Source: Polymyxa betae A26-41
Taxonomy: Eukaryota > Protista > Endomyxa: Phytomyxea
DNA length: 64,000 nt
Direction of reading: 5' to 3'
Assembly (NCBI GenBank): GCA_003693705.1
Contig: RBZT01000125.1
Span: 186,001-250,000 of the forward strand
Shown here: in pieces, positions 1 to 64,000 of the stretch
How the letters are laid out: each line of letters begins with the position of its first letter
Numbering within the stretch: the stretch's first letter is position 1
Notes under the pieces: model-generated
Told to the model about the DNA's origin: nothing
What the model saw: only the letters and a program-made list of their open reading frames with translations
Databases searched by the model: none
Made by a program: the position numbers and the translations under genes

Positions 1-2404
1 TACATGGAGTCCAGCTGGAAGCAGACTGATCACCAGAGAGGATTCCTTGATGAGTTTCTCTATACTACCTGTTTGACATTATAACTTTATCTGGCCCCTT
101 GCAATAAGGTTATCGTACTGATGTCTCTGCCGTCTATCTGAACGATGTCGACATTGCCTCCTGCCTTTTGAACCAGCGACCTAGCTTGATTTTCATCATC
201 GCTAGCAACCATCAATGAAACATCAGTTCTGGCACTCAGCAATTCTACAACAGGACCGGCAACAAATCTATATCAAATTTTAGGCGTTTCTGGTTCTGAA
301 AGACGAATACAATAACCCCGATCCTAATAACAGAACACGATTCTTTCTCGATGGTGCGGGTTGGTGCGATTTCGGCATCGAAGTTGCTCCAGATAATGAT
401 CGATATGATAAGATGTTTGCGATACCTTCAGCTGCTTTCGTAGATGTAACCAAATGAGTTATATCATTTGTGATTGCCTAAGTTATCATCAGTTAAAGGA
501 AAATCGAAATTGTTTGTTACATTTAATTCGACGTCAGAGCCCGCCACGATGTCGATTACTGCATGACTCTTTCGTTTATTTCGCGGAAGATTCACTTCCA
601 CGTTCAAATGCTGAAGCGTGAAGTGACCACCCTTCGCTTCAATAGTGTCCAGAACTTTGTTTATCAGCCCGGTGTCGAAAAGATGGCCATCGATTGTCAT
701 TGTCGCAGCATGGTTTCCATCAACTGCTGGTGTCGATCTCTGCGAGCACAAAGTTTTAATGGTCACAGTCGTCTTCATGTTGAATTAACCTTCATCGAGC
801 CCCTCAAACTGGTGATGTACTCAAAATCAGGGCGAAGCTTCCCATTGGAGGCGATGCAGGCTTGTAGAATCGGCTTTGGCAGAGATTCTGGGAACGGATC
901 CGATGCGTTAAACCTTGAGAGTTCTTCAGCGAATCCAACCAATGCCTACATGATTTGAAAACAACCGGTACAGAATCTGAGGCAGTTTTAGTACCTGGCT
1001 GAAATGTTGAGAAGACTCACGAGGCAGTTCTGCAGGCAGATTGTCTACAGCAAGAACTGTGATGCCCTTCTCTGATACACCGTCTTCAGCAGAATTATAG
1101 GCAGGATTAAAGGTAAAAAACGGGGACGCTATATTTGTGCTTCGAGATAGAAACTGAATGGAACCTGTTTTAAATTCAGAAAATCGGTTTAATGCCAATA
1201 GCACTGGCGAACCGTTGATGTCGCACGATATGTCTCCTATTGCATAGAGATTTGGTAGCGTTTTAGATTGTTCTGTGGTCAAGATCCTTGGAAAACGATG
1301 ATCCCAATAAACCCCGTTAACAATGACCTAAATCGTAAATGAATCTCGGCGAGAGGCTTCAGCGAACTGTACGTTGGTATAAGGAAGCAGCGTCTTATGA
1401 AGGACTGGCTCATACTGATCAGGACAAGCATAATAATGCTCTCGGGAGAATGTCCTTCCACTCTCTAATGGTTTCACCAAATCTGCTGTTCTCACCTGAA
1501 TTCACAAACTCAAAATTCTTTTCGCCAATAGAGAAATCTTTAGGATTACCTGAACCCCATACACTTTGCTGTGGGTTGTCGAATTGGCATTTTGCTCTTT
1601 TTTTAGCTCGATGGCATCATCAACAGACAGCATCTCGTGTGGGAGTAGATTAAAGATCTCCAAAGCTCCCTTTGTGACATTTCCACTTCCAGTAAACGCA
1701 AACAGCAGCGGAGATAGCCGGTCTGGCAGCCCGATCCTCCTAATCTCTTTCCCGACTCTCTCCAAGTTCTCCATGGCGTCACCTAAGGAGGCCTGCATAT
1801 AGGATGAAGGAACTGCCACAAATGGGGTGCTAAATCCCATCGACAGAAACTTTTCTCCAAGTCCTCGCAACAGGTCTATCATCCCAGCATTTCCTGCATA
1901 ACGCCCTGTGGAATTTTGTGTATCGGTCCATCCCAATTTTGTTAAACCGGACGGCACATACCAAAGGCGACGAGCCGGCCTTGACGATTCCGGATGCATT
2001 CATAATCAAAGAGCCTGACGCCTTTCTTCAAACACGCATCGAGAAATGGCATGTTTTCTTCTTGCGCCTTGATGACATGAGAGAAAATAACATAGCTGCG
2101 ATTGGGAATGAGATTGGATTCTGGGAATTCTTTCACACCGAATATTGTCGCAGCTGGCGACAAATTTTCGGTCAGGATCGCTCCACTTTGCTTATATTCG
2201 ATATCTTTGAAAATCCTGCGTTCGGAGGGCTGAATTAAGACCTTTATCCCTTTATCAACAAGGACCTTGACATGCTGTGGTGTTAATGGGACGCGCCTCT
2301 CCCTGGCACACACCATTAACATAGGCCATGGGCAAAGTCGCCAGCTTCAACCATTTGTTTTTTACTTCTCTGAGGATGCCGATACACCGGCCTAGACTTG
2401 GCAT
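1..2404 (-). CDS. AASS: Bifunctional lysine-ketoglutarate reductase/saccharopine dehydrogenase (alpha-aminoadipic semialdehyde synthase); multi-exon, 3' part runs off the left edge
   Basis: Exons give IGILREVKNKW-ERRVPLTP, FSHVIKAQEENMPFLD, FGRYAGNAGMIDLLRGLG, FTGSGNVTKGA, AIGDISCDINGSIQF, AVDNLPAELPRESSQHFS, the GHLFD interdomain and the start of SDH (LLLGSGFVAGP). ATG at 2404. Confidence 0.95.
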
Positions 2405-2550
2405 GGCTACAATGTGAATATCACTTCTGTTATAAAGTGTGACAAGTACCAATGCTGTATAAGCTCATGAGCTGCACGCACTTGACTTTCGTTAAGTGGT
2501 TCGGTGTCCTTTACAGTTTACATTGAATCAGTTCTCAGAGTTTTCATCTT

Positions 2551-4898
2551 TCAACCGTCAGGTTTGGACTGTTGGAAACTAGACTTGACAGACAACCCCG
2601 AAGCTCGCCTAGAGATTCCTGAGGCTGCCAGACTTTGCAGACCACGTTGTGAAAATTGCTATCTAAGAAGGCTGGGTGAAAGACCTACTGTTTCTGTTCT
2701 GCTGGATAAATCTCGTTTCTGACTTTATTTCTCACAAGGCGTTATCGTAATCCTGACTCCAAATTTAACCATTAGACTTTTCGATAAATTTCATTTTTTC
2801 TAGCTTCCACAATAACAAGATAAAGCTGCTGATTCCTATATCTGATCATTAATCGGTGTTTTCCGACTGGGTTTAGCCTTTGTTCAGTTCGCTGTCGAAG
2901 AAATGGATTACTAGAGAGTGTTTCATGCTTATTTTCGTTTGCTGGCCTGGACGCTGCTCTCACATTGATGCATCTTGGGCAAGTATTCATCAACGACGGC
3001 AGCGATTAGTAGCACTGGCTGGCATCAAGGTGAATAGTGGATTCCAGTTTCGGAAAGCTACAGACGAGCACTGAGGACGCCAGTCGTTTATGATGAAACT
3101 TAGCTTGGCAACGGAAAGATGTTGGGACTTTATCAGCGAAATGTCCAGCTTAATTCGTTTCATAGAGAGCCGACGCCTGGCGGATACCGACCGGAGAAAG
3201 CAATCATCAGACAGTCTCCTTTCTGAACACCAAGAATCGTTATATTGATCAGGGGCAAGAATCCATCTCAGTACAGAATTCAGCGTTCGAAACCAAGATG
3301 ATCCGATCGTTGATCTCAAAGTTTCATTAGTAAACGTTATCGCAGAGCTATGAAGAGCTCGATGTGATTACAGATCAAGAGCGTTTTCTTCTAACAGATC
3401 CATGTCAATCTCAGGAAGCTGAACAGTTTGCGAGCACACGCTGGGTGTCGATTGAAGATGGAGGAGATTGGGAGCGCTGGCCTGCCTGGGCTGTATTGCC
3501 GGCGTGATCTTCTGACTTGGAAATTGCCCCGGACAAGTAATCGGCCATGAAGAAGAGGGATTGGGCGATTCAACAGCTGTAGCAATTCCATTAGATCCTG
3601 TGGCCGGAGATGTGGTTCTGGAATCGAAACCGAAAGTCTCGGAAGCCAGTGAACTGACACTTTGCGATCGCAGTTCCTTCTTACTCTGCAAACGCTGACC
3701 GAATGGAGGAGAGAGCCCCCTAGGGCAATATGTCGACTCCGTTGAACCGGTTCGAGGGAGCGTCGGTTGGTAGCAACCGAAGGTATCTTTCGTGTTCCGA
3801 ACCGCAAATTGAGGACTTAAGAATGGCTTTGTTTGTGAGGACTTGCTGCTTTCTCGCTCCATGGGATGATCAGTTTTCTGTCGTACCAATCTTTCGTTTT
3901 CAAATTGGGAGCAGTCAGATCTGGGTCTCGGCAGACGAGAATCATCTCCATCTCTTGGAGAAACTGCAACAGGATTGACACTGTTCAAACAGCCTTTTCT
4001 ATGAGCAGATTCGGGAAAGACTTGTTCGATGTTCGCAGGGCAAATGTTCAAAAAGTGATTCGAAGAATTTGGCGAGAAAATGGAAACATTTTTCAACTAA
4101 AGGCCCAAGTTCAATCTCGTTTGCTGAACTTGACGAATAAAGCTAAATACCACAAGGACAGCTCCAATCTCGATAAGCCCACGTTGCTGTTCCATCACTT
4201 TCCGATGAATGGTGCCTTGCATGAAACCGGAATCGTCCTGTTGAAATATGCTGTGAACTGGATCTATAACTTTAAGGGGTGCTCCTTACACGAAATGATG
4301 CATAAGCGTCGTATATAGATTCCAGACAGACGATAGAAACCGCCAATCGAGGGACTTTTCCTGCAGATCCAGACTTGGACAGCTCGGCCAATAACTGCAT
4401 GGTTATGACTAACGAACACAGATTATTTGCTTCAACCAACCTTAGTGGGAGGCACTTCCTCTGCCAGAGCAGCAATCATCGATCTCCAAGCGCCCGACTG
4501 TGAGAAATTACTTCCATCGCAGCCGTTGCCGTCAGCATCTTGATTATCATCAGAATGCTGGCTGGCGCTCAGCGTTTGCTGGGAATGAGAGGACTTCTCG
4601 CCAGGTAGGATATCACCTGAGTCGGCCTGGATCAGCGAAGGCCAGCGCCGACAATCGATCGGCTACCTGCTGGGCCCGGGATCCGGCCCTTGTTGTGGAT
4701 CTTGAGCATTTTAGAGAAGTGTCCATTGATGCAGGTTACTGGAAAACCCTAATCATTGCGTAAGAAGGGTTAGTCAATAGTCGTTCTTATAGTGATAAAG
4801 TATATGCTACCATGCATAGCAATGTGTTTGAAAGACATCGTTCGTCTATGTGTCGGATTTGGTGACGATGATCCAATAGCTGGATCTGCATGATCCAT
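2551..4898 (-). CDS. Hypothetical Ser/Pro-rich, largely disordered protein (multi-exon; ends approximate)
   Basis: ATG at 4898 (MDHADPAIGSSSPNP) joins by GT-AG introns to further exons and to the 242-aa ORF 3368-4096. No domain recognised. Confidence 0.5.
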
Positions 4899-6061
4899 GA
4901 GCTGCAGGAGGTTCTCTTCAGACCAGGTATTCTGAAATCCACGAAATCGGTCTCGGCAGGACTGTGTGAAAGTTGTCGCTGTACTGAGCCGTATCTCGTA
5001 TGCACATTACTGCTGCAAACATTTCTCCTGATAACAGAGAATGTATGTTGCGGATATGGATATGTCAAGACACGAAAAAAGATTAAAAACATGCTACCCA
5101 GAACTCGATCAGCAATTTTTCTGACAATCCGGAAAAAAAGTAGAAACATTCCTCAATAACGGAGCACGGTCAGGGTCTAATCGTTAAGGTTAGGTAGTGG
5201 TCTGAGCTTTATCAATCAGTAGATGAAATAAATAAGAAAAACTGGGCAAGCGATATTGGCTGATCGATCATATTTGTAAAAGGACTCTACTGGCGGTTAT
5301 TGTTTCAATAGGAACAATTAGCTACAAATGAGTATCATGAGACAATGAAACATAGCCAGACCAACAACACAGTAAGAATACACTAAGTCATTTTTAAGAA
5401 GGCAGAAAGGCATAGATGATGTTGAAGCTTTGGGTCATTATGTGTCGTTCCTTACTTGCACTTTCTGCAATCAAGTTATCTTTGCGACAATTGAGTAACG
5501 ATCGATATTTTGAATCTAAAGGTGGAAAACAAACGTGCTCGTTAGAAACTTCTTTTTTTCAATTAAGGTCAACGTTGGATTCAGTTTACTAGTAGTCAAC
5601 AATATTGTGAGGTATCTCTTGCAAACGTTTGTCACTGTAAATATAATTGAACAGTTGCAGCGACGCTCGATTCGAGATAACTGTTTAGTGGGCGAGAATG
5701 GCATTCAGCAGAAGTACATTTCGTTGAACTGGTCAGACTCTGTCTGATCTTGCATGTCAGGACATCGCTCTGAATAACCGATCCTCATCGTATCTGAAAT
5801 CTCGAAATCGCTGTCGAGTATCTAATAGCCGTTTAAACCAAATGATCATATACCAATCGAGAGTACTACCGGTAGTTGACAGATGTGTGGTTGCCTGGCG
5901 ACTCCTAGTAAGCCAAGCCTTAACAGAAAAGTAACGGGTGAAATATTGGACCGCACTGAACGCAGGAAGTCAAAGCTCCTGAAGACATTTATGCTTGACT
6001 ACATCAGGTCTTGCGCTTTGGAAATCGGGCCGCCTGTTGGCCAAGTTCAACAAACTAGTCG

Positions 6062-6091
6062 AATCCAATCTAATCCAATCCAATCCAAACC
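6062..6091. repeat. Short imperfect (AATCC)n pentanucleotide microsatellite
   Basis: aatccaatctaatccaatccaatccaaacc read directly. Confidence 0.8.
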
Positions 6092-6499
6092 AGCGGCGTT
6101 GACGAAGCAGGTGATCAACATGGTAGAAGTCATCGGGCTCAAATTTTGAAAGGAGCGGGAGCCGGTATAGCGTATCGACTGAAAAAGATCTGGGATCGTT
6201 ATAAGCCTTAGATAAAGACGTGATCTTCACGGTAGTTGAGGGAAACCAAACCGGCATCAGCTATATGTAACTCAAACTGTTTCTGTTTCGTCCTGAAAAT
6301 TCCCAGGGGATTACTTCGCTTTATTGTTAAAGAGTTTTTCAGTCGAAGACGGAAGTTCATTGGATCTTTAAATGGTGACAAGTTTCGTTAGAGCGTTAGA
6401 GTATGAGGAACAGGCCCAAACAGGGACAAAGGAAGCAAGAGCTACGAAGAAGGAGATCTGAGTTATTGATCCAAACTCGGCGTTGGTCAAACTGAGCTA

Positions 6500-7260
6500 T
6501 CCTCAGATGACCATGCAACAATACTTTATTGAAAATGCAGTTACAGAAACTAGAAACTGTGCAGTAGACCTGGTTCCATCGCGTTTTCGTAGCCACCATG
6601 CGTCGCATGACTTTCGCGAAGGCCCTGTAGGCGTATATGTCAAAATGCGATCCATGAGATTACAGCGGGTGGGAAGTCGCGGACTGTCAAATCGTGGATG
6701 AGTCTGTCGTATTGATCGTTCTTGGGGACTGTTTACACAGGATATGTGATGTCATGTTCAAAGGGAATTTCGTCCTTGCGCAGTGAAGTGTCCTCGGATT
6801 TGTTCCTTTCGAAGGGTCGCCAGCCACCTTGTGCGGTTTGGTCCTTGGGTCTCGGGCGAGTCCCAGTCGCTGGTCGTGTTTTTGAGGCCTTTGTAGCGGA
6901 TATCGTCGCCAAGCGATATTTCTCGGATGAACTGGTCGATCTCTGCGACAGAAACCGCCTTGCAGCAGAAAAGCATTATCCACTCGCTTCTGTATTGTCA
7001 TTACCCGAAAACAATTCAAACGACAGCTTTGATGTATTTTTATCCGCTTCCAAAGCCAGAGATCCCGGACTGATTTTTACTATGATGAGGTTTATGATTT
7101 CTTTGAATTCACCAAACGGCGTGCCACATCATGCACAGATATCGTTCATTGGTGGGGGCCAATTGGCAAAACCCGCTTCCCAAACATCAGTTTGCTGGCA
7201 CTTGGACATTCTGATGATCATGGGCTCGTCTTCCGTCTGAGTCTGCTTTTTCCGACTTCT
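6500..7260 (-). pseudogene. Possible decayed or unresolved minus-strand gene, product unknown
   Basis: One minus frame reads protein-like (EPMIIRMSKCQQTDVWEAGFANWPPPMNDICA*CGTPFGEFKEIINLIIVK...DQYDRLIHDLTVRDFPP) with scattered stops. The + ORF 6722-7240 looks like its antisense shadow. Confidence 0.3.
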
Positions 7261-7678
7261 TGCACGATGATGAAACTACGATCGTGGAATCGATTGTTTG
7301 CATCAACCTAAAATACAGATTTTTGTTTGACCAATTAACTAAATGCTTACCAGGAATTTGACCGGACCTAACCGGTTAACCGTTTTTTTTATTAAACCGT
7401 TTCGCTTTAAAGTTATTAACCTGTTCGGTGCCCATCCCTACTGATTGGCAGCTGCTACTTTGGCGGAGGCCGCACCGACCACTTTGGAGAGGTCAACTTT
7501 TCGGCTTTCGCAGTCTGCGGTTCTCTGTCGCTCGCATTTGTCTATTGGGGCCAATTGCGGCGAATGCGACTTGTGAAGGTGTTCAGTACAGCGTACCGCT
7601 GTGGGTGCTCCCTGAGATATAAATAGCCTCCGGGCCAAAAGTCACAATTTGAGTTGTTTATATCGATATTGTGCCACC

Positions 7679-8930
7679 ATGATCAAGAACGAGTTCACTG
7701 GGGTCCCGATCGTCAGCGTCCAAGCGCTGGTTACAGACACAGCCAGCAATAGCGAGAGGCAGATAGCCGCCGAGGCCATCGATTCGGCGTTTCGTAATGT
7801 CGGATTCATGTACATTTCTGATCATGGAATCGATGTGGAATTAGTCGATCGAGCTCGAGCACTGACGCGAGAGTTCTTCCTCCAGGATCAATCAACCAAA
7901 GATAAGATCGCAATGTAAGATACGGTCGCCTTATCTTCTAATGTTGATCTCTCATGATAATTAGTAATCAACAGAAAATTCCTGTTCGTGGCTATCAACG
8001 AGTTGGAGACAACGTCACTGGCGGACATGCTGATTGGCACGAAGCCATCGATTTCTATCGCGAGCTGCCTACCAATCACAAGCTTCGATCAACGGATGAC
8101 CCGATGCATTCCGAGAATCAATGGCCCGAGACACCGGCCGATTACACGCCTGTTCTTAGGATTTATATCCAGCGAATGCTTGAGCTTGGTGGAAAGATTA
8201 TGGAAGGCGTTGCCCGGGCTCTGGGCCTCCCCAACAACTATTTCGCCAAGTTCGTTCATAGCCATGCGTTGTGTCTCGGTTGCTGAACGTTCCTTCCAGG
8301 TTTTATAACGAATCCTATTGGGTTATGCGAACCATTGTAAGTTGGAATGTTGCTTTACTGTGTGATCATCTCAAAGCGGTCACAGTATTATCCATCAAAA
8401 GAATCTATCAAAGGGTTGAGCAATCCAGAAGATTTCGGTTGTGGAGTGCATACTGACTGTAATATCGTTTATTACGGGCTCTGCCTCTATCGCTGAAAGA
8501 ATTCTCCAGACGGCTGCCTGACGTTCATTAACTGTGACGATGTTCATGGAGCGCTGCAGGTTCAGAATCGCAAAGGTGAATGGGTGAATGCCGATCCCAT
8601 TCCCGGAACGTTCGTCGTCAACGTTGGCGACATGTTGAACAAGTGGACGAATGGCGAATATCGATCAACGCCCCATCGAGTGAACAGCGTCACAGGTTCA
8701 GACCGAGGTCAGCGTCCTCATCAATGGTATGACGAAACTTCTCTGAAATTCTTCAAGTCTCGATCGCCTTCTTCTTCGAGCCGAACTACGACGCCCGCGT
8801 AGTCCCGTTGAATAGCGCAGATCGTCAAGACGGCGTCGTTTTCGGCGACCACCTCTCCAAACGGGTCCTGAGCAATTTCAAGTACAGCCCGAATCTGGAA
8901 AGCTTTAATCTATCACGTCAGGTCGACTAA
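7679..8930 (+). CDS. 2-oxoglutarate/Fe(II)-dependent dioxygenase (isopenicillin N synthase-like, DIOX_N + 2OG-FeII_Oxy)
   Basis: AFRNVGFMYISDHGI, RGYQ..DWHEAID, NQWP, G-V-H-T-D (HxD), NVGDMLNKWTNGEYRSTPHRV, R-x-S and FFFEPNYDA. Stop TAA at 8928-8930. Confidence 0.93.
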
Positions 8931-9070
8931 GTCCTTCTCGATTGTTGCCTTGCTCGACCAGGTACGGAATAAATAGAGCGCGATTGTTCAATCTGTGACC
9001 AACCCAGACCGAGCCGAAAGTCCAGGGAACCAGCCTCATTTGGGGCCCGAAACGCTCTCGTTTAGTAGTA

Positions 9071-10123
9071 ATGGTCGTGACCAGCTGTTGGTATCCTGAG
9101 ACCGAGATTGGCTTCGCAGTTTCCCTGCCGAAGCGGCTGCGCAATTTCGCTGCCAGAGATCCGATGTGGGTTCCGACGTCTTTCGAACAATCCGAGCACA
9201 TCGATCGATTCGGTCAGGGCGCCCTTTCCCGTCAAAAATATATGCTGCCGCTTAGTAGTGCACCAGCCGGTCGTAGGGGAAAGCCCAAGATCCAGATTGT
9301 GTCACGACCGCGACCCCCGAAACCGGTTAAAGTCGTTCAGGCTGTCGCTCTAGATCAACAATTGCCTAAAGCTAGAAAGCAGCACAAACAGAAACGGAAT
9401 GTCAGCATCATGATGCCGATGTGCCAGATGTGGGCGAAATCGCCGACGCCTTTGGACCGGAAACACCTGGTTCCAGGTGCGGTGTCGGAATGGCTAATGA
9501 CGGGTCATCGCTGGTTCAAACCCCAGCTTGTCCATCAGACGTTATACAATATCGATGGCTGTTTCGAACCGGCCCTCGTATACGTTTATAATACGTGGAT
9601 GAATGCCCAGCAGCTGAAGATGATGTACGGAGACATCCTGGAGTTCATCTCCGACGTCTCCGATGATGTCTTCGGTATCGATCCAGATCGATATGTGAAG
9701 ATACGCCCAGAGCAGGTCATACAGTTGGACAACCCGTCGGGCTATCCAGTATTTATTCATCAGAACCCGATTGTGGATTCCAACAGGACATCGGAACCTG
9801 CCACGATCTCAGTCTACTCCGATACGAATGTGAAACCGAGCCAGCTGAAGATCGCCATGAATGATGCCGCCTACCAGCTTTGGGGATACAGCCAACAACA
9901 ATGGGAGAGGTATCAAGTCCACAATGTTGAAGAACCCGGAATCCAAGACAAGATGGTCCCGTTCTTCTTCTCGTTGTTCTCTCCGTCCACAATGTACACG
10001 ATCATTGCTTTGAACCTCGGCGTGTTCTATGTGAACTGCAAGTTCGCGACGTTTCAATGCAATATTCTTCGGAGAGATGGCAAAATTGTATGCGCGATCT
10101 GTGATGATTTTGACCGATTCTAA
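9071..10123 (+). CDS. Intronless 350-aa hypothetical protein with basic segment and a PAS-like motif
   Basis: Single long ORF with a Lys/Arg-rich segment (KARKQHKQKR). IAMNDAAYQLWGYSQQQW resembles the PAS N-xx-A-xx-L-x-GY motif. Confidence 0.7.
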   Translation: MVVTSCWYPETEIGFAVSLPKRLRNFAARDPMWVPTSFEQSEHIDRFGQGALSRQKYMLPLSSAPAGRRGKPKIQIVSRPRPPKPVKVVQAVALDQQLPKARKQHKQKRNVSIMMPMCQMWAKSPTPLDRKHLVPGAVSEWLMTGHRWFKPQLVHQTLYNIDGCFEPALVYVYNTWMNAQQLKMMYGDILEFISDVSDDVFGIDPDRYVKIRPEQVIQLDNPSGYPVFIHQNPIVDSNRTSEPATISVYSDTNVKPSQLKIAMNDAAYQLWGYSQQQWERYQVHNVEEPGIQDKMVPFFFSLFSPSTMYTIIALNLGVFYVNCKFATFQCNILRRDGKIVCAICDDFDRF

Positions 10124-10385
10124 CCTTCACTTACAGATTCCAATGAAATGTATATTTACGACCTATCTTCATTCCAAATTCCTTCATGTCAGTCAGTTTT
10201 CCTTCACTGATGTAAAGCCATCCGAACGTGAAAAAATCCACACCGTTCCCTCTCACGAAGTAAGTGATAACAGGGCGCTTCTTGACTTGGAACTTCCCGT
10301 CCTGGATAACTTTTTTCCATGATCTAATCCACAATCTTTTTATAAAGAGCTACTTGCAATACCTAAGACGAGCGCCTGGTTCATA

Positions 10386-12738
10386 TCATTTAGCAGCAGG
10401 TTTTGCGCGTTTACTGAGAAGCTTCTCTAGAGTCTTCATCGCCTTCGTGACTGATTCTTCCATCGCATCTAACCTAGCATTCAGGTTGCTTTTATCACCG
10501 TCAGCTGGTTTAACTCCTGTTAATCTTGAAAACACCTCAGGAGCCATCTAATTACCATTTAGCAACAAATTCAACCTGCTCAATGGCGAGACTGTTACCG
10601 TTTGTGTATTCACTATACTCAGATTGGTTGATGGCCTCGTTTTCCTCGCTTTCAGCAAAGACGACAGATCCCTTTCTGCCTTGTCCAGCAAAATCTTCGT
10701 GGCACCTTCGTAATTGCCCACCAGTCTATGTGAACATTAGACGTCTAGTGTAGTTCTGTGTACGCCGCCCGCTTTACCTGAACATGGATTGTGTGGCAAC
10801 TCGCAAGAGGACGGTTTCTCCAGTACTCCTTAGGCTATACGGCCAGATGTTCGTCAAAAACATTCCGATTTCTCCTAGAGATGTTCCATTAACGTAGGTC
10901 TGATAAACTATGTTGGCATTGCTTGACGACACAGCTGCAATACTGCCTGTAATGATCAAGTACCTATGAGACTGTTAAAATTTCCTGCCAGAATCCAGCC
11001 TTTGTGCTGCTACCAATAGTCTGTTGGGTATCCATAGGTTGCCACATATTGGCCAGGCCGAACTCGGATTGTCTCGCCTGCAGCTAGGACGTCAACCTTG
11101 GCGTCCTCATTGCTTAGCAGTTGAAGGAATGATGACGTTTCTAACGTCTGTAGGCGGAGATGTGAACATGACATGAACGCTGATTTCGTGACCGACATAC
11201 CGATTTATAGATGGTCTGAATAACCTCTGTCCTTAAAGATTTGCTCATATCACTCATCAATGGAGCCCAATCCATTCTGACTTGGCGGTCCTGTCTATAG
11301 AACGCCCCCATCTCCCGAACCACACAGGCTTGCAATTTCGGTGGCAAGCGCTTATCGCTGATCAAAGTGCTGACCTTGTGCATGTTCTCGCGATAAAGAG
11401 CGCTTTGGCTGTCAGCCGCTTGTAGAAGGGAACTAGCAGGCCCATGTCATTCATTGAACGATTTGGAGAAATGACCAGAGAAGCCCAAAACCCTAACCTG
11501 ACTGTAGCTGTAACATAGGAGAATACAGTAGCCCCTGTTGTCATAACAATAATACTCGCCAACATTTCTAAAGAGCTCTTAGCATGGATGTCTCCATACC
11601 CGACTGTTGTTAACGTCTGCCATCCCCAATCTAGATAATTGTTAATCATACCATGGATGCAGTTTGGAGCCTTCGTCTTACATAGCGAAGCAAGATACTG
11701 GTATTCTAAGGAGGTGTCGCTGATGCCGACGTTCCACGCTTGCTGGATCCAGGAGCCTTCACCTGAAAGCGAGCCGACTTTGTGCCATAAACAAGCGCTG
11801 AAGTGGCCGATAACAAGCATAGTGACGATCAGCTTTAGACAACGAACTGCACCCTGATGCACAAGCGGGCTGTATTCAAGATCGTAGAACAATTTCTGGA
11901 ATCGCCTTGTCCTCATAAGCTTTGCCAAGCGCAGCAAGCGAAATGTAAGACGAGGGATCTTCATAGTTTTACCAATTGCTGCAAATGTTGAGACATTGGA
12001 ATCAGGCAACACGGCTGTATAAGGAAATGACGACAGAAAATCAATAACCATCCAGCCCTTCGCATACGCAATCGCAATCTGTTTTAGGTCGGTTACGATT
12101 TCACCGTTGGGGCCATCGATAGCAGTAAAGAAAGTCATGACAAAATCGATCATGAACGAGATATCGACGATCATATCCAGTGGTCCATTATAATCAGTAT
12201 GGATATCGAATGCTTCCCGAACAGGTAATACACAGACAGTGTAGCCCAACAGAACGACCAAGAATAGCTCCCAAAAGCGTTTGAGAGGGTTATCTGGCAT
12301 CAAAATATACCATGGGGATTCTCTGAGCAGCTTCTTCTCCTCAACGGCCACTCTCAACGCCTCCGTGAATGTGTTCATGATTGTTTCGGCGGTGAAGTCG
12401 TCATTTCTTTTCTCTTCGACTTGCTTTTTTCCTTCTTGTAAAGCCAGCTGTCTGAATTTGCTCATAACCGGGGTGAGTTCAGACGAAGCCGTTGCTTCTG
12501 GGGGCTTTGCTGTTGCAGTGATGTTAGGCAGAGGGCGCTCGAGAGTTTCATCACTCGTAAAACTTTCGGTGACTTTTACAGCACTTTCGACAAGCTTATC
12601 GAACGATGTTCCGAGACTGCTTTGGCGCTCTCTCGTAGCATTCGATGTTGGATCAAGGGACGATAATTTTAGAGGCTTTGGGTTAGCGGCCGTTGTAACT
12701 TCATTCTGTTCATTGACGATTATAGCACCAGCCCACAT
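10386..12738 (-). CDS. Voltage-gated K+ channel with cyclic-nucleotide-binding homology domain (EAG/HCN/CNG superfamily), paralog 1
   Basis: S1-S6 segments, IAxAYAKGWMVIDFLSSFPY, S4 RLTFRLLRLAKLMR, pore TLTTVGYGD, C-linker and CNBD (PGQYVATYG, SLGEIG). Confidence 0.93.
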
Positions 12739-12817
12739 TGCTGGTAGATCATCGGTAGTGCGACAGTACCCGAGAAAAATCTATGCACTTTCATTGTATA
12801 TTTATTGTAAATATCTA

Positions 12818-15064
12818 TCAAATGTTAGCTATTGAAGACAGTGTCTCAATCTGCCCAGAAAGATGATCAACCATCGATTGCAACCGAGTTATTCTTTCAG
12901 GCACACTGGCATCGGGTGCTTTAACAGGTTCTTGATTAGCATTGCTTGCAGACAAAAATGACTGCGATAATGTTGATTTTAACTCGGACTCTTCGAGTGA
13001 TAAGTCAGATAATCCAGCATTCAGATTGGCTGTGCTTCGATATCGATTCAGTTGTGTCGAAGGGGAAGCACTTGACAATGTTGAGCGACTATTTCCCCCT
13101 TGTGGACTATCGGAGGGGGATCCCGATCCCGAATCGACGTTCTTTTTAGCTAAACACAGTTTAGCATAATCCGTTGTAGCTAAATCGATAAGTAACGACG
13201 TGATCCTGCATTCGTGCATAAATTCGCGAACAACTGACCGTCGCATTAGAACTCACCCCTCATAACTTCCAGCTATGCGTAAGAGCTTCTGTATCGGCAA
13301 TCGAAGTACAACAGCGGCATATATGCAACGAATGCTGGCGAACCACGTTGTAGTTAAGAATATACAAGATTCGCCAAGACTTTGCCCAACGCTGTATTTT
13401 CTATACACCACATTTGAATTGCCGGAAGACACAGCAGCCAGCACGCCTCGTCGGACAAAATACCTAACAACTCATGAGTGCCACCAGCCAGGAATTGTAA
13501 TCAGTTGATGTCTCTCACCACGAATCACATAGAAACCCAGCTGTTGCTAAATATTGACCTGGCTGTAAATAAATCTCTTCGCACGATGCGAACAGTTCGG
13601 TATGAAACCCAGGATCGTTGACATGCCGGATAAATGGGGATACCTTGATAACATCCTTCATTGTGTGTGCTATAACATCCTTCTGTAACTTCGGAGACAT
13701 GTCTTCCATTAATGAAGCCCAATTATGCGAATGAGATACAGCCTTCCGATAATACGAGCCGACCTCACGAATAACTCGTACTTGAAGCCGAGACGGTAAT
13801 TGCTTTTCGTTCAGGAAAAGCGAAACTTTGTGCATACGTGACCGATATTCACTGCTTGTTCCGTCTGATGACTGAACGATACTGCTAACCGTTGCAGTTA
13901 TATATGAGAACATTGTGGCACCTAACAAATAATTAGCCGTTTAGCATAGTTAGTAGCAAGCAACCTAATGTCATAATGATCATGGAGAAAATCAGCTCTG
14001 CTGGCGATCGCCCAACAATATCACCATATCCAACAGTAGTCAACGTTTGCGTTGCCCAATCTATTTAGCATTTAGAGGCTTATCACAATAATCAGATGGT
14101 TCTTACAAAGTGACATGCAATACAGGTAACCAATCGAAGCACCATTAAGATTGTCTTGATCGATCATATCAAGCCATGATCCATTGCCTCGATTGAGATC
14201 GCCAACCTTATACCACAAACATGCACTAAAATGCACGATGGCAACAATCAGCATTACAACTTTCAGCACTCGAACAGCGCCTTGATGAACAAGAGGGCTA
14301 AATTCCAGCTCGTAGAAGAACTTCCTGAATCGATACGCTCTGAAAAGTTTTAACATGCGAAGTGCTCGAAATATCATTCTTGGGATTTTCAGACTCTTTC
14401 CAAGAGCTGTCAGGAAAGACACTTGAACATATGAAAAATTGGGAATCAAAGCGAATGGAAACGACGACAACGCATCGATCCAGAACCAGCCTGTCAGATA
14501 GGTTTTCGCAATCAATTTTGGGTCAGTAACTAAATCTCCCCATTCATCTTCATAAGCCAAGAAAAACGTGATACAAACATCGGCAATGAACAGGATATCG
14601 ATGATTAGGTCCAAGGTCGTGTACGACCCATCAGTATCGAATACTTCTCGAATAGGCAGAAAGATCAAAGTATAAAGGAGCAGCAACGAAAGAATTAGCT
14701 CCCAAATTCGTCGACCCATATTGTTTGGCATCAGAATATACCATGGATATCTTTTCTTTGAGACACCTTCTTCTAAAGCTGCTTGTAAGGCTTCTGTAAA
14801 CGTATAGATCATACGATCTTCGGAATTCTCCAGCTGCTTCTTCCTGACCTCTTCTTTCCCGATTCGGCCAGCTATATCTTTGAATCGTCGCGCGGCTGGA
14901 CCAAGAGGGGTGGCATTAGCTAATTTTGAGGACTCATCGGTGGCAGAAGCCAAATCTGATGCGGTCGATTCAACAGAGTTCGAAGTGTTCGACGTTGTCG
15001 TTCTATGTGTCGGCTTCTTCTTCAATGTCGCATCTGGTATTATACCCCATGCATGCTTAACCAT
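12818..15064 (-). CDS. Voltage-gated K+ channel with CNBD, paralog 2 (tandem duplicate)
   Basis: PWYILMP, YLTGWFWIDALSSFPF, RALRMLKLFRAYRF, TLTTVGYGDI (about 14020-14050), PGQYLATAG, SLGES. Collinear with paralog 1. Confidence 0.93.
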
Positions 15065-15139
15065 CCTTTCGCCTAGGCTTGATGCCGTACCAATGCATAC
15101 AGATATTTGAGGAGATATTTTCAGCTGATAAGCGAACCG

Positions 15140-15449
15140 TCCATAATATCATTGGTGTCATGTGACAAGCTTCCAGCAGGCGATACGCATAACGCTATCT
15201 CCCTAATCCCAAATACATAAAACAATGCAGACGAAGGTGGGTGTTAACAATAGATGGAAGTTAGGCCTAGGCGGTAGCAATGTTCCATGAATCCATAATA
15301 TCATCGGTGAAAGGAGACAAGCTTTCCTTGCATAAAGCAGGCGATACACATCATAACGCTATCTCCTTAATGCATAAAGCAATGGAGACGAAGGTGGGTG
15401 TTAACAATAGGCGGAAGTTAGGCCTAGGTGGTAACAAAGTGCCATGAAA
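15140..15449. repeat. Diverged ~150-bp tandem duplication (2 copies) upstream of channel paralog 2
   Basis: tccataatatcat...gcaggcgatac...cataacgctatctcc...gacgaaggtgggtgttaacaatag...gaagttaggcctagg...ccatgaa occurs at about 15140-15291 and 15292-15449. Confidence 0.9.
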
Positions 15450-15514
15450 CGGTCTCCCTTCCATTATGAAGGTTGATGTTCTATCTCTGACAAATACAAT
15501 GCGCTATCATTACT

Positions 15515-15573
15515 CATTGATGATGACGTTACCCTTATATATCCTACAGTCGTCCATTGATGATGACGTTACC
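15515..15573. repeat. 19-bp direct repeat CATTGATGATGACGTTACC x2
   Basis: Identical copies at about 15515 and 15555. Confidence 0.85.
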
Positions 15574-15832
15574 ATATCTTTCATCCTATCTCTTACTGTC
15601 GTCTTTTAATAGTTTCATTAAAGAATGGGTAATCAATCATATCATATTACAATCTATGCGGTTGATGCCAATCGGTTCTATAGTCAGTTAGGCGGTCATG
15701 CGGAACATGAATGGTTTGCCTATTTTCAGTATCTACGTGCGAGATTCTCGAACTTATGATTATTTATATGGCAAACGTATACAAAATATCTCAACGAAGC
15801 CGCGTTTGCCATTTGATCTATTTCCAAAGAGC

Positions 15833-17769
15833 ATGTCTATGCAATGTTCAGATCCCAGACAGGAACAAGAACTAAGAGATCTTCGGAACTTAGTAATCAA
15901 ACTACAACGAGATGTGACGCGACAGGTTTGTCAAAGACAGACATCTGATCTGTTGCTTGATAATGTCATTGTTTCCAGGAGGGTCAGATCCAAGATATGA
16001 AGAAGATCATATCGCTTTGTAAAACCGAAGAGCAAGCTGATCAGCAATTCTTATTATTAAGCACACCTGAACATGTCGATAAAAAGTTCGATGCCGTTAA
16101 ACGTCATCTGATGATTGAGATTGACGGCAAAGCCAGCAAATCTGGTAGACAATGGTATCACTGATATCTCATTCATTGATCTCCATTCCAGATTTGAATT
16201 CGGCATTGAGCAAAAAGGCGTCGACAGCGGATTTGATGAATCTGACCCGCGATATGGAATCGCTGATCGATCATATCAAGAAGCATACTATGAATGGCGA
16301 GGTGCTTCATCTGGTAATACAGCCCCATGCATCGACTATGGATCATTGATCAATAGCAGATGTCACCAGTTGATTCGGTTGTGCCGAACCAGTTCACTGC
16401 ATTGAATTCCATTGATACAACTCAACTCGATCTGATGGCTGAGCAACTGAGCGCTCTGGAGAGCGCCTTCGACGACTTCGTCTCGGGCGCTGAACCGAAA
16501 CCGACCAAGAAATCGTCATCAAAAGGGCATAGCAGTGGCCCAATACGTCAGGTCTTGAAGACTGCCACACAAATCTGCAACTAAGTCTGGCTGTTCAGAT
16601 TCACGAACTAACAGATCACATTTCCACGTTTGACAAGATCTGTGGCGAGCTTGATACCAAGGTTGCACTAGATGGCCCGTATTATCAATGTTGCTGAACA
16701 ATGCCTTGATGCAGTATAAAACGTTATCGGAATGCGCCAACACCTATCCTGATAAATTGACCGAATGTATCAAGACCACAGGAACCTCCCAGCAGGCGAT
16801 GGTATCTGTCGAGCAGATGATCAGCTCTACGGCAATGGATCCAGAAAAGATCTACCTGGAAGTTCACCCGAAGGTTCAGGTTTGGCCGCCAGAGACCGAG
16901 ATCTACCGTTATCGAAGACTGTGTCTAGGAGATGTCCAAAAATATGTCGAAAGCGTTAGAATATATGGAAGAGGAAGTCAACAACAATCGGATGCTGAGC
17001 TCGAGGAATATCGATCAAGATCTTGTAAGCAGCAAGACCTCAATACTTTTCAGCATGTTTGCAATCGTGACGATTTCGCAGGGGCGACTTCGAAACGACC
17101 TATCCCAGCTGCAGACAAATTTACAGGAGCAGATTCGTTCAATTTCGGATATCATAGGCAGACTGAATCGAGATGATACCGCTCATAGCAAAAAATTGGC
17201 AATCTGGCAGGAGGATATCATGAATACTTTAAATCTTGTCAAAAACACGGCGGAATCCAACCAAACTGAGCTCAAAAATTTCCAGCAACCTATTCTTGAT
17301 CAAATCAATATCATGAAATCCGAAAACAGTAATAACGTTTGTTTGCAGGTTTGAATATTCTCACGTGGTCAATAGAGATGTTCTTCAAAGAGTTGTTGCG
17401 GATTGAAGGTCAGTGCGAAGAATTGATTTACGAGTTTAAGAGAAGCTCCAAGGACCAGAAACATGGAAATAGATAATAAAATGTCAAGATAACGCAAACC
17501 GGAGAAGCTCTAGAAAGTAAGTTAAGACTTTCCTTTCAATCAAATCCAGAGCTGCTGGCGTTTGATGACTCTGCAGAATCGCCGGTTGACATTATCCTGA
17601 GAAGTTTATCGATACTTGCTCAATCTGAATTACGTTCTATCAAGGGTCTTCTACTCGAACTGCATTCTCTAGATGATAACAGTACAACAGGCTCGAAGAG
17701 AAGCGGCCTGCATTGACAAACGGTGATGCAGGGAGTGCGGTTTCGGAGACAAAGTTGCCCAGAGTATAG
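15833..17769 (+). CDS. Hypothetical coiled-coil protein (multi-exon)
   Basis: Exons QELRDLRNLVIKLQRDV, DLNSALSKKASTADL, RLRNDLSQLQTNLQEQIRSISD. Probable last exon YNRLEEK...TKLPRV*. Confidence 0.6.
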
Positions 17770-17799
17770 GAATAGCCACCAGCAATTGCCTGAGAAAAG

Positions 17800-18702
17800 A
17801 GGCGTTGCATTGGAAGAGCAGAGGTTGTTATTGAGCTGAATCTAAACAATGCAGTTCTGCATCAGACCGCTAACTATAATTAACAATCAGCATAACCGCC
17901 TAAGGTTGTACTCATCATGAGCCGGAACGTCAGAGTCGGCCAGCGCTTTCCGAACGGAACGAGGACCTGCTCCCTTGTGCTGAACGTGACAGCACCGCCT
18001 GTCGATTATATTCATCAAACTAGACGATTCCATTCCATTCCTTCCATATCGCCACCTAGGTAAGGATACACATCACCGACACTCGCATCGCCATTGGTTG
18101 AGTGGTACAATGGGGTCTTGGCAAGAATCTTGTATCTTGGGTTCGCCCTTGCAGCACAAGTACAAGTTGCTGATTCGACAAGGGATTTTCCTTTTCCGTC
18201 TTCTGCTGTGATAGTTGTAAGGTCATTCCGTCTCCCCCTCCACTTCTGAATGGCTTCAGCGTTTGAAACAAACGACGACCTTCTCAAGAAAGCGTGGTTT
18301 TGCTGGTTCTCAGCGTTCCATGATAATCTGCCTGTTGAGCTTTTCGTGATCTCGTTTGAGACCAAAGTCGTTAGCTTATCTGTAAGATATCGACGAATAC
18401 ATATCAGCCTTTATGTGCCTGCCACCTCCATCCCAGTCATTGCTTGCTGCTCAGTTTGTCTGACCGAGTGACGCCGCCCTGTTTGCCTGAACAGTGGACA
18501 ATGCTTGCGCTCAGTTACCGGAAGCGAACTCAACAGTGTGCGAAATCAAAAAAATCTGAGGACGAGCATCCAAGGTGAAGAGCCCCAAGTCGATCGTTGC
18601 TTTATCTTCATTTTGATTTAGCTTTGACATTGACATTATGATGCCAACGCTCCCTTGCCTCAGCGCTCGCGTTTTTGGCGCCACCGCTGTCAGCGTCGCC
18701 AT
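17800..18702 (-). CDS. Hypothetical protein (structure uncertain)
   Basis: Minus ORFs 18511-18702 and 18015-18365 are separated by intron-sized gaps. No domain recognised. Confidence 0.35.
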
Positions 18703-18988
18703 TCATGGAGCAATTACTTTGCTCAGTACGAATCTGGTTGCGAGCTCTCCCGTGCTTAGTCGCATCGACAGAGTATTGCCTTGGAGAAAGCGATCGCGAT
18801 CATCTTCCTGGTTCTGAACCCGTGGATCAACTTTCACATCTACGAAAGCTTAGTATCCGACCCCAATCCTGTATGGTCGGTTTCTTTCCTACCGGATGTC
18901 CTATTCGTGATTCGGGTGAACATGCTTAAACTTTCACAATCACGTCTTGATCATTTTGGGTTCAGATGTTGATTCACCCCGTGTAACA

Positions 18989-19387
18989 ATGGCCCGCGCG
19001 TCGCTTTCAGATCTCGCTTCTAAAAATCCTGAAATTGCCAACCTCATCGGGTCATTACCTGCTGCCTTCCAAGTTGACACACTTGACAAACAGCTATCAT
19101 ATACGAAAGCTGATTCTTCCCTTCCAATTGGCAATGATACGGAATCAGAGCCCATCAAATCCAATTCTTCCCTGAGAAAGCGGCAGCCACAAGGCTGCAG
19201 TTCCAATAAGTTGAAGTCGTTCATTGAAGATCAGCTACGGAAGAAACGTCCCCGGGCGGTACGTTGCCGATCATGGTCTGAGGTCGTGCAAGGGGTGCAA
19301 GCCGCTACAGAATGGGAGCGGGTCCAGTATCGAGCTCGAACTTGGGCCGACGTCGCCAGACAAATGCCGAGTTCGTATAGAATATGA
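18989..19387 (+). CDS. Small hypothetical protein with two S/T-W-x-E/D-V motifs
   Basis: ATG 18989 (MARASLSDLASKNPEIA) to stop 19387; contains SWSEVV and TWADVA. Confidence 0.5.
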   Translation: MARASLSDLASKNPEIANLIGSLPAAFQVDTLDKQLSYTKADSSLPIGNDTESEPIKSNSSLRKRQPQGCSSNKLKSFIEDQLRKKRPRAVRCRSWSEVVQGVQAATEWERVQYRARTWADVARQMPSSYRI

Positions 19388-19899
19388 TATCAGAGGGCTA
19401 CCGATGATACATTCCGTTTAGACGATTGCATTGCAGCTATATAGTAGCTCAAACCATAAATACATCTCTTCAAGTTAATAAACATGAATATCACCTATTT
19501 ACACTAATGTACAATGTCAAGGCGAATGAACAGACGAATTTCTCCTGATAACATCGTAATACAGCGATTACACAGTAGAGCACTCAAGGGACGTCCAAAT
19601 CAGGCAATCAGGACATTGCCCGTAGCCATATTACAGAGAAGGATGATGAGGGTTTCGTCGTGAATTCGTCCCAGTCAGTGTGACAGTTTTTTATCTTACA
19701 AAGGGGCCGCAAGAGGCTTATGCTGTCTTTACCAAAAAGATTGGACACGTCTGAGGGCAACGGCGACGTCCAGAAACCTCTGTAGTCCTCCATTCTGTTC
19801 TGTCGGCCGATTCCGCCTGTACCTCTATTCTGATCCGTTCCGAAAGCTTGAAGAGAACGGACATTTGATTTAAATTGTTGAATTTGACCGGGATCTCAC

Positions 19900-20743
19900 A
19901 TGGACGAACGACGAGAATCGAGGTTCGAACGTGGTCTTGCTCTGCTAGATGGCGGTCATTACGAGGAAGCCCGCAGCTATTTAGCAGAATCGTTAGAGAA
20001 AGAAGGGTATTCAGAGGAATGCTATGTTTCCTTTCTCGATGTTTGCACTCTTCTCAAAGAACGGTTTCCTGATCACGAGGCAGTAGAAGAAGCTGACACG
20101 CAAGACGACAGTCTGCAAGAGGCAGGCCGAATAGCAATGGAAGAAGGGATCCGCCATCTTGAGAAGGGACGTTATGGTCGTGCGATTCATAAACTTCGTA
20201 AGTCAGATGTCACTGCTCCCAAGAAGCATGTTATCATCGTTGTTAGGGGAAGTCGTAGAGACAGGTCCTCAAATTGCAACTGATGCTTTGCTGAAAGCCC
20301 TGCATAAAAAAGCCAAACAGGTAAGCATATGCTACCGATTCGACTGAAATACTAAACCACATTAAGTACATAGAGCGGAAGCTCTTTCGCAAGGCGATTT
20401 TGCTCTACGATGAATGTCTGAAGCTGGGAGACAGTAGCTCCCAAACCTACTACCTACGTGCTTGGACTAACCTGCACGCTGGCAATATCGTCCAAGCGCA
20501 GATGGACATGAGACGAGCCCAGCAGCTCGTTGCCGTCCAAGACCAGACCTCTCTAACACAGAGAAGGATACAGAATGGAGAAGACGAGGCCGGTGCGCCA
20601 CTGTCCAATACAGTGAGCGTAACATCAACTTCAGTAGAGAGATCCCTTCAAACACTCACTCATCTAATCAGTCAATGAAGTCACGACCGATTCAACAGCT
20701 TTCAGGCGTCGATTATGTATTTGGACAGATACAATCTCGCTAA
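19900..20743 (+). CDS. TPR-repeat protein
   Basis: Helical TPR-like motifs: RGLALLDGGHYEEARSYLAESL, EGIRHLEKGRYGRAIHKL, KAILLYDECLKL, YYLRAWTNLHAGNIVQAQMDMRRA. Confidence 0.75.
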
Positions 20744-20779
20744 GGAATACACGGCCCTACCGAGTTCTGCAGGCTTACA

Positions 20780-22203
20780 GATGTCCAGCGTCAATAGTCA
20801 TTTGCGATTTTAGACGGGCCAGAACCGCCTGCCAATGTGGCTGGAGTTCACAGTCGAGAACATCGTCGGGGGACTCTGTGATCATTGGCGAGTCGGTTCT
20901 CGGCACATGCAGAGCACAGCTATCTTCTCCTTCGATAGCTGATCTCATTTGCAGGATTTTAAGCTGATCGTTGAGCTAGGAGCAGCTTAGAACTTCTATA
21001 ATCGGCCAGAATTTGAACCGTACTCTTAGACATTGCTCTTCGCAGGAAGATTTCAGAGTAACAAGCTGTTGCTCGCCTTCCTGCAATCGGTTTTGTAGTG
21101 TAGTAAAGATGTCGCATTTGTTGAACTGCGATGGAATGACGAGTTCATTCCCTGACTGGTCAATGGCAAACGTCTGGTCGTTGCTTTGACTAGAACGACC
21201 CCAGCCTTCCATCTCGTAAGACCGAGGTTTTCAATTCTGGTAATGATTCACTATGGACTATGATGATGCTTCCCAAGTCTCAAAGTATCTCTTCCCGTCA
21301 CAAGTTGCATTCATCATATGACCGGTCTTGGCGTGTTGATTACCGCTACGTAGAAGATTTGGCAAAATCTTATTACGGATAAGTCCCCCGATTCTATATC
21401 GAGCCTCCCACTAATCATATAGCTGCTGCCAAAGAGAGGCTGAAGAATATCTCGACAATGATTGATTTGGTAAACATTTTCCCTGTATCAATCTGACGGC
21501 AGTTGAAACTGGACTTGTCGCTGGTGAGTTGCATTAGCATGGGTGCTATTCCGCCTAGAAATGGGTTATGTTGCCGGCTGCTCTACAAGCTCAATGATCG
21601 TCACGAAACCGATGTGCACGGCCAGCGGGCAGTTATCGATTACGACTGGGGATAGTAAATCTCTTGAAATGGCGCTGTGATAGGCCCTGCGCCACGAACT
21701 GATTTCAAATGCTTTAATACTGTGTTAGATAAGTTGAATAAAGTTCTATCTGCTTCACGAAACCATCAACAAATGATAATATCCATTGTTGGGGTGGCTT
21801 TTCAGAACCAAGCACGTCCAATGAACAGGCGCCAAGCTGTCGCCATCGCCTCCGGGAAGTCGCCGACTATTCCAACGAAAAACCTCAGCTCAACAGACGG
21901 TTGGACTTCCGGACCTCAAATGTGGTGCCACTTGGGTTGGCGACGACCGTCACCACCAGTTTAGATGACGACATCTTTTGGCATATGAGGTACCCTGAAG
22001 GAGGGCGAGGCAACATGCCTCTGGTCACCACATGGTGCCCAGAGCGAACCGTTAGCAAATCGAGCCAGGCTGAGCAATAGCTGATTAACCAAATTGGAAT
22101 TGTTTGCGATGGTATCCGAAATCCTGTTATGGAAAGAAAGAAGGTAATCGAATTCCTTTAGACAACTCACGTGATACAGCCACTGATTGGATCCAACGAC
22201 ATA
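20780..22203 (-). CDS. Hypothetical protein (many small exons; ends approximate)
   Basis: ATG near 22203 (MSLDPISGCI), then GT-AG introns. Later exons include a short coiled coil (TLQNRLQEGEQQLVTLKSSCEEQ). Confidence 0.4.
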
Positions 22204-22364
22204 ACGATTTTTTTCATTGGCTTGCCTAAAAAACTGGGTTGATTTGCATTTGTTTCATCTGTTGGGAAAAAAACGATCGATTGTCGATCACAGTTTTTTG
22301 TGCTTGAATCAAAGACCCTTCGGTCATTGAATCGTCAATGTGTTAATAACTGCATACCGAATAT

Positions 22365-25300
22365 TTATTGCTTATCTTGAGTACATTGGGATTTCTTCTC
22401 AGTCAAGCTCAGAATCTGGTGACGCTTGCTGACAATTTTTGCAGAATCACCGGAAGGCATACTTTGAAGAAGTATTATGATATCAGATAAATGCTTAGAT
22501 ACAGCATCATGACGTATTAGCACCAATAATACATCCAAAGCTGGGCTCCGGATAGATTCATGCTTACTATCGCGAATTGCACCCGTCAATAAAGGGAACA
22601 GTTCGTCAATGAAAGTGGTAGAGCATTCTAAAGGAAGAGATTTTAAGCCTTTGTTGAGAAGTTCTTCCAAGGACGAGAAGGCAGCGCTTTGTACAGCAAG
22701 CTCTTGACCGCGAATGCACCCCAGAATTAAGCCTGCAGCATCGCTGTATTGAACACCTGTATCGAAGTCAAATTGGCAGCCTTTTGTTGATAAGTAGTTA
22801 CCGGATGATGGACTCCAGCAAAAAGGTATACAATTGAGAATTGCGATGAACAGTCTTGTCTGTTCTGTTTTCAGCGACGTCTCGGCGTTCGTCGTTGAAC
22901 CTGCTAAAAGTAGCCTTTGTGCGATTGGAAAGCACAATGATAAGAAGTCAATCTCGGGATATAGTTGAGATAAAGTATTGAGCGCAGAAAACAAAATTGC
23001 TTGGTATAGGAGATCATCAGATCGACGGAATTCGTTCTGAAAAATGAAACTTCAAAATCAGATAAAGAGAGGGGTGGAGAAAAATACCTGGAGAATCTCG
23101 CCAATGTTAGGAACCATTCCTCGGGATCTTATTTGATCAAAGCAGCTGGCAATCAGGGTAGTGAACGCAAGTAAAGCGGCAGACTTTCCAGACCAGAAAG
23201 GACAAGAAACGCAGGAAAGCAATGATCGGTAGAGCGAATCGAAATGACCTAATGAAGTCAGTATGATCTCAGATTGTGTCAGTTTACTACCTGTTTGTTT
23301 ACAACCTGTTGTGGTGTATTCCAATAAGGCCAAGACATCGACGATCGCAAGGGAGGCAGCTTTTTTGAATTCGTAAGACGGGTCATTTAGCGACTTGATA
23401 GCAAAGATAATGATATCCTCTGAGTATTTTCGAATCGAAGACGCGACTCCCAAAGCGTTTTCCTCCAAGCACTTTATAAAGTCAGAATTTGATCGGTTAG
23501 CCAGATTGCTCAGAAACCTGTTTCCACAACAGCGATGCAGACGTGTCGGATGAGAATTTGCCAACATAACAGATTGGAATTAGTTTCGAGTAATGCAATT
23601 TCAACTTAGCGCTATCAATGTGCTCAATTAATGATTTAGATATTAGAGAACAAAGCTCAAGGTCGCCCTTGAAGAACAGCTATGACATATTCACTTAGAA
23701 TATCAAATCATACCATTTACAGTTGGAGTACCTTTTCAACACGAGCGGTGATAGCGGAGAGATCGCTATCACTTGAAATGTTTGCAAGGTGGCCTAAGGC
23801 TACTGACAACGACTTTTGAACTGACGGTCCTACAGATTTAATACCTAGAGTAAATAAGAACGGAGCAAAATAGCAAAAATAACTGACATTGCAAAATCGT
23901 GTTACTCAGAGCTACTGCATGAGGTTCCATAGCAGCAGGCAAATTGGTCGCCAAGGTCGATAGAAACTGAGCTGTAGCATCCAGTGTAGGCAGCCCAGTC
24001 CCTTGCCTCAAAATATCGCTTAAGATACTGATAACCTTCCACCAATCCAATCAGCTACGTTGAACTCGAGTACGAAACGTCAGGATCACCTCGCTGACCA
24101 CCGAATCGTTAATTTGTTGAGCACAAATCTGCAGAGCGCCTGAAATCGGGGACGATTTTGATAAAGACAGACGAACAGCCTCCAGCTGCTCTTGGCTCAC
24201 ATTCAACGTTGCTGTATGAAACATTGCATAATTCAAAATCTTATAACAATTCTTAGTAATTCAACTAGAAAGGATGACGCAAGCCTCTTACTTGAGCTTC
24301 CATTGAAGAAAGTGCTTCAAGGAGAGTACGAAGTAATCTTGGAACATGAGGAACGATCAGCGGCCCAGAAGCACCAATCAACCGGACCAGTGTAGAGATG
24401 GCGATCGAGTTGACCTGAACCCATTTTCAGAAATGTATTTTGACTGCAATATGGAATTACCTCCTTTGATCTGGCCTGCACGCCATTACCTAAAAGAACG
24501 GGAAGAACAATGGCCAACGTAGCTGATGCCTGTGAGGGTCGAGATAAATTGACATCACAGATTCGCTCAAGAATGGAGCTTAATGACACACTCAAAGTCA
24601 ATGCAGCAGCGCGAACGGAGTCCTGAAAGAGTTACTTTAAAACAGGACGTTCAAGACAAATCAGCTGACATTTAGATCATCCAGAACTAAAAATACATTT
24701 CTGTACAAGCTCTCCAGATGGGGACTTAAAACCGTAAACGAGCGTCCTGATATCAATTCTTGGATGGCAGCACAAGAGGATTGTCTTATACGTGCATCAC
24801 GGTCCACCATACAATTGATTAAATCTTTGATGATGGTATCGAAGTTCTCTGAAACAAAATCAATTAGAACATACCAGACATTATACAGGCTGTCTAAACT
24901 TCAAACCTGTCACGGCAGCTGAATCGAGAGAATACACAGCCTTCATTGTCTTTTTGATTTGAGGCAGCGGATCAAATTGGTATCGGTACAATTTGGGGAT
25001 AACCGATTTAATGCAGGGCTCCAAAACTGATGTGATTTGCTGCAAACTATTTGTCGCAAACTGTGCCCCATATTTCGAACTCCAGATGTTATGAGAGCAC
25101 GAAACATCCAATAGCCTTGGAGACAACAGATAAGATTTCGTAACTTCGAATGTTGACATCCTACTGATAGATTAGAGAAGGGTTTCCGAGTTCTCTAGCA
25201 ATGCCGAAGAATTCTTTCACAGACGAGTCTTCATTCTCCTTTTTCATAGCCGGAACTGAGCGTTGTAATTCTCGAATAAGATCCTCTTTGGCTTCAGTTG

Positions 25301-28300
25301 AACTGAAGAATGTAAGTGCAACGAATGGAATTGGCCGAAAAAAACCTTTTCTGGAAGATGATTGCCATTCCTTTGGAGGCGCATTCTTGGGTTAATAATC
25401 GAGAATCGTTCAAAAGGGACGATAATGCAGACTGAATAGTAATTGCATAAGTTTGCCCATCTCCTTAGTTTCCATAAATATTCAGAGTGAATACGACAGT
25501 AAGTATGACCAACCTGACTCAGTCAGTTCCTGTAAGAAAGACTTGACCAGGAAAAGAGTCCAGACTGCCCCAGAGCAACGTGCAATAGCACTGCCTTCTC
25601 GAATGAAACTTTCAAGCAATCTACTCAGCAGCTTCCGAAGAGTGGTTCGGTTGTTAGCAACAGAGCAACAGCCAACCAATGCGTCACCCTAAATCCCAAT
25701 AATCACTTTTTTAAAAAAGATGCGAACGATAAGCTTACTATTGCAAAAAGCAAATCATCTTGACGAATGTTGCTCAGAGACAGCAAGGATTCAACGACTT
25801 GGTCAGTAGCCGGTTCTCCGGCATATGCCGGAATGCAACCTAATGCTAAAATCGCATTTTCAGAAACCTGCGACTCCATTTGACCCGCTCGAGCTAGTTG
25901 CTGTAGCCGAGTAATAATTTTCGAATACGTCGCCTCTGCTTCGTTCTCAAGCAAGGGGAGGCGGCCCATTGAAGAGATGGTGGAAATAGCCACACAAGCC
26001 CCCGAACAAACTGAACAATAATCAGCAATGCTGTAGATCAGAAACAGGTAATTCTCACTCAATGGATTGTTGTTCCCAAGAAGGGTAATAACAGTTTGGG
26101 TAGCTGAGAGCAGCTCAGTTCTGTTTAATTTGTTATCGAAATTGATTTAGCAGTAGCAGAATATTTCACGTACTCGGGAAACAGCCCGCATTTGAGACAA
26201 GCGCCAATAATGTGACCGAGACCCAAACAGCAACCGTGGATAAAGTTCACGTCCTGTTTGCAGGTTAGGACGAGAATCAGCAGAGCCAGACGTGACTACC
26301 TTCGATGAATTATTCACATCTGCAGTTAATGCAACTAACGTTGAACGCAATTGTTCGATGCTCATGAACGTTGATCCGAACATCAGTCCAAGCAAGTGAG
26401 CGAAATTGGATCTAGTTCCTTGTTCGGCACTCTTCGTCAGCACCTCAATAGTCCACTCCAATCTCTGTAGACCAAATGTTTGAGTTGGATTGCTAAAATT
26501 GGGGAAATCTTCAAACTGTTTTGCAGATAGGGCGGAGGGAGGAATCCGGGCTAGACTTAACGATCTGCAGCAGCGTGAAAGAGGCCTCAAACCGCATATC
26601 CTGAGTCTCAACGCTGCTCGATGGCTTCCTGCTGTCAAACTGGGAGAATAAAAATTGAATGAATCTATCCAGAACTCGATTATCATCTTGACATATCTCA
26701 GATAAAACGGACTTGAGGGTGCTACTTTTCTGTTTGATAACATCAGAAGACATTCTGGAGGCGATAAGCAGAACGTACAAGTTGGACTTCAGAAAAAAGA
26801 CACATTCTTAGAAAAATTATAACGTGTTTCAGAACTACAGCTGATCGAGAAAGCAGGGTGTCATCTTTCTCTAAAATGTAAGACATCATTTCAGAAAATC
26901 TCGGAAACACTGGGACTAAAAGGAGCTTGAGATGTTTCATCAGGTATGAATGTTCAGTATTTACCTTGTGATGGTTCTGATTCAGATGACCGACGCTGTG
27001 GAATTAAAGACTGCTTAGCGGTCTCTCTGACTTCAGCACTGCTATCGGAAACCTGAAGAGCACAATTGATCAATGGAGGGGATCTGCCAAATTATGTGTC
27101 TGACCAAAAGTAATGCAATATATCGAGATTCAAGATCTGCAAACGGAAATAACCGTGATAGCCAGATGAGTGAGCACTGTCGAACGGCATCTAAGGAGTC
27201 CTGAGAGAAGCAGTTCGAGGTCAGCATCTCTGTGATTCTGACTGAGCTTTCAGTAAGAGGAATGCAACCGATTACTTTTGATTTCAGCCCTTGTAGAGGC
27301 GGGAGAGGATTCAGCATAAACGTTAGCCAATAGATAAAGAGCCGTCTTGAGATCTTGCCTGACTTCATCAACATCAACTTGCAGCATTCGAAACAAGAAC
27401 ACAGGAATCTAGAGGTGCTTTAAAGCAGTAAGTTGGGATTGGAGTTGCGAAACCCACCTGTATTGCATTGACAGCAACTGATGGATTCATGCTGATTAGG
27501 TTTGCGATAGCATCATATATAAGGCCTGCAGAATTTCAACAAACATGAGCGCATGACTAGCGTGTCTATTAACCTCGAATTCGACAGGATTGAAAATTCC
27601 TGGCTACTGATTGTTCGTTGAATCTATCAAAATTTAGTCAGCTGTCATCAGAACAAACAGATCAAAGGCTCGACTTTTGAAACAATTTTAAGAGCGAAAC
27701 AAGCAGAGCATTGCTGGCAAGTTTGATACTTTGACTGCTGCCATGTCGAAGTGTGAATGTCAACAGCTCCATCCCATATTGCGTTAGCTTGATAATGGAA
27801 TGGCTGCCGAACGCCGAATCGAAGATCACCTGAGACCTGATTGACTACAGCCGTAAGCTCCAAAAATCACAATTATGACACCTTCAACACTGAAGCGAAA
27901 GTATTACGAACAGCGTATTCAGATTTACACAGATTTGTAATAAGTTGCATTTTGAGCTGGGCGCTTGCACATCGGTGTAAATCGTCACCTAAAAGCTCGT
28001 ATTAACAGCAGGCGGTAAATGTTGATGAAGAGATCAGAGGGCAAACCTAAGTACAGTGAGAGTAGCTGAGATGAGATTACAGGTTCGTTAACGTCTGCTT
28101 TTCCAAATCGCCTTAGCATGGTGTCTCCAAGATCGACAACCTCTGGGCTTGAATCACTGCAGGCAATTTCACCAGGCAAAAATACCTGAGAGCAGTCAAT
28201 AAAAAATGATTAATATCGTTCAACGGGTGTCACGAACATCATTGGCTTCGAAGAATCCAGAGGAAATAAGAAATCTCAGTACTGAAAGCTTCACATTCTT

Positions 28301-29039
28301 CAGATTGATTATAGAGCGTTCAATTTTAGCAACGCCTTTCCAGGATTCTTGAGAGAATCCAAAATCTGGACCGTCGTCAGATGCCACTGACTTTGAAACC
28401 CACTTCAGAACATTGAAGGTATGACAGATTTACCACTCGACCTGGGACTTTGGATGAAGTAACAGAATGTCTCGAAATGCAGCAATAAGCCATAGCTTAT
28501 CTGAAAGTCGAAAGTTAGCATGAAGGATGCAGAACTTGTTATAATATCATTGAAATACCCGGTAAATTTGATAAAGCAGGAAACATCGAACTATTATGGC
28601 GCGGATCGTTTGCAAATACGATGTGACTCAAACTAGAAATTATGATCTTGATCAGGACTGGGCGATGAGATGACAGTCTTCCCGAGATATTATCGAAAAT
28701 GGAGTTTAACAGAGAAACACGCTCAGAGGGATCAGCGGCCTCAAATCCAGTCTCGACGAACTTGATCAGAAAAGATGAAACTAAGGCTGCTTGGTAAGAG
28801 GGCGATTTGTACAGATTGACCAGTTGTGCTAAAGGCACATGAACGACGCCCTGATTCTGGCATCGTTCATGAATGTGCCCCAGGACTTCAACACATTTTT
28901 CGCGAATCGCTGATTCCTGGCGATTCAGGAGAGGGAGGAGTCGTGGCAGGACCCTCTCCAAGATCGGAGTCAGCTTGTCATCGTCGGTGGCGCCCAGCCT
29001 CAGCAATGTCCTATCTAGGACATCGAGCTCTGACTCCAT
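22365..29039 (-). CDS. ECM29: Proteasome adapter and scaffold protein ECM29 (HEAT repeats), many exons
   Basis: N-terminus ELDVLDRTLLRLGATDDDKLTPILERVLPRLL...REKCVEVLGHI, IWSSKYGAQF, VIPKLYRYQFDP, EQLEAVRLSLSKSSP and GTGLPT all fit ECM29. About 6.7 kb long. Confidence 0.92.
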
Positions 29040-29467
29040 TCTAAGACTATCTCTCTATAGAGAGGTTCTTCCAACAGTACGCTCAGCTGATAATGCGTCG
29101 GCCGCTTCCAGCGAATCACGTTACTGACTTCCAACGCTGGACACGATCTTTAAACGTCGGCTATACGAAAGGTATTCCAGTATGGTGCCCCTATCTCAAG
29201 ACTGCTTGCTTCAAGGAGATGTGAACGCAAACAAGCTTGGGAATGATATCGACAAGCGATCGTCGGCGATCTTTTTGAATGCCGTACGTACTACCCTGGT
29301 AATGATATGGAGCAAGAGTGTGTGCTCTACTCCAAATTGTTGGTTTCGCTCACCCAAGATAAATGCGAATCCATCGCATCATTGCAATGCGGGAATCCGC
29401 ACGTCTGGGGTCTTTCTTCTAGCTAGCAGCATTCAGCAATTCTAGCTGCGAATCTGGATTGAGCAAG

Positions 29468-31041
29468 ATGCCGCCAAGAAGGATTATGTCGCTCGGCCGC
29501 TGTTATGCTCGTCTGTTCACGACGACGCCGATCGCTGGGTTGAGTTATGAACAGAGCCGGATCGCTTTGGTGCAGTCCATGGCCGATCGGCTTGGCAGCG
29601 ATGCCAATGTATCGCTGTCATATACGCGAAAGCGTTCGAATCCGTCGGACGAAAGCATGGACGATAATGAAACGAACATCGGCTCGGCTCCGGATTCCGA
29701 TATGACCATCACGTTCCTTGGTACTTGTGCTGGATCTCCAAGCTCAGTTAGGAATTCGTCTTCGTTGGTGTTGACAATGCCTCATACTGCTTGGATGTTC
29801 GATTGTGGTGAAGGAACTCAACATCGAAGTATCTGTTGTCCATCTATCTGCCTGATCGCTATTGACATGGTTTCCAGTGTTTAAATGCCTTTCGCCCAAA
29901 GTGAAACCAAGTGCTATCGATCGTATCTTCATTACACATTTGCATGGAGATCATGTACTAGGACTGCCTGGAATGCTTCTTTTTCTGAATAATGCCAATC
30001 CGACACGAGTTCTTCCACTTCATATTCATGGGCCACCTGGCCTTCGATCTTATATCCACAATGTGCTCAGGTTGAAACGAAATCACCGATCTGGACAAAC
30101 CGAGCTAATCTGCGATTCTCTAATAGGTCAATAGGCAGCTACATTCAGATACCTTTTTACGTTCATGAATATTCACCTGTAGACAACGGAAGATTATCTC
30201 GAATGTAAAACCATTTCTAAGATTAACTATTCTATAATACCATGTTGCATTCAGATATAGCGACGGGAAAATGGAAATACATGCAGGAAGAATCAAGCAC
30301 ACGATTGAGTGTTGGGGATTCATTATCACCGAGATGGACAAGAAGGGCGAGCTCAATGTCAAAGCCCTTGAAGATTTAGGCGTACCTAAAGGTACCAGGA
30401 ACTGCTTGCACACTTGTGTGTGCTTTGTTCAGACAACATTTTAGGTCCATGCTATGGCCAGCTGAAGGCCGGTGAATCCATACTGTTGCCTGATGGACGT
30501 ATCCTAAACGGAAACGATTTCGTGGCTAGTACGATTCCAGGAAGGAAGATTGCCATCTTAGGGGACACTAACAATGCTGATAACTTGATCAATAAGGCGA
30601 AAGGCGCTGGTATTGCAGCAAGTTAATTATTTCCGCTTCGCTCAGATTTCATATTAGATGTTGTAGTCCACGAAGCGACACTTCCCGATCAGGATGAGAG
30701 CGTGGCAATAAGACGTGGCCATTCTACACCTTCTATGGCTGCCAATTTCGCTCGGAAAAGTGATTCGAAACTACTGATTCTGAACCATGTCAGTCCGAAA
30801 GTAAATGAAGAAGGGTTTGCAGTCTGTAATGGCATCCCACCCGTAGACATTCGTCAGCAGGCAGTAGGCACATTTGGTTCGGGTAAAAACCATAACCAGA
30901 AGCTATACCGCTCTCTGATTTTTTTTTCCAGAAAATGTTTTAGTTGCTGTCGACTATCTTCGAGTTGATGTCAGCAGGAAAAGTGCAGTAGAAAGGCGGA
31001 AAGGCCCAAACCATCAGATCCACTCAAACCCGGGTCAATAA
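29468..31041 (+). CDS. rnz: Ribonuclease Z, short form (tRNA 3'-endonuclease) with N-terminal extension
   Basis: [40 protein letters not shown], exosite [39 protein letters not shown]. Confidence 0.94.
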
Positions 31042-31299
31042 TAAACTACTAATTTGTTTATATACCTAAACTGTTTGGATGCCTGCCTAGGTAGTAGCGC
31101 TTGTTAAAAACGCTAAAATTTTCATTAACTTTTTTTCCATTTTTTTGACAAGCACGGCGAATATATTACGTTGCATCTAAGTGTCGCCCTGTCACATTAT
31201 AACTGTCCTTGATCGGAACTGAACCGCTCATTTGCTTTCTAATCCCTAACTAGTGACGTCGACGGCGGCGAACGATCGACGCCGAGAGGCTTCTTCAGA

Positions 31300-32371
31300 A
31301 TGGCTACGACCGCCGCCGAGAAGTTACGGATCGCGACACACTTCATCTTGCAGAGCCCGACCGGGCAAATCGATCAGGTCTTACGTGATGTTCGGGTTCT
31401 GCTCGGCAGCGATGCCTCAGTCCTGGGTAAAATCCAAATGGAGGCGATCCTAACCAAATACAATCAAACGCAATTTGTATTCGCAACATCTCCTGATTCA
31501 CCTGATCATAATATCCTTTGCTGCCCTCAAGCTTTTGTTGATGGGTCTATCTATTTTGATCCGATCGCAAAGAAGGTAATACCATTTTGGACTTACAAAA
31601 TCAACGATTTAGTAAATCTTTTGCAGCACTATAAATTTGATAATATCAATCGCACCTGGAGTGCAGACAGCAGCAAACCCAAATCGCTGAATTCCAACAT
31701 CGAGCAGTATCGTGCATTAATCCAGGATGCTGTTCAGAAATATGCAAGCAGCACGTATTTAGACGCTAGCAAATATGCAACGGGCGTCTTCGCAAATGAT
31801 CAAGGTTCTGACCTAACGCCTATGCCTTTCGCTTTTGACAAACTGCCTTTAGGTGACATTACCATGATCATTAGCGCCAAGAATGTTGCACTGCATAATT
31901 TCTGGTCAGGAAGCTGGCGTGGCATTTTCACAATGAACGTGAGTGAACAAGGCCTTACGCAGCTGTCCGCTCGTATCAAGATTAACGTGCATTACTTTGA
32001 AGACGGAAACGTTCAGCTCAACACGGAATTCAACCAAACTGAAACTATTAAGGTAGAAATAAGGCAATCTGGGAGTTGGATGTTGTCCCAAACATTGAGT
32101 AGGTTGAAGAACCAGGTGCTACAGCAGCGAATGTTTATTCGATAATGGACTCAATCGAATCCGAGTTCCAAACCAAGCTGGAAGAGCTCTACGTTGATAT
32201 GCACAAATATACATTCACAGGAATGCGCCGGTTCCTTCCAGTAACTCGTAATCCGATGGATTGTAAGGCTATGAACACAGACCTTGTAATGTTTTTCTCA
32301 AATGTTTTGTAGGGAACCCCAATGCTCATAAACTAGCGCCCCAATTAAAAATTAATCAAATCTATGAATAA
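31300..32371 (+). CDS. CAPZA: F-actin capping protein subunit alpha
   Basis: FILQSPTGQIDQVLRDVR, NFWSGSWR, INVHYFEDGNVQLN, MRRFLPVTR. Confidence 0.95.
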
Positions 32372-32427
32372 CCTTATTAAAGAATGGAGTATGTGCAATC
32401 TCTGAGTAAATATAATTTTTGAATTGT

Positions 32428-34005
32428 TTAACCGCAATCGGACTTGCAATCATCACCGCCTAATGGCTCGACTTGAATAGTGGAATGCGTAATACCAAAT
32501 TGTTCTTTTAGAATTCGTTGAGATGATGATAATATCTGAAAGATGGTCATTACACGACCTATAAATTTGTGCCAAAGGACAAACCGCTTCTTGATGACCA
32601 ATCTTGTCGACTTCTAAATGTACAGACAGCGATGTTTTGCCCGGTTTAATAGACCAGATATGGAGATCATGGACTTTCCTAACGTGAGCCACATCTTGGA
32701 GCTTTCTTCTCACCATTTTGTTGTTAATGTGCGTCGGGGCTCCTTCCATCAAAACGTGAACACACTCTCGAAGTAGACCTATCAGTCGCTGAACAATTGA
32801 AGGGAACCGAAATTGCATGAGGGCATACCGAGCGTTGAGAATAAGACAATAATACCAAATCCGAATGTGCAGATAGGGTCGATAAAGACCCAATTCGGGT
32901 GATACCAGATTAACGCTGAAGCAATAATCACTCCGACCTTGTATACAATCAATACCAAACAGAAGGATTCACTCAGCGAGCTAACCGATTGAACCATATC
33001 ACCAATCGCATGGACAATTGCAGCTCTAACATTGAGGTTCTCATGGCTGGGATGTTGATATTGCTCGAGCAACGGGTTCTCCAGATCCTTTGAACTGATC
33101 AGCAATTCTATTCGGAAAGTTGTTTGTTGGGCACTTTTAAGTCACTGTGACTATGAGAATGGCCATGCGACAGGTTCGGCTTGGATCCACATTCATCAGC
33201 ATGGGCATGAGAATGGCCATGCGACCCACTAGCATGTGAATGGCCATGCGACTCAGTGGAATGTGAATGGCCATGAGATCCATGAGAGTGCGAATGGCCT
33301 GAAGAATGCAGTACAAGAGCAATGATTGCATTAACAACAAGGCCAAGGCAGGCCAAAATCAACATCAGTTCTCCGTTGATGGGCGCTGGATTTTGTAAGC
33401 GATAAAACGCTTCTACAAACAATCCTCCAGTGACGACCCAGATCAAAATAATACTGAGGAGAGCGCCAATAATTTCAGTTCTGTACCTACCGCACGTTAA
33501 TCAATCTGTTGCTGGAATTTGAAATTACCTAACCATCCAAAGGAAAGGTGTTCGGTTGCTGGTCTAGCAGACAGCCACAATGCAAACACTGATATGAGGA
33601 ATCCTAATGAGGATCAATCATCTGCTTCCCATACAGAAATTCAAAAGCACACCTGCCAAATCAGCAAGCAGATGAGCGGCATCTGTCATTATTGCCAGAG
33701 AATTAGCAACGTATCCACCAGCAGCTTCGGCCACCATAAAAAACACACAGAACAAGGCGGCAATTAGTAGTTTTCTTTGAGCTGCAGCAGCATCTCTAGA
33801 CACCATAAGAAAAAAGAAGGATTTAGGGTACGCAATAATACCCTGAAACAAGGGCGTCAGCGGCTAATCCAGTACCAGGCCCAGCATGAATGGCGGTTAG
33901 CAATTCTAGCTGCGGATCGTCGGATTTGGTAGGATTTGCGTCCAGCCTATCTAAAGCGATGTCGCCGCTGGCACTGTCCACATGGCACATGGAGCAGCTG
34001 GACAT
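32428..34005 (-). CDS. Cation diffusion facilitator zinc transporter (ZnT/MTP1-like) with His-rich loop
   Basis: [17 protein letters not shown], His-rich SHGHSH repeats, [47 protein letters not shown]. Confidence 0.95.
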
Positions 34006-34357
34006 GGCTTAAGCAGTAGGGAGGAACACCTCGAGGAACAGGCAAACCAGGTTCCAGACAGGTAGAGCCGCGATCGTGCTGCAACAAGCGATCAGCTTGC
34101 AGTCGTTAGGGTAAGTGTGACGGCTATGACCGAAAAATTCTGGAACGAATGCGAGCGGGAACCCGAATACCGGCCCGATATTCAGAGAGTAACAAGACAG
34201 GCGGTCACTGCAATGTAGGAAATGGACGAGAGCACAAAATGGAACAGCAGGCAGGCGCAGTTTGTGTCAAACCTCACCATGATAGGCCGATGGCTGCGGA
34301 GTAAGGGCACCGCAATTGCATTCGAATTTGTTCCTTGTTTATTGCTGAACGTAAAAA

Positions 34358-35681
34358 TCATCTCCATTGGATTAGCGCTCTGCTCATAGGAATGATGTCC
34401 TCGTGGTAAAGTTCCAATCGAAGGTCAGGAAAGACGGTTCGCAAATCTGCAACGAGGGCAATATCGATGCCTTTCGTTCTTACCGCGATTATATGATAAA
34501 GTTGGGGACAACCTTTTCAATTGATTAGAACGACTTTGACAATCTTTGAAATTCCATACCTTGCATCAGCTCAAATAACGATTGCCTGTCAGTTATGCCG
34601 AATGAAATGTCAATTTTCTCCAAATTGCGGCACGTTTGGGATAGGGAAGAAATAACAGCGGGCGTAGCCCCAGCTTCCGCAACCAACAGGGAGATTAAAT
34701 TTGGGCAGGAATTGCTAATCGCTAATAAGCCTTGCTCTGTGACACGAGAACATAAGTTGATATCAAGATGCTTAACAACTCTCGCTGACGTCGAAGAGCA
34801 GAACGAATCGATTCCGGTGTCGGTTATTTGCGAGCAGCGGGCAATAGAAAGGTGCTTCAACGATTGTGGCAAACAATTCAAAGCCGCATCGGTAAGAAGC
34901 TGACAACCATCCAGCTCTAGACGTTCCAGATTTTGACACAATTCTCCGACAGCTTGAATTCCAGTATCCGATATCGATTCACACTTGTTGAGATCGAGAC
35001 GTCTGAGCGCTTGCCCACAAACACGAAGACATTGAATGAGATCTGTTGACAATGAAAGATGCTAAGACTGCAGCAAAGAAAGTTACCTGAATCAACCAAA
35101 CGGCTATGATCTTGAAAGCTTAATTGCTGAACTGACCGAAGACGGAGCTCGGGATTCATTTTGTAAAGTTTCGCCAAAAAATCGCTTTGACAGGTTAGCG
35201 AACGGAGCTTGGGAGCTCGACTAAGCCAAACACAATGATCGCGAATGTCCGAACAATAAGGAATCGGCAATGTCATCGCTTTGACTTTTTTCCAAATGCC
35301 AGGATCAGCAGAAACCTCGAACAGATATCGACATGTATGCCGAACATTACAGAATGAATCGCCGAACCCAACAAGCTCGAAAATCATCAGCCAAAGTTCA
35401 TCCGGAAGCAGAATTGAATCGCGAGGCGGCCAGAGCTGAAGATCTGGATACAATGCCAGCAGCTGTTCGGTAAACGAGACACGTTCGCCATACTCCAGAT
35501 CAGAGAGAATCGTTTCTTCGATCTCTTTGGCTTCAGCAAAGTAGAGAAGGCTTTGGATCTGGGGAAGCGTCACTTGCGCCTTCCCATTCATTGCATTATT
35601 GATTAGCTCCAACAAACAGCGTTGCTGTTCGGCTGCTGTACTCCAGCGAAAGCGCTCCAGCGCCGAGCTTGAACGTGACAT
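34358..35681 (-). CDS. F-box/LRR-repeat protein
   Basis: F-box LLPDELWLMIFELV...VRHTCR followed by cysteine-containing LRRs (LDLNKCESISDTGI, LELDGCQLLTDAAL, LSIARCSQITDTGI). Confidence 0.92.
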
Positions 35682-36115
35682 GAACTCAGTACTATAAAAC
35701 TGTAGTTAAAGATGGAAAGATATTAGCAGGAATGGGGCCATGAGAGCCACAGACTACGTAATAATGTATCGTTAAATCAGGCTACAGGAGAGTGTCAGTA
35801 GCCTATAGGGGAGCGTAAAGCACTGACTTTTTATAGAAAAAAATTAAAAAATAATGATAATGACGCATTCATGGTTGCGCTTTGCTGGGCATCAGTGGCA
35901 GGCAACAGGATTGTGACATCCGATATCTTTTTTGCTTAGCACCTCTCTTTCGTGAGTTTGATCCCGTTTCATATTGCGATTACTGTGTTTCATCGTCGAT
36001 GATTAGTCTCCTCTAAACCTGGTATGCTTATTTCGTCTGATTATGAGCTAAATACACGTTGAATCAGGTTTTCATAGAACGTGAAACGTGGTTTATTTAC
36101 AGTTTGGACATGATG

Positions 36116-38223
36116 TCAACTCAATTGTTTTATGTGCAAAATCTTACCATTTCGATTGGGTAAAAAGATGGGAGGTGTCTTGAATGGTGCTGGCGTCGGA
36201 GTCTGTCGAGCTGGCGTCGGAGTCTGTCGAGCTGCAGACGAGACAGACGACAGTTTCGAAGGCAGTCGACTCCCAACACTGCTGACAGATGGCGGTAATA
36301 CCAGCCCACAGACGTCCGTCGTGATATTCAGGTACCTTTGCAACGACCGTGTTGACGTTTGCGATTTCGGGATGTAGACTTGCAGCGGGCCATTCCTGGA
36401 TAATGCCGCCCGGGTCTGGTTCGTATCCAGCATTGGCCGTTTCGGATGCGGAATCGGATCTCCGACACAGAGTTTACGAACGGCACTGCTGCGCTGACAC
36501 AAGATCGTGTGATTGGTCAGATAAGCGAAGGCGCAATTGGCATCGTATGAATAACGTCCTGAATGGACATTAAACCCGCTCAAGGTTGGGCTGTCCATGG
36601 CGCCTATACCGAACCAGGTCAACCTAGATTCCACGTTTAGCTTGTCCCAGAGCGCACGGTCCTCCGGGTCGTACTGGAAATGGACATGCGGCCCGCTCCA
36701 CGATCCTCCTTCACATAGCGCGTCGGTGATGGTTGCTGCCACGTTCGACAGCTTCTGTCCAGTTAGGACTTGATCGCCGACCTTTACGATAGGATTGACG
36801 ATATGCTGTTCAGGGATTCAGTCATCGGTCATTTATGATCGTGCTCGTACATAGTAGAGGGTCTTCCATCCATACCCGTGATCGATTTCAACTCTGCATT
36901 TCGAGACCGACGAGACGGTTCCTGGCGCTGAGAAACAATTTCACATTTAGACAGCGCCCAAGAACTGCTTCCTGACCGGCGGCGACCACCGTCCATGTAA
37001 GGGGAGACGATCTCCTGAAATCAGATCGGCTGAAATCTAACGCCGTATAATGCATGTTGATAGGACTCGACTGCACGATCTGCTGCGTCGATAACGACAG
37101 CGCCAGAGCCTCATTTGAGGCGGCGAACATATCGCCTCGACCATGAGCGCTGCCTCCGATCGTCCACGTCTCACCTTCTGGGTACCTAGGCAGACGTTGA
37201 CCACGAATAGAACACTTCTAACGTTAATCAATACGGTAGGTGAAAAACATCCGGCGGAGGTCGAAGACAATCGGTTGTGCAGGACGACGTTGCTGTTATG
37301 ATTTGCTGATCATAGACTCGTCCTCGGTATCTGACACGATATAAGCTGGGTCCAGCACCTCCATTTCCTATCAACGACCCGATCTGTGCGTATGTTCAGC
37401 GATTTGGCTTTGATAATCCAGATGGTAACGCTCACATCACGCCCAGCGCTGAAAAACCCGTTGAATCGCTTGGTTAAGGTCGTCAATGAGGTGATATTTG
37501 TGGTTGAACCTGAATCCAGATTGACCAGTTCGATATTGATTGGTGCACCAGGCTGATATCCTGACATTTCCGGGTATCAGATCATAAGATTGACGATGAT
37601 GGATTCAGATTCGCACCTTGGAAAGAGCAGCAGATCGTCAGATAGCCTTCAGAGAGCTGATTGATGTTCAGAACCGAGATGGAGTTGATGGCGCCTTGTG
37701 GCTGGCTACAATCGGCATTCGCTCCGGGCAGGACCGATAGAGCCGCTGCAAATGGCGGCCCTGAGACTTTGACAGATGCGGTTCCTTGAAGAACAGAATT
37801 CAGATAAATGGATGCCTTGAAGGCGTCGTTGTCGGATGTCAGAAGCGTCCATATATACATCGAAGAATACGATAGCTTGTAGCATGCTACGACAATGTAA
37901 GAAGTTGTCTTTGCGCTCCAGATGAAAATATTGGTGAAGATACCTGAAGACGGCAAATTGGATGTTTTCAGAGCAGTTTGAAAATCGCCTCCAGAGCTAG
38001 TCCCAACTCGCAGCTCGAGAGTGCCAGATGTGTATCCTTGCCATGCGAACAGAATGAAGATTTTACCATCAGAAGAAGCAGGAAGACTTGATGAAGATGG
38101 TGTTATTGAGCAGTCCCAACCCAATGGAACCGTTGATGTTAGCGAAATTCCTGATAAAGTAAATGCTTCTGACACAGACAAAATCACAGAAAGTTGCAAA
38201 ATAAATCCAATTAAAGGATACAT
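36116..38223 (-). CDS. Secreted M23A (LasA/beta-lytic-like) zinc metallopeptidase, paralog A; 3' end uncertain
   Basis: Signal peptide (..ILSVSEA|FTL). Spliced core GGSAHG...HYTALDF...WTVVAAAPGTVSSVSKCRVEIDHGYGWKTLYYHIVNPIVKVGDQVLTGQKL...DALCEGGSWSGPHVHFQ...GRYSYDANC. Confidence 0.88.
36189..36234. repeat. 21-bp perfect tandem repeat encoding ARQTPTP x2 in the paralog A tail
   Basis: gctggcgtcggagtctgtcga appears twice. Confidence 0.9.
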
Positions 38224-38421
38224 TCTTAAGAGTCAACGTCGTCAGAACAATAGATATTGAACTGGTAGATATTCATGGCGCCATAAAAATCTGGTATGAA
38301 ATGAGGACGTTAAAATCGATCCAGGACAAAAATCAGGGACAGCATGAAACGACTCAATGGCTACCTAGAATTAGACATGTATCCTGGAATTTGCAAAGCC
38401 AACAGACCAATGTATTCGATA

Positions 38422-40999
38422 TCAGAAATCGAAAATACATAATGACAATAAGACGCAGATATACACAACAACTAGATCGCTGGCTTTCAGTGCTGAAGAG
38501 GTCGTAGATTTCGAATCATGAGTAACGTTTGATTGGACGTTGCTAGTTCGGAGGCCAGCAGCTCCACCAGCAACTGAGCTTTGAACAGTAGACTTTCGAA
38601 CAGTTCCAGCTTGCGCATTTAACGACGATCTTGCCGTGGAGAGCAACCTAGCTCCTGAAGTAGATGTAAGCGAGCTCTTGATGCTTGGCAAGTTCGATGA
38701 GGACATGCTGCTGCTCGGTGTTGAAGACTGAATCGACATCGAGGATGAGCCTGAAACAACAGCACTTGGCCTATTCGGAAGCTACTTGAATTAACAGTCA
38801 CCGAAATAAACGGATAACGTACTTAGCAGTCGCAATACCATTGCCGTTTGTTGATGTAGGCGCAGGAGTAGGTCCCGGGTTTCCCTACATCAGAAGTCAA
38901 AATCAACACATAAAAATTGTCATATAAACGCACGCCGGCACCACCACCACCACCACCACCACCACCACCACCGCCGCCAGGCGAAGGTCGAGCACTCGAA
39001 GTAGGAGCTGACGACAACTTTGATATCGGTACTGGATAGATAATTGGTGCGGTAGTGCTGTTTCTCAAGCAACCATCGGATGATAGGTTCAGATATCGTT
39101 GCGGTCGATTGACGACAATAGAATCGGTATCCGGCACGACATAAACCCTCAACCCGCCGTTTTTTGACAGTGCTCGGCGCGTCGCATTCACGTCACGATA
39201 TGTTGCACGATTATGGAGCAGTCCCTTGCCAACACAGGTTTTTGGCACCACAGATAGTTGGCGAACGCAAGTATCAGTATAATTGGTGACATACGCATAT
39301 AAGCAATCATTATCATACGAATAACGACCTCCATGGATTATATAATCAGAGAGCGTAGTACCATCTACAGCTCCAATTCCGAACCATGTTAGTCTACGAA
39401 TCAACAATCAGATTCGCAAAAATTTAGACCAAGTACACAATACTGAAAATGGAGGTGAGGCCCGCCCCAAGCCCCGCCTTCACACAGAGCATCTGATTTC
39501 AATAAAGCTGCAGCAGCCAGCTTCTGACCGGTTCTAACGTAGTCACCGACTTTCACGACCGGATTGATTAGATGCTAAATTCAGTGTTCAAATATCATAA
39601 CGTTGAAGGGGCAGATATCGTACATAGTATAATGTTCTCCACCCATGCCCATGATCAATTTCAACTTTGCATTTGGAGACGGTAATAACCTGACCGGCGG
39701 CTATATGTACGGTTAAGAAGAATCTAGTTCATCTAACCAAACGGGGCATACCAGATGCAGTAATAGACCAGTTTAAGGGTGAAAAATTCCGGGTGGGGTT
39801 GTTGAAATCCAAAGAGGTATAATGCAGATTTGATGGTGTAGCCTGGACGATTTCCTGCGTGGACGGTAGCAGCGCCAAAGTCTCGTTGGAAGCAGCAAAC
39901 ATATCACCACGACCATGTGGACTGCCACCTAATACCCAACGTTCCCCTTCCGGGAATCTACACAGGAAATTAGCGTCAATAGATCAGCCAACGGCTGCAA
40001 GCATACGGCAACGCGAAAACGTCAACAGGTGGGCGCAGGCAATCGGTTTGACAGTTCGTGTCAAAAACTATTTCCTGCCCGAGATATTCGGTGTCACGGT
40101 AACGAGCCTTGAGTCTGCTTGAACCAACGCCAGCCAAGCCCAATAAGTACCCGGCCTATTCTAGTTCTGAGCACAGAACAAACAAAACAAGATCAATGAA
40201 CCGACCTCACGATAGGCACTAAACCAGCCACTAAACCGCATCTTCAAAGGATTCAGTGTCGTTATGACACTGCTATAACCGCTTTCGCCATTCTCGATTT
40301 CGACACTGACCGATGACCCGGGCTGATAACCTAAATAAGGCCTGAGCATTTCCAGCGTCTCTGAAGGCAAAACCGACCGACCCTTCATGATGCAACAAAC
40401 GGTGACCATTTGTTCGGAAATCTCGTTGATGGTTATGGGCGTGGCTCCCGGGTTTAAGCTATTCTTTGAGGATGGATCACAGGTCTGAGAGCTGCCGTAG
40501 ACCAAGATCGTTTTGACTGAAAACGGGTATTTGACATAGGCAGATGCAGATCCGACCAAGGTCGAGTCAAGATACACGGCGACCTTCAGCTGATCTTGAT
40601 CGGATTGTAGCATGGTCCAGATTGCCGTTGATGAGTAAAAGACTTTAAAGCATCCTAGCATTGAATTAGTCGAGGATATTTGATTAGTATGGGAGAGCTA
40701 CCTGATGAGGCAACACCGGGAACCGTGGTAGGAGTAAGCAGCTGCAATGTGTTATTCGACGATGTTCGAATTTGCAGCGTCCCGGATGTGTATCCAGTCC
40801 AAGCAATCAGAACGTAGGCCCGGCCGGTCGTTGAAGCATCAATAGTAGATAATGAACTCGGCAGAGTGCAATCCCAAATACTGGGAGCTGAGTCACTTAA
40901 AGAGATACCTTCTAAAGTGAAGGCAGATTCTGCTGTCAATGACAACAGATGCCATACTGCCAGGTTTAGAACAAAGCGAATCCCGCTCTGCATTGCCAT
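38422..40999 (-). CDS. Secreted, probably GPI-anchored M23A (LasA-like) metallopeptidase, paralog B
   Basis: Signal peptide (..LTAESA|FTL). Core GGSPHG...HYTSLDF...AGQVITVSKCKVEIDHGHGWRTLYYHLINPVVKVGD...DALCEGGAWGGPHLHFQ...GRYSYDNDC, then Gly13, a Ser/Thr stalk and a hydrophobic C-terminus (VVVYICVLLSLCIFDF). Confidence 0.88.
38940..38978 (-). repeat. (GGT)11(GGC)2 trinucleotide tract encoding 13 glycines
   Basis: acc repeats on the + strand, in frame within paralog B. Confidence 0.95.
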
Positions 41000-41570
41000 T
41001 GTCTAATTATAAAATATCTGCAGGCGACATTTCACCAGCGCGTCTGGTTAGATATTTCCGGCGATCAGCGATTGTCTTGCTGGCGCCAGATATCTCGAGG
41101 TGTCGCGCGACGATGGGCCAGCATCGAACGAAACCGCCTTTTTTATCGTCATTCGTAAAACGTTCTGTTGGCTCCAACGCTATAACGGATCTGAAACGAC
41201 GAATGAATAAGGGAAAGGGTAATGAGAGGGATACCCGACTGAGGCACATTATGGCATAAACATATAGAGCAGCCTACCGATCCGAAATGACAGCTGTCTT
41301 TGTGCTAAAGTGAAAGGCATTGAAATGGCCAGAAGCGATTATGTTACTTTGGGCGATTTCGTTTCTGGTCGCACTGGGTTTTTTACACTGCGATAGCCGA
41401 CATAGTACGCAATTGTTCGACAGAGACGTCTCATTTTGCGTCTTTGTCGTCATCAGATCGTGGTGTCGTCAACATCCGCCACCGCCGCCAACGTTGTCCC
41501 TGCCCCGTGCCGAATGTCTAGCGACGACTGAGCGCGATCAGCGATCCGGGGCTTTGTCAGTTGCTGGGAT

Positions 41571-43203
41571 ATGCCAGATCCGTCATCGGCCGAAGCCGCA
41601 GCCTTCACGAATGCAGCGACCGCGACGGATTCCATATCCGACGATGCGAATGATGATGTCGCCCTTGATCGGATCGTTGTGGAGGCGATGGAGAACGGAC
41701 GTGATAGGGTCATGATTCTCCAGTTCGAGAGCCAGATCGAAGCTTTCGTTAAAGACGACACGTCGGTTTCCCAAGGCCTCGTGCACTGTGACCCGATCTG
41801 ATACGAATTTCGATTATAGGAGAACGCGATTAAGTTTTCCTCCCATGTCGTCGTATCATCGGTTGATCCTGCACAGAGTCGCCCAATTTTACAAAGTCGA
41901 CCATCCCTCCCAGCTCCTACCAGATGGCAAGCGACAGATTCTTCTCGTCAAGCAGAGCTTCTCGAGAATGTAAACGCTCGTTAACTCGATTGTTTGCATA
42001 TTTAGATTTTTCCTCCTTTAGACCTCGTATTCGCATTTGTGATATGGATGCCAGCACCATTAGTCCTATTACTTCGTCTTCGACGAATCAGGTGCAAGTT
42101 TCGGCCCCTCCAATGAGGATCATGAGGAGAGCTCCAGTCGAAAGTAAACCTGAGCAATCCCAATCGACTGGCCTTACAGAATCCGAGTGTTCCCTTCAGG
42201 TATGCACGCCCTTTCAGATGACATTTCTTGTGTTGACAGGACTTAGTCTCGTGAAGAAGCGTACGCGAAAGCCCGAGCGAAATTGTTCGAATTTGACCAG
42301 TCGGCTCAAGGCGATTCTCCCCCTCCAGATCTGGTCTACTCGGACTCAAAAAGCTTCGATATCGAACCTCATGAACACGATCTCTATAGGAGAAACGTAT
42401 TGGGTTTTATTCGCGATTGGCCCAATTTTTTATTGCTTTTTTAGGTGGGTCTGTATAGCCGTACATCGAACAACCCGCCATCTATGTACAACATTGGCCA
42501 AGCTGCTCTACCACAACGATGTATGACGATTTGATATTTCAGTTTGGTTTAAATCATTTGCTTGTAGTCCAGCCTTATTGGGCGTATTGTCGTACAGGCA
42601 TCCCTCCTATGGCTCAAAGTTCTGCTGCTTTAGGCCCAATGTTTTGGCCTCGAGCAAGCATGATGCCCCCTGCGGATAATAGAGGTGTGGTAAGCTGCTG
42701 CTTCAGACTGTCCAAGTTCAATTTGCTATTATAGCCTATGCACCTTTCTACGATCCTTTTCAGTCCAGGCAAAGTTTGTTTTCACCGCCTGTTCAGCCTT
42801 TGTTTGCCAATGCTCCAAATGTCGAATATGGAAGCTGGAAATTGAACGGTCAGGGCAAAGACGTTGCAAAAGCTGATTATTCATGTCGGTCTTTTTCATG
42901 CCGAATTAACAGTCAGCTGATTGCGATGGTTAGTCTGTACCAGCATGCTGGAGATCTATGATCTGCCGGAAAACGCGAAGAATTACCAAGTTGATATGAT
43001 TCTTGACAATCTCAAACAAAGGAATTGTTCGCTCAATTGGATCGCCGACGGACGCGTTATTGCTGTTTTTGACACAGCATCGGAAGCGTTGGATGCACTG
43101 CAAACAGTAAATTCGTTTTCCACACTGACTCCAGATTCTTATTAAATTATTATAGGTGAATGATCCCAGGTACAAACTCAGGCCTTGGTCAGGCGCAATG
43201 TAG
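41571..43203 (+). CDS. R3H + SUZ domain RNA-binding protein with C-terminal RRM-like domain
   Basis: DRVMILQFE...FPPMSSYHRLILHRVAQFY (R3H), MRIMRR...REEAYAKARAKLF (SUZ), HMLEIYDLP...LNWIADGRVIAVF (R3HCC1-type RRM-like). Confidence 0.88.
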
Positions 43204-43280
43204 AATTTTAGTATTGTAATTAAATCAACATCAGATTCGTCCACTCATTTACTATTGATCTATAATATTAGACGATAGCT

Positions 43281-43832
43281 CTAAGTGAATTGGGAATAAT
43301 TTTTGAACATAGAAACTATCTTCTCGATATCGATATTATTATCTCTTTCCTTGCTTTTGTTAATTTTCGGTTGCGATTGTGGAGATATCAGTTCGATATC
43401 TTCCATCTTCTTCAATGCTGACTTGAGATCATTGTCACCATCGTGATTTATGCTGTCTCTTATTATCTCCTTTATCTCATCGTCAAATTTACAGCAATCT
43501 AACGACAATGTGATGGCTTGACAAAATTGCTATATCCACATAAGGGGCAATGGCTCCAGAGATGACTCCTTACTGCGAACGACATCGAGTTCTCTTCTGT
43601 GTTCAAATTGCATTGGTCCAAAATTTCGGATTCGCTTAAGCAACATCCAAACGATTTCGCCACATTTACAAATTCTGACATAGGTAGCTTTTTTTGGCCA
43701 CAAGATAATGTTGAAAAAAGCTGTTTGAGCTCGTCTATCTGCTCATCGCTCAACAAACTCGCTCCCTACCATTATCAAATTGGGGTTTGTTGCCACGGCT
43801 ATGATTGATAACCAGCTGCTTACTGTAGTCAT
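43281..43832 (-). CDS. Small divergent calmodulin/centrin-like EF-hand protein
   Basis: LSDEQIDELKQLF...EFVNVAKSFG..LSESEI...MSFAQFC...DEIKE. The EF loops are degenerate. Confidence 0.65.
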
Positions 43833-44015
43833 CTGTATAAAATCTCTGCTGTTTACGGATTCTATGACGACCAAATTTGTCATGTGACGATATCCAAAGT
43901 TCTAAACCGTTGCCAAAACGAATGTAGGTACCAGGACGTACCAAACTCCCAGGGTTTACTAGGTATGGCGATATTGTGATAACCCTAATTTATTCAAAAA
44001 ACTGAGTTCAGGCAC

Positions 44016-46173
44016 TTAGTTCAGCGAATCGAGGTAAGCTTGTCGATATTGTAGCTTGGCGAAAGGCATATCAAAAGGTCGGTATCTAAAAATAATAAGT
44101 AAAGCGCCGACGATTAAGTGCAAGAAAAAAGAACATACTCTCCAATAGCATCCTTATTAAAGTAAGGTGGTTCAACGGTCTGCCAATCAACGCGCTGTAG
44201 CCATTTCCCGATGAAAACCTTTAACAATCCTTCACCCCAACCGAGGGAACGTGCAGGGCATGCCCAAATAGCTGCTGAAATCTGAGAATTTAAGTTGCTA
44301 ATGCTTAAACTCATACCTTCTTTTGGGTCATGTTCGGTTGGACATCCGAACGGGAAAGTGTGTTTCTTCAGTTCAGGATTATCCAAAAAACGACGAGGGT
44401 TGAATCGTTCTGGATTGTCAAAAAATTGTGGATCACGCATTGCTATCGGATAGTATGCAACTATAAACAAACTTAATTTTCCACAGTGCCTGGTCAGAAT
44501 TGCATTACTCAAAAGGTCTCCTTTTCTAATCCTATACGCTTTTCCGTTTCCTCCAGGCATGAGAAGATCTTTTTGGGCTCTTCGAGGAGCCAACTAATTT
44601 CACAATTATGTCGGTTTCAGATTCTCGAAAGCAGTATACCTGTCCTCGAATGTAAGCGCGATAAACTTCCCAGGTTAGGGAATCCAACAGAGGATATTTC
44701 TCGACATTTTGGACGCTTTCTACGGTCAAGTTATCCATTCCAAGTTCTTTGCGAAGTTCGCTAACTGAGCCCAGATTCTCTCCCAAAGAAGCAATAACAC
44801 TTGCAAAGGGCAGGGCCAAACCTAAGTTTGTTTCGAAACATGAGACCATAGATCATAAACAACCAATCACGATCTTACCTAACCCACTGGGAAGGCCTAT
44901 CGAATAAGTCAAATTGCGATCGAAATCTTTCATCTCTATTCCCGCTTCCTAGAATCCCAATTACAAATCCGTTACAAAAAATAGATCTCAGAAGACTACC
45001 TTCGCCATATTTTCGTATTGCTTATAGTAACGGCTAGAACGGGTCGTTTTGATCAAATCATCCAGGCGTTTGTATGCACCTTGTACAGTCCAAAGAATAT
45101 CGACAAATAGCTGCAGTGCACTCAGCATTTCCAGAAGATTACTGGAAATGAATCACCTGGCCAAGAATTTCTCCAATGAAATTGTCGGCACTAGGCTTCC
45201 CAATACACCTCTTGCCAAATTCCGTCATTACTAAATTGCATGGCGGTTCAGCTCCTAAAAGCCACTCGGTAACAAAGTAACCGCTTAAATAAGATGCAGC
45301 CTGTTCTCAGTCAGAACTATTCGAAAATGATCAGCATTACATACAGCATCTAAAGTTACAAATTTTGGGTCTTTGGCGAATCCCTGAATCATTTGATCAA
45401 GGCGGTACGTGAACGTTTTCTCGATAGCATCTTCGAAATCAGGCCAACGCTTTTCCAATATTGACATAAAAAACTTTCGCGTTTTCTGTGGCATTGCATT
45501 TAACAACCGACACTTATATGGTGAAGACAGCAGTTGCTCACAGAATGGCCTTCCTTTTCAGTGGCTAGGAAACTAGGAATGGATTTCCCGAAATAATACG
45601 GTACAGCTTGGAAGGGTCCCAAACTATGCTCGCTTTGTTAGATCGGAATCCCATTGCATTACCAAAATCTTACCGATGTTTTGGGTCTCGGTCCAAACTC
45701 TCTAGATTCTGGGTTAAAAACCAATGGACAGCTGTGTTTCCTGTAAGCACGACACAATCACATCCAAGATTAGTTCGGATACACTAAATATCACGATTAA
45801 AGGGATTATAATGTCTACTGCAAACACATACAGGTGCTCCAGGAACTGACTCTTGTAACTTTCGTATTTTTTTGATATTATCCATGACGGTTTCCAAAGC
45901 GTTCAACCATGGGATCACGTTGAAAGGTCCAAACCATTTACCGAGGCGGTCTAGATAAGTCTCATAGACCGGGCATTCAGCGATCTCGGTATAGCTGAAT
46001 TCGTCCATATCGCTTTCGGCAGGCTTCTGGATGCTCTTGGGCTTCACATTTTTCGACACGTATCTCTTCGCCTGGATCGGCTGGTTTCTCCCTTTTCCGG
46101 TGTCTTTCTGGACAGGGCATCCTTTCGACTCGCTAGTTTCATACATCCTGGTCTCGGAATTCTCACCCGACAT
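44016..46173 (-). CDS. Cytochrome P450, CYP74-clan-like (allene oxide synthase/hydroperoxide lyase-like)
   Basis: VFRTN near the N-terminus, YPLLDSLTWEVYR (ExxR), AMRDPQFFDNPERFNPRRF, heme loop FPFG-[insertion]-ACPA, no AGxxT motif. Confidence 0.82.
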
Positions 46174-46299
46174 GACGACCAATCTGTAACTGCTGAAAAC
46201 GATGACAAAGTTCTCTGACAAATTTTCTCAACTTCGAACAGTCAGATCAAAGTCCCTCCAAAACGTAACGTGTTTACAGTGACAGCAGCACTTGGAGTC

Positions 46300-46883
46300 A
46301 CTGATGCAGTAGCCTGCAGTAGCGTGGCCTTCTCTCTGTGCAATTCCATAACCCTCGCCTTGTTGCGTCTCTTCTGAGTCGCCATCATGGAATGCCGTCA
46401 GATTGCCATCGCTGGCCACAACTGGATTCGTATCTTCTTCGCATGCAGCATCTCAGTAGAAACCTAAGCGATTGTTGCCCTGATCTCCATCACAATTATA
46501 CATACTGTATGAAGTTCGTGTCAAGGGTTTTATTCTGACAATTCGGGAGACTGGGTGTGGGCTGGTCAGAACGCTGTAGGCTTTCTTCGAACGAAGGGAC
46601 CGTCCATATATGGCGATAGGATGGGATGGGAGCGAAAATCGTCGGATATCTGCTGGAGCGGGCTTCGGATGCCAACCATGGCAAAAGCTTGACTTTCGTC
46701 CATTTTTTCCATGGCCAAGTTGGGAATAGCCGGTAGGGAAATCTCGGCATCGATCTTAGTATGCGTCTTGACAGTTACCTGCTCTCCGATATCGACATCG
46801 AAATCGTATTTGTCGTGGCGTTTAGCGCAGCAGCATGATAACAATGCGATGGCGATGGCGAAATGCCAGTAATATGTGGCCAT
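46300..46883 (-). CDS. Small predicted secreted protein, 3' exon structure unresolved
   Basis: MATYYWHFAIAIALLSCCCA|KRHDKYD is signal-peptide-like. No domain recognised. Confidence 0.5.
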
Positions 46884-47095
46884 GCCCAAACAATTCTGTC
46901 TATTTGATCCGAAATTAAAACTCGAGGCATTTCCGATTACCTAACTTATGGTCATGAATCGATTGATACCTCAGAAAATTCTTGACGTCTTTGGGATTCC
47001 GCGGATTTTGCGTCCGGAGTCCGAATTAGACCACTGGAAATCTACGAAAATGTTCCTGACCAAAATCATCAGATAGTTTGATAAAGTTTGTTACC

Positions 47096-48011
47096 ATGGA
47101 TGAAGACACTCAATGGATTGTGGAAGAGATCGAAAACGAATCTGGCGTTGCGCCAGCATTTGTTGCTGACCAGGATTCCGATGTAGAATCCGGGCCTCAA
47201 GCCGAGTCCAAAAGCGTCGCCCCGAAGGCGAAAAATGCAAAGAAAAGGGATCGCCTTGAAAAACTGAAAGCTGCATCTAAACGCCATAGACAAGAGAAGC
47301 ATAACCGAAACCCCATGCATGGTGTCGAGTTGCTTGGTGCTGACCAGCAAGCGGCTGCGTTCCAATCACTTCTGAACAACACCAGCAGTTTGGAACAAAT
47401 CGAGGCCAGCGATTTCGTAGACCTCTCATCTGAGAAACAGCAACATGATATCGCCGCTCTCCCCAAAACTATCAAGTCCATTCAGGCGAACTGGAAAGAG
47501 AAACTGCTGGGCAAACGGAATCCTGGTGGTTTGGTATTACTATTTCTGACCTATTCAGCTGCACGGGCTGTTCAGATTATCAAGTAATCGAAAATTTTGC
47601 AGATGTTTTTCTTGCAGCTGATCTTCTGTCCGTAGGGTCCTTCGACAGTTCCAAACGAACAAATTGCCGATCGCTAAGTTGTTCGCTAAGCATCTAAAGA
47701 TCGAAGAACAGATTGAGGTTCTGGAAGGCGACGTTCGCATCGCCGTTGGAACGCCTAATCGGTTGTTGAAGCTTTTCGATGCTGGAGCTTTATCATCGGC
47801 TCAATTAGAGCATGTTGTTATTGACATGGGGCTCGTAAGTTGCAACTGATTGGTGTTCAACTTGATCATTTAATCATGCCTTCAGGATGCCAAAAACTTT
47901 AATTTGTTTGATATCGACGCCATTCGTTCCGATTTCTTGACCTTGTTTACCAAGTACTTGGCAAGTAGTATGAAGTCGCAAAAAGGCAAATTACGACTCT
48001 GTTTATACTAA
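47096..48011 (+). CDS. CMS1: CMS1 / CMSS1 ribosomal small-subunit biogenesis protein (DEAD-like fold)
   Basis: SAARAVQII, IAKLFAKHLKIEEQI, IAVGTPNRLLKL, VVIDM..DAKNFNLFDI. Confidence 0.9.
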
Positions 48012-48067
48012 ATTATTCACCATAATATTTTCCAACAACCACATTTGTGTAATTTGGATAACAAGAT

Positions 48068-48701
48068 TTACGTTTTGATATACATGAAGCCTGCAACGGC
48101 AAAGATGACGGCGAGTGTGCCGAGAACAGCTAACAGCGTCGAGTCCAATGGCGAGACCACATTCCCTCCTCTAATTACTCCCCCATTGGGTCCTGGTACT
48201 TCCGATATCCCTTTTTCATCTAATTGAAAGGGAGCGCCTTCATCAATCCACGCTTTAACTTCGGACAGATTAACTTTGGTTAATGTGTCGTTAACAGGCA
48301 TTCGCATCCCAACCTAAACAGCAACCTATTAACGAACTTCTGAATTACTTCTGCCATCAAATTGTTCGTACTAGCTTAGGGCCACCCTTAAGCTTCACCC
48401 AAAGGAAACTATGTTTATGATCGCCTGGAACTACCAGCTTCATCGATGGATTGAGCTTCGATTGGACATTGACCAAATGGTTATAGGCGTTGTTAGCATT
48501 CGTTAAGAATAGAGGGCAGCCACGGGTCGTCTCGTTTTGATGCAAAGAGGCATTCAAATACTGTGACAGCAGAGGCCAAATGTCTTGAGAAAACGTCAAC
48601 TTTCGAGTTCGTATAACAACATAATCGTCGTCGGGATCCTGTGAATATGTACAAGCGACCTGACAGATTAATATGATACCAAGAAAGATATCAGGTCGCA
48701 T
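48068..48701 (-). CDS. Single-pass membrane protein with planctomycete-type cytochrome c-like domain lacking CxxCH cysteines
   Basis: Signal peptide; LTFSQDIWPLL...LVVPGDHKHSFLWVKLKG...GMRMP...EVKAWIDEGA; C-terminal TM LLAVLGTLAVIFAVAGFMYI. One GT-AG intron. Confidence 0.72.
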
Positions 48702-49009
48702 CGGCGCCGGTCGCGGAATTGACCCCGACACCTGGGTTGCAGGCAATTTTTTGAAGTAATGCCGTCATGATGGTTCGCGAACATGGGGTCGATTGATAAA
48801 ACAATCGAGAATATCCGAGATTGCACTAACAATTGAAAACGATGACGTTATTATCGAAGATGGTTTGCTGTTTGATAATGACCAAGGAGGCCGTCATGAC
48901 GCAAGTGAAGAACTGAGGGCTGGGCGGCGGCGCCGCCTCTATTCGAAATGTAACATTAGCAGCCCCCCTTCGTTGAAAAGCAGCGGCTAATTCGTCTTAA
49001 ATAAACAGC

Positions 49010-50267
49010 ATGGTTTGGGTAAGGACCGGACAGGCCTATCGAAGTCTGCAGCGACGCTTGTCGTCGCTGACCGTCACGGCCGATGATCTTTCCTGCATTA
49101 CGGCCGTGTCCAAAAGCTCCAACGTCGTAGGTTGCATATAGGTAGACGTTCGACTTTGATCATGATGCTGTTAGTCAATTGATACGATTCGGTCGAAAAC
49201 GGGCTTTATAATTGATAGTATGGCTGAAATTTCTTATGTCTTGTGATACCAATGACGAAATTGCAGTGGATGGTGTTATATGTAAGAGTGTGAATGATAC
49301 CTTTCAATGTCCTCAGCGTACCACGACTCAGATCATGGCAAATCTTTATTAAAAGGCGCATCTGAGTTTGTTAAATTTCTTCAAGACAACAACAAGAAGT
49401 TTTTGTTTTTGACCAACGCAAGCGAACGATCGCCAAAAGAATTGCAAGAGAAACTGAGGCGAATGGGGATTCAGGTAATGCTGCATACCATGAAAGAAAT
49501 CTGCCAAATGACGTGATCTAGGTCGAAGAGACACATTTCTATACTTCTGCATTAGCAACGGCCAGTTTCATGAAGAAGTCATCACCACATGGTGGTTCTG
49601 CATATGTCATTGGAGAACCCGGTTTAATATCAGGTGAGAAAGAGCTCTGAGCAAGAAGAGAAGTTATTCAAATTGTATACAGCTCTCTATAATGCTGGAT
49701 TCACAATGAACGACCATAATCCTGAATGGGTAGTTGTCGGAGAGACCCGAAACTACAGCTATGAGAAGATTGAGCATGCTGTGCATTTAGTCAGGAATGG
49801 CGCTCGTCTTCTGGGGACCAACTGTGACACCAAAGACCGATTAGGGTCATCTTTTATCCCTGGATGCGGCGCTCTAATTAAACCAATTGAGATGGTGGCC
49901 GAAGTCGATGCCTACTTTGTCGGGAAACCGAATCCAATGGTACCCATCGCTTATCTGAACAAGTTGCTTCTGTTATAAACATTTCGGTCAAGATCATGCG
50001 AACAGCACTCCAGCAGCTTGGAGTCAAGAGATCGGAAACCGTGGTTATAGGAGACCGAATGGACACAGGCAATGTTTTATTGTTTAAACGGTTTATGCAC
50101 TAATTATTGCTTGCACAGATATACTTGGTGGGCTTCAAGCAGATATCACAACAACACTTGTATTAACTGGTGTTACCAAATGTTCTGACCTGAAAAGGTT
50201 TGCATATCGTCCTGATGTCATATCACCTTCAATAGGGCATATCGTTCCTGGTCTGTACAAAGACTGA
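49010..50267 (+). CDS. nagD: HAD-superfamily IIA hydrolase, NagD-like nucleotidase; start approximate, presequence-like N-terminus
   Basis: Spliced GFIIDMDGVIYHG, FLTNASERSP, FYTSALATA, GKPNP, VIGDRMDTDI, LVLTGVT, YRPD. Confidence 0.92.
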
Positions 50268-50301
50268 AAGTGAAACACAGTCGGTGCAGGATCCTTGCTG
50301 T

Positions 50302-51048
50302 TTAATATTCGAGAAAGGGTTCGACAGGGAATACCCGCTCTCCATCTAGATCTATTTTCACTGGATTTCTATAAAACACGTCGAGATAATTGTCTATGGG
50401 AAACAACGTCGTCAAACGCGCATAGAATGATATCAGCTCGGAGCTTGGAATGCTGCTCATGACCTCCCGTTTCTGAGAGTCGAGAAATTCGCTGCATTTT
50501 GTCTTGTTCATGCCTTGTAACGCCGCCCCCAATACAAGCAAATGTTTAACAGATTCGAATGCTGTCTGAGCCAGGTTTTCAGACGAGAAGTCATTTTGTT
50601 CTGCTTTGGGAACTCTCTTCATGCGCACATCCCAAATAGGAAACATCCGTTCGACATCTTCAACCGATGTCAGCACTCTATCAGAGCTCATGAAATGACC
50701 CGTCGAGTTGCGATTTGACAATCCTTGCAAGTAATCGATCAAGCTGTCGAACGTGCCTTCGATAACCGTTATGAATGCCGTCTTGTTAATAATGAACGTC
50801 AGGCCAGTAAGTTTGCCCTCAACTTTGCTCTTGTTTTCGGAAATGGCATTGACAAAAGCTTGAACATCGTTGGTTGAGGTCAATTCTCCAACCAGTACCA
50901 TGCGATTAACCCGGTTCGCATTCTGAGTCCGTATGCCTTCCTGTACGATATCTAACAGACTCAAACGCTTCGAATCGTTGCTGGTTAAAATCGGACTCGC
51001 TTCGCCATTCTGGATAGAATCATTGGCATTACCCGGATCATTTGACAT
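50302..51048 (-). CDS. TEX47: TEX47-like (C7orf62 family, BLUF-like fold) protein, intronless
   Basis: RMVLVG..LTGLTFII..FITVIEG..RVL..VEDVERMFPIW and C-terminal YLDVFY..PVKIDLDGERVFP resemble the family as recalled. Confidence 0.65.
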   Translation of the reverse strand: MSNDPGNANDSIQNGEASPILTSNDSKRLSLLDIVQEGIRTQNANRVNRMVLVGELTSTNDVQAFVNAISENKSKVEGKLTGLTFIINKTAFITVIEGTFDSLIDYLQGLSNRNSTGHFMSSDRVLTSVEDVERMFPIWDVRMKRVPKAEQNDFSSENLAQTAFESVKHLLVLGAALQGMNKTKCSEFLDSQKREVMSSIPSSELISFYARLTTLFPIDNYLDVFYRNPVKIDLDGERVFPVEPFLEY

Positions 51049-51395
51049 TGTAGATTGGTCTGTAACTGACAGTGCCTACCTTGATGCTGCAAAACACCTT
51101 TACCGCTTACCGCGACGATCTTGTATACCTTTTCACTTTATCACATAACCAGCAAACATCAAATCAACGGTTAAATTCTGTAAGCGTAAGTGAAGCTAGA
51201 CGATAACAAATAAAGAAGATTTATACAGCATGTAGTTTGAAGATGTGAGAATAAAAGTGATGATAGGAATGGAGAGACGAGGCCGCTGCAACCACGTTGT
51301 GCCTTGCCTCTCTGTTTCTTCTTTGTTGGTCCTATGTAGGATATCTGACTCGCACTTTATTTGAGTCCTTCCGTTATCTTGTCTATATCGATAAT

Positions 51396-52345
51396 ATGGC
51401 ATCAGCTGCTGCTGAGGTACTCGATCAGCAACGGGGCGGCTTCTGTTTCGACTTATGCTCTCGGTCAGTTTCTGGGATCTGTAGTTGGTTTTCGACGTCG
51501 ACTCAATGGCGCTTGCCCTTTGCAGGAATGAAAGGCTGTTGGCTGAGGCCAGTAAATCTGGCGTTGCTCTCCCTAAAGTGAAGAAAACCGGAACTACTAT
51601 CGTTGGTGTCTGTTTTAAAGATGGTGTGGTCTTAGGCGCTGATACTCGTGCCACTGAGGGTTTATTAATCCCGAGAATGTTTGCTTTTTATATTAACATG
51701 TATACAGGGCCTATCGTTTGTGATAAGAATTGCAAAAAGATTCACTACATTGCCGACAATATTTTCTGCTGTGGTGCAGGGACTGCAGCCGACACCGAGA
51801 ATGTCACGAATTTGATTGCTTCGCAGCTGGAACTGCATCGTCTGAATACCGGCAAAGAAGTTCGTGTTGTAACCGCTCTAACTCGTCTTAAGCAATACTT
51901 GTTCCGATACCAAGGATATGTTAGCGCTGCCTTAGTTTTAGGTGGAGTGGATTGCACTGGCAGTTATCTTTATACTATCTATCCGCATGGCAGTACTGAT
52001 AAGTTGCCTTATGTGACGATGGGATCAGGGTCTCTGGCGGCCATGGCAATGTTCGAGGCCGGATATAAGGACAACATGACCGAACAGGAAGCCATTGCTC
52101 TGGTTGAATCTGCGATTGAAAGTGGTGTTTTCAACGATTTGGGCTCTGGTTCGAACGTCGATGTCCTTGTGTTAACTCGCGACGGCGGCAAGGATCTTCG
52201 TAACTACAAGAAGCCCAATGAGCGGGTGTTTGAACGACGTGATTACAAATTCCCGCGAGGAACCACAGAAGTCCTCGCCGAAGTTAAAGAGACATTCAAG
52301 AGCAGGATCGTAGTTGAAGACGATGCCGCCATGACTGACGCTTAA
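51396..52345 (+). CDS. PSMB7: 20S proteasome subunit beta 2 (trypsin-like)
   Basis: Propeptide GGFCFD..RN..KTG|[49 protein letters not shown]. Confidence 0.97.
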
Positions 52346-52700
52346 CCTCACGTAATGTAGGAGTAAACACCCACATCGTATTTACCAATTCTGAAATTTG
52401 CTGAATGTTGCTATTTCTGCCGGCGTCTTGCCAGTTTTTTTATTTTTTCTTTTCGCAACCATCAACTTGGTACTCATTTTTTCAAGTGGTCGACTTACTG
52501 CAGTATCAGATGTGCCTGTCGTCTAGTCTTAATCGTGATGTATTATTTTTACAGAAATACTAGCTTGGACTCATTCTTGCTAGTAAAACCAAGCATGCGT
52601 TGCCTCAAGCTAATAACGCTTCATAGGCATCCGTCTTCGCCTCGACAGGAGCTTTTGACAATGCTTCCTTCGTTCGTAACCCAATTAATGACACATATTG

Positions 52701-53669
52701 CTATGACCATAATCGTCTCTTTTTGACGTTTTCGTCCGCAGTCGGTAGAATCTCCATAGCAAAAGTCAACGGGTTGTACCTGAACTTTGGTGAGGCCCTT
52801 TTCTTGGTGCGGCCAATTGCATGTTTAGAAACATTGCTTGGAGGTCCAGGGATGTCAGATACAGCAGAACGTAAATCATTAACGATTTTAACCACCCGCA
52901 TGACGATATCTTTTGCAAAGTTCCATCGCTCGGAATGGAATAAAGCTCGGACCGCCCGAATCTCCGCCTCAGAAGCAGTCGGTTCCGACGCCAACCAGTT
53001 AACACAACCGACCTCGAGATCTTCAGCTTGACAAGCATAATCGTACGCTGAAGCGATTGCAAGCATTTGTGAGACTGACAATGAGTTAACAATGTGATCT
53101 TGCTGCCCTTGATCGGTAGAAGCTACAGTGGCTGATGTTGGCGCTAAGCCAGTTTTCACATTAACAGCAGCAGCAGCAGCTAAATCATCATGAGGAGCGC
53201 TTACTTGACCATATTCGCTAGAAACGAGCTTTGTCTGCACAACAGTTGTAGGTTTCTCAGGGTTGTATTGAGCAGGGTGGCGTAACGCGGGTGGCATTGG
53301 CTGCGGATGGAAGCTCGCTGATTGGAAGAATGACGACGATCTCTTAAGCTGCTGAACCGAAGCCGGACCGCTTACGATTTTTGTTTCGGGTAACGTCTCG
53401 AACTGTAATGGAGGAGGAGACAGTTGAAGAAAAGACAGAGGGTTCGGTTTAGCATTCAAACCTGACGTTGGATTAAAAAGTACTTTTGACTGTGCCACCA
53501 TATCCCATTCTGAATCCGGTAAATCCAAAGACGAATCGGTGAGCTGATCAAGATCCAGATCGAACTTGGTTGTTGTCAATGAAGCCGCATTTAGATCTCT
53601 TAAGCTGTCGCTGAGAAGGATATCCTCGAACGATTGCCTTGGATGGACCCCATGGTCATTTCCAAACAT
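52701..53669 (-). CDS. Hypothetical protein, low-complexity N-half, helical C-half and basic patch (possible transcription factor)
   Basis: 330-aa ORF with acidic/Pro/Gln-rich N-terminus and GRTKKRASPKF near the end. No DNA-binding domain confirmed. Confidence 0.6.
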   Translation of the reverse strand: MFGNDHGVHPRQSFEDILLSDSLRDLNAASLTTTKFDLDLDQLTDSSLDLPDSEWDMVAQSKVLFNPTSGLNAKPNPLSFLQLSPPPLQFETLPETKIVSGPASVQQLKRSSSFFQSASFHPQPMPPALRHPAQYNPEKPTTVVQTKLVSSEYGQVSAPHDDLAAAAAVNVKTGLAPTSATVASTDQGQQDHIVNSLSVSQMLAIASAYDYACQAEDLEVGCVNWLASEPTASEAEIRAVRALFHSERWNFAKDIVMRVVKIVNDLRSAVSDIPGPPSNVSKHAIGRTKKRASPKFRYNPLTFAMEILPTADENVKKRRLWS

Positions 53670-54061
53670 GGGACCGATTCGAACCCGAATCACGACTGGA
53701 AGGTTTTGGAGTCAAACGACTCTGGCGATCGAGAACATGAGAGAACGCACGATGTGGGATTTAGGCACGCGCCATTTGCGCTGGCCCTTGCGACGAGATC
53801 TTGATCAGAACTTCTTGACTTGCCCGCCTTTAACAACAATGTCAATGAACTCCATTTCTATAAGGCAGAGCTTCGACCCAGTCTGACAGTAACAGCCAAA
53901 AACCGGCGCGTAAATGTGGAGGGATCTCTACGGGCTCTGTTGTCTGTACACTGTGCGAGTGGAAACTGTGAACCCCCGATGGGATTTTGGGGTCCATAAT
54001 TGAGGGGCATTCATAATCACTGGAGTGGAGTGATGAAGTTTCGGGTTATTCTCTTAACATT

Positions 54062-55138
54062 ATGGCCGCTGAAGGGTTTATGCTTGGCCGAGTGTTCGAG
54101 GCCGCCAGCGTCATCTTGCTCAGGCGAGCACGGCAGGGTGCTGCTACCCATATTCATGACTATCAAGTGCTGATGGTTGGCCGCCCAATAATGGCCAAGG
54201 CCTTTGCCGAGCGGGTTGTGTTTCCTGGTGGAAAGGTTTGCAGCTGTTCAGTATCGGGGTTGTATTGATGGAATCTGGTTCCAGGTCGAAACGTCTGACG
54301 GTGAATTGAAGCGGACCGATTCTAAGGCGAAATCGTTTTCCAACAGGTATAAAGAGGAGTTGACAAGTCCAGTAATGGTACACTAAACAATTATTTAGAT
54401 TTCAAGTCTGTGCGATCCGCGAGTTATTTGAGGAAACTGGTGTTTCATTGACTGAACCAAAGCTGAAGCTTACAGACGAAGACATTGTTCATTGGAGACG
54501 ACGTGTACTAACTTCTGCTGATTCCTTCAACGATATGATGGAAACATTTCAATGTAATGCCAGTGTCAACAAACTGAAACCATGGTCTCATTGGATCACA
54601 CCTGCGACTGGGGAGCATCGGTTTAATACATGGTGGGAAAGATAATTGTGGTACGTTAACCATAACTGAATTACGGCAAGGTTTTTTCTTGCTGAAGCGC
54701 CAGAAGACGCAAAAGCTTCTGTATTTCCAGGGGAGATGGAACTAACTGATGTTAGTTGGAGGACGCCGCACCAAACATTAGAAGCTTATCGGAACCGTCA
54801 ACTTCAGTTGGCTCCACCTCAAATATACACGTTAGAGCAACTCTGTGCATTGACTACTGTGGAAGATGTCTTCAAGAATATCCCAAAGCCGCAGGATATC
54901 AAGGAATACTTACCGAAAATACGCAAGAATGTGAGCTTTTTTGAGTAATTGCAAACCCAAAAACAAACTGAAAGGTGGATGAAAGGACGAAGGCGTTTAC
55001 ACTGTATTGCTACCTGGCGATAAAGATTATGAAGGGCGACGAAAACAGATTTCTACCGGGTTGCACAGGGTTGAAATTCATCCAGATCCAGAACTAACCA
55101 AAGTTTATGGCGCGGTTAATGCCACATCAAGCTTATAA
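54062..55138 (+). CDS. NUDT19: Nudix hydrolase, NUDT19-like (acyl-CoA diphosphatase)
   Basis: AASVILL, VFPGGKVE, CAIRELFEETG, PWSHWITP..RFNTWFF, LAPPQIY. Confidence 0.88.
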
Positions 55139-55249
55139 TGTAATTATAATTATAACTATTATATATATATACATCTTGCAAGAATGTATCTGCAACCTAA
55201 AAATGAACTCTTTTGGATTTTCAATACAGTGAAAGAAATGGGTGACACA

Positions 55250-55842
55250 TCAGAAGAAAGACCCAACAGAATCAGATTTGTAATGTTGCCAACTATATGC
55301 AACACTCAATGGATTGAAACAACGAAATACGACGGCGGTATACCCGAAATATCCAATAAGGCCAAACAAGGCACAAAGATTGCCTGCACAAGCTAACCAT
55401 AGCTGCCTTGCAACTGTGGCCTTAAGATGATAATTCAGAAGTGGAATCGCAAACAGCGTTATTGCAAGAAACCCAGAGAAGAACTGCCCCGAGTTCAGCC
55501 AACCATCACTGTTAGATGACTTAGAGCGAGATCACTGGACTCTAGAACGAACTTACTTTTCAGCAAAGCTCTCCGCATCAGCAAAACAGAAAAGAAATGG
55601 GATGGCCAGCATAAACAGTGGAACTGTACGACCCAATCAGAATAATCCCATAACTACAGCAACAGACACAAAAAAACTCACTTAAAACGAGAAAATTCCA
55701 CCAAGTCTGATCGAGAATTGCCGACAGGAAATAAAAGACCATGCTGATCGACATTCCGACGCCAGCTATGACGATCTCTATATCACATGTTATCGTTCTT
55801 GGACAGCAGCGGAAGCGACTGAAACCAACCGCCAAGTCCCAT
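55250..55842 (-). CDS. VPS55: Vps55/LEPROT (OB-RGRP) family small membrane protein
   Basis: Four hydrophobic segments. FFSGFLAITLFAIPLLNYH...WLACAGNL matches the family pattern. Confidence 0.7.
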
Positions 55843-56062
55843 TATTTAGGTCAGATGTAGCCAAAAGATTGAAAACTAAAGCTATCAAGTGGACTGGGCC
55901 TTGGAGAGGCGAAACTTTTCGATTAATCGTTAGTTCTATCACGCACTTTTTATCATGTTTTAAAAGACGTCAATCGATGGTCGTATTATTCAATCTGTTA
56001 GAACATTATTACACATATTGCACTGCAATCGGAGCACTCTTAAAGAGAAAAGGTTGGAGCTT

Positions 56063-57928
56063 TTATTGTGATAAACTCTCCGACAAACGCCTTAAGTCGT
56101 TAACGCTTGAGACATTGTTGAATTTGACGTTGGCAGAAGCGTGGGAGAACACAGAGCAGGCTTGCTCTTCTTCTTTCCCATCTCCGATCACCTACCGCCA
56201 TATTCAGATGAATCGCAGTACAATCTCGCATGAAAACCTGGTATATACAGTTTCGCCCATATCGATCTAGAACCTTTTGAAAGATGGAGGCCTTCGAAGA
56301 CGTACTGGAACTGCAAAAGGAAAGTCAACACGAAGGCATTCATGCCTGATCCGCCTTATTACCTGTATACATGCTCGATAGGGAAAAACGGAGATAGCCC
56401 ATAGACCATGAGCTTTACTAATGTCGGCGTCAGCTGCCCAGACGATACAACGATATTGCTGCTGGCACTTGATGCCCAAGCAACTGATCACGAATTCATG
56501 ATTCGATACAAACTCAACAAGGTACGCCTACGTTCAAGCAGCTTTTGTGAAGCGCCCAGCCATCCACCCGATATTCGGTCGATTTTCTTCAGGCAGGACG
56601 CCAGGTTTTCGCTGGCAGAAGTGGATATGAAGCCAGCAAGCGGCTTCCGATATCGCGATCGGATCTCTCGATATCTATAGGAGACCAGACGCCAGTTCGG
56701 GTTTCCATCATCGTCCTCGAGAAAGTCTCGCGTGAAGTCGTATTTATCCAACTCGGCCAAATCATCCGAGTTCATGAGATCGTCGATATGGCTCTGCTCG
56801 TCAATTCAGAAACAGCAAATTGTCAGATCGAATTCATCCAAACCTGTTCGAATGTTTCAATATCTTTGAAGAAGAAATGAGTGTCTGCAAGTTCGAAAAT
56901 GAAGTCTGTGAGAAATCGACTAACCTCAATAGCATCATCGTCAGATAGCCATGAAAATCTGTACATAAACTCAATTATCGAATGAACAATCGCAGACAGA
57001 CAGACATCCGAACCGATTCCTAAATCGTTTCACATCAACGAAACAGTTAAACAGAATCAAGGTCTCGTCCAGATCCCAGACATACTAGCCCATCCCCCAA
57101 GCACAAGTCAGATAGGTGATAGCGATAACGATGAACGATGACTGACGACAGTATGGTTCAGTATTGGAGTAGCTTCAGCTGCTATCTCATAACGATAGAC
57201 GTCGATGCCGACGCCGAAATCAACGGCGCCGTTCTCTGGCACCTGGCCGTCCCAATCACAAACCCTGACGATATTCATCAGGAAAGGAAACGATAGAAAC
57301 GACCTGGATTTGGCACCTTTGCCAGACTTCTTGAAATTCGGCATCGTCGGGTTCGTTCTTCGGGCGTAGCACACTGCTAACGCGACGCCGTTTCTGCTCG
57401 TTTCGCGCCTGTTCGAAGCAGAACTCCTTCGCCTTCTTCTGCCTTCGCAAACAGGTTAGAGACAATCAACGGTTACAGCAAATGGAACATACGAGGGGTG
57501 CTTGACGACCGAGTCCAACCCTTCGAGAACTTTCAGGGCGTTCTGGACGTGATTGCGACTGAATCTGCCCATGTCCTGCCAGGCGATGAGCTTGGAGCGA
57601 AGATCAGCCAGAGACATTCGCTTCGGGTCCAGAGCTAGGATCGCTGGACGGGATAAGATTCGGCACAATCTCGCACCTTGCATAAAATTGGCATTTATTG
57701 TCATTAATCGCAATTCGATCCACCTGTTGTCGGCATGAATCTGTCCCAGATCGACGAATTCGATAGAGCATCGATTGTATCCAGAATTGGGACCAAGTCT
57801 GGGGCCCGTCCCGAACGAGCCTGCTGGACAAACTCTTCCACAATCGACTCGGCCAGAGCCCTACGCTCATTGTCGTCGTCGAGCTGATTGAACTGGTCGA
57901 TAATGTCCTGGGCTCGGCTGGATCCCAT
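56063..57928 (-). CDS. EYA: Eyes absent (EYA) HAD tyrosine phosphatase with helical N-terminal domain
   Basis: YVWDLDETLILFN (about 57045-57085), LADTHFFFKDIE, NIVVSSGQLTPTLVKLMVYGLSPFFPIEHVYS, VIGDGKEEEQA. Confidence 0.93.
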
Positions 57929-58208
57929 CACCAAGAATCATCAGCCACACTCAGAACACACAGGCGACGCACATTAAAGGGAGACAACGGCGCCAGATTC
58001 GCAATATTTTCACGAACTTTTTACAACAAGCATGTCAACAGAATTGCTGAATTGGCTTTGAAATGAAATTCCAGCTTGCGCAGTGACACTGTAGTAAAAA
58101 CGCAAAATGTAAAAAGCTATAGAATCAAGGAGAATTCAGATTTAGATCTGTGCTTCATTGAATTTTTAAGATATGGAAACAGGAAGCAAGCCGAAGATCA
58201 CGGTTCTC

Positions 58209-58965
58209 TTAGCCATAGCGACAGGGTCTCGTGAGTCGTGCCGGCCCACGCGAATCGCCAGTTTGATCGAATTCACGGTGTGGATACAGGCGGGGAAGCT
58301 CGATCTGTATACGACAGCAGCTGTTGGCAGATCTCGTAATGTCCCGATCGCACAGCCTCGCATAGAACTCGATTCCATTCGAATAAGGCAACGATGCCCG
58401 GCTATCATCCAGTAGGAGTCGTAATACATCGATTCTGAAAGCGGCAGCAGCTTCTAGAAACGACCGGCAGTTCCTGATGAGAGAGATAACATTAGGACCT
58501 TGGATTAGGCGTTGGACAATCTCTGGACGACATTGATTAAAAGAAGCATTTGTTTCGCATATAGCCTGGGTCGCAATCGGCATTCGAAAACCACAAATCT
58601 AGCAGAAGCAACGAATGGCATCTGGCAATGGTTGTCAAGCAATTATCTCCGCAGCATGATAGGGCTGTTGAAAGATTGCCAATAAATCATACATCTTGGA
58701 CACCAAGAACAGGTTCAACAGGTTTCGGAACGTTCGCTCATCAGCAATTCGTAAGCGATTGCGACTGGCTCGACAAGCCTGCTCTATACTGAAGTGTTGA
58801 AACTGTCCACGTGAGGCAACAAGACCTTTATGAATGATTCGCCACGTCGAGCAAACGATTAATGGGCGGGTTCTGATCGCCAACGCGGATATCGTGGAAA
58901 TCATCAGCGCTCAGCCAAATCAGGACGGCGTTCTGCAGGGATCGCGGCCGGCGACAGAGGAGCAT
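58209..58965 (-). pseudogene. Degenerate F-box-like + ankyrin-like gene, possibly disrupted
   Basis: SLQNAVLIWLSADDFHDIR is F-box-like; EIVQRLIQ and AAAAFRIDVLRLLLDDSRA are ankyrin-like. A clean spliced frame could not be assembled. Confidence 0.35.
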
Positions 58966-59222
58966 TATATGCCGGAGGGCGTCGAGCGCTCATGTAAGTT
59001 GGCAGGATAACTCGGCGATGTTAAATGAGATGACCAAGATGAGATCTGTTTGAAATTACACAAAGTGTAGAAGGGCGCAGCCATCCTCCCAAGTTGGGGG
59101 TGTTATTAGATGATGGATTCCGTGGGCTCGGGGGGTACATATAGAGAGGCCCCATTACACCATATACAGAGGGACACTTTTAAACCTTTGATAGTCACCA
59201 AGCCCATTCATAATCATCGACA

Positions 59223-60118
59223 ATGTTTCTGACGCGAAGCGATTATGATCAGGTTGGAGCGATGCCAGGATTCTGCGATCTGCTTGCTGAGACCGTATCG
59301 GTTGTATTAGGGAGTGAATACGTTCAGCCCTGAAGGTCGGCTGTTCCAGGTGGAGTACGCTATGGAGGCTATCAAGGTCGGGACGCTGTCTCGTCGCCGC
59401 TCTGGTTATCGTTGACGATCGATGCTTGCAGCTGGGATCGACCGCTATCGGTATTCAGGTGAAGGAAGGCGTCGTGCTCGCTGTAGAGAAGCGAATTTCA
59501 TCGAAGCTTCTGGAGCCGGCGTCGATCAAGAAAATCGTCGAGATCGATAGCCATATCGGGACTGCAATTTCTGGCCTCACAGCCGATGCTCGTACTCTGG
59601 TCGAGCACGCCAGAGTTGAATCGCAGAACCATTGGTTTATGTACAATGAGAAGCTGCGAGTGAAATCATGTGCCCAATCTGTATGCGATCTTGCTCTTGG
59701 ATTCGGTGAAGGTGATGGAGGTAATCAACATTTGTTAAGTATTCTGCTGTCGGTGATCAATATCTCAGGCATGTCCCGTCCGTTTGGTGTGGCGATGCTT
59801 ATCGCTGGAGTCGATGATGAAGGTCCCGTTCTATTCCATTCGGATCCATCAGGAACGTATACCAGGTATAAAGCGAAGGCAATCGGTGCTGCATCCGAAG
59901 GAGCGCAATCGACGCTCCAGGAAGAATACAATGCGTCGATGACGCTGGCGGAAGCTGAAACGCTGGCCTTAACGATTCTGAAGCAGGTCATGGAAGAGAA
60001 GATCAGCGATGTGAACGTCGAGCTAGCTGTGGTCAGCGCCGCTACTGGAAAGTTCACCATTCGTACACCGGATCAGCTGACAAACCAGATTTCCCAATTA
60101 GCAGATCCGGTTATTTAA
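59223..60118 (+). CDS. PSMA5: 20S proteasome subunit alpha 5
   Basis: [58 protein letters not shown]. Confidence 0.97.
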
Positions 60119-60208
60119 AAACTATAGCTTGCAGCAATCGACATTGAATAAACAAAATGTCACGTTTTACAGAGCTTGACAGGTTTTTACCAAATAACAA
60201 TTCGTCAA

Positions 60209-60957
60209 CTAAACTGGCGACTCCAGCAATGATTTCAGGGCTCTAAAAGACCTAAATCAGATCCAATGCCAGCGTATGCAGTTGAACAATTACTTATCAA
60301 TACGATTAAGTTCAGCAGAATCTCTTGGTGATGTATGCATAGGAAACTCATAATTCGCATTCTTCAAATCTCGTAAACGACTACGAAAATCGAATAAACC
60401 TTTGATCGTCATAACCCAGAGATAAACTTACGCCAGCGCCTTCTGCGACAAGGACGATTTATATGGGATCTTGCCGGATTTGGACGCTCTCAGAACCCGA
60501 TCAGGCTCTTCACCGTATGGCGTCTCGCTGAGATCGTCGACCATAAGTGTCGATCGCCCCTTCAAGCATTACAAACACGACTATCGTATCAGGGCGTCAA
60601 TGACTAACTGGGCCAGCATCATCCGATGCAGATGCGAAATCGGTACAGGTCAGGAACACGCTATCGCCCGAGACCTCGCTGGTCTTGTCGGCGTCGCCAT
60701 GCAGACCCAATCGAATTCTGTCGGGTTCAGTTCGTCTCGATTCCAGCATTAGCTACCGCATACTGTTGTCGTTGGCGGCATCGGTCTTGGGTCTGTCTCT
60801 CTATCAATGCGACAATGCTCCTGGATTGTTCCAGCTTTCTCAGGGCGATTTGGGTGCTGTCGTCTTCAACCGTGGGAACTTCGGTAGTCGATCTCAAGGC
60901 GAACGTTGGCGGATCCGTGTCCGACCAGTCATGTTCGTGATGGGAACAACTCGACAT
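60209..60957 (-). CDS. Hypothetical protein, about 185 aa, five exons
   Basis: Four canonical GT-AG introns join into an open frame ending SFRALKSLLESPV*. Confidence 0.6.
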
Positions 60958-61961
60958 TACGATTGCAGAAACCGATCGTTAATAGACGTACCTGATACTG
61001 AAGATCAGAGGCTCTTCAGCATGATCAGAATGCTTCTGTCCGCGAGAGTTACTATGCAGATGTTTCCGATCTAGCAATGCTGTTAGATTTAAATTGCATT
61101 ATTTATACAATATCGAACGAAAATTGATTGCATATGAAATTATTTAACGAAAATATTGTCAGCAAATGCTAGAAAAAAAGGAATTCGAGGTTACAAAAAA
61201 GCTGAGGTTATATATGGAGCGATGCGCTAATACTAGATCAAGTCCGTTGCGGATACCGTGGCTCAAGGATTCTATCCGAGCTGCTGGCGAGCTTCAATCA
61301 AATCGCATTCTGCATTTCAATCTGCTTCTGCAGGTGATTAGGTACGATTCAACAGATTTTGTGTTTGCGATGATGCGACATTTAGATGACGAGACTGATG
61401 CCATCGAGACTGTTTTGTTTTAAAACGGGCTCACGGGCAAAGTTGATTGACTATCGAGGCATTTGTCTGAGCTTTTTCGAACCTTTTACATTCTTGTGCC
61501 ACTGCTGATGTTAATTCTGGTGACTAACGTGTGCGTCTTTTAGGATTTGTATGTAAGAAGGCGCCTGGTATCCAGTTACGGTTTCAGGTGGGCACTGATT
61601 TGATCGTTTTCTTTTTATATGATGCTTTTAAATGGTAATTTGCGTCTGAGCAACACATGAAGTTCACATGGTATTCATACTCTGATTCCTTTTCTTTATT
61701 TCCTTGAAGCAACCATTGCATTTCGTTATATTGATGTAATTTGCAGATATTCGAGGAGTGTTCCTGACTATCGTAGTGCATTAGTTTCCAATTTCTGTGT
61801 CAATAAAATGATATCTGGTTTTGATAGAAAAGTTCAAAAAAGCAGAAAACGGTGCTAGGACTGTACGAACTTGATTTTTGGGGGGTTGTCTTTAGGAATC
61901 AAGAATCCAGTCGTTTGATCAATCTCAGGAGTGTATTCAGGCATAATTTAGGTATAATGTT

Positions 61962-64000
61962 CTAGATGACTTCAACATTAACAAGGTGATTGGTGATTTC
62001 TGGTCGATCATCAATCCAGGATTGGAACGGCGTTGCGAAGTTTGTTGCGCTGCAGTCCCAAAGGTACGCATTGAATGCGATTAAATAGAAATAACGGATC
62101 AGGTAGTCTTTGGCTCTTCGAGAAAAAGCCTCACGATTGGTGCTGGTCACTGCTGATGCCGAACGCTGTTTCATGTCCAGAATAGCAACGCGAAGATTCT
62201 GCATAGTGCTAAAGAAGCAATCAGTATGCGAGTCAGAAACTCATCATTAAAATAATGGCAAACCTGCACAGATCAATGACGTGGTCAGTTTCTAATTTGA
62301 TTTTCGGTCCATTCGGCAGCACACGAATAAGGTTCTGGATAATCTTGTAAAACCCATCGGCGAGAGCAGAGTCCTGTTCCAATCAGATTGTGGCAACAGC
62401 GAATGATGGCTCACCAACCTCTCCATTATTAACAGTTCGAGGCAGTTCCTCCAGTTCAACTTTGGAATTTGGCCAATGCAATGCCAGCAAACAACAGATT
62501 ACCATGCCTATAAGTTAGCAGGCTTAAGATCAGAAACTACAAAAAGGGAAAGCGGTTACCAGTTGAAGTCCGGCCTCGTCCCATCTGGCAATTCCAAGAG
62601 ATACAATACTTACTGGAACTCGGTGGAGTATCTCTCAGAAGACTCAGGATCTGATCGAGTGTTTCTGTCGCCGGTAAGTACTTCCAAATTACAGAACGAA
62701 CAGGGGAATATACCAGGTAAAGGAGCATGCTCGTCGCTGATTGGTATACGATGGTACATCTGTTCGCCAAGCAGCGACTGTGAAAACATTTCTCGAGAAC
62801 TGAATTTCAATCTCAGCACCGATTCATACAGGACAATTGTCCATTACGTTAATACACTTTCTGCGCCTTCGATTTGCTCCCAGAAAGAAATCAGATTTCC
62901 ATCTTCGCCCTCATCATGAAGCAGAATTTGGCCGCCATATTTCTTCGCTTCCTTTCCTTCGATCTGAGATTATGAACGATTGAAAGCAATGATGGTACCT
63001 CTAGGATGTCCCGCTTTAGCTGCTTTTCCATCGCTTCCACCCGACGAGTTGTAATTCCGGTATGAATCAAATTTTCATAGGGATTGTCAACGTCCCTTCA
63101 TTAAGCAGTTAGAGAAAGTAAATGAAGCATACCAGTTCAACCTCAAAACAAACGGAAAATCGTTGATATAGACCAACGGTTCTTCCCGTAAATTCATCCA
63201 AACAAAGTCCAGATTAGGCAGGTGCCGTTTTACTTCAGAAATCACGTTCTGAACCCCGATCTAAAAACTGGTTTACAACGAGGTTACAGAATACAGATAA
63301 TACCCACTTTAGTTGGGACAGCAACTCCAACGATTCTCATTGACTCTATGAAACGGAAATTCGGGGCACCTTCCAATATCGGCAAAAGATCTTGCCTTTG
63401 TGCTCCTGGGAAGTAGTCCCCTTTAAGTACCGATAATGGGACTAAAACGGAGCCTAAACAAGAATCACTTATGCGAAGGAAGGTACATTGAGCTTGAGAC
63501 TGTTAAACCTGTTCGATTTTCAAAAACTTGGGCATTCTGATCTGTCGCTAGAATGGCAGGAAGCTTAACAGCATCAAGCGGGGAATTTCGACAATTCTCC
63601 ATCCATAGACCGATCTCACCACGATCGGCCAGCCAAGTTGAAAATTTAGTATCAGCCTAATCAGCGAAGTTAAGTGAAAGACGTTTTACATCATCTATAA
63701 ACTCTTACAGGAAGCTTGCCTTTGAATCTGTCGTGGAGGTACGAATTGATACATACGATATAAGCATATCTATAAGGAGTCTTAAAACGAAAAGAATAAA
63801 TCAAATAAGCCATTAGACAGATACCGTTGCAAATACTGCACACATTTCACCAGATAAACATCTGATTGACCTTGAGATACACGTTCTGTTTCCCAACGCA
63901 TTCTGGCGTCAAAAATCACGTCACGAAGATGATATATCTTCCCACACATTGCAATAGCACAATCGACCTCACGAACAATCTGGCGCCCATTTTTTAGGAT
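61962..64000 (-). CDS. PALD1: Paladin-like (PTP-like phosphatase repeats), 5' part beyond right edge
   Basis: GAPNFR, WMNLREEPLVYIN, GITTRRVEAMEKQLKRDI, YHRIPISDEHAP, NCQMGRGRTSTG, MQNLR..YLIRYFYLIAFNAYL, WIDDRPEI. Confidence 0.93.

Follow-up and report, generated by a model that had tools for sequence, protein, structure and literature searches.

The window analysed here, 64,000 nucleotides of the draft genome of Polymyxa betae (Phytomyxea), carries two genes in tandem on the minus strand, A and B, which were the only two M23A loci found in the P. betae genome. Gene A (38422-40999) encodes 709 aa in 10 exons separated by 9 introns (exons 1-5: 40999-40702, 40654-40382, 40330-40206, 40155-40007, 39957-39752; exons 6-10: 39700-39624, 39574-39444, 39393-38934, 38884-38823, 38770-38422), and gene B (36116-38223) encodes 582 aa in 8 exons with 7 introns (exons 1-4: 38223-37944, 37886-37617, 37560-37436, 37383-37235; exons 5-8: 37185-36977, 36927-36851, 36805-36675, 36623-36116). 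In gene A, a signal peptide is followed by a beta-rich N-terminal region, an M23A domain, a Cys-containing extension, a Gly run, a Ser/Thr stalk, and a hydrophobic C-terminus; gene B has the same order, but ends in a basic Pro/Thr/Ser tail without an anchor. P. betae is a single-celled parasite of sugar-beet roots, and a vector of rhizomania viruses.

Seven introns of 45-57 nt, bounded by GT..AG, were common to A and B with identical position and phase (1,1,0,2,1,0,2), and gene A had two introns beyond these. In transcript contigs from two studies (public runs X2 and X6), gene B transcripts lacked all of its 7 introns and gene A transcripts lacked introns 1-7; A intron 9 (38822-38771) was also spliced out in X2 contigs, and X2 support for A intron 8 consisted of a loose contig end running on in exon 8. 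Metatranscriptome X7 contributed no reads across the window, and has no bearing on splicing. Contigs of the gene A transcript spanned 38393-41229, and gene B had its own transcript contig (36077-38339). An extra intron near the 3' end of B was ruled out by the transcript contigs. An earlier note on this DNA had described two adjacent paralogs by their core motifs; these were located where claimed, with correct cores, and with introns after LYY, inside FQ, and before GYQPG in both, and the splicing for which it had proposed RNA-seq as a check was seen in both studies. Its proposal that intron gain preceded duplication is supported by the introns common to the two genes.

In all searches the query was either a single exon or an unbroken genomic frame. 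Exons 5-8 aligned in order to a bacterial M23A profile (LasA/Blp/pseudoalterin), and exons 6-8 (among 16 exons) each matched the 39-sequence bacterial M23A profile alone, with E 5e-16 to 2e-8, and at consecutive profile positions, so that the matches are not due to chance. Searching B exon 7-8 against the PDB returned three M23A structures as sole matches (6IK4, 3IT5, and 8AF1). For Pfam PF01551, single exons taken one by one scored 14.6-17.4 bits against a gathering cut-off of 28.7. LasA/Blp/pseudoalterin, rather than M23B, gave the best similarity for both proteins; in bacteria, zinc proteases of this type cut bacterial cell walls.

Zinc ligands, catalytic His, oxyanion Tyr, and disulfide Cys were present in both paralogs, the family M23 motifs (H(x)nD, HxH, and the upstream catalytic His) corresponding to His289/Asp325/His371/His410/His412 in B and His296/Asp332/His377/His416/His418 in A. 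The LDF Asp lies 28-29 residues upstream of the first Cys, a distance of 28-32 in 38 of 39 bacterial sequences. B exons 6-7 (36675-36927) carry Cys355, the YYH motif ending in His371 and cut by intron 6, Cys401, and the HxH pair His410/His412, and the counterpart in A (39700-39444) carries His377, His416, and His418. The 5' part of B exon 8 (36440-36623; hhalign probability 97.7) encodes the M23A C-terminal subdomain, with Tyr440 at the position of LasA Tyr151, Cys444, Cys466, and a 9-aa insertion carrying an extra Cys456; its counterpart in A runs from 39393 to about 39210. Cys occupies all four positions of the two M23A disulfides, and both bonds are predicted; the C-terminal subdomain and the disulfide Cys are specific to M23A (PMC9783410). 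The M23A identity and the retained zinc, catalytic, and disulfide residues proposed in the earlier note were thus borne out, the former by exon-wise profile matches and by PDB matches confined to M23A, and on sequence grounds A and B are an M23A-derived variant, not a typical member, given the H-x35-D spacing described below and the absence of the bacterial propeptide.

The first zinc motif spans 37035-37145 on the minus strand in B, from His289 (37145-37143) to Asp325 (37037-37035), and 39917-39807 in A (His296, Asp332). Its spacing is H-x35-D in both paralogs, compared with x12-14 in 36 of 39 bacterial M23A sequences (range 7-20), and reflects an insertion of ~22 aa placed after the first His and before the LDF Asp, strongly conserved between A and B. 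HGRGD (Asp293 in B), an alternative HxxxD and a second candidate for the motif, opens the insertion, which is the most conserved segment between the paralogs (pN 0.15). That it could be an unrecognised intron was ruled out, as exon 5 was unbroken in the transcript contigs. A long insertion beside the first His would probably reshape or gate the groove.

Signal peptides were judged from sequence, with cleavage before a conserved FTL, as ~26 aa in A (40922-40999) and ~20 aa in B (38164-38223). The region that follows (40007-40921 in A; 37235-38163, exons 1-4, in B) is beta-rich, comprises ~255 aa in B, and has 6 Cys common to both. The bacterial M23A propeptide was not found in exons 1-4 using a profile of 42 bacterial N-terminal regions (best E about 1), and exon-wise searches gave no Pfam match and no significant PDB match. 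AlphaFold modelling of single frames gave pLDDT 38-40, with an all-beta model of the N-terminal region at pLDDT 38. An ESM feature score of 0.91-0.94 against the ConA/LamG/pentraxin clan, with only 102-141 shared features, is a weak lead. Haemagglutinin matches to this region were rejected, with E 0.5 or worse. Downstream of the M23A subdomain, an extension conserved between the paralogs (36290-36440 in B) contains RRALS/RAALS, QRYLN, a further Cys, and N-glycosylation sequons, and no homolog of this short extension was found. Only A continues into a Gly run, a Pro/Thr linker, a stalk (43% Ser+Thr), and a hydrophobic C-terminal tail (38422-38984) that may be a GPI-signal-like or tail anchor, and only B has an exact 21-nt tandem repeat (36189-36230; RQTPTPA twice) in its tail. 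The insertion after the first His, the replaced propeptide, the differing C-termini, and the two additional introns of A are absent from the earlier note.

Between A and B, pS was 0.7-0.9, and pN was 0.19-0.24 in exons 5-7 and 0.33-0.46 elsewhere; the catalytic exons are under purifying selection between the paralogs. Gene B is also under purifying selection between strains, with 12 synonymous and 8 non-synonymous codon differences from a divergent strain (X1), and pN/pS of about 0.25 (Fisher p 0.0007-0.004).

A search of 1.84 billion representatives using the C-terminal 175 aa returned 54 matches, of which about 51 were bacterial-type M23A (35-61 bits, identity about 35-47%) and 3 were spurious: P0001 (the top representative match), P0011, and P0048 were discarded as artefacts of repeats or giant proteins. 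The sole named match among the representatives was Aliikangiella, and named relatives of the top match were Pseudoalteromonas and Vibrio. A search started from the bacterial P0002 recovered 22 proteins of bacterial type, among which the one outlier, P0085, has a bacterial propeptide. [quoted passage not shown] With single exons (25-69 aa) the best match was unstable, and a word-index search with B exon 7-8 found none among proteins of 126-400 aa, a result that does not bear on full-length kin. A metagenome scan gave two weak non-eukaryotic loci, the matches in a GTDB scan were short, confined to exon 7 residues 4-27, and uninformative as to a donor, and viral contigs gave no match. Neighbouring genes are eukaryotic (capZ-alpha, a cation-efflux gene, F-box/LRR, and R3H), the GC of the locus resembles that of its flanks, and neither an Rfam match nor a transposon-like repeat was found at the locus. 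Synteny with P. brassicae covers three genes (29.5-33.8 kb) and is broken just before the locus, and is uninformative.

Best matches and motifs make it very likely that the gene was transferred horizontally, long ago, from bacteria to an ancestor of P. betae; M23 is 97% bacterial (PMC9662197). The transfer proposed in the earlier note holds as far as a probable bacterial origin, the homologs all being bacterial-type, while donor and placement are read from best matches and motifs. As for a domesticated acquired bacterial lytic enzyme, the pair is integrated, intron-bearing, transcribed, and under purifying selection, and its distribution in the collection searched is patchy in eukaryotes, with all close homologs bacterial. 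In the proposed history, a bacterial M23A zinc endopeptidase gene would have entered this ancestor, lost its propeptide, acquired a eukaryotic signal peptide and the beta-rich N-terminal region, picked up seven introns, and afterwards been duplicated in tandem. B would be the soluble, secreted copy, and A would be held at the cell or spore surface via its Ser/Thr stalk. In both, zinc is probably bound by His, Asp, and the last His of HxH. A and B are likely to be catalytically active and, like LasA and Blp, probably cleave peptide bonds at small residues (Gly/Ala). The Gly-Gly specificity named in the earlier note is too narrow, because M23A enzymes are broad (PMC9662197) and A and B have a long extra active-site segment. 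The likeliest target would be peptidoglycan of soil or root bacteria meeting zoospores, cysts, or resting-spore clusters, although we give peptidoglycan as substrate only an even chance; the chances are similarly balanced for the reading as a whole, that an old bacterial gene transfer was domesticated as a secreted and a surface-tethered peptidase, most likely antibacterial. Transferred hydrolases with antibacterial use have precedents (PMC6299479, PMC4241558, PMC4967989). Against this reading, H-x35-D is far beyond the bacterial range, and bacteria should be few inside the plant cells in which P. betae feeds; the transcripts, from samples with coded labels, probably derive from infected roots. 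Exon-wise searches, which are weak, turned up no NlpC/P60 or GH25 partner.

It is possible, though doubtful, that the protease, of the same bacterial origin and still active, has been redirected to Gly/Ala-rich proteins, either of the host wall or of the cyst or spore wall of the parasite itself, and it could then serve in attachment, penetration, sporangium exit, or germination. For M23A enzymes, substrates extend beyond peptidoglycan to proteins such as elastin (PMC9662197), the parasite lives mostly within roots (PMC10953367), the conservation of the insertion suggests a new, fixed specificity, and the N-terminal region offers a lectin-like lead; P. brassicae and S. subterranea, however, penetrate roots likewise, with an ortholog found in neither, and tested transferred peptidoglycan hydrolases retained an antibacterial role. 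Only tentatively might A and B be a first eukaryotic M23A family, derived from a bacterial lytic enzyme, with a conserved active-site insertion, a possible lectin module, and a membrane-tethered paralog, its target moved from peptidoglycan to plant or self wall proteins.

It is rather improbable that the insertion blocks the groove, leaving a non-catalytic or latent LECT2-like binder whose fold serves adhesion or peptidoglycan sensing. H-x35-D was unseen in 39 bacterial M23A sequences, A is stalked and looks anchored, and LECT2 and EnvC are precedents (PMC9662197), but ligands, both catalytic His, oxyanion Tyr, and Cys were kept in A and B despite saturated synonymous sites, whereas degenerate M23 proteins usually lose residues of this kind (PMC9662197).

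It is very unlikely that no transfer took place at the level of the lineage and that the gene is anciently eukaryotic or Rhizarian, having been lost elsewhere or having diverged there beyond detection. Seven introns, saturated paralogs, and the modest identity to bacteria indicate great age, divergent eukaryotic homologs may have fallen below threshold with so short a query and such low-scoring bacterial matches, and the break in synteny limits the absence from P. brassicae to the level of its proteins; on the other hand, exon 8 of the paralog alone scores 106 bits, so a true ortholog should have been visible in the eukaryotic proteins searched, and none was. Bacterial contamination or misassembly, conceivable for an assembly binned from a metagenome (PMC6328671), has a negligible chance, being already refuted by spliced transcripts (16 GT-AG introns with transcript support), and opposed by eukaryotic neighbours, a contig of at least 250 kb, equal GC, and a variant in another strain.

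That eukaryotes capture peptidoglycan hydrolases is already known; no described eukaryotic M23A was found in the literature covered, whose scope did not extend to the 2022 P. betae Genomics paper. Few bacterial wall-lytic enzymes are listed as domesticated by eukaryotes, and a transferred, domesticated M23A pair, backed by spliced transcripts and selection, would bring to that list a new enzyme class as well as a new lineage (Phytomyxea). In molecular terms, little is understood of how plasmodiophorid zoospores and long-lived resting spores cope with soil bacteria, or of how they handle walls. A and B can both be tested as candidates, in a virus vector that is not culturable alone, and the conserved insertion is a natural test of M23 loops setting specificity; were retargeting true, the pair would have a role in infection or spore biology of the rhizomania-virus vector.

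In P. betae itself, poly_jg8601.t1 is listed as predicted secreted, with Pfam M23 at 304-380 (E 3.5e-10; PMC12503489, supplement 1), and is probably gene B, given that no M23A locus beyond A and B turned up in the genome; its mature length is 524 aa compared with 562 for gene B, the gene models differing, and it appears as a table row only, the text of PMC12503489 giving no subfamily, origin, or function for it. M23 members are also annotated in the protist Blastocystis, but as M23B by database comparison, with function left open (PMC5608401), whereas A and B are M23A. Mammalian LECT2 is likewise a eukaryotic secreted M23 fold with an additional active-centre loop, and illustrates that such a fold can be a non-enzyme, but it is without a catalytic His (PMC9662197), whereas in A and B no catalytic residue is missing and the likeness is specifically to M23A.

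Compared with the MEROPS M23A reference enzymes, LasA staphylolysin (3IT5, Pseudomonas), Blp beta-lytic protease (8AF1, Lysobacter), and pseudoalterin (6IK4), A and B are alike in motif order and spacing from the LDF Asp onward, YYH, ALCEGG..GPHxH, the Tyr151 equivalent, both disulfide pairs, the C-terminal subdomain, and a secretion signal, and differ in having H-x35-D instead of x12-13, the 9-aa insertion with its extra Cys, a new beta-rich N-terminal region in place of the bacterial propeptide, spliceosomal introns, and, in A, a stalk and a putative anchor. Acquired peptidoglycan hydrolases of eukaryotes include Trichomonas NlpC/P60 (PMC6299479), GH25 muramidases (PMC4241558), and Trepomonas hydrolases (PMC4967989). 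As in those cases, an enzyme of probable bacterial, wall-lytic ancestry has been fixed in a eukaryote, duplicated, expressed, and apparently secreted. Dae amidases are further horizontally acquired peptidoglycan hydrolases of eukaryotes. A and B differ from such hydrolases in belonging to the zinc M23A family, in their host, an intracellular plant parasite, and in their extensive remodelling, and their activity is predicted.

Three-frame reading placed two tandem genes on the minus strand, gene B at 38223-36116 (582 aa, 7 introns) and gene A at 40999-38422 (709 aa, 9 introns), and these were the only M23A-like copies found in the P. betae genome. Introns 1-7 (45-57 nt, GT..AG) are common to both genes in position and phase, in agreement with the adjacent paralogs with shared introns described in the earlier note, and intron gain is therefore older than the duplication. 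All seven were spliced out in each gene in contigs of two public runs from separate studies, X2 and X6, which supplies the transcript check on splicing that the note had called for; these runs carry no RNA label, but the exact loss of the introns identifies them as RNA. Introns 8 and 9 of gene A were additionally supported by X2 contigs, and A and B transcripts formed separate contigs. A GGT/GGC run at 38939-38977 encodes 13 Gly in gene A, and contigs break there.

All analyses, homology included, were carried out on individual exons. Among solved structures, exons 7-8 of B matched the three M23A enzymes and no others, and exons 5, 6, 7 and 8 of A and B aligned to positions ~16-50, 64-88, 89-131 and 142-174 of an M23A profile built from 39 bacterial homologs, the exon 5 match being weak because its homology is interrupted. 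Every catalytic residue named for LasA and Blp (PMC9662197, PMC9783410) has a counterpart in B (His289, Asp325, His371, His410, His412, Tyr440), two cysteine pairs match M23A (Cys355/Cys401, Cys444/Cys466), and the M23A-specific C-terminal subdomain was aligned (probability 97.7) and contains an additional Cys within a 9-residue insertion. Both the M23A assignment and the retention of zinc, catalytic and disulfide residues claimed earlier thus held.

Judged by sequence, A and B are nevertheless an M23A-derived variant and not typical M23A enzymes, since two typical features failed, the first-motif spacing and the propeptide. The first-motif His and Asp lie 35 residues apart, versus 12-14 in 36 of the 39 bacterial enzymes; the insertion is present in mRNA (transcript contigs) and is the best-conserved A/B stretch (26/35 identical, pN 0.15, pS 0.81). 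It begins with HGRGD, resembling the HxxxD of subfamily M23B, so that there are two candidate Asp ligands; of these, the LDF Asp is the more probable zinc ligand, given its distance from the following Cys. The bacterial M23A propeptide is absent from A and B, its place being taken by ~255 beta-rich residues with six common Cys, for which a weak resemblance to the LamG/pentraxin clan was the sole lead. A short extension after the M23A subdomain is common to both paralogs, followed in B by a basic Pro/Thr tail; A instead has a run of Gly followed by a stalk that is 43% Ser+Thr and by a hydrophobic terminus, an arrangement suggesting a GPI or tail anchor. The earlier note had overlooked this remodelling (insertion, propeptide loss, N-terminal region, differing C-termini).

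The published draft assembly comprises 1,001 contigs and 27,085,946 bp at 45.1% GC (PMC6328671), and that analysed here 27,085,814 bases in 1001 contigs. The genes flanking A and B (cation efflux, F-box/LRR, R3H) are eukaryotic, and a nearby capZ-alpha is closest to those of Spongospora (57%) and Plasmodiophora (52%); together with exactly spliced transcripts, the flanking genes exclude bacterial contamination as the source. Synteny with P. brassicae covers three genes at 29531-33779 (metallo-beta-lactamase-fold gene, capZ-alpha, cation-efflux transporter) and ends directly after this block, the F-box/LRR and M23A genes coming next; the P. brassicae region also holds HROB, whose ortholog sits at 3.9-4.4 kb in the window. 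The ZnT-like cation-efflux transporter (33108-33446) has a long His-rich loop and lies ~2.5 kb from the peptidase pair, a closeness that is probably coincidental. The F-box/LRR gene (34000-35681) is immediately downstream of B on the same strand, and the R3H-domain gene (41300-42800, plus strand) is head to head with A, sharing a short upstream region because the A transcript starts at or above 41229. Elsewhere in the window are a large gene for an ion channel in which two Ion_trans domains occur (11365-15148, minus strand), a cytochrome P450 fragment (44117-44593, minus strand) and two proteasome subunit genes within 8 kb (51485-52342, 59318-60115).

A 175-aa query from B, searched against 1.84 billion cluster representatives, gave 54 matches, of which all but 3 artefacts were M23A enzymes, mostly carrying the bacterial propeptide along with accessory domains of bacterial type, such as PPC, PKD and CARDB. 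Most lack a taxon label, and 'bacterial' here refers to architecture and named relatives (Pseudoalteromonas, Aliikangiella, Vibrio). None of the 54 came from P. brassicae, S. subterranea or EukProt, whose proteins the collection contains; an ortholog is likely absent from relatives, a point on which P. brassicae synteny is uninformative. The horizontal transfer put forward previously accordingly stands as probable, and we consider acquisition from bacteria, with no nameable donor, very likely.

A and B are expressed and under selection. Between them synonymous sites are saturated, with pN at 0.19-0.24 across exons 5-7 and at 0.33-0.46 in the rest. Run X1, dated 2020, contains a spliced B allele (36373-38242) ~3% off the reference, with three junctions supported (two joints, one loose end); its source is either a diverged strain of P. 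betae or a closely related organism, and no gene A turned up in X1, where depth was low. Relative to reference B, 12 codons of the allele differ synonymously and 8 non-synonymously (pN/pS ~0.25, p 0.0007-0.004), single differences at this depth (2.5-4.3) being possible errors.

The pair would comprise one secreted and one surface-tethered zinc endopeptidase, cutting Gly/Ala-type bonds by the M23 mechanism, in which zinc would be held by His, Asp and His, two other His would activate water and Tyr would stabilise the oxyanion (PMC9662197). Our single best guess, put at even odds, is an antibacterial role in soil-exposed stages, preferred for the family activity and the precedent of transferred hydrolases. 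Loop geometry sets M23 specificity (PMC9662197, PMC9783410), so the insertion probably alters or gates it, and might, speculatively, substitute for the lost propeptide; a shift of target to wall proteins of the host or of the parasite itself is a less likely reading of the pair. Less likely still, given a counterpart for each catalytic residue, is a non-catalytic binder.

Capture of peptidoglycan hydrolases by eukaryotes has established precedents. A and B are genuine genes, transcribed, under selection and probably gained by horizontal transfer. No described eukaryotic M23A was found in the literature outside subscription journals, a scope that does not take in the 2022 genome analysis of P. 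betae. A supplement of PMC12503489 lists, without comment, a Pfam M23 protein of P. betae that is probably B under another gene model. Known eukaryotic M23 proteins include the LECT2 fold and M23B annotations in Blastocystis (PMC5608401); to LasA and Blp, the likeness of A and B lies in residues, and hence presumably in mechanism.

What the first reader, a model, noticed from the sequence alone, without database searches (positions are those of the whole stretch)
38422..39010. A glycyl-glycine endopeptidase carrying its own Gly13 substrate between enzyme and GPI-like anchor
Seen: paralog B runs catalytic domain - Pro/Ser linker - G13 - Ser/Thr-rich stalk - small residues (TSSA) - hydrophobic C-terminus with almost no cytosolic tail. 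Paralog A lacks the Gly tract and an evident anchor. Established: M23A enzymes cleave polyglycine, and a Ser-rich stalk plus terminal hydrophobic stretch is the GPI signal layout. Inference: the Gly13 tract is a built-in shedding site, so B is surface-displayed and released by itself or by soluble paralog A. That would be a two-part tethered/soluble protease system.
Basis: inference. Interest (0 to 1): 0.85.

Follow-up and report, generated by a model that had tools for sequence, protein, structure and literature searches.

The report
Tethered protease with glycine-run linker
A beet-root parasite carries two bacterial-type proteases of a family that cuts glycine-glycine bonds, and one is built to be tethered to the cell surface through a run of 13 glycines it might cut to free itself, but the run looks like a recent DNA-slippage expansion, so a dedicated release switch is possible, not shown.

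Summary
The anatomy holds, by gene model only (no RNA data). The genome matches Polymyxa betae. Two tandem intron-bearing LasA-type (M23A) genes keep all catalytic residues. B ends in linker, G13, S/T stalk and a GPI-like tail; A has no anchor; GPI transamidase genes are present. The tract is the longest (GGN)n run in the 27-Mb genome, but its codons are GGC GGC (GGT)11, while A and B are nearly saturated at synonymous sites. Its present length is therefore far younger than the duplication, and A has its own perfect 21-nt duplication at the same linker spot. That argues for a slippage-prone spacer and against an old co-evolved A/B pair. Shedding stays plausible: an engineered membrane-displayed lysostaphin cuts its own Gly-Gly linker in trans (PMC13544749). 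Gly-Gly specificity is untested here: loop 1 is H(x)35D rather than about H(x)12-14D, and the propeptide is replaced. No eukaryotic ortholog was found, so the conservation test could not be run. Odds: spacer, cleavage absent or incidental 0.50; functional self-shedding 0.28; A as dedicated sheddase 0.07; model wrong 0.15. The scan noted this locus only on this window.

The parts
40702..40999 (-). B exon 1: predicted signal peptide and start of the beta-rich N-terminal module (exons 1-4, down to 40007)
   Evidence: 38-49% identical to A exons 1-4; no Pfam match
39752..39957 (-). B exon 5: first Zn ligand His (39917-39915) and Asp (39809-39807), H(x)35D with loop-1 insertion
   Evidence: alignment A1; bacterial spacing mostly 12-14; 63% identical to A with mostly synonymous changes
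39444..39700 (-). B exons 6-7 with intron 6: His81 equivalent (39574-39572), ALCEGG motif, HxH (39457-39449)
   Evidence: the matching frame of A hits LasA, pseudoalterin and Blp in the PDB
39066..39393 (-). B exon 8, 5' part: Tyr151 equivalent, C-terminal Cys, and a further ~50-residue segment conserved in A with three shared N-glycosylation sequons
   Evidence: alignment A2
38979..39065 (-). Pro/Ser linker, 29 residues
38940..38978 (-). Gly13 tract, codons GGC GGC (GGT)11, followed by Ala-Gly
38885..38933 (-). B intron 8 (49 nt, GC 31%); if retained the frame stays open and ends without an anchor at 38823
38823..38884 (-). B exon 9: Gly/Pro/Thr continuation of the linker
38771..38822 (-). 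B intron 9 (52 nt)
38422..38770 (-). B exon 10: Ser/Thr stalk, omega candidate at 38499, hydrophobic tail 38475-38431, stop
36116..38223 (-). Paralog A: same N-terminal module and M23A domain, no Gly tract, no anchor
36189..36234 (-). Perfect 21-nt tandem duplication in A's linker, at the position matching B's Gly tract

Best explanation
B is a secreted, glycosylated, GPI-type tethered M23A peptidase of bacterial origin; A is its old, unanchored duplicate. The region after the folded part is a free spacer that tolerates length change. In B a short Gly-rich patch was recently stretched by (GGT)n slippage to G13; in A the same spot gained a 7-residue duplication. The tract works as a flexible hinge that holds the enzyme off the surface. 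If B or A cuts it, the release is a side effect of Gly-Gly specificity, not an old dedicated switch. Shown from sequence: anatomy, catalytic residues, codon purity, age order, GPI machinery. Inferred: splicing, anchoring, activity, substrate (bacterial peptidoglycan bridges most likely, Gly-rich host proteins possible).
For: Tract codons GGC GGC (GGT)11 although Gly codons in these genes are even (GGT 24%; eleven in a row about 2e-7). Four-fold sites of A and B differ at 70% (JC about 2); an 11-codon pure run survives dS 0.5 with P about 0.007. The other (GGN)8+ runs examined in the genome, mostly poly-Pro on the other strand, have mixed codons, longest pure run 5 or less. A carries a 100% identical 21-nt repeat at the matching place. 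Two other frames, paralogs of each other, carry G8/G9, one with a signal-peptide-like start. Two of 46 bacterial M23A-type hits carry G5 after the catalytic domain. Loop 1, which lines the groove (PMC9783410), has a conserved insertion.
Against: The longest GGN run of the whole genome sits in one of only two M23A genes found; my rough baseline makes that about 1 in 100, though post hoc. Purity dates the last length change, not the origin: slippage can also keep a selected tract pure. A mixed-codon core of five Gly around an Ala flanks the pure run and is itself a LasA-type site. A cleavable run next to an active Gly-Gly peptidase is unlikely to be neutral if tethering matters.
Confidence: 0.5

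Rival explanations
1. Functional self-shedding. GPI-anchored B molecules, crowded on the membrane, cut each other's Gly tract in trans (or in cis across the 29-residue linker) and release the enzyme; slippage lengthened the site and was kept because release is useful.
For: All catalytic residues present. LasA cuts Gly-Gly and Gly-X (PMC9662197). Membrane display raised self-release of an engineered lysostaphin fusion up to about 12-fold, in trans and only with an active enzyme (PMC13544749). The tract is the genome's longest and lies exactly between enzyme and stalk.
Against: Specificity untested; loop-1 insertion and a foreign N-terminal module may block or retune the groove; M23A enzymes need other proteases to mature (PMC8715609). 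The precedent is M23B and artificial. No ortholog to show conservation.
Confidence: 0.28
2. Two-part system: soluble A is the dedicated sheddase of tethered B.
For: Tandem position, only two copies, one anchored and one not.
Against: The duplication is old and the present tract young. A's last 22 codons are 36% GC against 54% in the exon core, as if A simply lost its tail. B has its own intact active site and a higher local concentration than A. No co-expression data.
Confidence: 0.07
3. The 3' model is wrong or incomplete: intron 8 is retained or a GT inside the tract is used, giving a soluble B; or the tail is a plain C-terminal membrane helix; or B is not expressed. Any tethered/soluble switch would then be splicing, not proteolysis.
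For: No RNA data. Intron 8 has no in-frame stop and read-through ends with no hydrophobic tail. Two nearer acceptors after donor 38822 give an anchorless frame, via 38-41-nt introns.
Against: Introns 8 and 9 match the other 14 in size, donor type and low GC; only the 52- and 58-nt choices among normal-sized introns exist and both open the stalk and tail.
Confidence: 0.15

Closest known systems
LasA (staphylolysin), beta-lytic protease Blp, pseudoalterin: MEROPS M23A
   Same: H..D, His81, HxH, Tyr151 equivalents, ALCEGG motif and Cys pattern; PDB hits 3IT5, 8AF1, 6IK4; signal peptide
   Different: Eukaryotic intron-bearing genes; H(x)35D; propeptide replaced by an unrelated beta-rich module; extra ~50-residue segment with N-glycosylation sequons; B has a stalk and GPI-like tail
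Engineered Fc-CHAP-lysostaphin (PMC13544749)
   Same: M23 enzyme that is both enzyme and substrate at a Gly-Gly linker; release boosted by membrane display
   Different: Artificial, M23B, two-Gly linker on the N-terminal side, cleavage demonstrated; here natural, G13, C-terminal, untested
Polyglycine linker of maize ChitA and fungal polyglycine hydrolases (PMC9912923)
   Same: Natural poly-Gly spacer in a secreted modular protein that is cut at Gly-Gly bonds
   Different: There the cutter is an enemy's beta-lactamase-like protease; here enzyme and tract are in one chain
Laterally acquired NlpC/P60 peptidoglycan hydrolases of Trichomonas vaginalis (bioRxiv 10.1101/320382, PMC10461829; abstracts seen)
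   Same: Parasitic protist with bacterial-type wall hydrolases
   Different: Different fold and family; no Gly tract claimed
poly_jg8601.t1 in the P. betae secretome table of PMC12503489
   Same: A secreted P. betae protein with Pfam M23 (524 aa, domain 304-380), the only M23 entry in the stored part of the table
   Different: Probably one of these two genes (A fits better) under another gene model; not verified; the paper's text does not discuss it

Membership tests
M23A peptidase | Zn ligands H(x)nD and HxH | tested here: met
   both paralogs
M23A peptidase | His81 and Tyr151 equivalents; LasA-type Cys pairs and C-terminal subdomain | tested here: met
   exon-by-exon alignment only
M23A peptidase | Loop-1 spacing of about 12-14 residues between His and Asp | tested here: not met
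   35 residues in B and a similar insertion in A, against mostly 12-14 (18-20 in two) in bacterial hits; a variant feature, the ligands still align
M23A peptidase | LasA-type N-terminal propeptide | tested here: not met
   No tblastn match of bacterial pro-regions to exons 1-3; module has no Pfam or sequence relatives
M23A peptidase | Gly-Gly endopeptidase activity | not testable with these tools
   Inferred from family only
Pfam PF01551 | Score above the gathering cut-off | tested here: inconclusive
   Single exons score 15-17 bits against 28.7; the joined protein was not searched
GPI-anchored protein | Signal peptide, small-residue omega site, polar spacer, terminal hydrophobic stretch without tail | tested here: met
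   Own rule-based check; no NetGPI or PredGPI run
GPI-anchored protein | GPI transamidase in the organism | tested here: met
   Gaa1 E 1e-51, Gpi16 in six pieces, Peptidase_C13 two pieces (C13 may also be legumain)
GPI-anchored protein | Actual GPI attachment | not testable with these tools
   Needs PI-PLC release or mass spectrometry
Conserved autoproteolytic shedding site | Site kept in orthologs and older than recent slippage | tested here: inconclusive
   No ortholog found; codon purity points to a young length

The most novel reading that the evidence does not exclude
A natural GPI-tethered M23A peptidase that releases itself by cutting its own polyglycine linker when crowded on the parasite surface, with the release rate tunable by microsatellite length: the natural counterpart of an engineered self-releasing lysostaphin.
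Probability: 0.28. Interest if true: 0.75.

Novelty: new variant of a known kind. Interest (0 to 1): 0.45.

Why it matters
I found no paper describing an M23A peptidase of a plasmodiophorid beyond one unremarked table row, and none describing a membrane-tethered natural one. If B frees itself at G13 it would be a natural self-shedding peptidase whose site is a mutable microsatellite, and it would give a handle on how an obligate root parasite deals with bacteria or Gly-rich host proteins. If not, the tolerance of G13 beside the active site would itself suggest that the loop-1 insertion changed specificity or keeps the enzyme latent. One peptide assay separates the two.

Tried and rejected
Following the operators' note, the spliced proteins were never joined for a search or a fold; all searches were exon by exon or on natural open frames, so full-length Pfam scores and a model of the active site are missing. 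Ortholog hunts were blank: phmmer over 1.84 billion representatives gave only bacterial-type M23A and three repeat artefacts; N-terminal module none, but that search sees only 117-373 aa proteins; metagenomes none; the one bacterial genome hit is a 51-codon frame, spurious. A neighbouring gene found Spongospora and Plasmodiophora proteins in the 90% collection, so those proteomes are in the pool. A scaffolded alignment of exons misaligned and was dropped. The N-terminal fold was low-confidence (pLDDT 45, best Z 5.9) and is not used. Rejected: bacterial contamination (introns, eukaryotic neighbours); an intron hidden in loop 1 (codon-level conservation); an anchor for A via a 213-nt intron (weak tail, atypical size); tract spliced out.

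Full report
Organism and setting. The genome has 27,085,814 bases in 1,001 contigs; the Polymyxa betae draft has 1,001 contigs, 27,085,946 bp and 45.1% GC (PMC6328671). A neighbouring gene has Spongospora subterranea and Plasmodiophora brassicae proteins as best hits. I take the window as P. betae, a plasmodiophorid root parasite of beet.

Gene models. Two genes lie in tandem on the minus strand. B (40999-38422, 10 exons, 709 aa) and A (38223-36116, 8 exons, 582 aa) share seven GT-AG introns at the same positions and phases; all 16 modelled introns are 45-57 nt. The own-genome searches found only these two copies.

Enzyme. A natural open frame of A matches pseudoalterin, LasA and Blp in the PDB at E 3e-5 to 9e-5, and 50 of 53 phmmer hits align to the catalytic exons and have bacterial M23A architecture. 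Both paralogs keep the His and Asp of the first motif, the His81 equivalent, HxH, the Tyr151 equivalent and LasA-type cysteines (residue roles from PMC9662197). Two things differ. The His-Asp spacing is 35 residues against mostly 12-14 in the bacterial hits; the insertion is coding and well conserved between A and B and lies in loop 1, a wall of the substrate groove (PMC9783410). The LasA propeptide is replaced by a beta-rich module without detected relatives. Gly-Gly cutting is therefore likely but not safe to assume.

The observed layout. After the LasA-like core B has about 50 more residues conserved in A, a 29-residue Pro/Ser linker, G13 at 38978-38940, Ala-Gly, a short exon, a 92-residue stalk with 45% Ser+Thr, a Ser-Ser-Ala omega candidate 24 residues from the end and a hydrophobic 15-mer of mean hydropathy 3.11. 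Only this frame among 397 in the window joins such a tail to such a stalk. Gaa1 and Gpi16 are in the genome. Three N-glycosylation sequons are shared by A and B in exon 8. A ends without a hydrophobic stretch, an AATAAA lies shortly after its stop, and no downstream exon supplies a convincing anchor. No AG lies between 38995 and 38885, so dropping the tract needs an intron about twice the normal size.

Is the tract special? It is the longest run of GGN triplets in the genome: 12 places have eight or more, ours has 13, the next 10 (one contig-end place was not fetched). Most others are poly-Pro read from the other strand; two are paralogous frames with G8 and G9, one with a signal-peptide-like start. 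With about three such tracts among some hundreds of secreted proteins (my estimate), one falling in an M23A gene is roughly a 1-in-100 event, found after the fact. That is the main support for function.

How old is it? The codons are GGC GGC (GGT)11. Gly codons elsewhere in A and B are even, so eleven GGT in a row has a chance of about 2e-7. All other runs examined are mixed, with pure stretches of five or fewer. A and B differ at 70% of four-fold sites, near saturation, and a pure 11-codon run would survive a synonymous distance of 0.5 with probability 0.007. The present length was set by slippage long after the duplication. A has a perfect 21-nt duplication at the matching linker position, so this spot slips in both genes. 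Two caveats: slippage can keep a selected tract pure, and the mixed-codon glycines around the pure run may be an older short site.

Would it be cut? LasA cuts Gly-Gly and Gly-X bonds (PMC9662197) and Blp cuts a pentaglycine probe (PMC8715609). An engineered lysostaphin fusion cuts its own Gly-Gly linker in trans, not in cis, up to about 12-fold more when displayed on a membrane, and only when catalytically active (PMC13544749). So if B is active with LasA-like specificity, B-on-B release is the expected outcome, and A is not needed. Against this, M23A enzymes depend on other proteases for maturation, the groove here is altered, and at least one bacterial M23A has G5 shortly after its catalytic domain (P0052), with unknown fate. 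My product of odds (model right 0.85, active on Gly-Gly 0.55, cut in vivo 0.75) gives about 0.35 that release happens at all; part of that would be incidental.

Orthologs. None was found, although Spongospora and Plasmodiophora proteins are in the pool. The pair may be restricted to Polymyxa, but divergent or unannotated copies could be missed. The secretome table of PMC12503489 lists one P. betae M23 protein, poly_jg8601.t1; the table is cut in storage and excludes proteins with predicted membrane helices.

Verdict. The best reading is a tethered M23A peptidase with a slippage-grown flexible spacer (0.50); functional self-shedding is a live, cheaply testable rival (0.28); a dedicated A-cuts-B system is unlikely (0.07); a different 3' splice model remains (0.15). 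It works like LasA and, possibly, like the engineered self-releasing lysostaphin; it is an M23A variant, failing the loop-1 and propeptide features. Interest 0.45.

Noticed in passing
L021 (G000:C613, about 251082) and L010 (G000:C318, about 8741): Two paralogous frames share a mixed-codon G8/G9 tract; L021 starts with a signal-peptide-like stretch about 60 residues upstream. They would be candidate in-trans substrates of A or B, or simply show poly-Gly as an ordinary spacer here.
   Followed up: partly
window 37585-38163 and 40383-40924 (-): N-terminal module: language-model neighbours are all Laminin_G_3/ConA-like lectin domains but at 0.82, below the reliable range; the fold was low-confidence all-beta.
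   Followed up: partly
window 36098-36038 (-): Possible 61-nt intron just after A's stop codon, with a branch-like CTGAT before the AG; a strong-looking donor at 36147 has no acceptor at normal distance.
   Followed up: partly
window 37887-37943, 36624-36674, 40331-40381 (-): Three introns are in frame and stop-free (A introns 1 and 7, B intron 2), so retention would keep the frame; A intron 7 is 59% GC and sits right after HxH.
   Followed up: no
window 37237-37383 (-): A has a Gly-Gly-Ala-Gly motif between its N-terminal module and catalytic domain, a possible LasA-type maturation site; B lacks it.
   Followed up: no
P0052: Bacterial M23A with four Arg and five Gly about 10 residues after the catalytic domain, before further domains.
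   Followed up: no
window 32400-34000 (-): Cation-diffusion-facilitator-like zinc transporter with a His-rich 27-nt repeat (33200-33299), 2 kb from the zinc peptidases; named from my own reading of the ORFs.
   Followed up: no
window 31300-32145 (+): F-actin capping protein alpha, 52-57% identical to Plasmodiophora and Spongospora proteins; used as control.
   Followed up: yes

Follow-up and report, generated by a model that had tools for sequence, protein, structure and literature searches.

The closest described relatives of the protein analysed here are exported, membrane-tethered class I cytochrome c domains of bacteria, represented by the Pfam family PF07635 (PSCyt1) and by lipoproteins of Myxococcota and Acidobacteriota, which share an F..D(I/V).P helix, a His, a (V)xPG...S.L..K stretch, an xMP motif and a WI..GA end. 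The PVC-type context of PSCyt1 is described with DUF1501, PSD1 and PSCyt2 as partners (PMC3542564). Two further comparisons come from the PDB: FoxE, a periplasmic diheme cytochrome c (5MAB/5MVO) of the same domain family, whose two c hemes are covalent and whose Met ligands cross from one half to the other, and the heme alpha-II domain of hydrazine synthase alpha (5C2V), which is part of a large enzyme and holds a covalent CxxCH, bis-His heme. Covalent heme attachment requires a dedicated apparatus, and in a laboratory mutant of the Hydrogenobacter thermophilus cytochrome c552 (C10A/C13A, i.e., AxxAH) the class I fold forms around heme b without thioether bonds, at a potential 75 mV lower and with reduced stability (PMC4451467). 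In nature, a cytochrome c fold that lacks heme c is found in the N-terminal domain of qNOR, a heme-free part of a membrane enzyme (PMC5826923). Functional analogues are AIR12 and the DOMON domains of CYBDOM proteins and of cellobiose dehydrogenase, which are secretory, membrane-tethered and carry a His/Met b heme, modelled for HYP1 and with EPR cited for AIR12 (PMC10784544).

The gene considered here was found in a window of 64,000 nucleotides (the whole stretch of DNA that was analysed), and its product shares the listed hallmarks with the PF07635 relatives. In contrast to them, it has no CxnCH motif and hence would carry no covalent heme, and a eukaryotic signal peptide, a C-terminal helix, an intron and sequons stand in place of a lipobox. 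It is a Cys-less variant of the PF07635-type domain, neither a c-type cytochrome nor a formal member of PF07635. FoxE has two heme domains, whereas the query has one and no Cys motif; from the hydrazine synthase domain it differs in all the features named above. Unlike the engineered c552, it belongs to a natural, diverged family (26–58% identity among seven representatives) for which heme binding is predicted, and unlike the heme-free qNOR domain, this family keeps both ligand columns. No description of a Cys-less cytochrome family of this kind was present in the literature searched, a search that had most subscription journals outside it.

A spliced gene and its predicted surface protein

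The gene runs on the minus strand from the ATG at 48701 to the end of the stop codon at 48068 and encodes 191 aa. Exon 1 (48372..48701, minus strand; residues 1–110) lies within the spliced contigs and is followed by a phase 0 GT-AG intron of 58 nt (48314..48371, minus strand) and by exon 2 (48068..48313, minus strand; residues 111–191 plus the stop). The 58-nt intron is skipped in contigs from three of four sequencing runs (X3, X4, and X12, representing three studies), the splice joints being read from runs of unrecorded kind, and the gene is unspliced in the fourth, a probable DNA run. The gene holds two in-frame GT-AG intron candidates (58 and 85 nt), of which the second was rejected because the contigs skip only the first. 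This agrees with the first-pass annotation, which had proposed one intron and a eukaryotic gene structure. The contigs also show splicing of the flanking genes, whose introns measure about 50 nt, and the gene is therefore a eukaryotic nuclear one. In the plasmodiophorid P. brassicae the mean intron length is 60 bp (PMC4471660), and our guess is that the short introns and dense genes of the window are compatible with a plasmodiophorid. One run carries an N56T allele. Three small-share runs contributed no contig over the gene and X8 a partial one, which yielded no variation from a sister species. One spliced contig extends to 48845 and takes in two upstream out-of-frame ATGs (48784 and 48768, minus strand), the latter starting a frame of 25 codons overlapping the main start; strand and start site are not given by the contigs.

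On the plus strand, a CMS1-like gene (47060–48011; Pfam E 0.0028) ends 57 nt from the stop of the Cys-less gene, and an intron-rich gene at about 49010–50267 is HAD/NagD-like (by eye), followed on the minus strand by a TEX47-like gene (50302–51075; Pfam E 5.8e-14). No functional link between these three neighbours and the Cys-less gene was seen, and none of the PVC-type partners occurs at the locus. Elsewhere in the window, two tandem paralogous ORF pairs are located on the minus strand (36116–36817 with 38823–39407, and 37582–38232 with 40161–40697), one with an HVHF motif (by eye), which we take to recall M23 peptidases, and the other opening with a signal-like stretch. Two tandem potassium channel genes, cyclic-nucleotide-gated or KCNH-like (by eye, GYGD filter), occupy 11362–15148 of the minus strand.

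The 191-aa product comprises a predicted signal peptide, a domain of about 103 aa and a C-terminal membrane helix, and the same whole architecture is found in two full-length orthologues, P0015 (214 aa; matched to the spliced query at E 1.1e-23) and P0039 (215 aa), which we infer to be of eukaryotic origin. The predicted signal peptide (about residues 1–20; 48642..48701, minus strand; cleavage site not computed) has its hydropathy peak at residues 5–15, and an N-terminal peak occurs in both orthologues. A juxtamembrane RGGN(V/I)V motif (48140..48172, minus strand), common to all three proteins, precedes the predicted transmembrane helix (about residues 170–189; 48077..48136, minus strand; hydropathy 2.36 over 171–189), after which only a 2-residue tail remains. 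The first-pass annotation had likewise read a signal peptide and a C-terminal TM, and also several N-x-S/T sequons, of which we count four (N50, N56, N118, and N125; 48269..48554, minus strand); these flank the two candidate heme ligands, His54 and Met115, and are not shared by the orthologues. A GPI anchor was considered less likely than a transmembrane helix, since both orthologues continue beyond the helix into basic C-terminal tails. As none of the three full-length proteins ends in a KKxx/KxKxx retrieval signal, the cell surface is favoured over the ER, and the query is predicted to be a single-pass cell-surface protein; of the surface or ER location proposed earlier, the predicted secretory topology is retained and the surface preferred.

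Homology to bacterial cytochrome c domains

The Cys-less class I cytochrome c-like domain covers residues 35–137 (48233..48599, minus strand) and spans the intron; it was assigned by profile homology and by the fold of an orthologue. Exon 1 alone (residues 28–110) was compared by phmmer with 1.84 billion representative sequences and gave 31 matches at E ≤ 0.001, of which 13 reach the PF07635 cut-off, five are without the Cys motif and two (P0008 and P0030) were set aside as repeat artefacts. Exon 2, which was outside this query, carries two further hallmarks of this family, xMP and WI..GA. On a profile built from 64 two-Cys domains only, the spliced protein scored 77.7 bits, and the 14 Cys-less domains all fell between 50 and 80 bits, whereas 1000 shuffles (601 of which scored at all) reached no more than 4.7 bits and the reversed sequence 0.0; as the two-Cys comparison domains were gathered using exon 1, the fully independent check is the one provided by exon 2. 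The motifs quoted in the first-pass annotation are all present, and the homology to cytochrome c domains that it proposed is well supported by these scores. Profile similarity to known cytochromes c, on which it had staked that proposal, was found for both structures introduced above: the top match of a Cys-less-only profile among three PDB rows up to E 10 was the hydrazine synthase heme alpha-II domain (E 0.0037), and the wider, 31-sequence profile matched 5C2V at 6.7e-9 and FoxE at 7.2e-5. Judged by its sequence, the query domain is truly homologous to the class I cytochrome c domains that bacteria export.

Each exon searched singly gave no match to Pfam, NCBIfam or PDB sequences, a word-based protein search with exon 1 yielded no candidate, and the leads from Atlas searches, some of them PF07635, were all below 0.9. 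A Pfam PSCyt1 search, proposed earlier as a check, turned out negative, as neither exon scanned singly matches PF07635 (gathering cut-off 22 bits); among the orthologues, P0039 reaches 16 bits against this cut-off and P0015 has no match. The description of the domain as planctomycete-type therefore survives only as a Pfam label, since PF07635 is not matched and the named relatives are Myxococcota and Acidobacteriota, while its cytochrome c part holds. The missing direct matches to Pfam and NCBIfam and the Atlas scores below 0.9 are also what one could bring forward for a contaminant, a decaying pseudogene or a chance likeness, but the gene is spliced in three studies and surrounded by intron-bearing eukaryotic genes, its frame is intact, two full-length orthologues have the same architecture, and the profile score is far above that of the shuffles. 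Splicing, orthologues and profile score largely refute this explanation, which we consider hardly credible.

For the structural comparison, the ectodomain of the orthologue P0015 was modelled with AF2 as a proxy for the query, using an alignment that included two-Cys homologues. The model is helical (pLDDT 78.8, pTM 0.74). Foldseek ranked 5C2V first (E 0.022, probability 0.96), with no row at E ≤ 0.001, and its low-scoring viral spike rows were dismissed as noise. VIA-align superposed the model on 5C2V with Z 6.8 and rmsd 3.9 over 111 aligned residues, and on 5MAB with Z 5.3. Of the 14 rows that a wide structure search gave at Z ≥ 2, eight were cytochromes c, among them the seven highest; the best Z of 4.9 is under the level at which the tool regards a score as meaningful alone. 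The fold of the model is consistent with the sequence homology evidence. A two-Cys control (P0021) taken through the same procedure and set against the two PDB entries used with VIA-align reached Z 8.7 and 8.5, and the lower values of the Cys-less model may mean that the pocket is changed or collapsed.

The Cys-less family, its ligand columns and its origin

Conservation was compared column by column between 14 distinct Cys-less domains and 85 other domains (21 of them from locus scans), leaving out 12 weak or short domain matches, four duplicates and two fragments. Since a single Paulinella species accounts for ten of the 14 as paralogues, the independent Cys-less count is nearer seven. Both Cys are present in 84/85 comparison domains (85/85 and 84/85 for the single columns) and in 0/14 Cys-less domains, and among the 13 columns that are at least 85% conserved in the comparison set, only these two drop to zero. 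His, Pro, Ser, Lys, Pro, and Ile are kept in 14/14, Met and Trp in 13/14 and one Ser in 12/14. The heme-packing Leu column has Leu in 7/14 and Met or Phe in the rest, and the conserved Gly column has Gly in 3/14, with Cys in its place in Paulinella. His is one of 12 invariant columns out of 95 among the seven representatives, and a Pro-to-His distance of 11 residues occurs in 13/14 Cys-less vs. 1/85 comparison domains.

In the query, the columns of the lost heme-attaching Cys are occupied by Leu49 and Leu53 (48543..48557, minus strand), and the proximal heme-ligand column by His54 (48540..48542, minus strand), where His is found in all 14 Cys-less and all 85 comparison domains. Met115 of the RMP motif (48299..48301, minus strand) stands at the distal heme-ligand column (Met in 84 of the 85 comparison domains) and aligns with the RMP Mets of FoxE. 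The earlier claims that both Cys were dropped and that the His and the RMP Met were kept thus extend from the query to the family, with the one exception at the Met column described below. Cys62 (48516..48518, minus strand) is the sole Cys of the mature ectodomain and is unconserved, the orthologue domains being without Cys. The assignment of the Met column draws on the modelled ligand sets of Rhodoferax FoxE, Cys37-Cys40-His41-Met208 and Met94-Cys147-Cys150-His151 (PMC10654088): a constant offset of 54 maps Cys147, Met94, and Met208 to residues 201, 148, and 262 of the 5MAB sequence, so that, by residue-offset arithmetic and not by structural measurement, 148 and 262 are both RMP Mets aligned to the family's xMP column. 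This column is not always a ligand, as hydrazine synthase has Phe there and a bis-His heme, and the Met may be kept for structure, given that other, non-ligand hallmarks of the sequence are equally conserved.

The same residues could also form a metal site without porphyrin, with Cu(I) or an ion like it held by the His and Met and by their His and Met neighbours. Cu(I) is typically liganded by sets of this kind, the query has additional His75, His95, His97, Met87, and Met113, and a second His precedes the Met in all ten Paulinella domains. The extra His are not found family-wide, however, the P0015 domain having a single His, and the hydrophobic heme-packing columns are retained; we therefore regard such a site as very improbable.

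Non-canonical heme motifs abound in the bacterial-type family (P0005–P0044 and L001–L026), with 33 Cx4CH, six Cx1CH, and one Cx6CH vs. 44 Cx2CH among the 85 domains. One presumed bacterial lipoprotein of the family (L020:80-457) has a single Cys before the His, the Pro-to-His spacing of 11 seen in Cys-less domains and a Paulinella-like loop; the tree places it apart from them. Either a cytochrome with a single thioether or an error in the sequence could account for it.

The first-pass annotation had seen a domesticated bacterial gene, a view that we refine to membership in a small Cys-less family, to which belong two full-length orthologues, a single fragment and the repeats of three proteins from Paulinella micropora. 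These three are gene models with seven (P0003), two (P0004) and two (P0013) Cys-less copies, placed on long Thr-rich stalks together with trypsin-like, EGF, and fibronectin-II domains or a multi-pass membrane region. P0003 (3575 aa) begins with a signal peptide and carries its seven domains ahead of 11 hydrophobic segments (2138–2714) with weak likeness to a high-affinity choline transporter or sodium-solute symporter (E 0.74), and it is possibly a gene-model fusion. In the ten distinct Paulinella domains the conserved PG is changed to PC and a further Cys follows the last helix, from which a new disulfide is likely and could replace the lost thioether stability; the loop ahead of the Met holds the second His in all ten. 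The fragment (P0023; 161 aa on a 504-nt contig) has Lys where the Met is expected and a degraded last helix, and a piece resembling a chitin-recognition repeat (E 0.079) precedes its domain; this protein may itself be incomplete. A search for longer proteins found one two-Cys protein, which is weak evidence. Locus scans, which used two to six short peptide patterns each and do not show absence, found no P0015 locus in JGI metagenomes, none in viral contigs and no fully Cys-less one among 25 metagenomic loci; in GTDB, they found one locus, a two-Cys one in Acidobacteriota.

The relatives that carry a name, Nannocystis pusilla, a Myxococcales bacterium, and an Acidobacteriota MAG, include no planctomycetes, and most of the other two-Cys relatives are presumed to be bacterial; a lipobox-like motif (loose pattern) is present in 19 of 30 comparison proteins. 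Trees of about 110 columns always give two Cys-less groups, that of the query and that of Paulinella. Their union is unstable: it appears in 34% of bootstrap trees with 78 rows and is not rejected (AU p 0.386), receives 98/80 with 90 rows (nine near-duplicates omitted) and falls to 6% when the Cys-bearing columns are removed, a setting in which the bootstrap had not settled and in which both groups and four two-Cys domains share a 96/93 branch. One transfer and two transfers from the same bacterial neighbourhood are both compatible with these unrooted trees, and the bacteria-to-eukaryote direction is taken from the distribution of the family. The loop is 15 residues long in Paulinella vs. 12 in the query group, which raises the idea of separate donors; the trees fit either way. 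Acquisition of the gene by horizontal transfer from bacteria is likely, in line with the bacterial origin first proposed. In Rhizaria, prokaryote-derived genes are 2.6-fold enriched for extracellular location (10.1101/2023.01.27.525846); the main text of this preprint contains neither "cytochrome" nor "heme", and its supplements could list the family.

Heme binding and possible roles

Our preferred reading, held tentatively and drawn from the conserved columns, is that the query may bind heme b non-covalently through His54 and Met115 and relay single electrons to a partner in the membrane or outside the cell. To our knowledge, eukaryotes attach c heme in mitochondria and plastids only, and this does not occur in the secretory pathway. 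The donor was very probably a lipoprotein of the cell surface that carried a Cx1-4CH heme c. Since the apparatus for c heme would be missing from the secretory pathway, the free Cys would have been lost upon entry into it, and the lipid anchor would have given way to the C-terminal helix. The His/Met pair would then, with somewhat better than even prospects, still clamp heme b. A six-coordinate heme, a 2-residue cytosolic tail and the lack of a catalytic or signalling part would suit a protein that passes electrons and not heme, a step that is more likely than not once heme b is bound. The Cys-less protein would in this way work like AIR12 and other DOMON-type proteins, but on a cytochrome c fold. 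DOMON domains are beta-sandwiches unrelated to cytochrome c; Pfam scans of the query and its relatives gave no DOMON match, and the P0015 model is helical. No redox partner was identified for the query. Against ligation by Met stands the Lys at this position in P0023, and against a relay the spacing of the Paulinella stalk copies, which are too far apart for a wire and would better suit a binding module. The sequons on either side of His54 and Met115 also count against our reading.

These last observations also bear on a heme-free vestige, in which the cytochrome c fold would persist as an extracellular scaffold or ligand-binding module. The qNOR domain is a precedent for a cytochrome c fold that has dispensed with heme c (PMC5826923). 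The Paulinella copies are repeated on mucin-like stalks beside EGF, trypsin-like, and fibronectin-II domains, the Cys-less model falls below the two-Cys control in structural score, and the Met is lost in P0023. Yet the His is present in 14/14 domains and keeps its spacing amid neighbours that change freely, and a polar, iron-ligating residue would be expected to have drifted once Cys and heme were gone. We hold a heme-free family to be less likely than our preferred reading, but it is the foremost alternative and a serious one.

The scavenger idea of the first-pass annotation corresponds to a role in heme capture or trafficking, where extracellular heme would be bound non-covalently and handed over to an importer. 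Non-covalent binding permits release, P0003 joins its seven copies to the 11-segment membrane domain (a lead only, given the weak symporter likeness), and the spliced gene was found in runs labelled as other organisms, which would fit a host-associated life. On the other hand, slow exchange of heme is what a closed His/Met pocket in a cytochrome c fold suits, the amoeba P. micropora lives freely and by photosynthesis, and no heme transporter was identified adjoining the gene. Provided that heme b is bound, an electron relay is likelier than scavenging, given a pocket that would be closed and a tail unable to signal; capture as such appears quite unlikely.

Returning to the relay of electrons by a His/Met-bound heme b, its extension to the whole family has about an even chance of being correct. 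It would describe class I cytochromes c that were taken up once or twice and turned in nature into heme-b redox modules on protist surfaces, having shed their Cys because the secretory pathway cannot ligate the heme, and that stand alone on a membrane anchor or are repeated in proteases and transporter-like proteins. Why cytochromes c bind heme covalently is a long-standing question, and a natural family that lacks the Cys and has the ligands offers a direct test, i.e., whether heme is bound, at what potential, and what replaces the stability of the thioether bonds. If heme-free, the family would be an unusual vestigial domain. If the heme-b reading is true, the cytochrome c fold would be added to the short list of extracellular heme modules known from eukaryotes, and the family would illustrate how a gene, once transferred, is adapted to a compartment without its maturation system.
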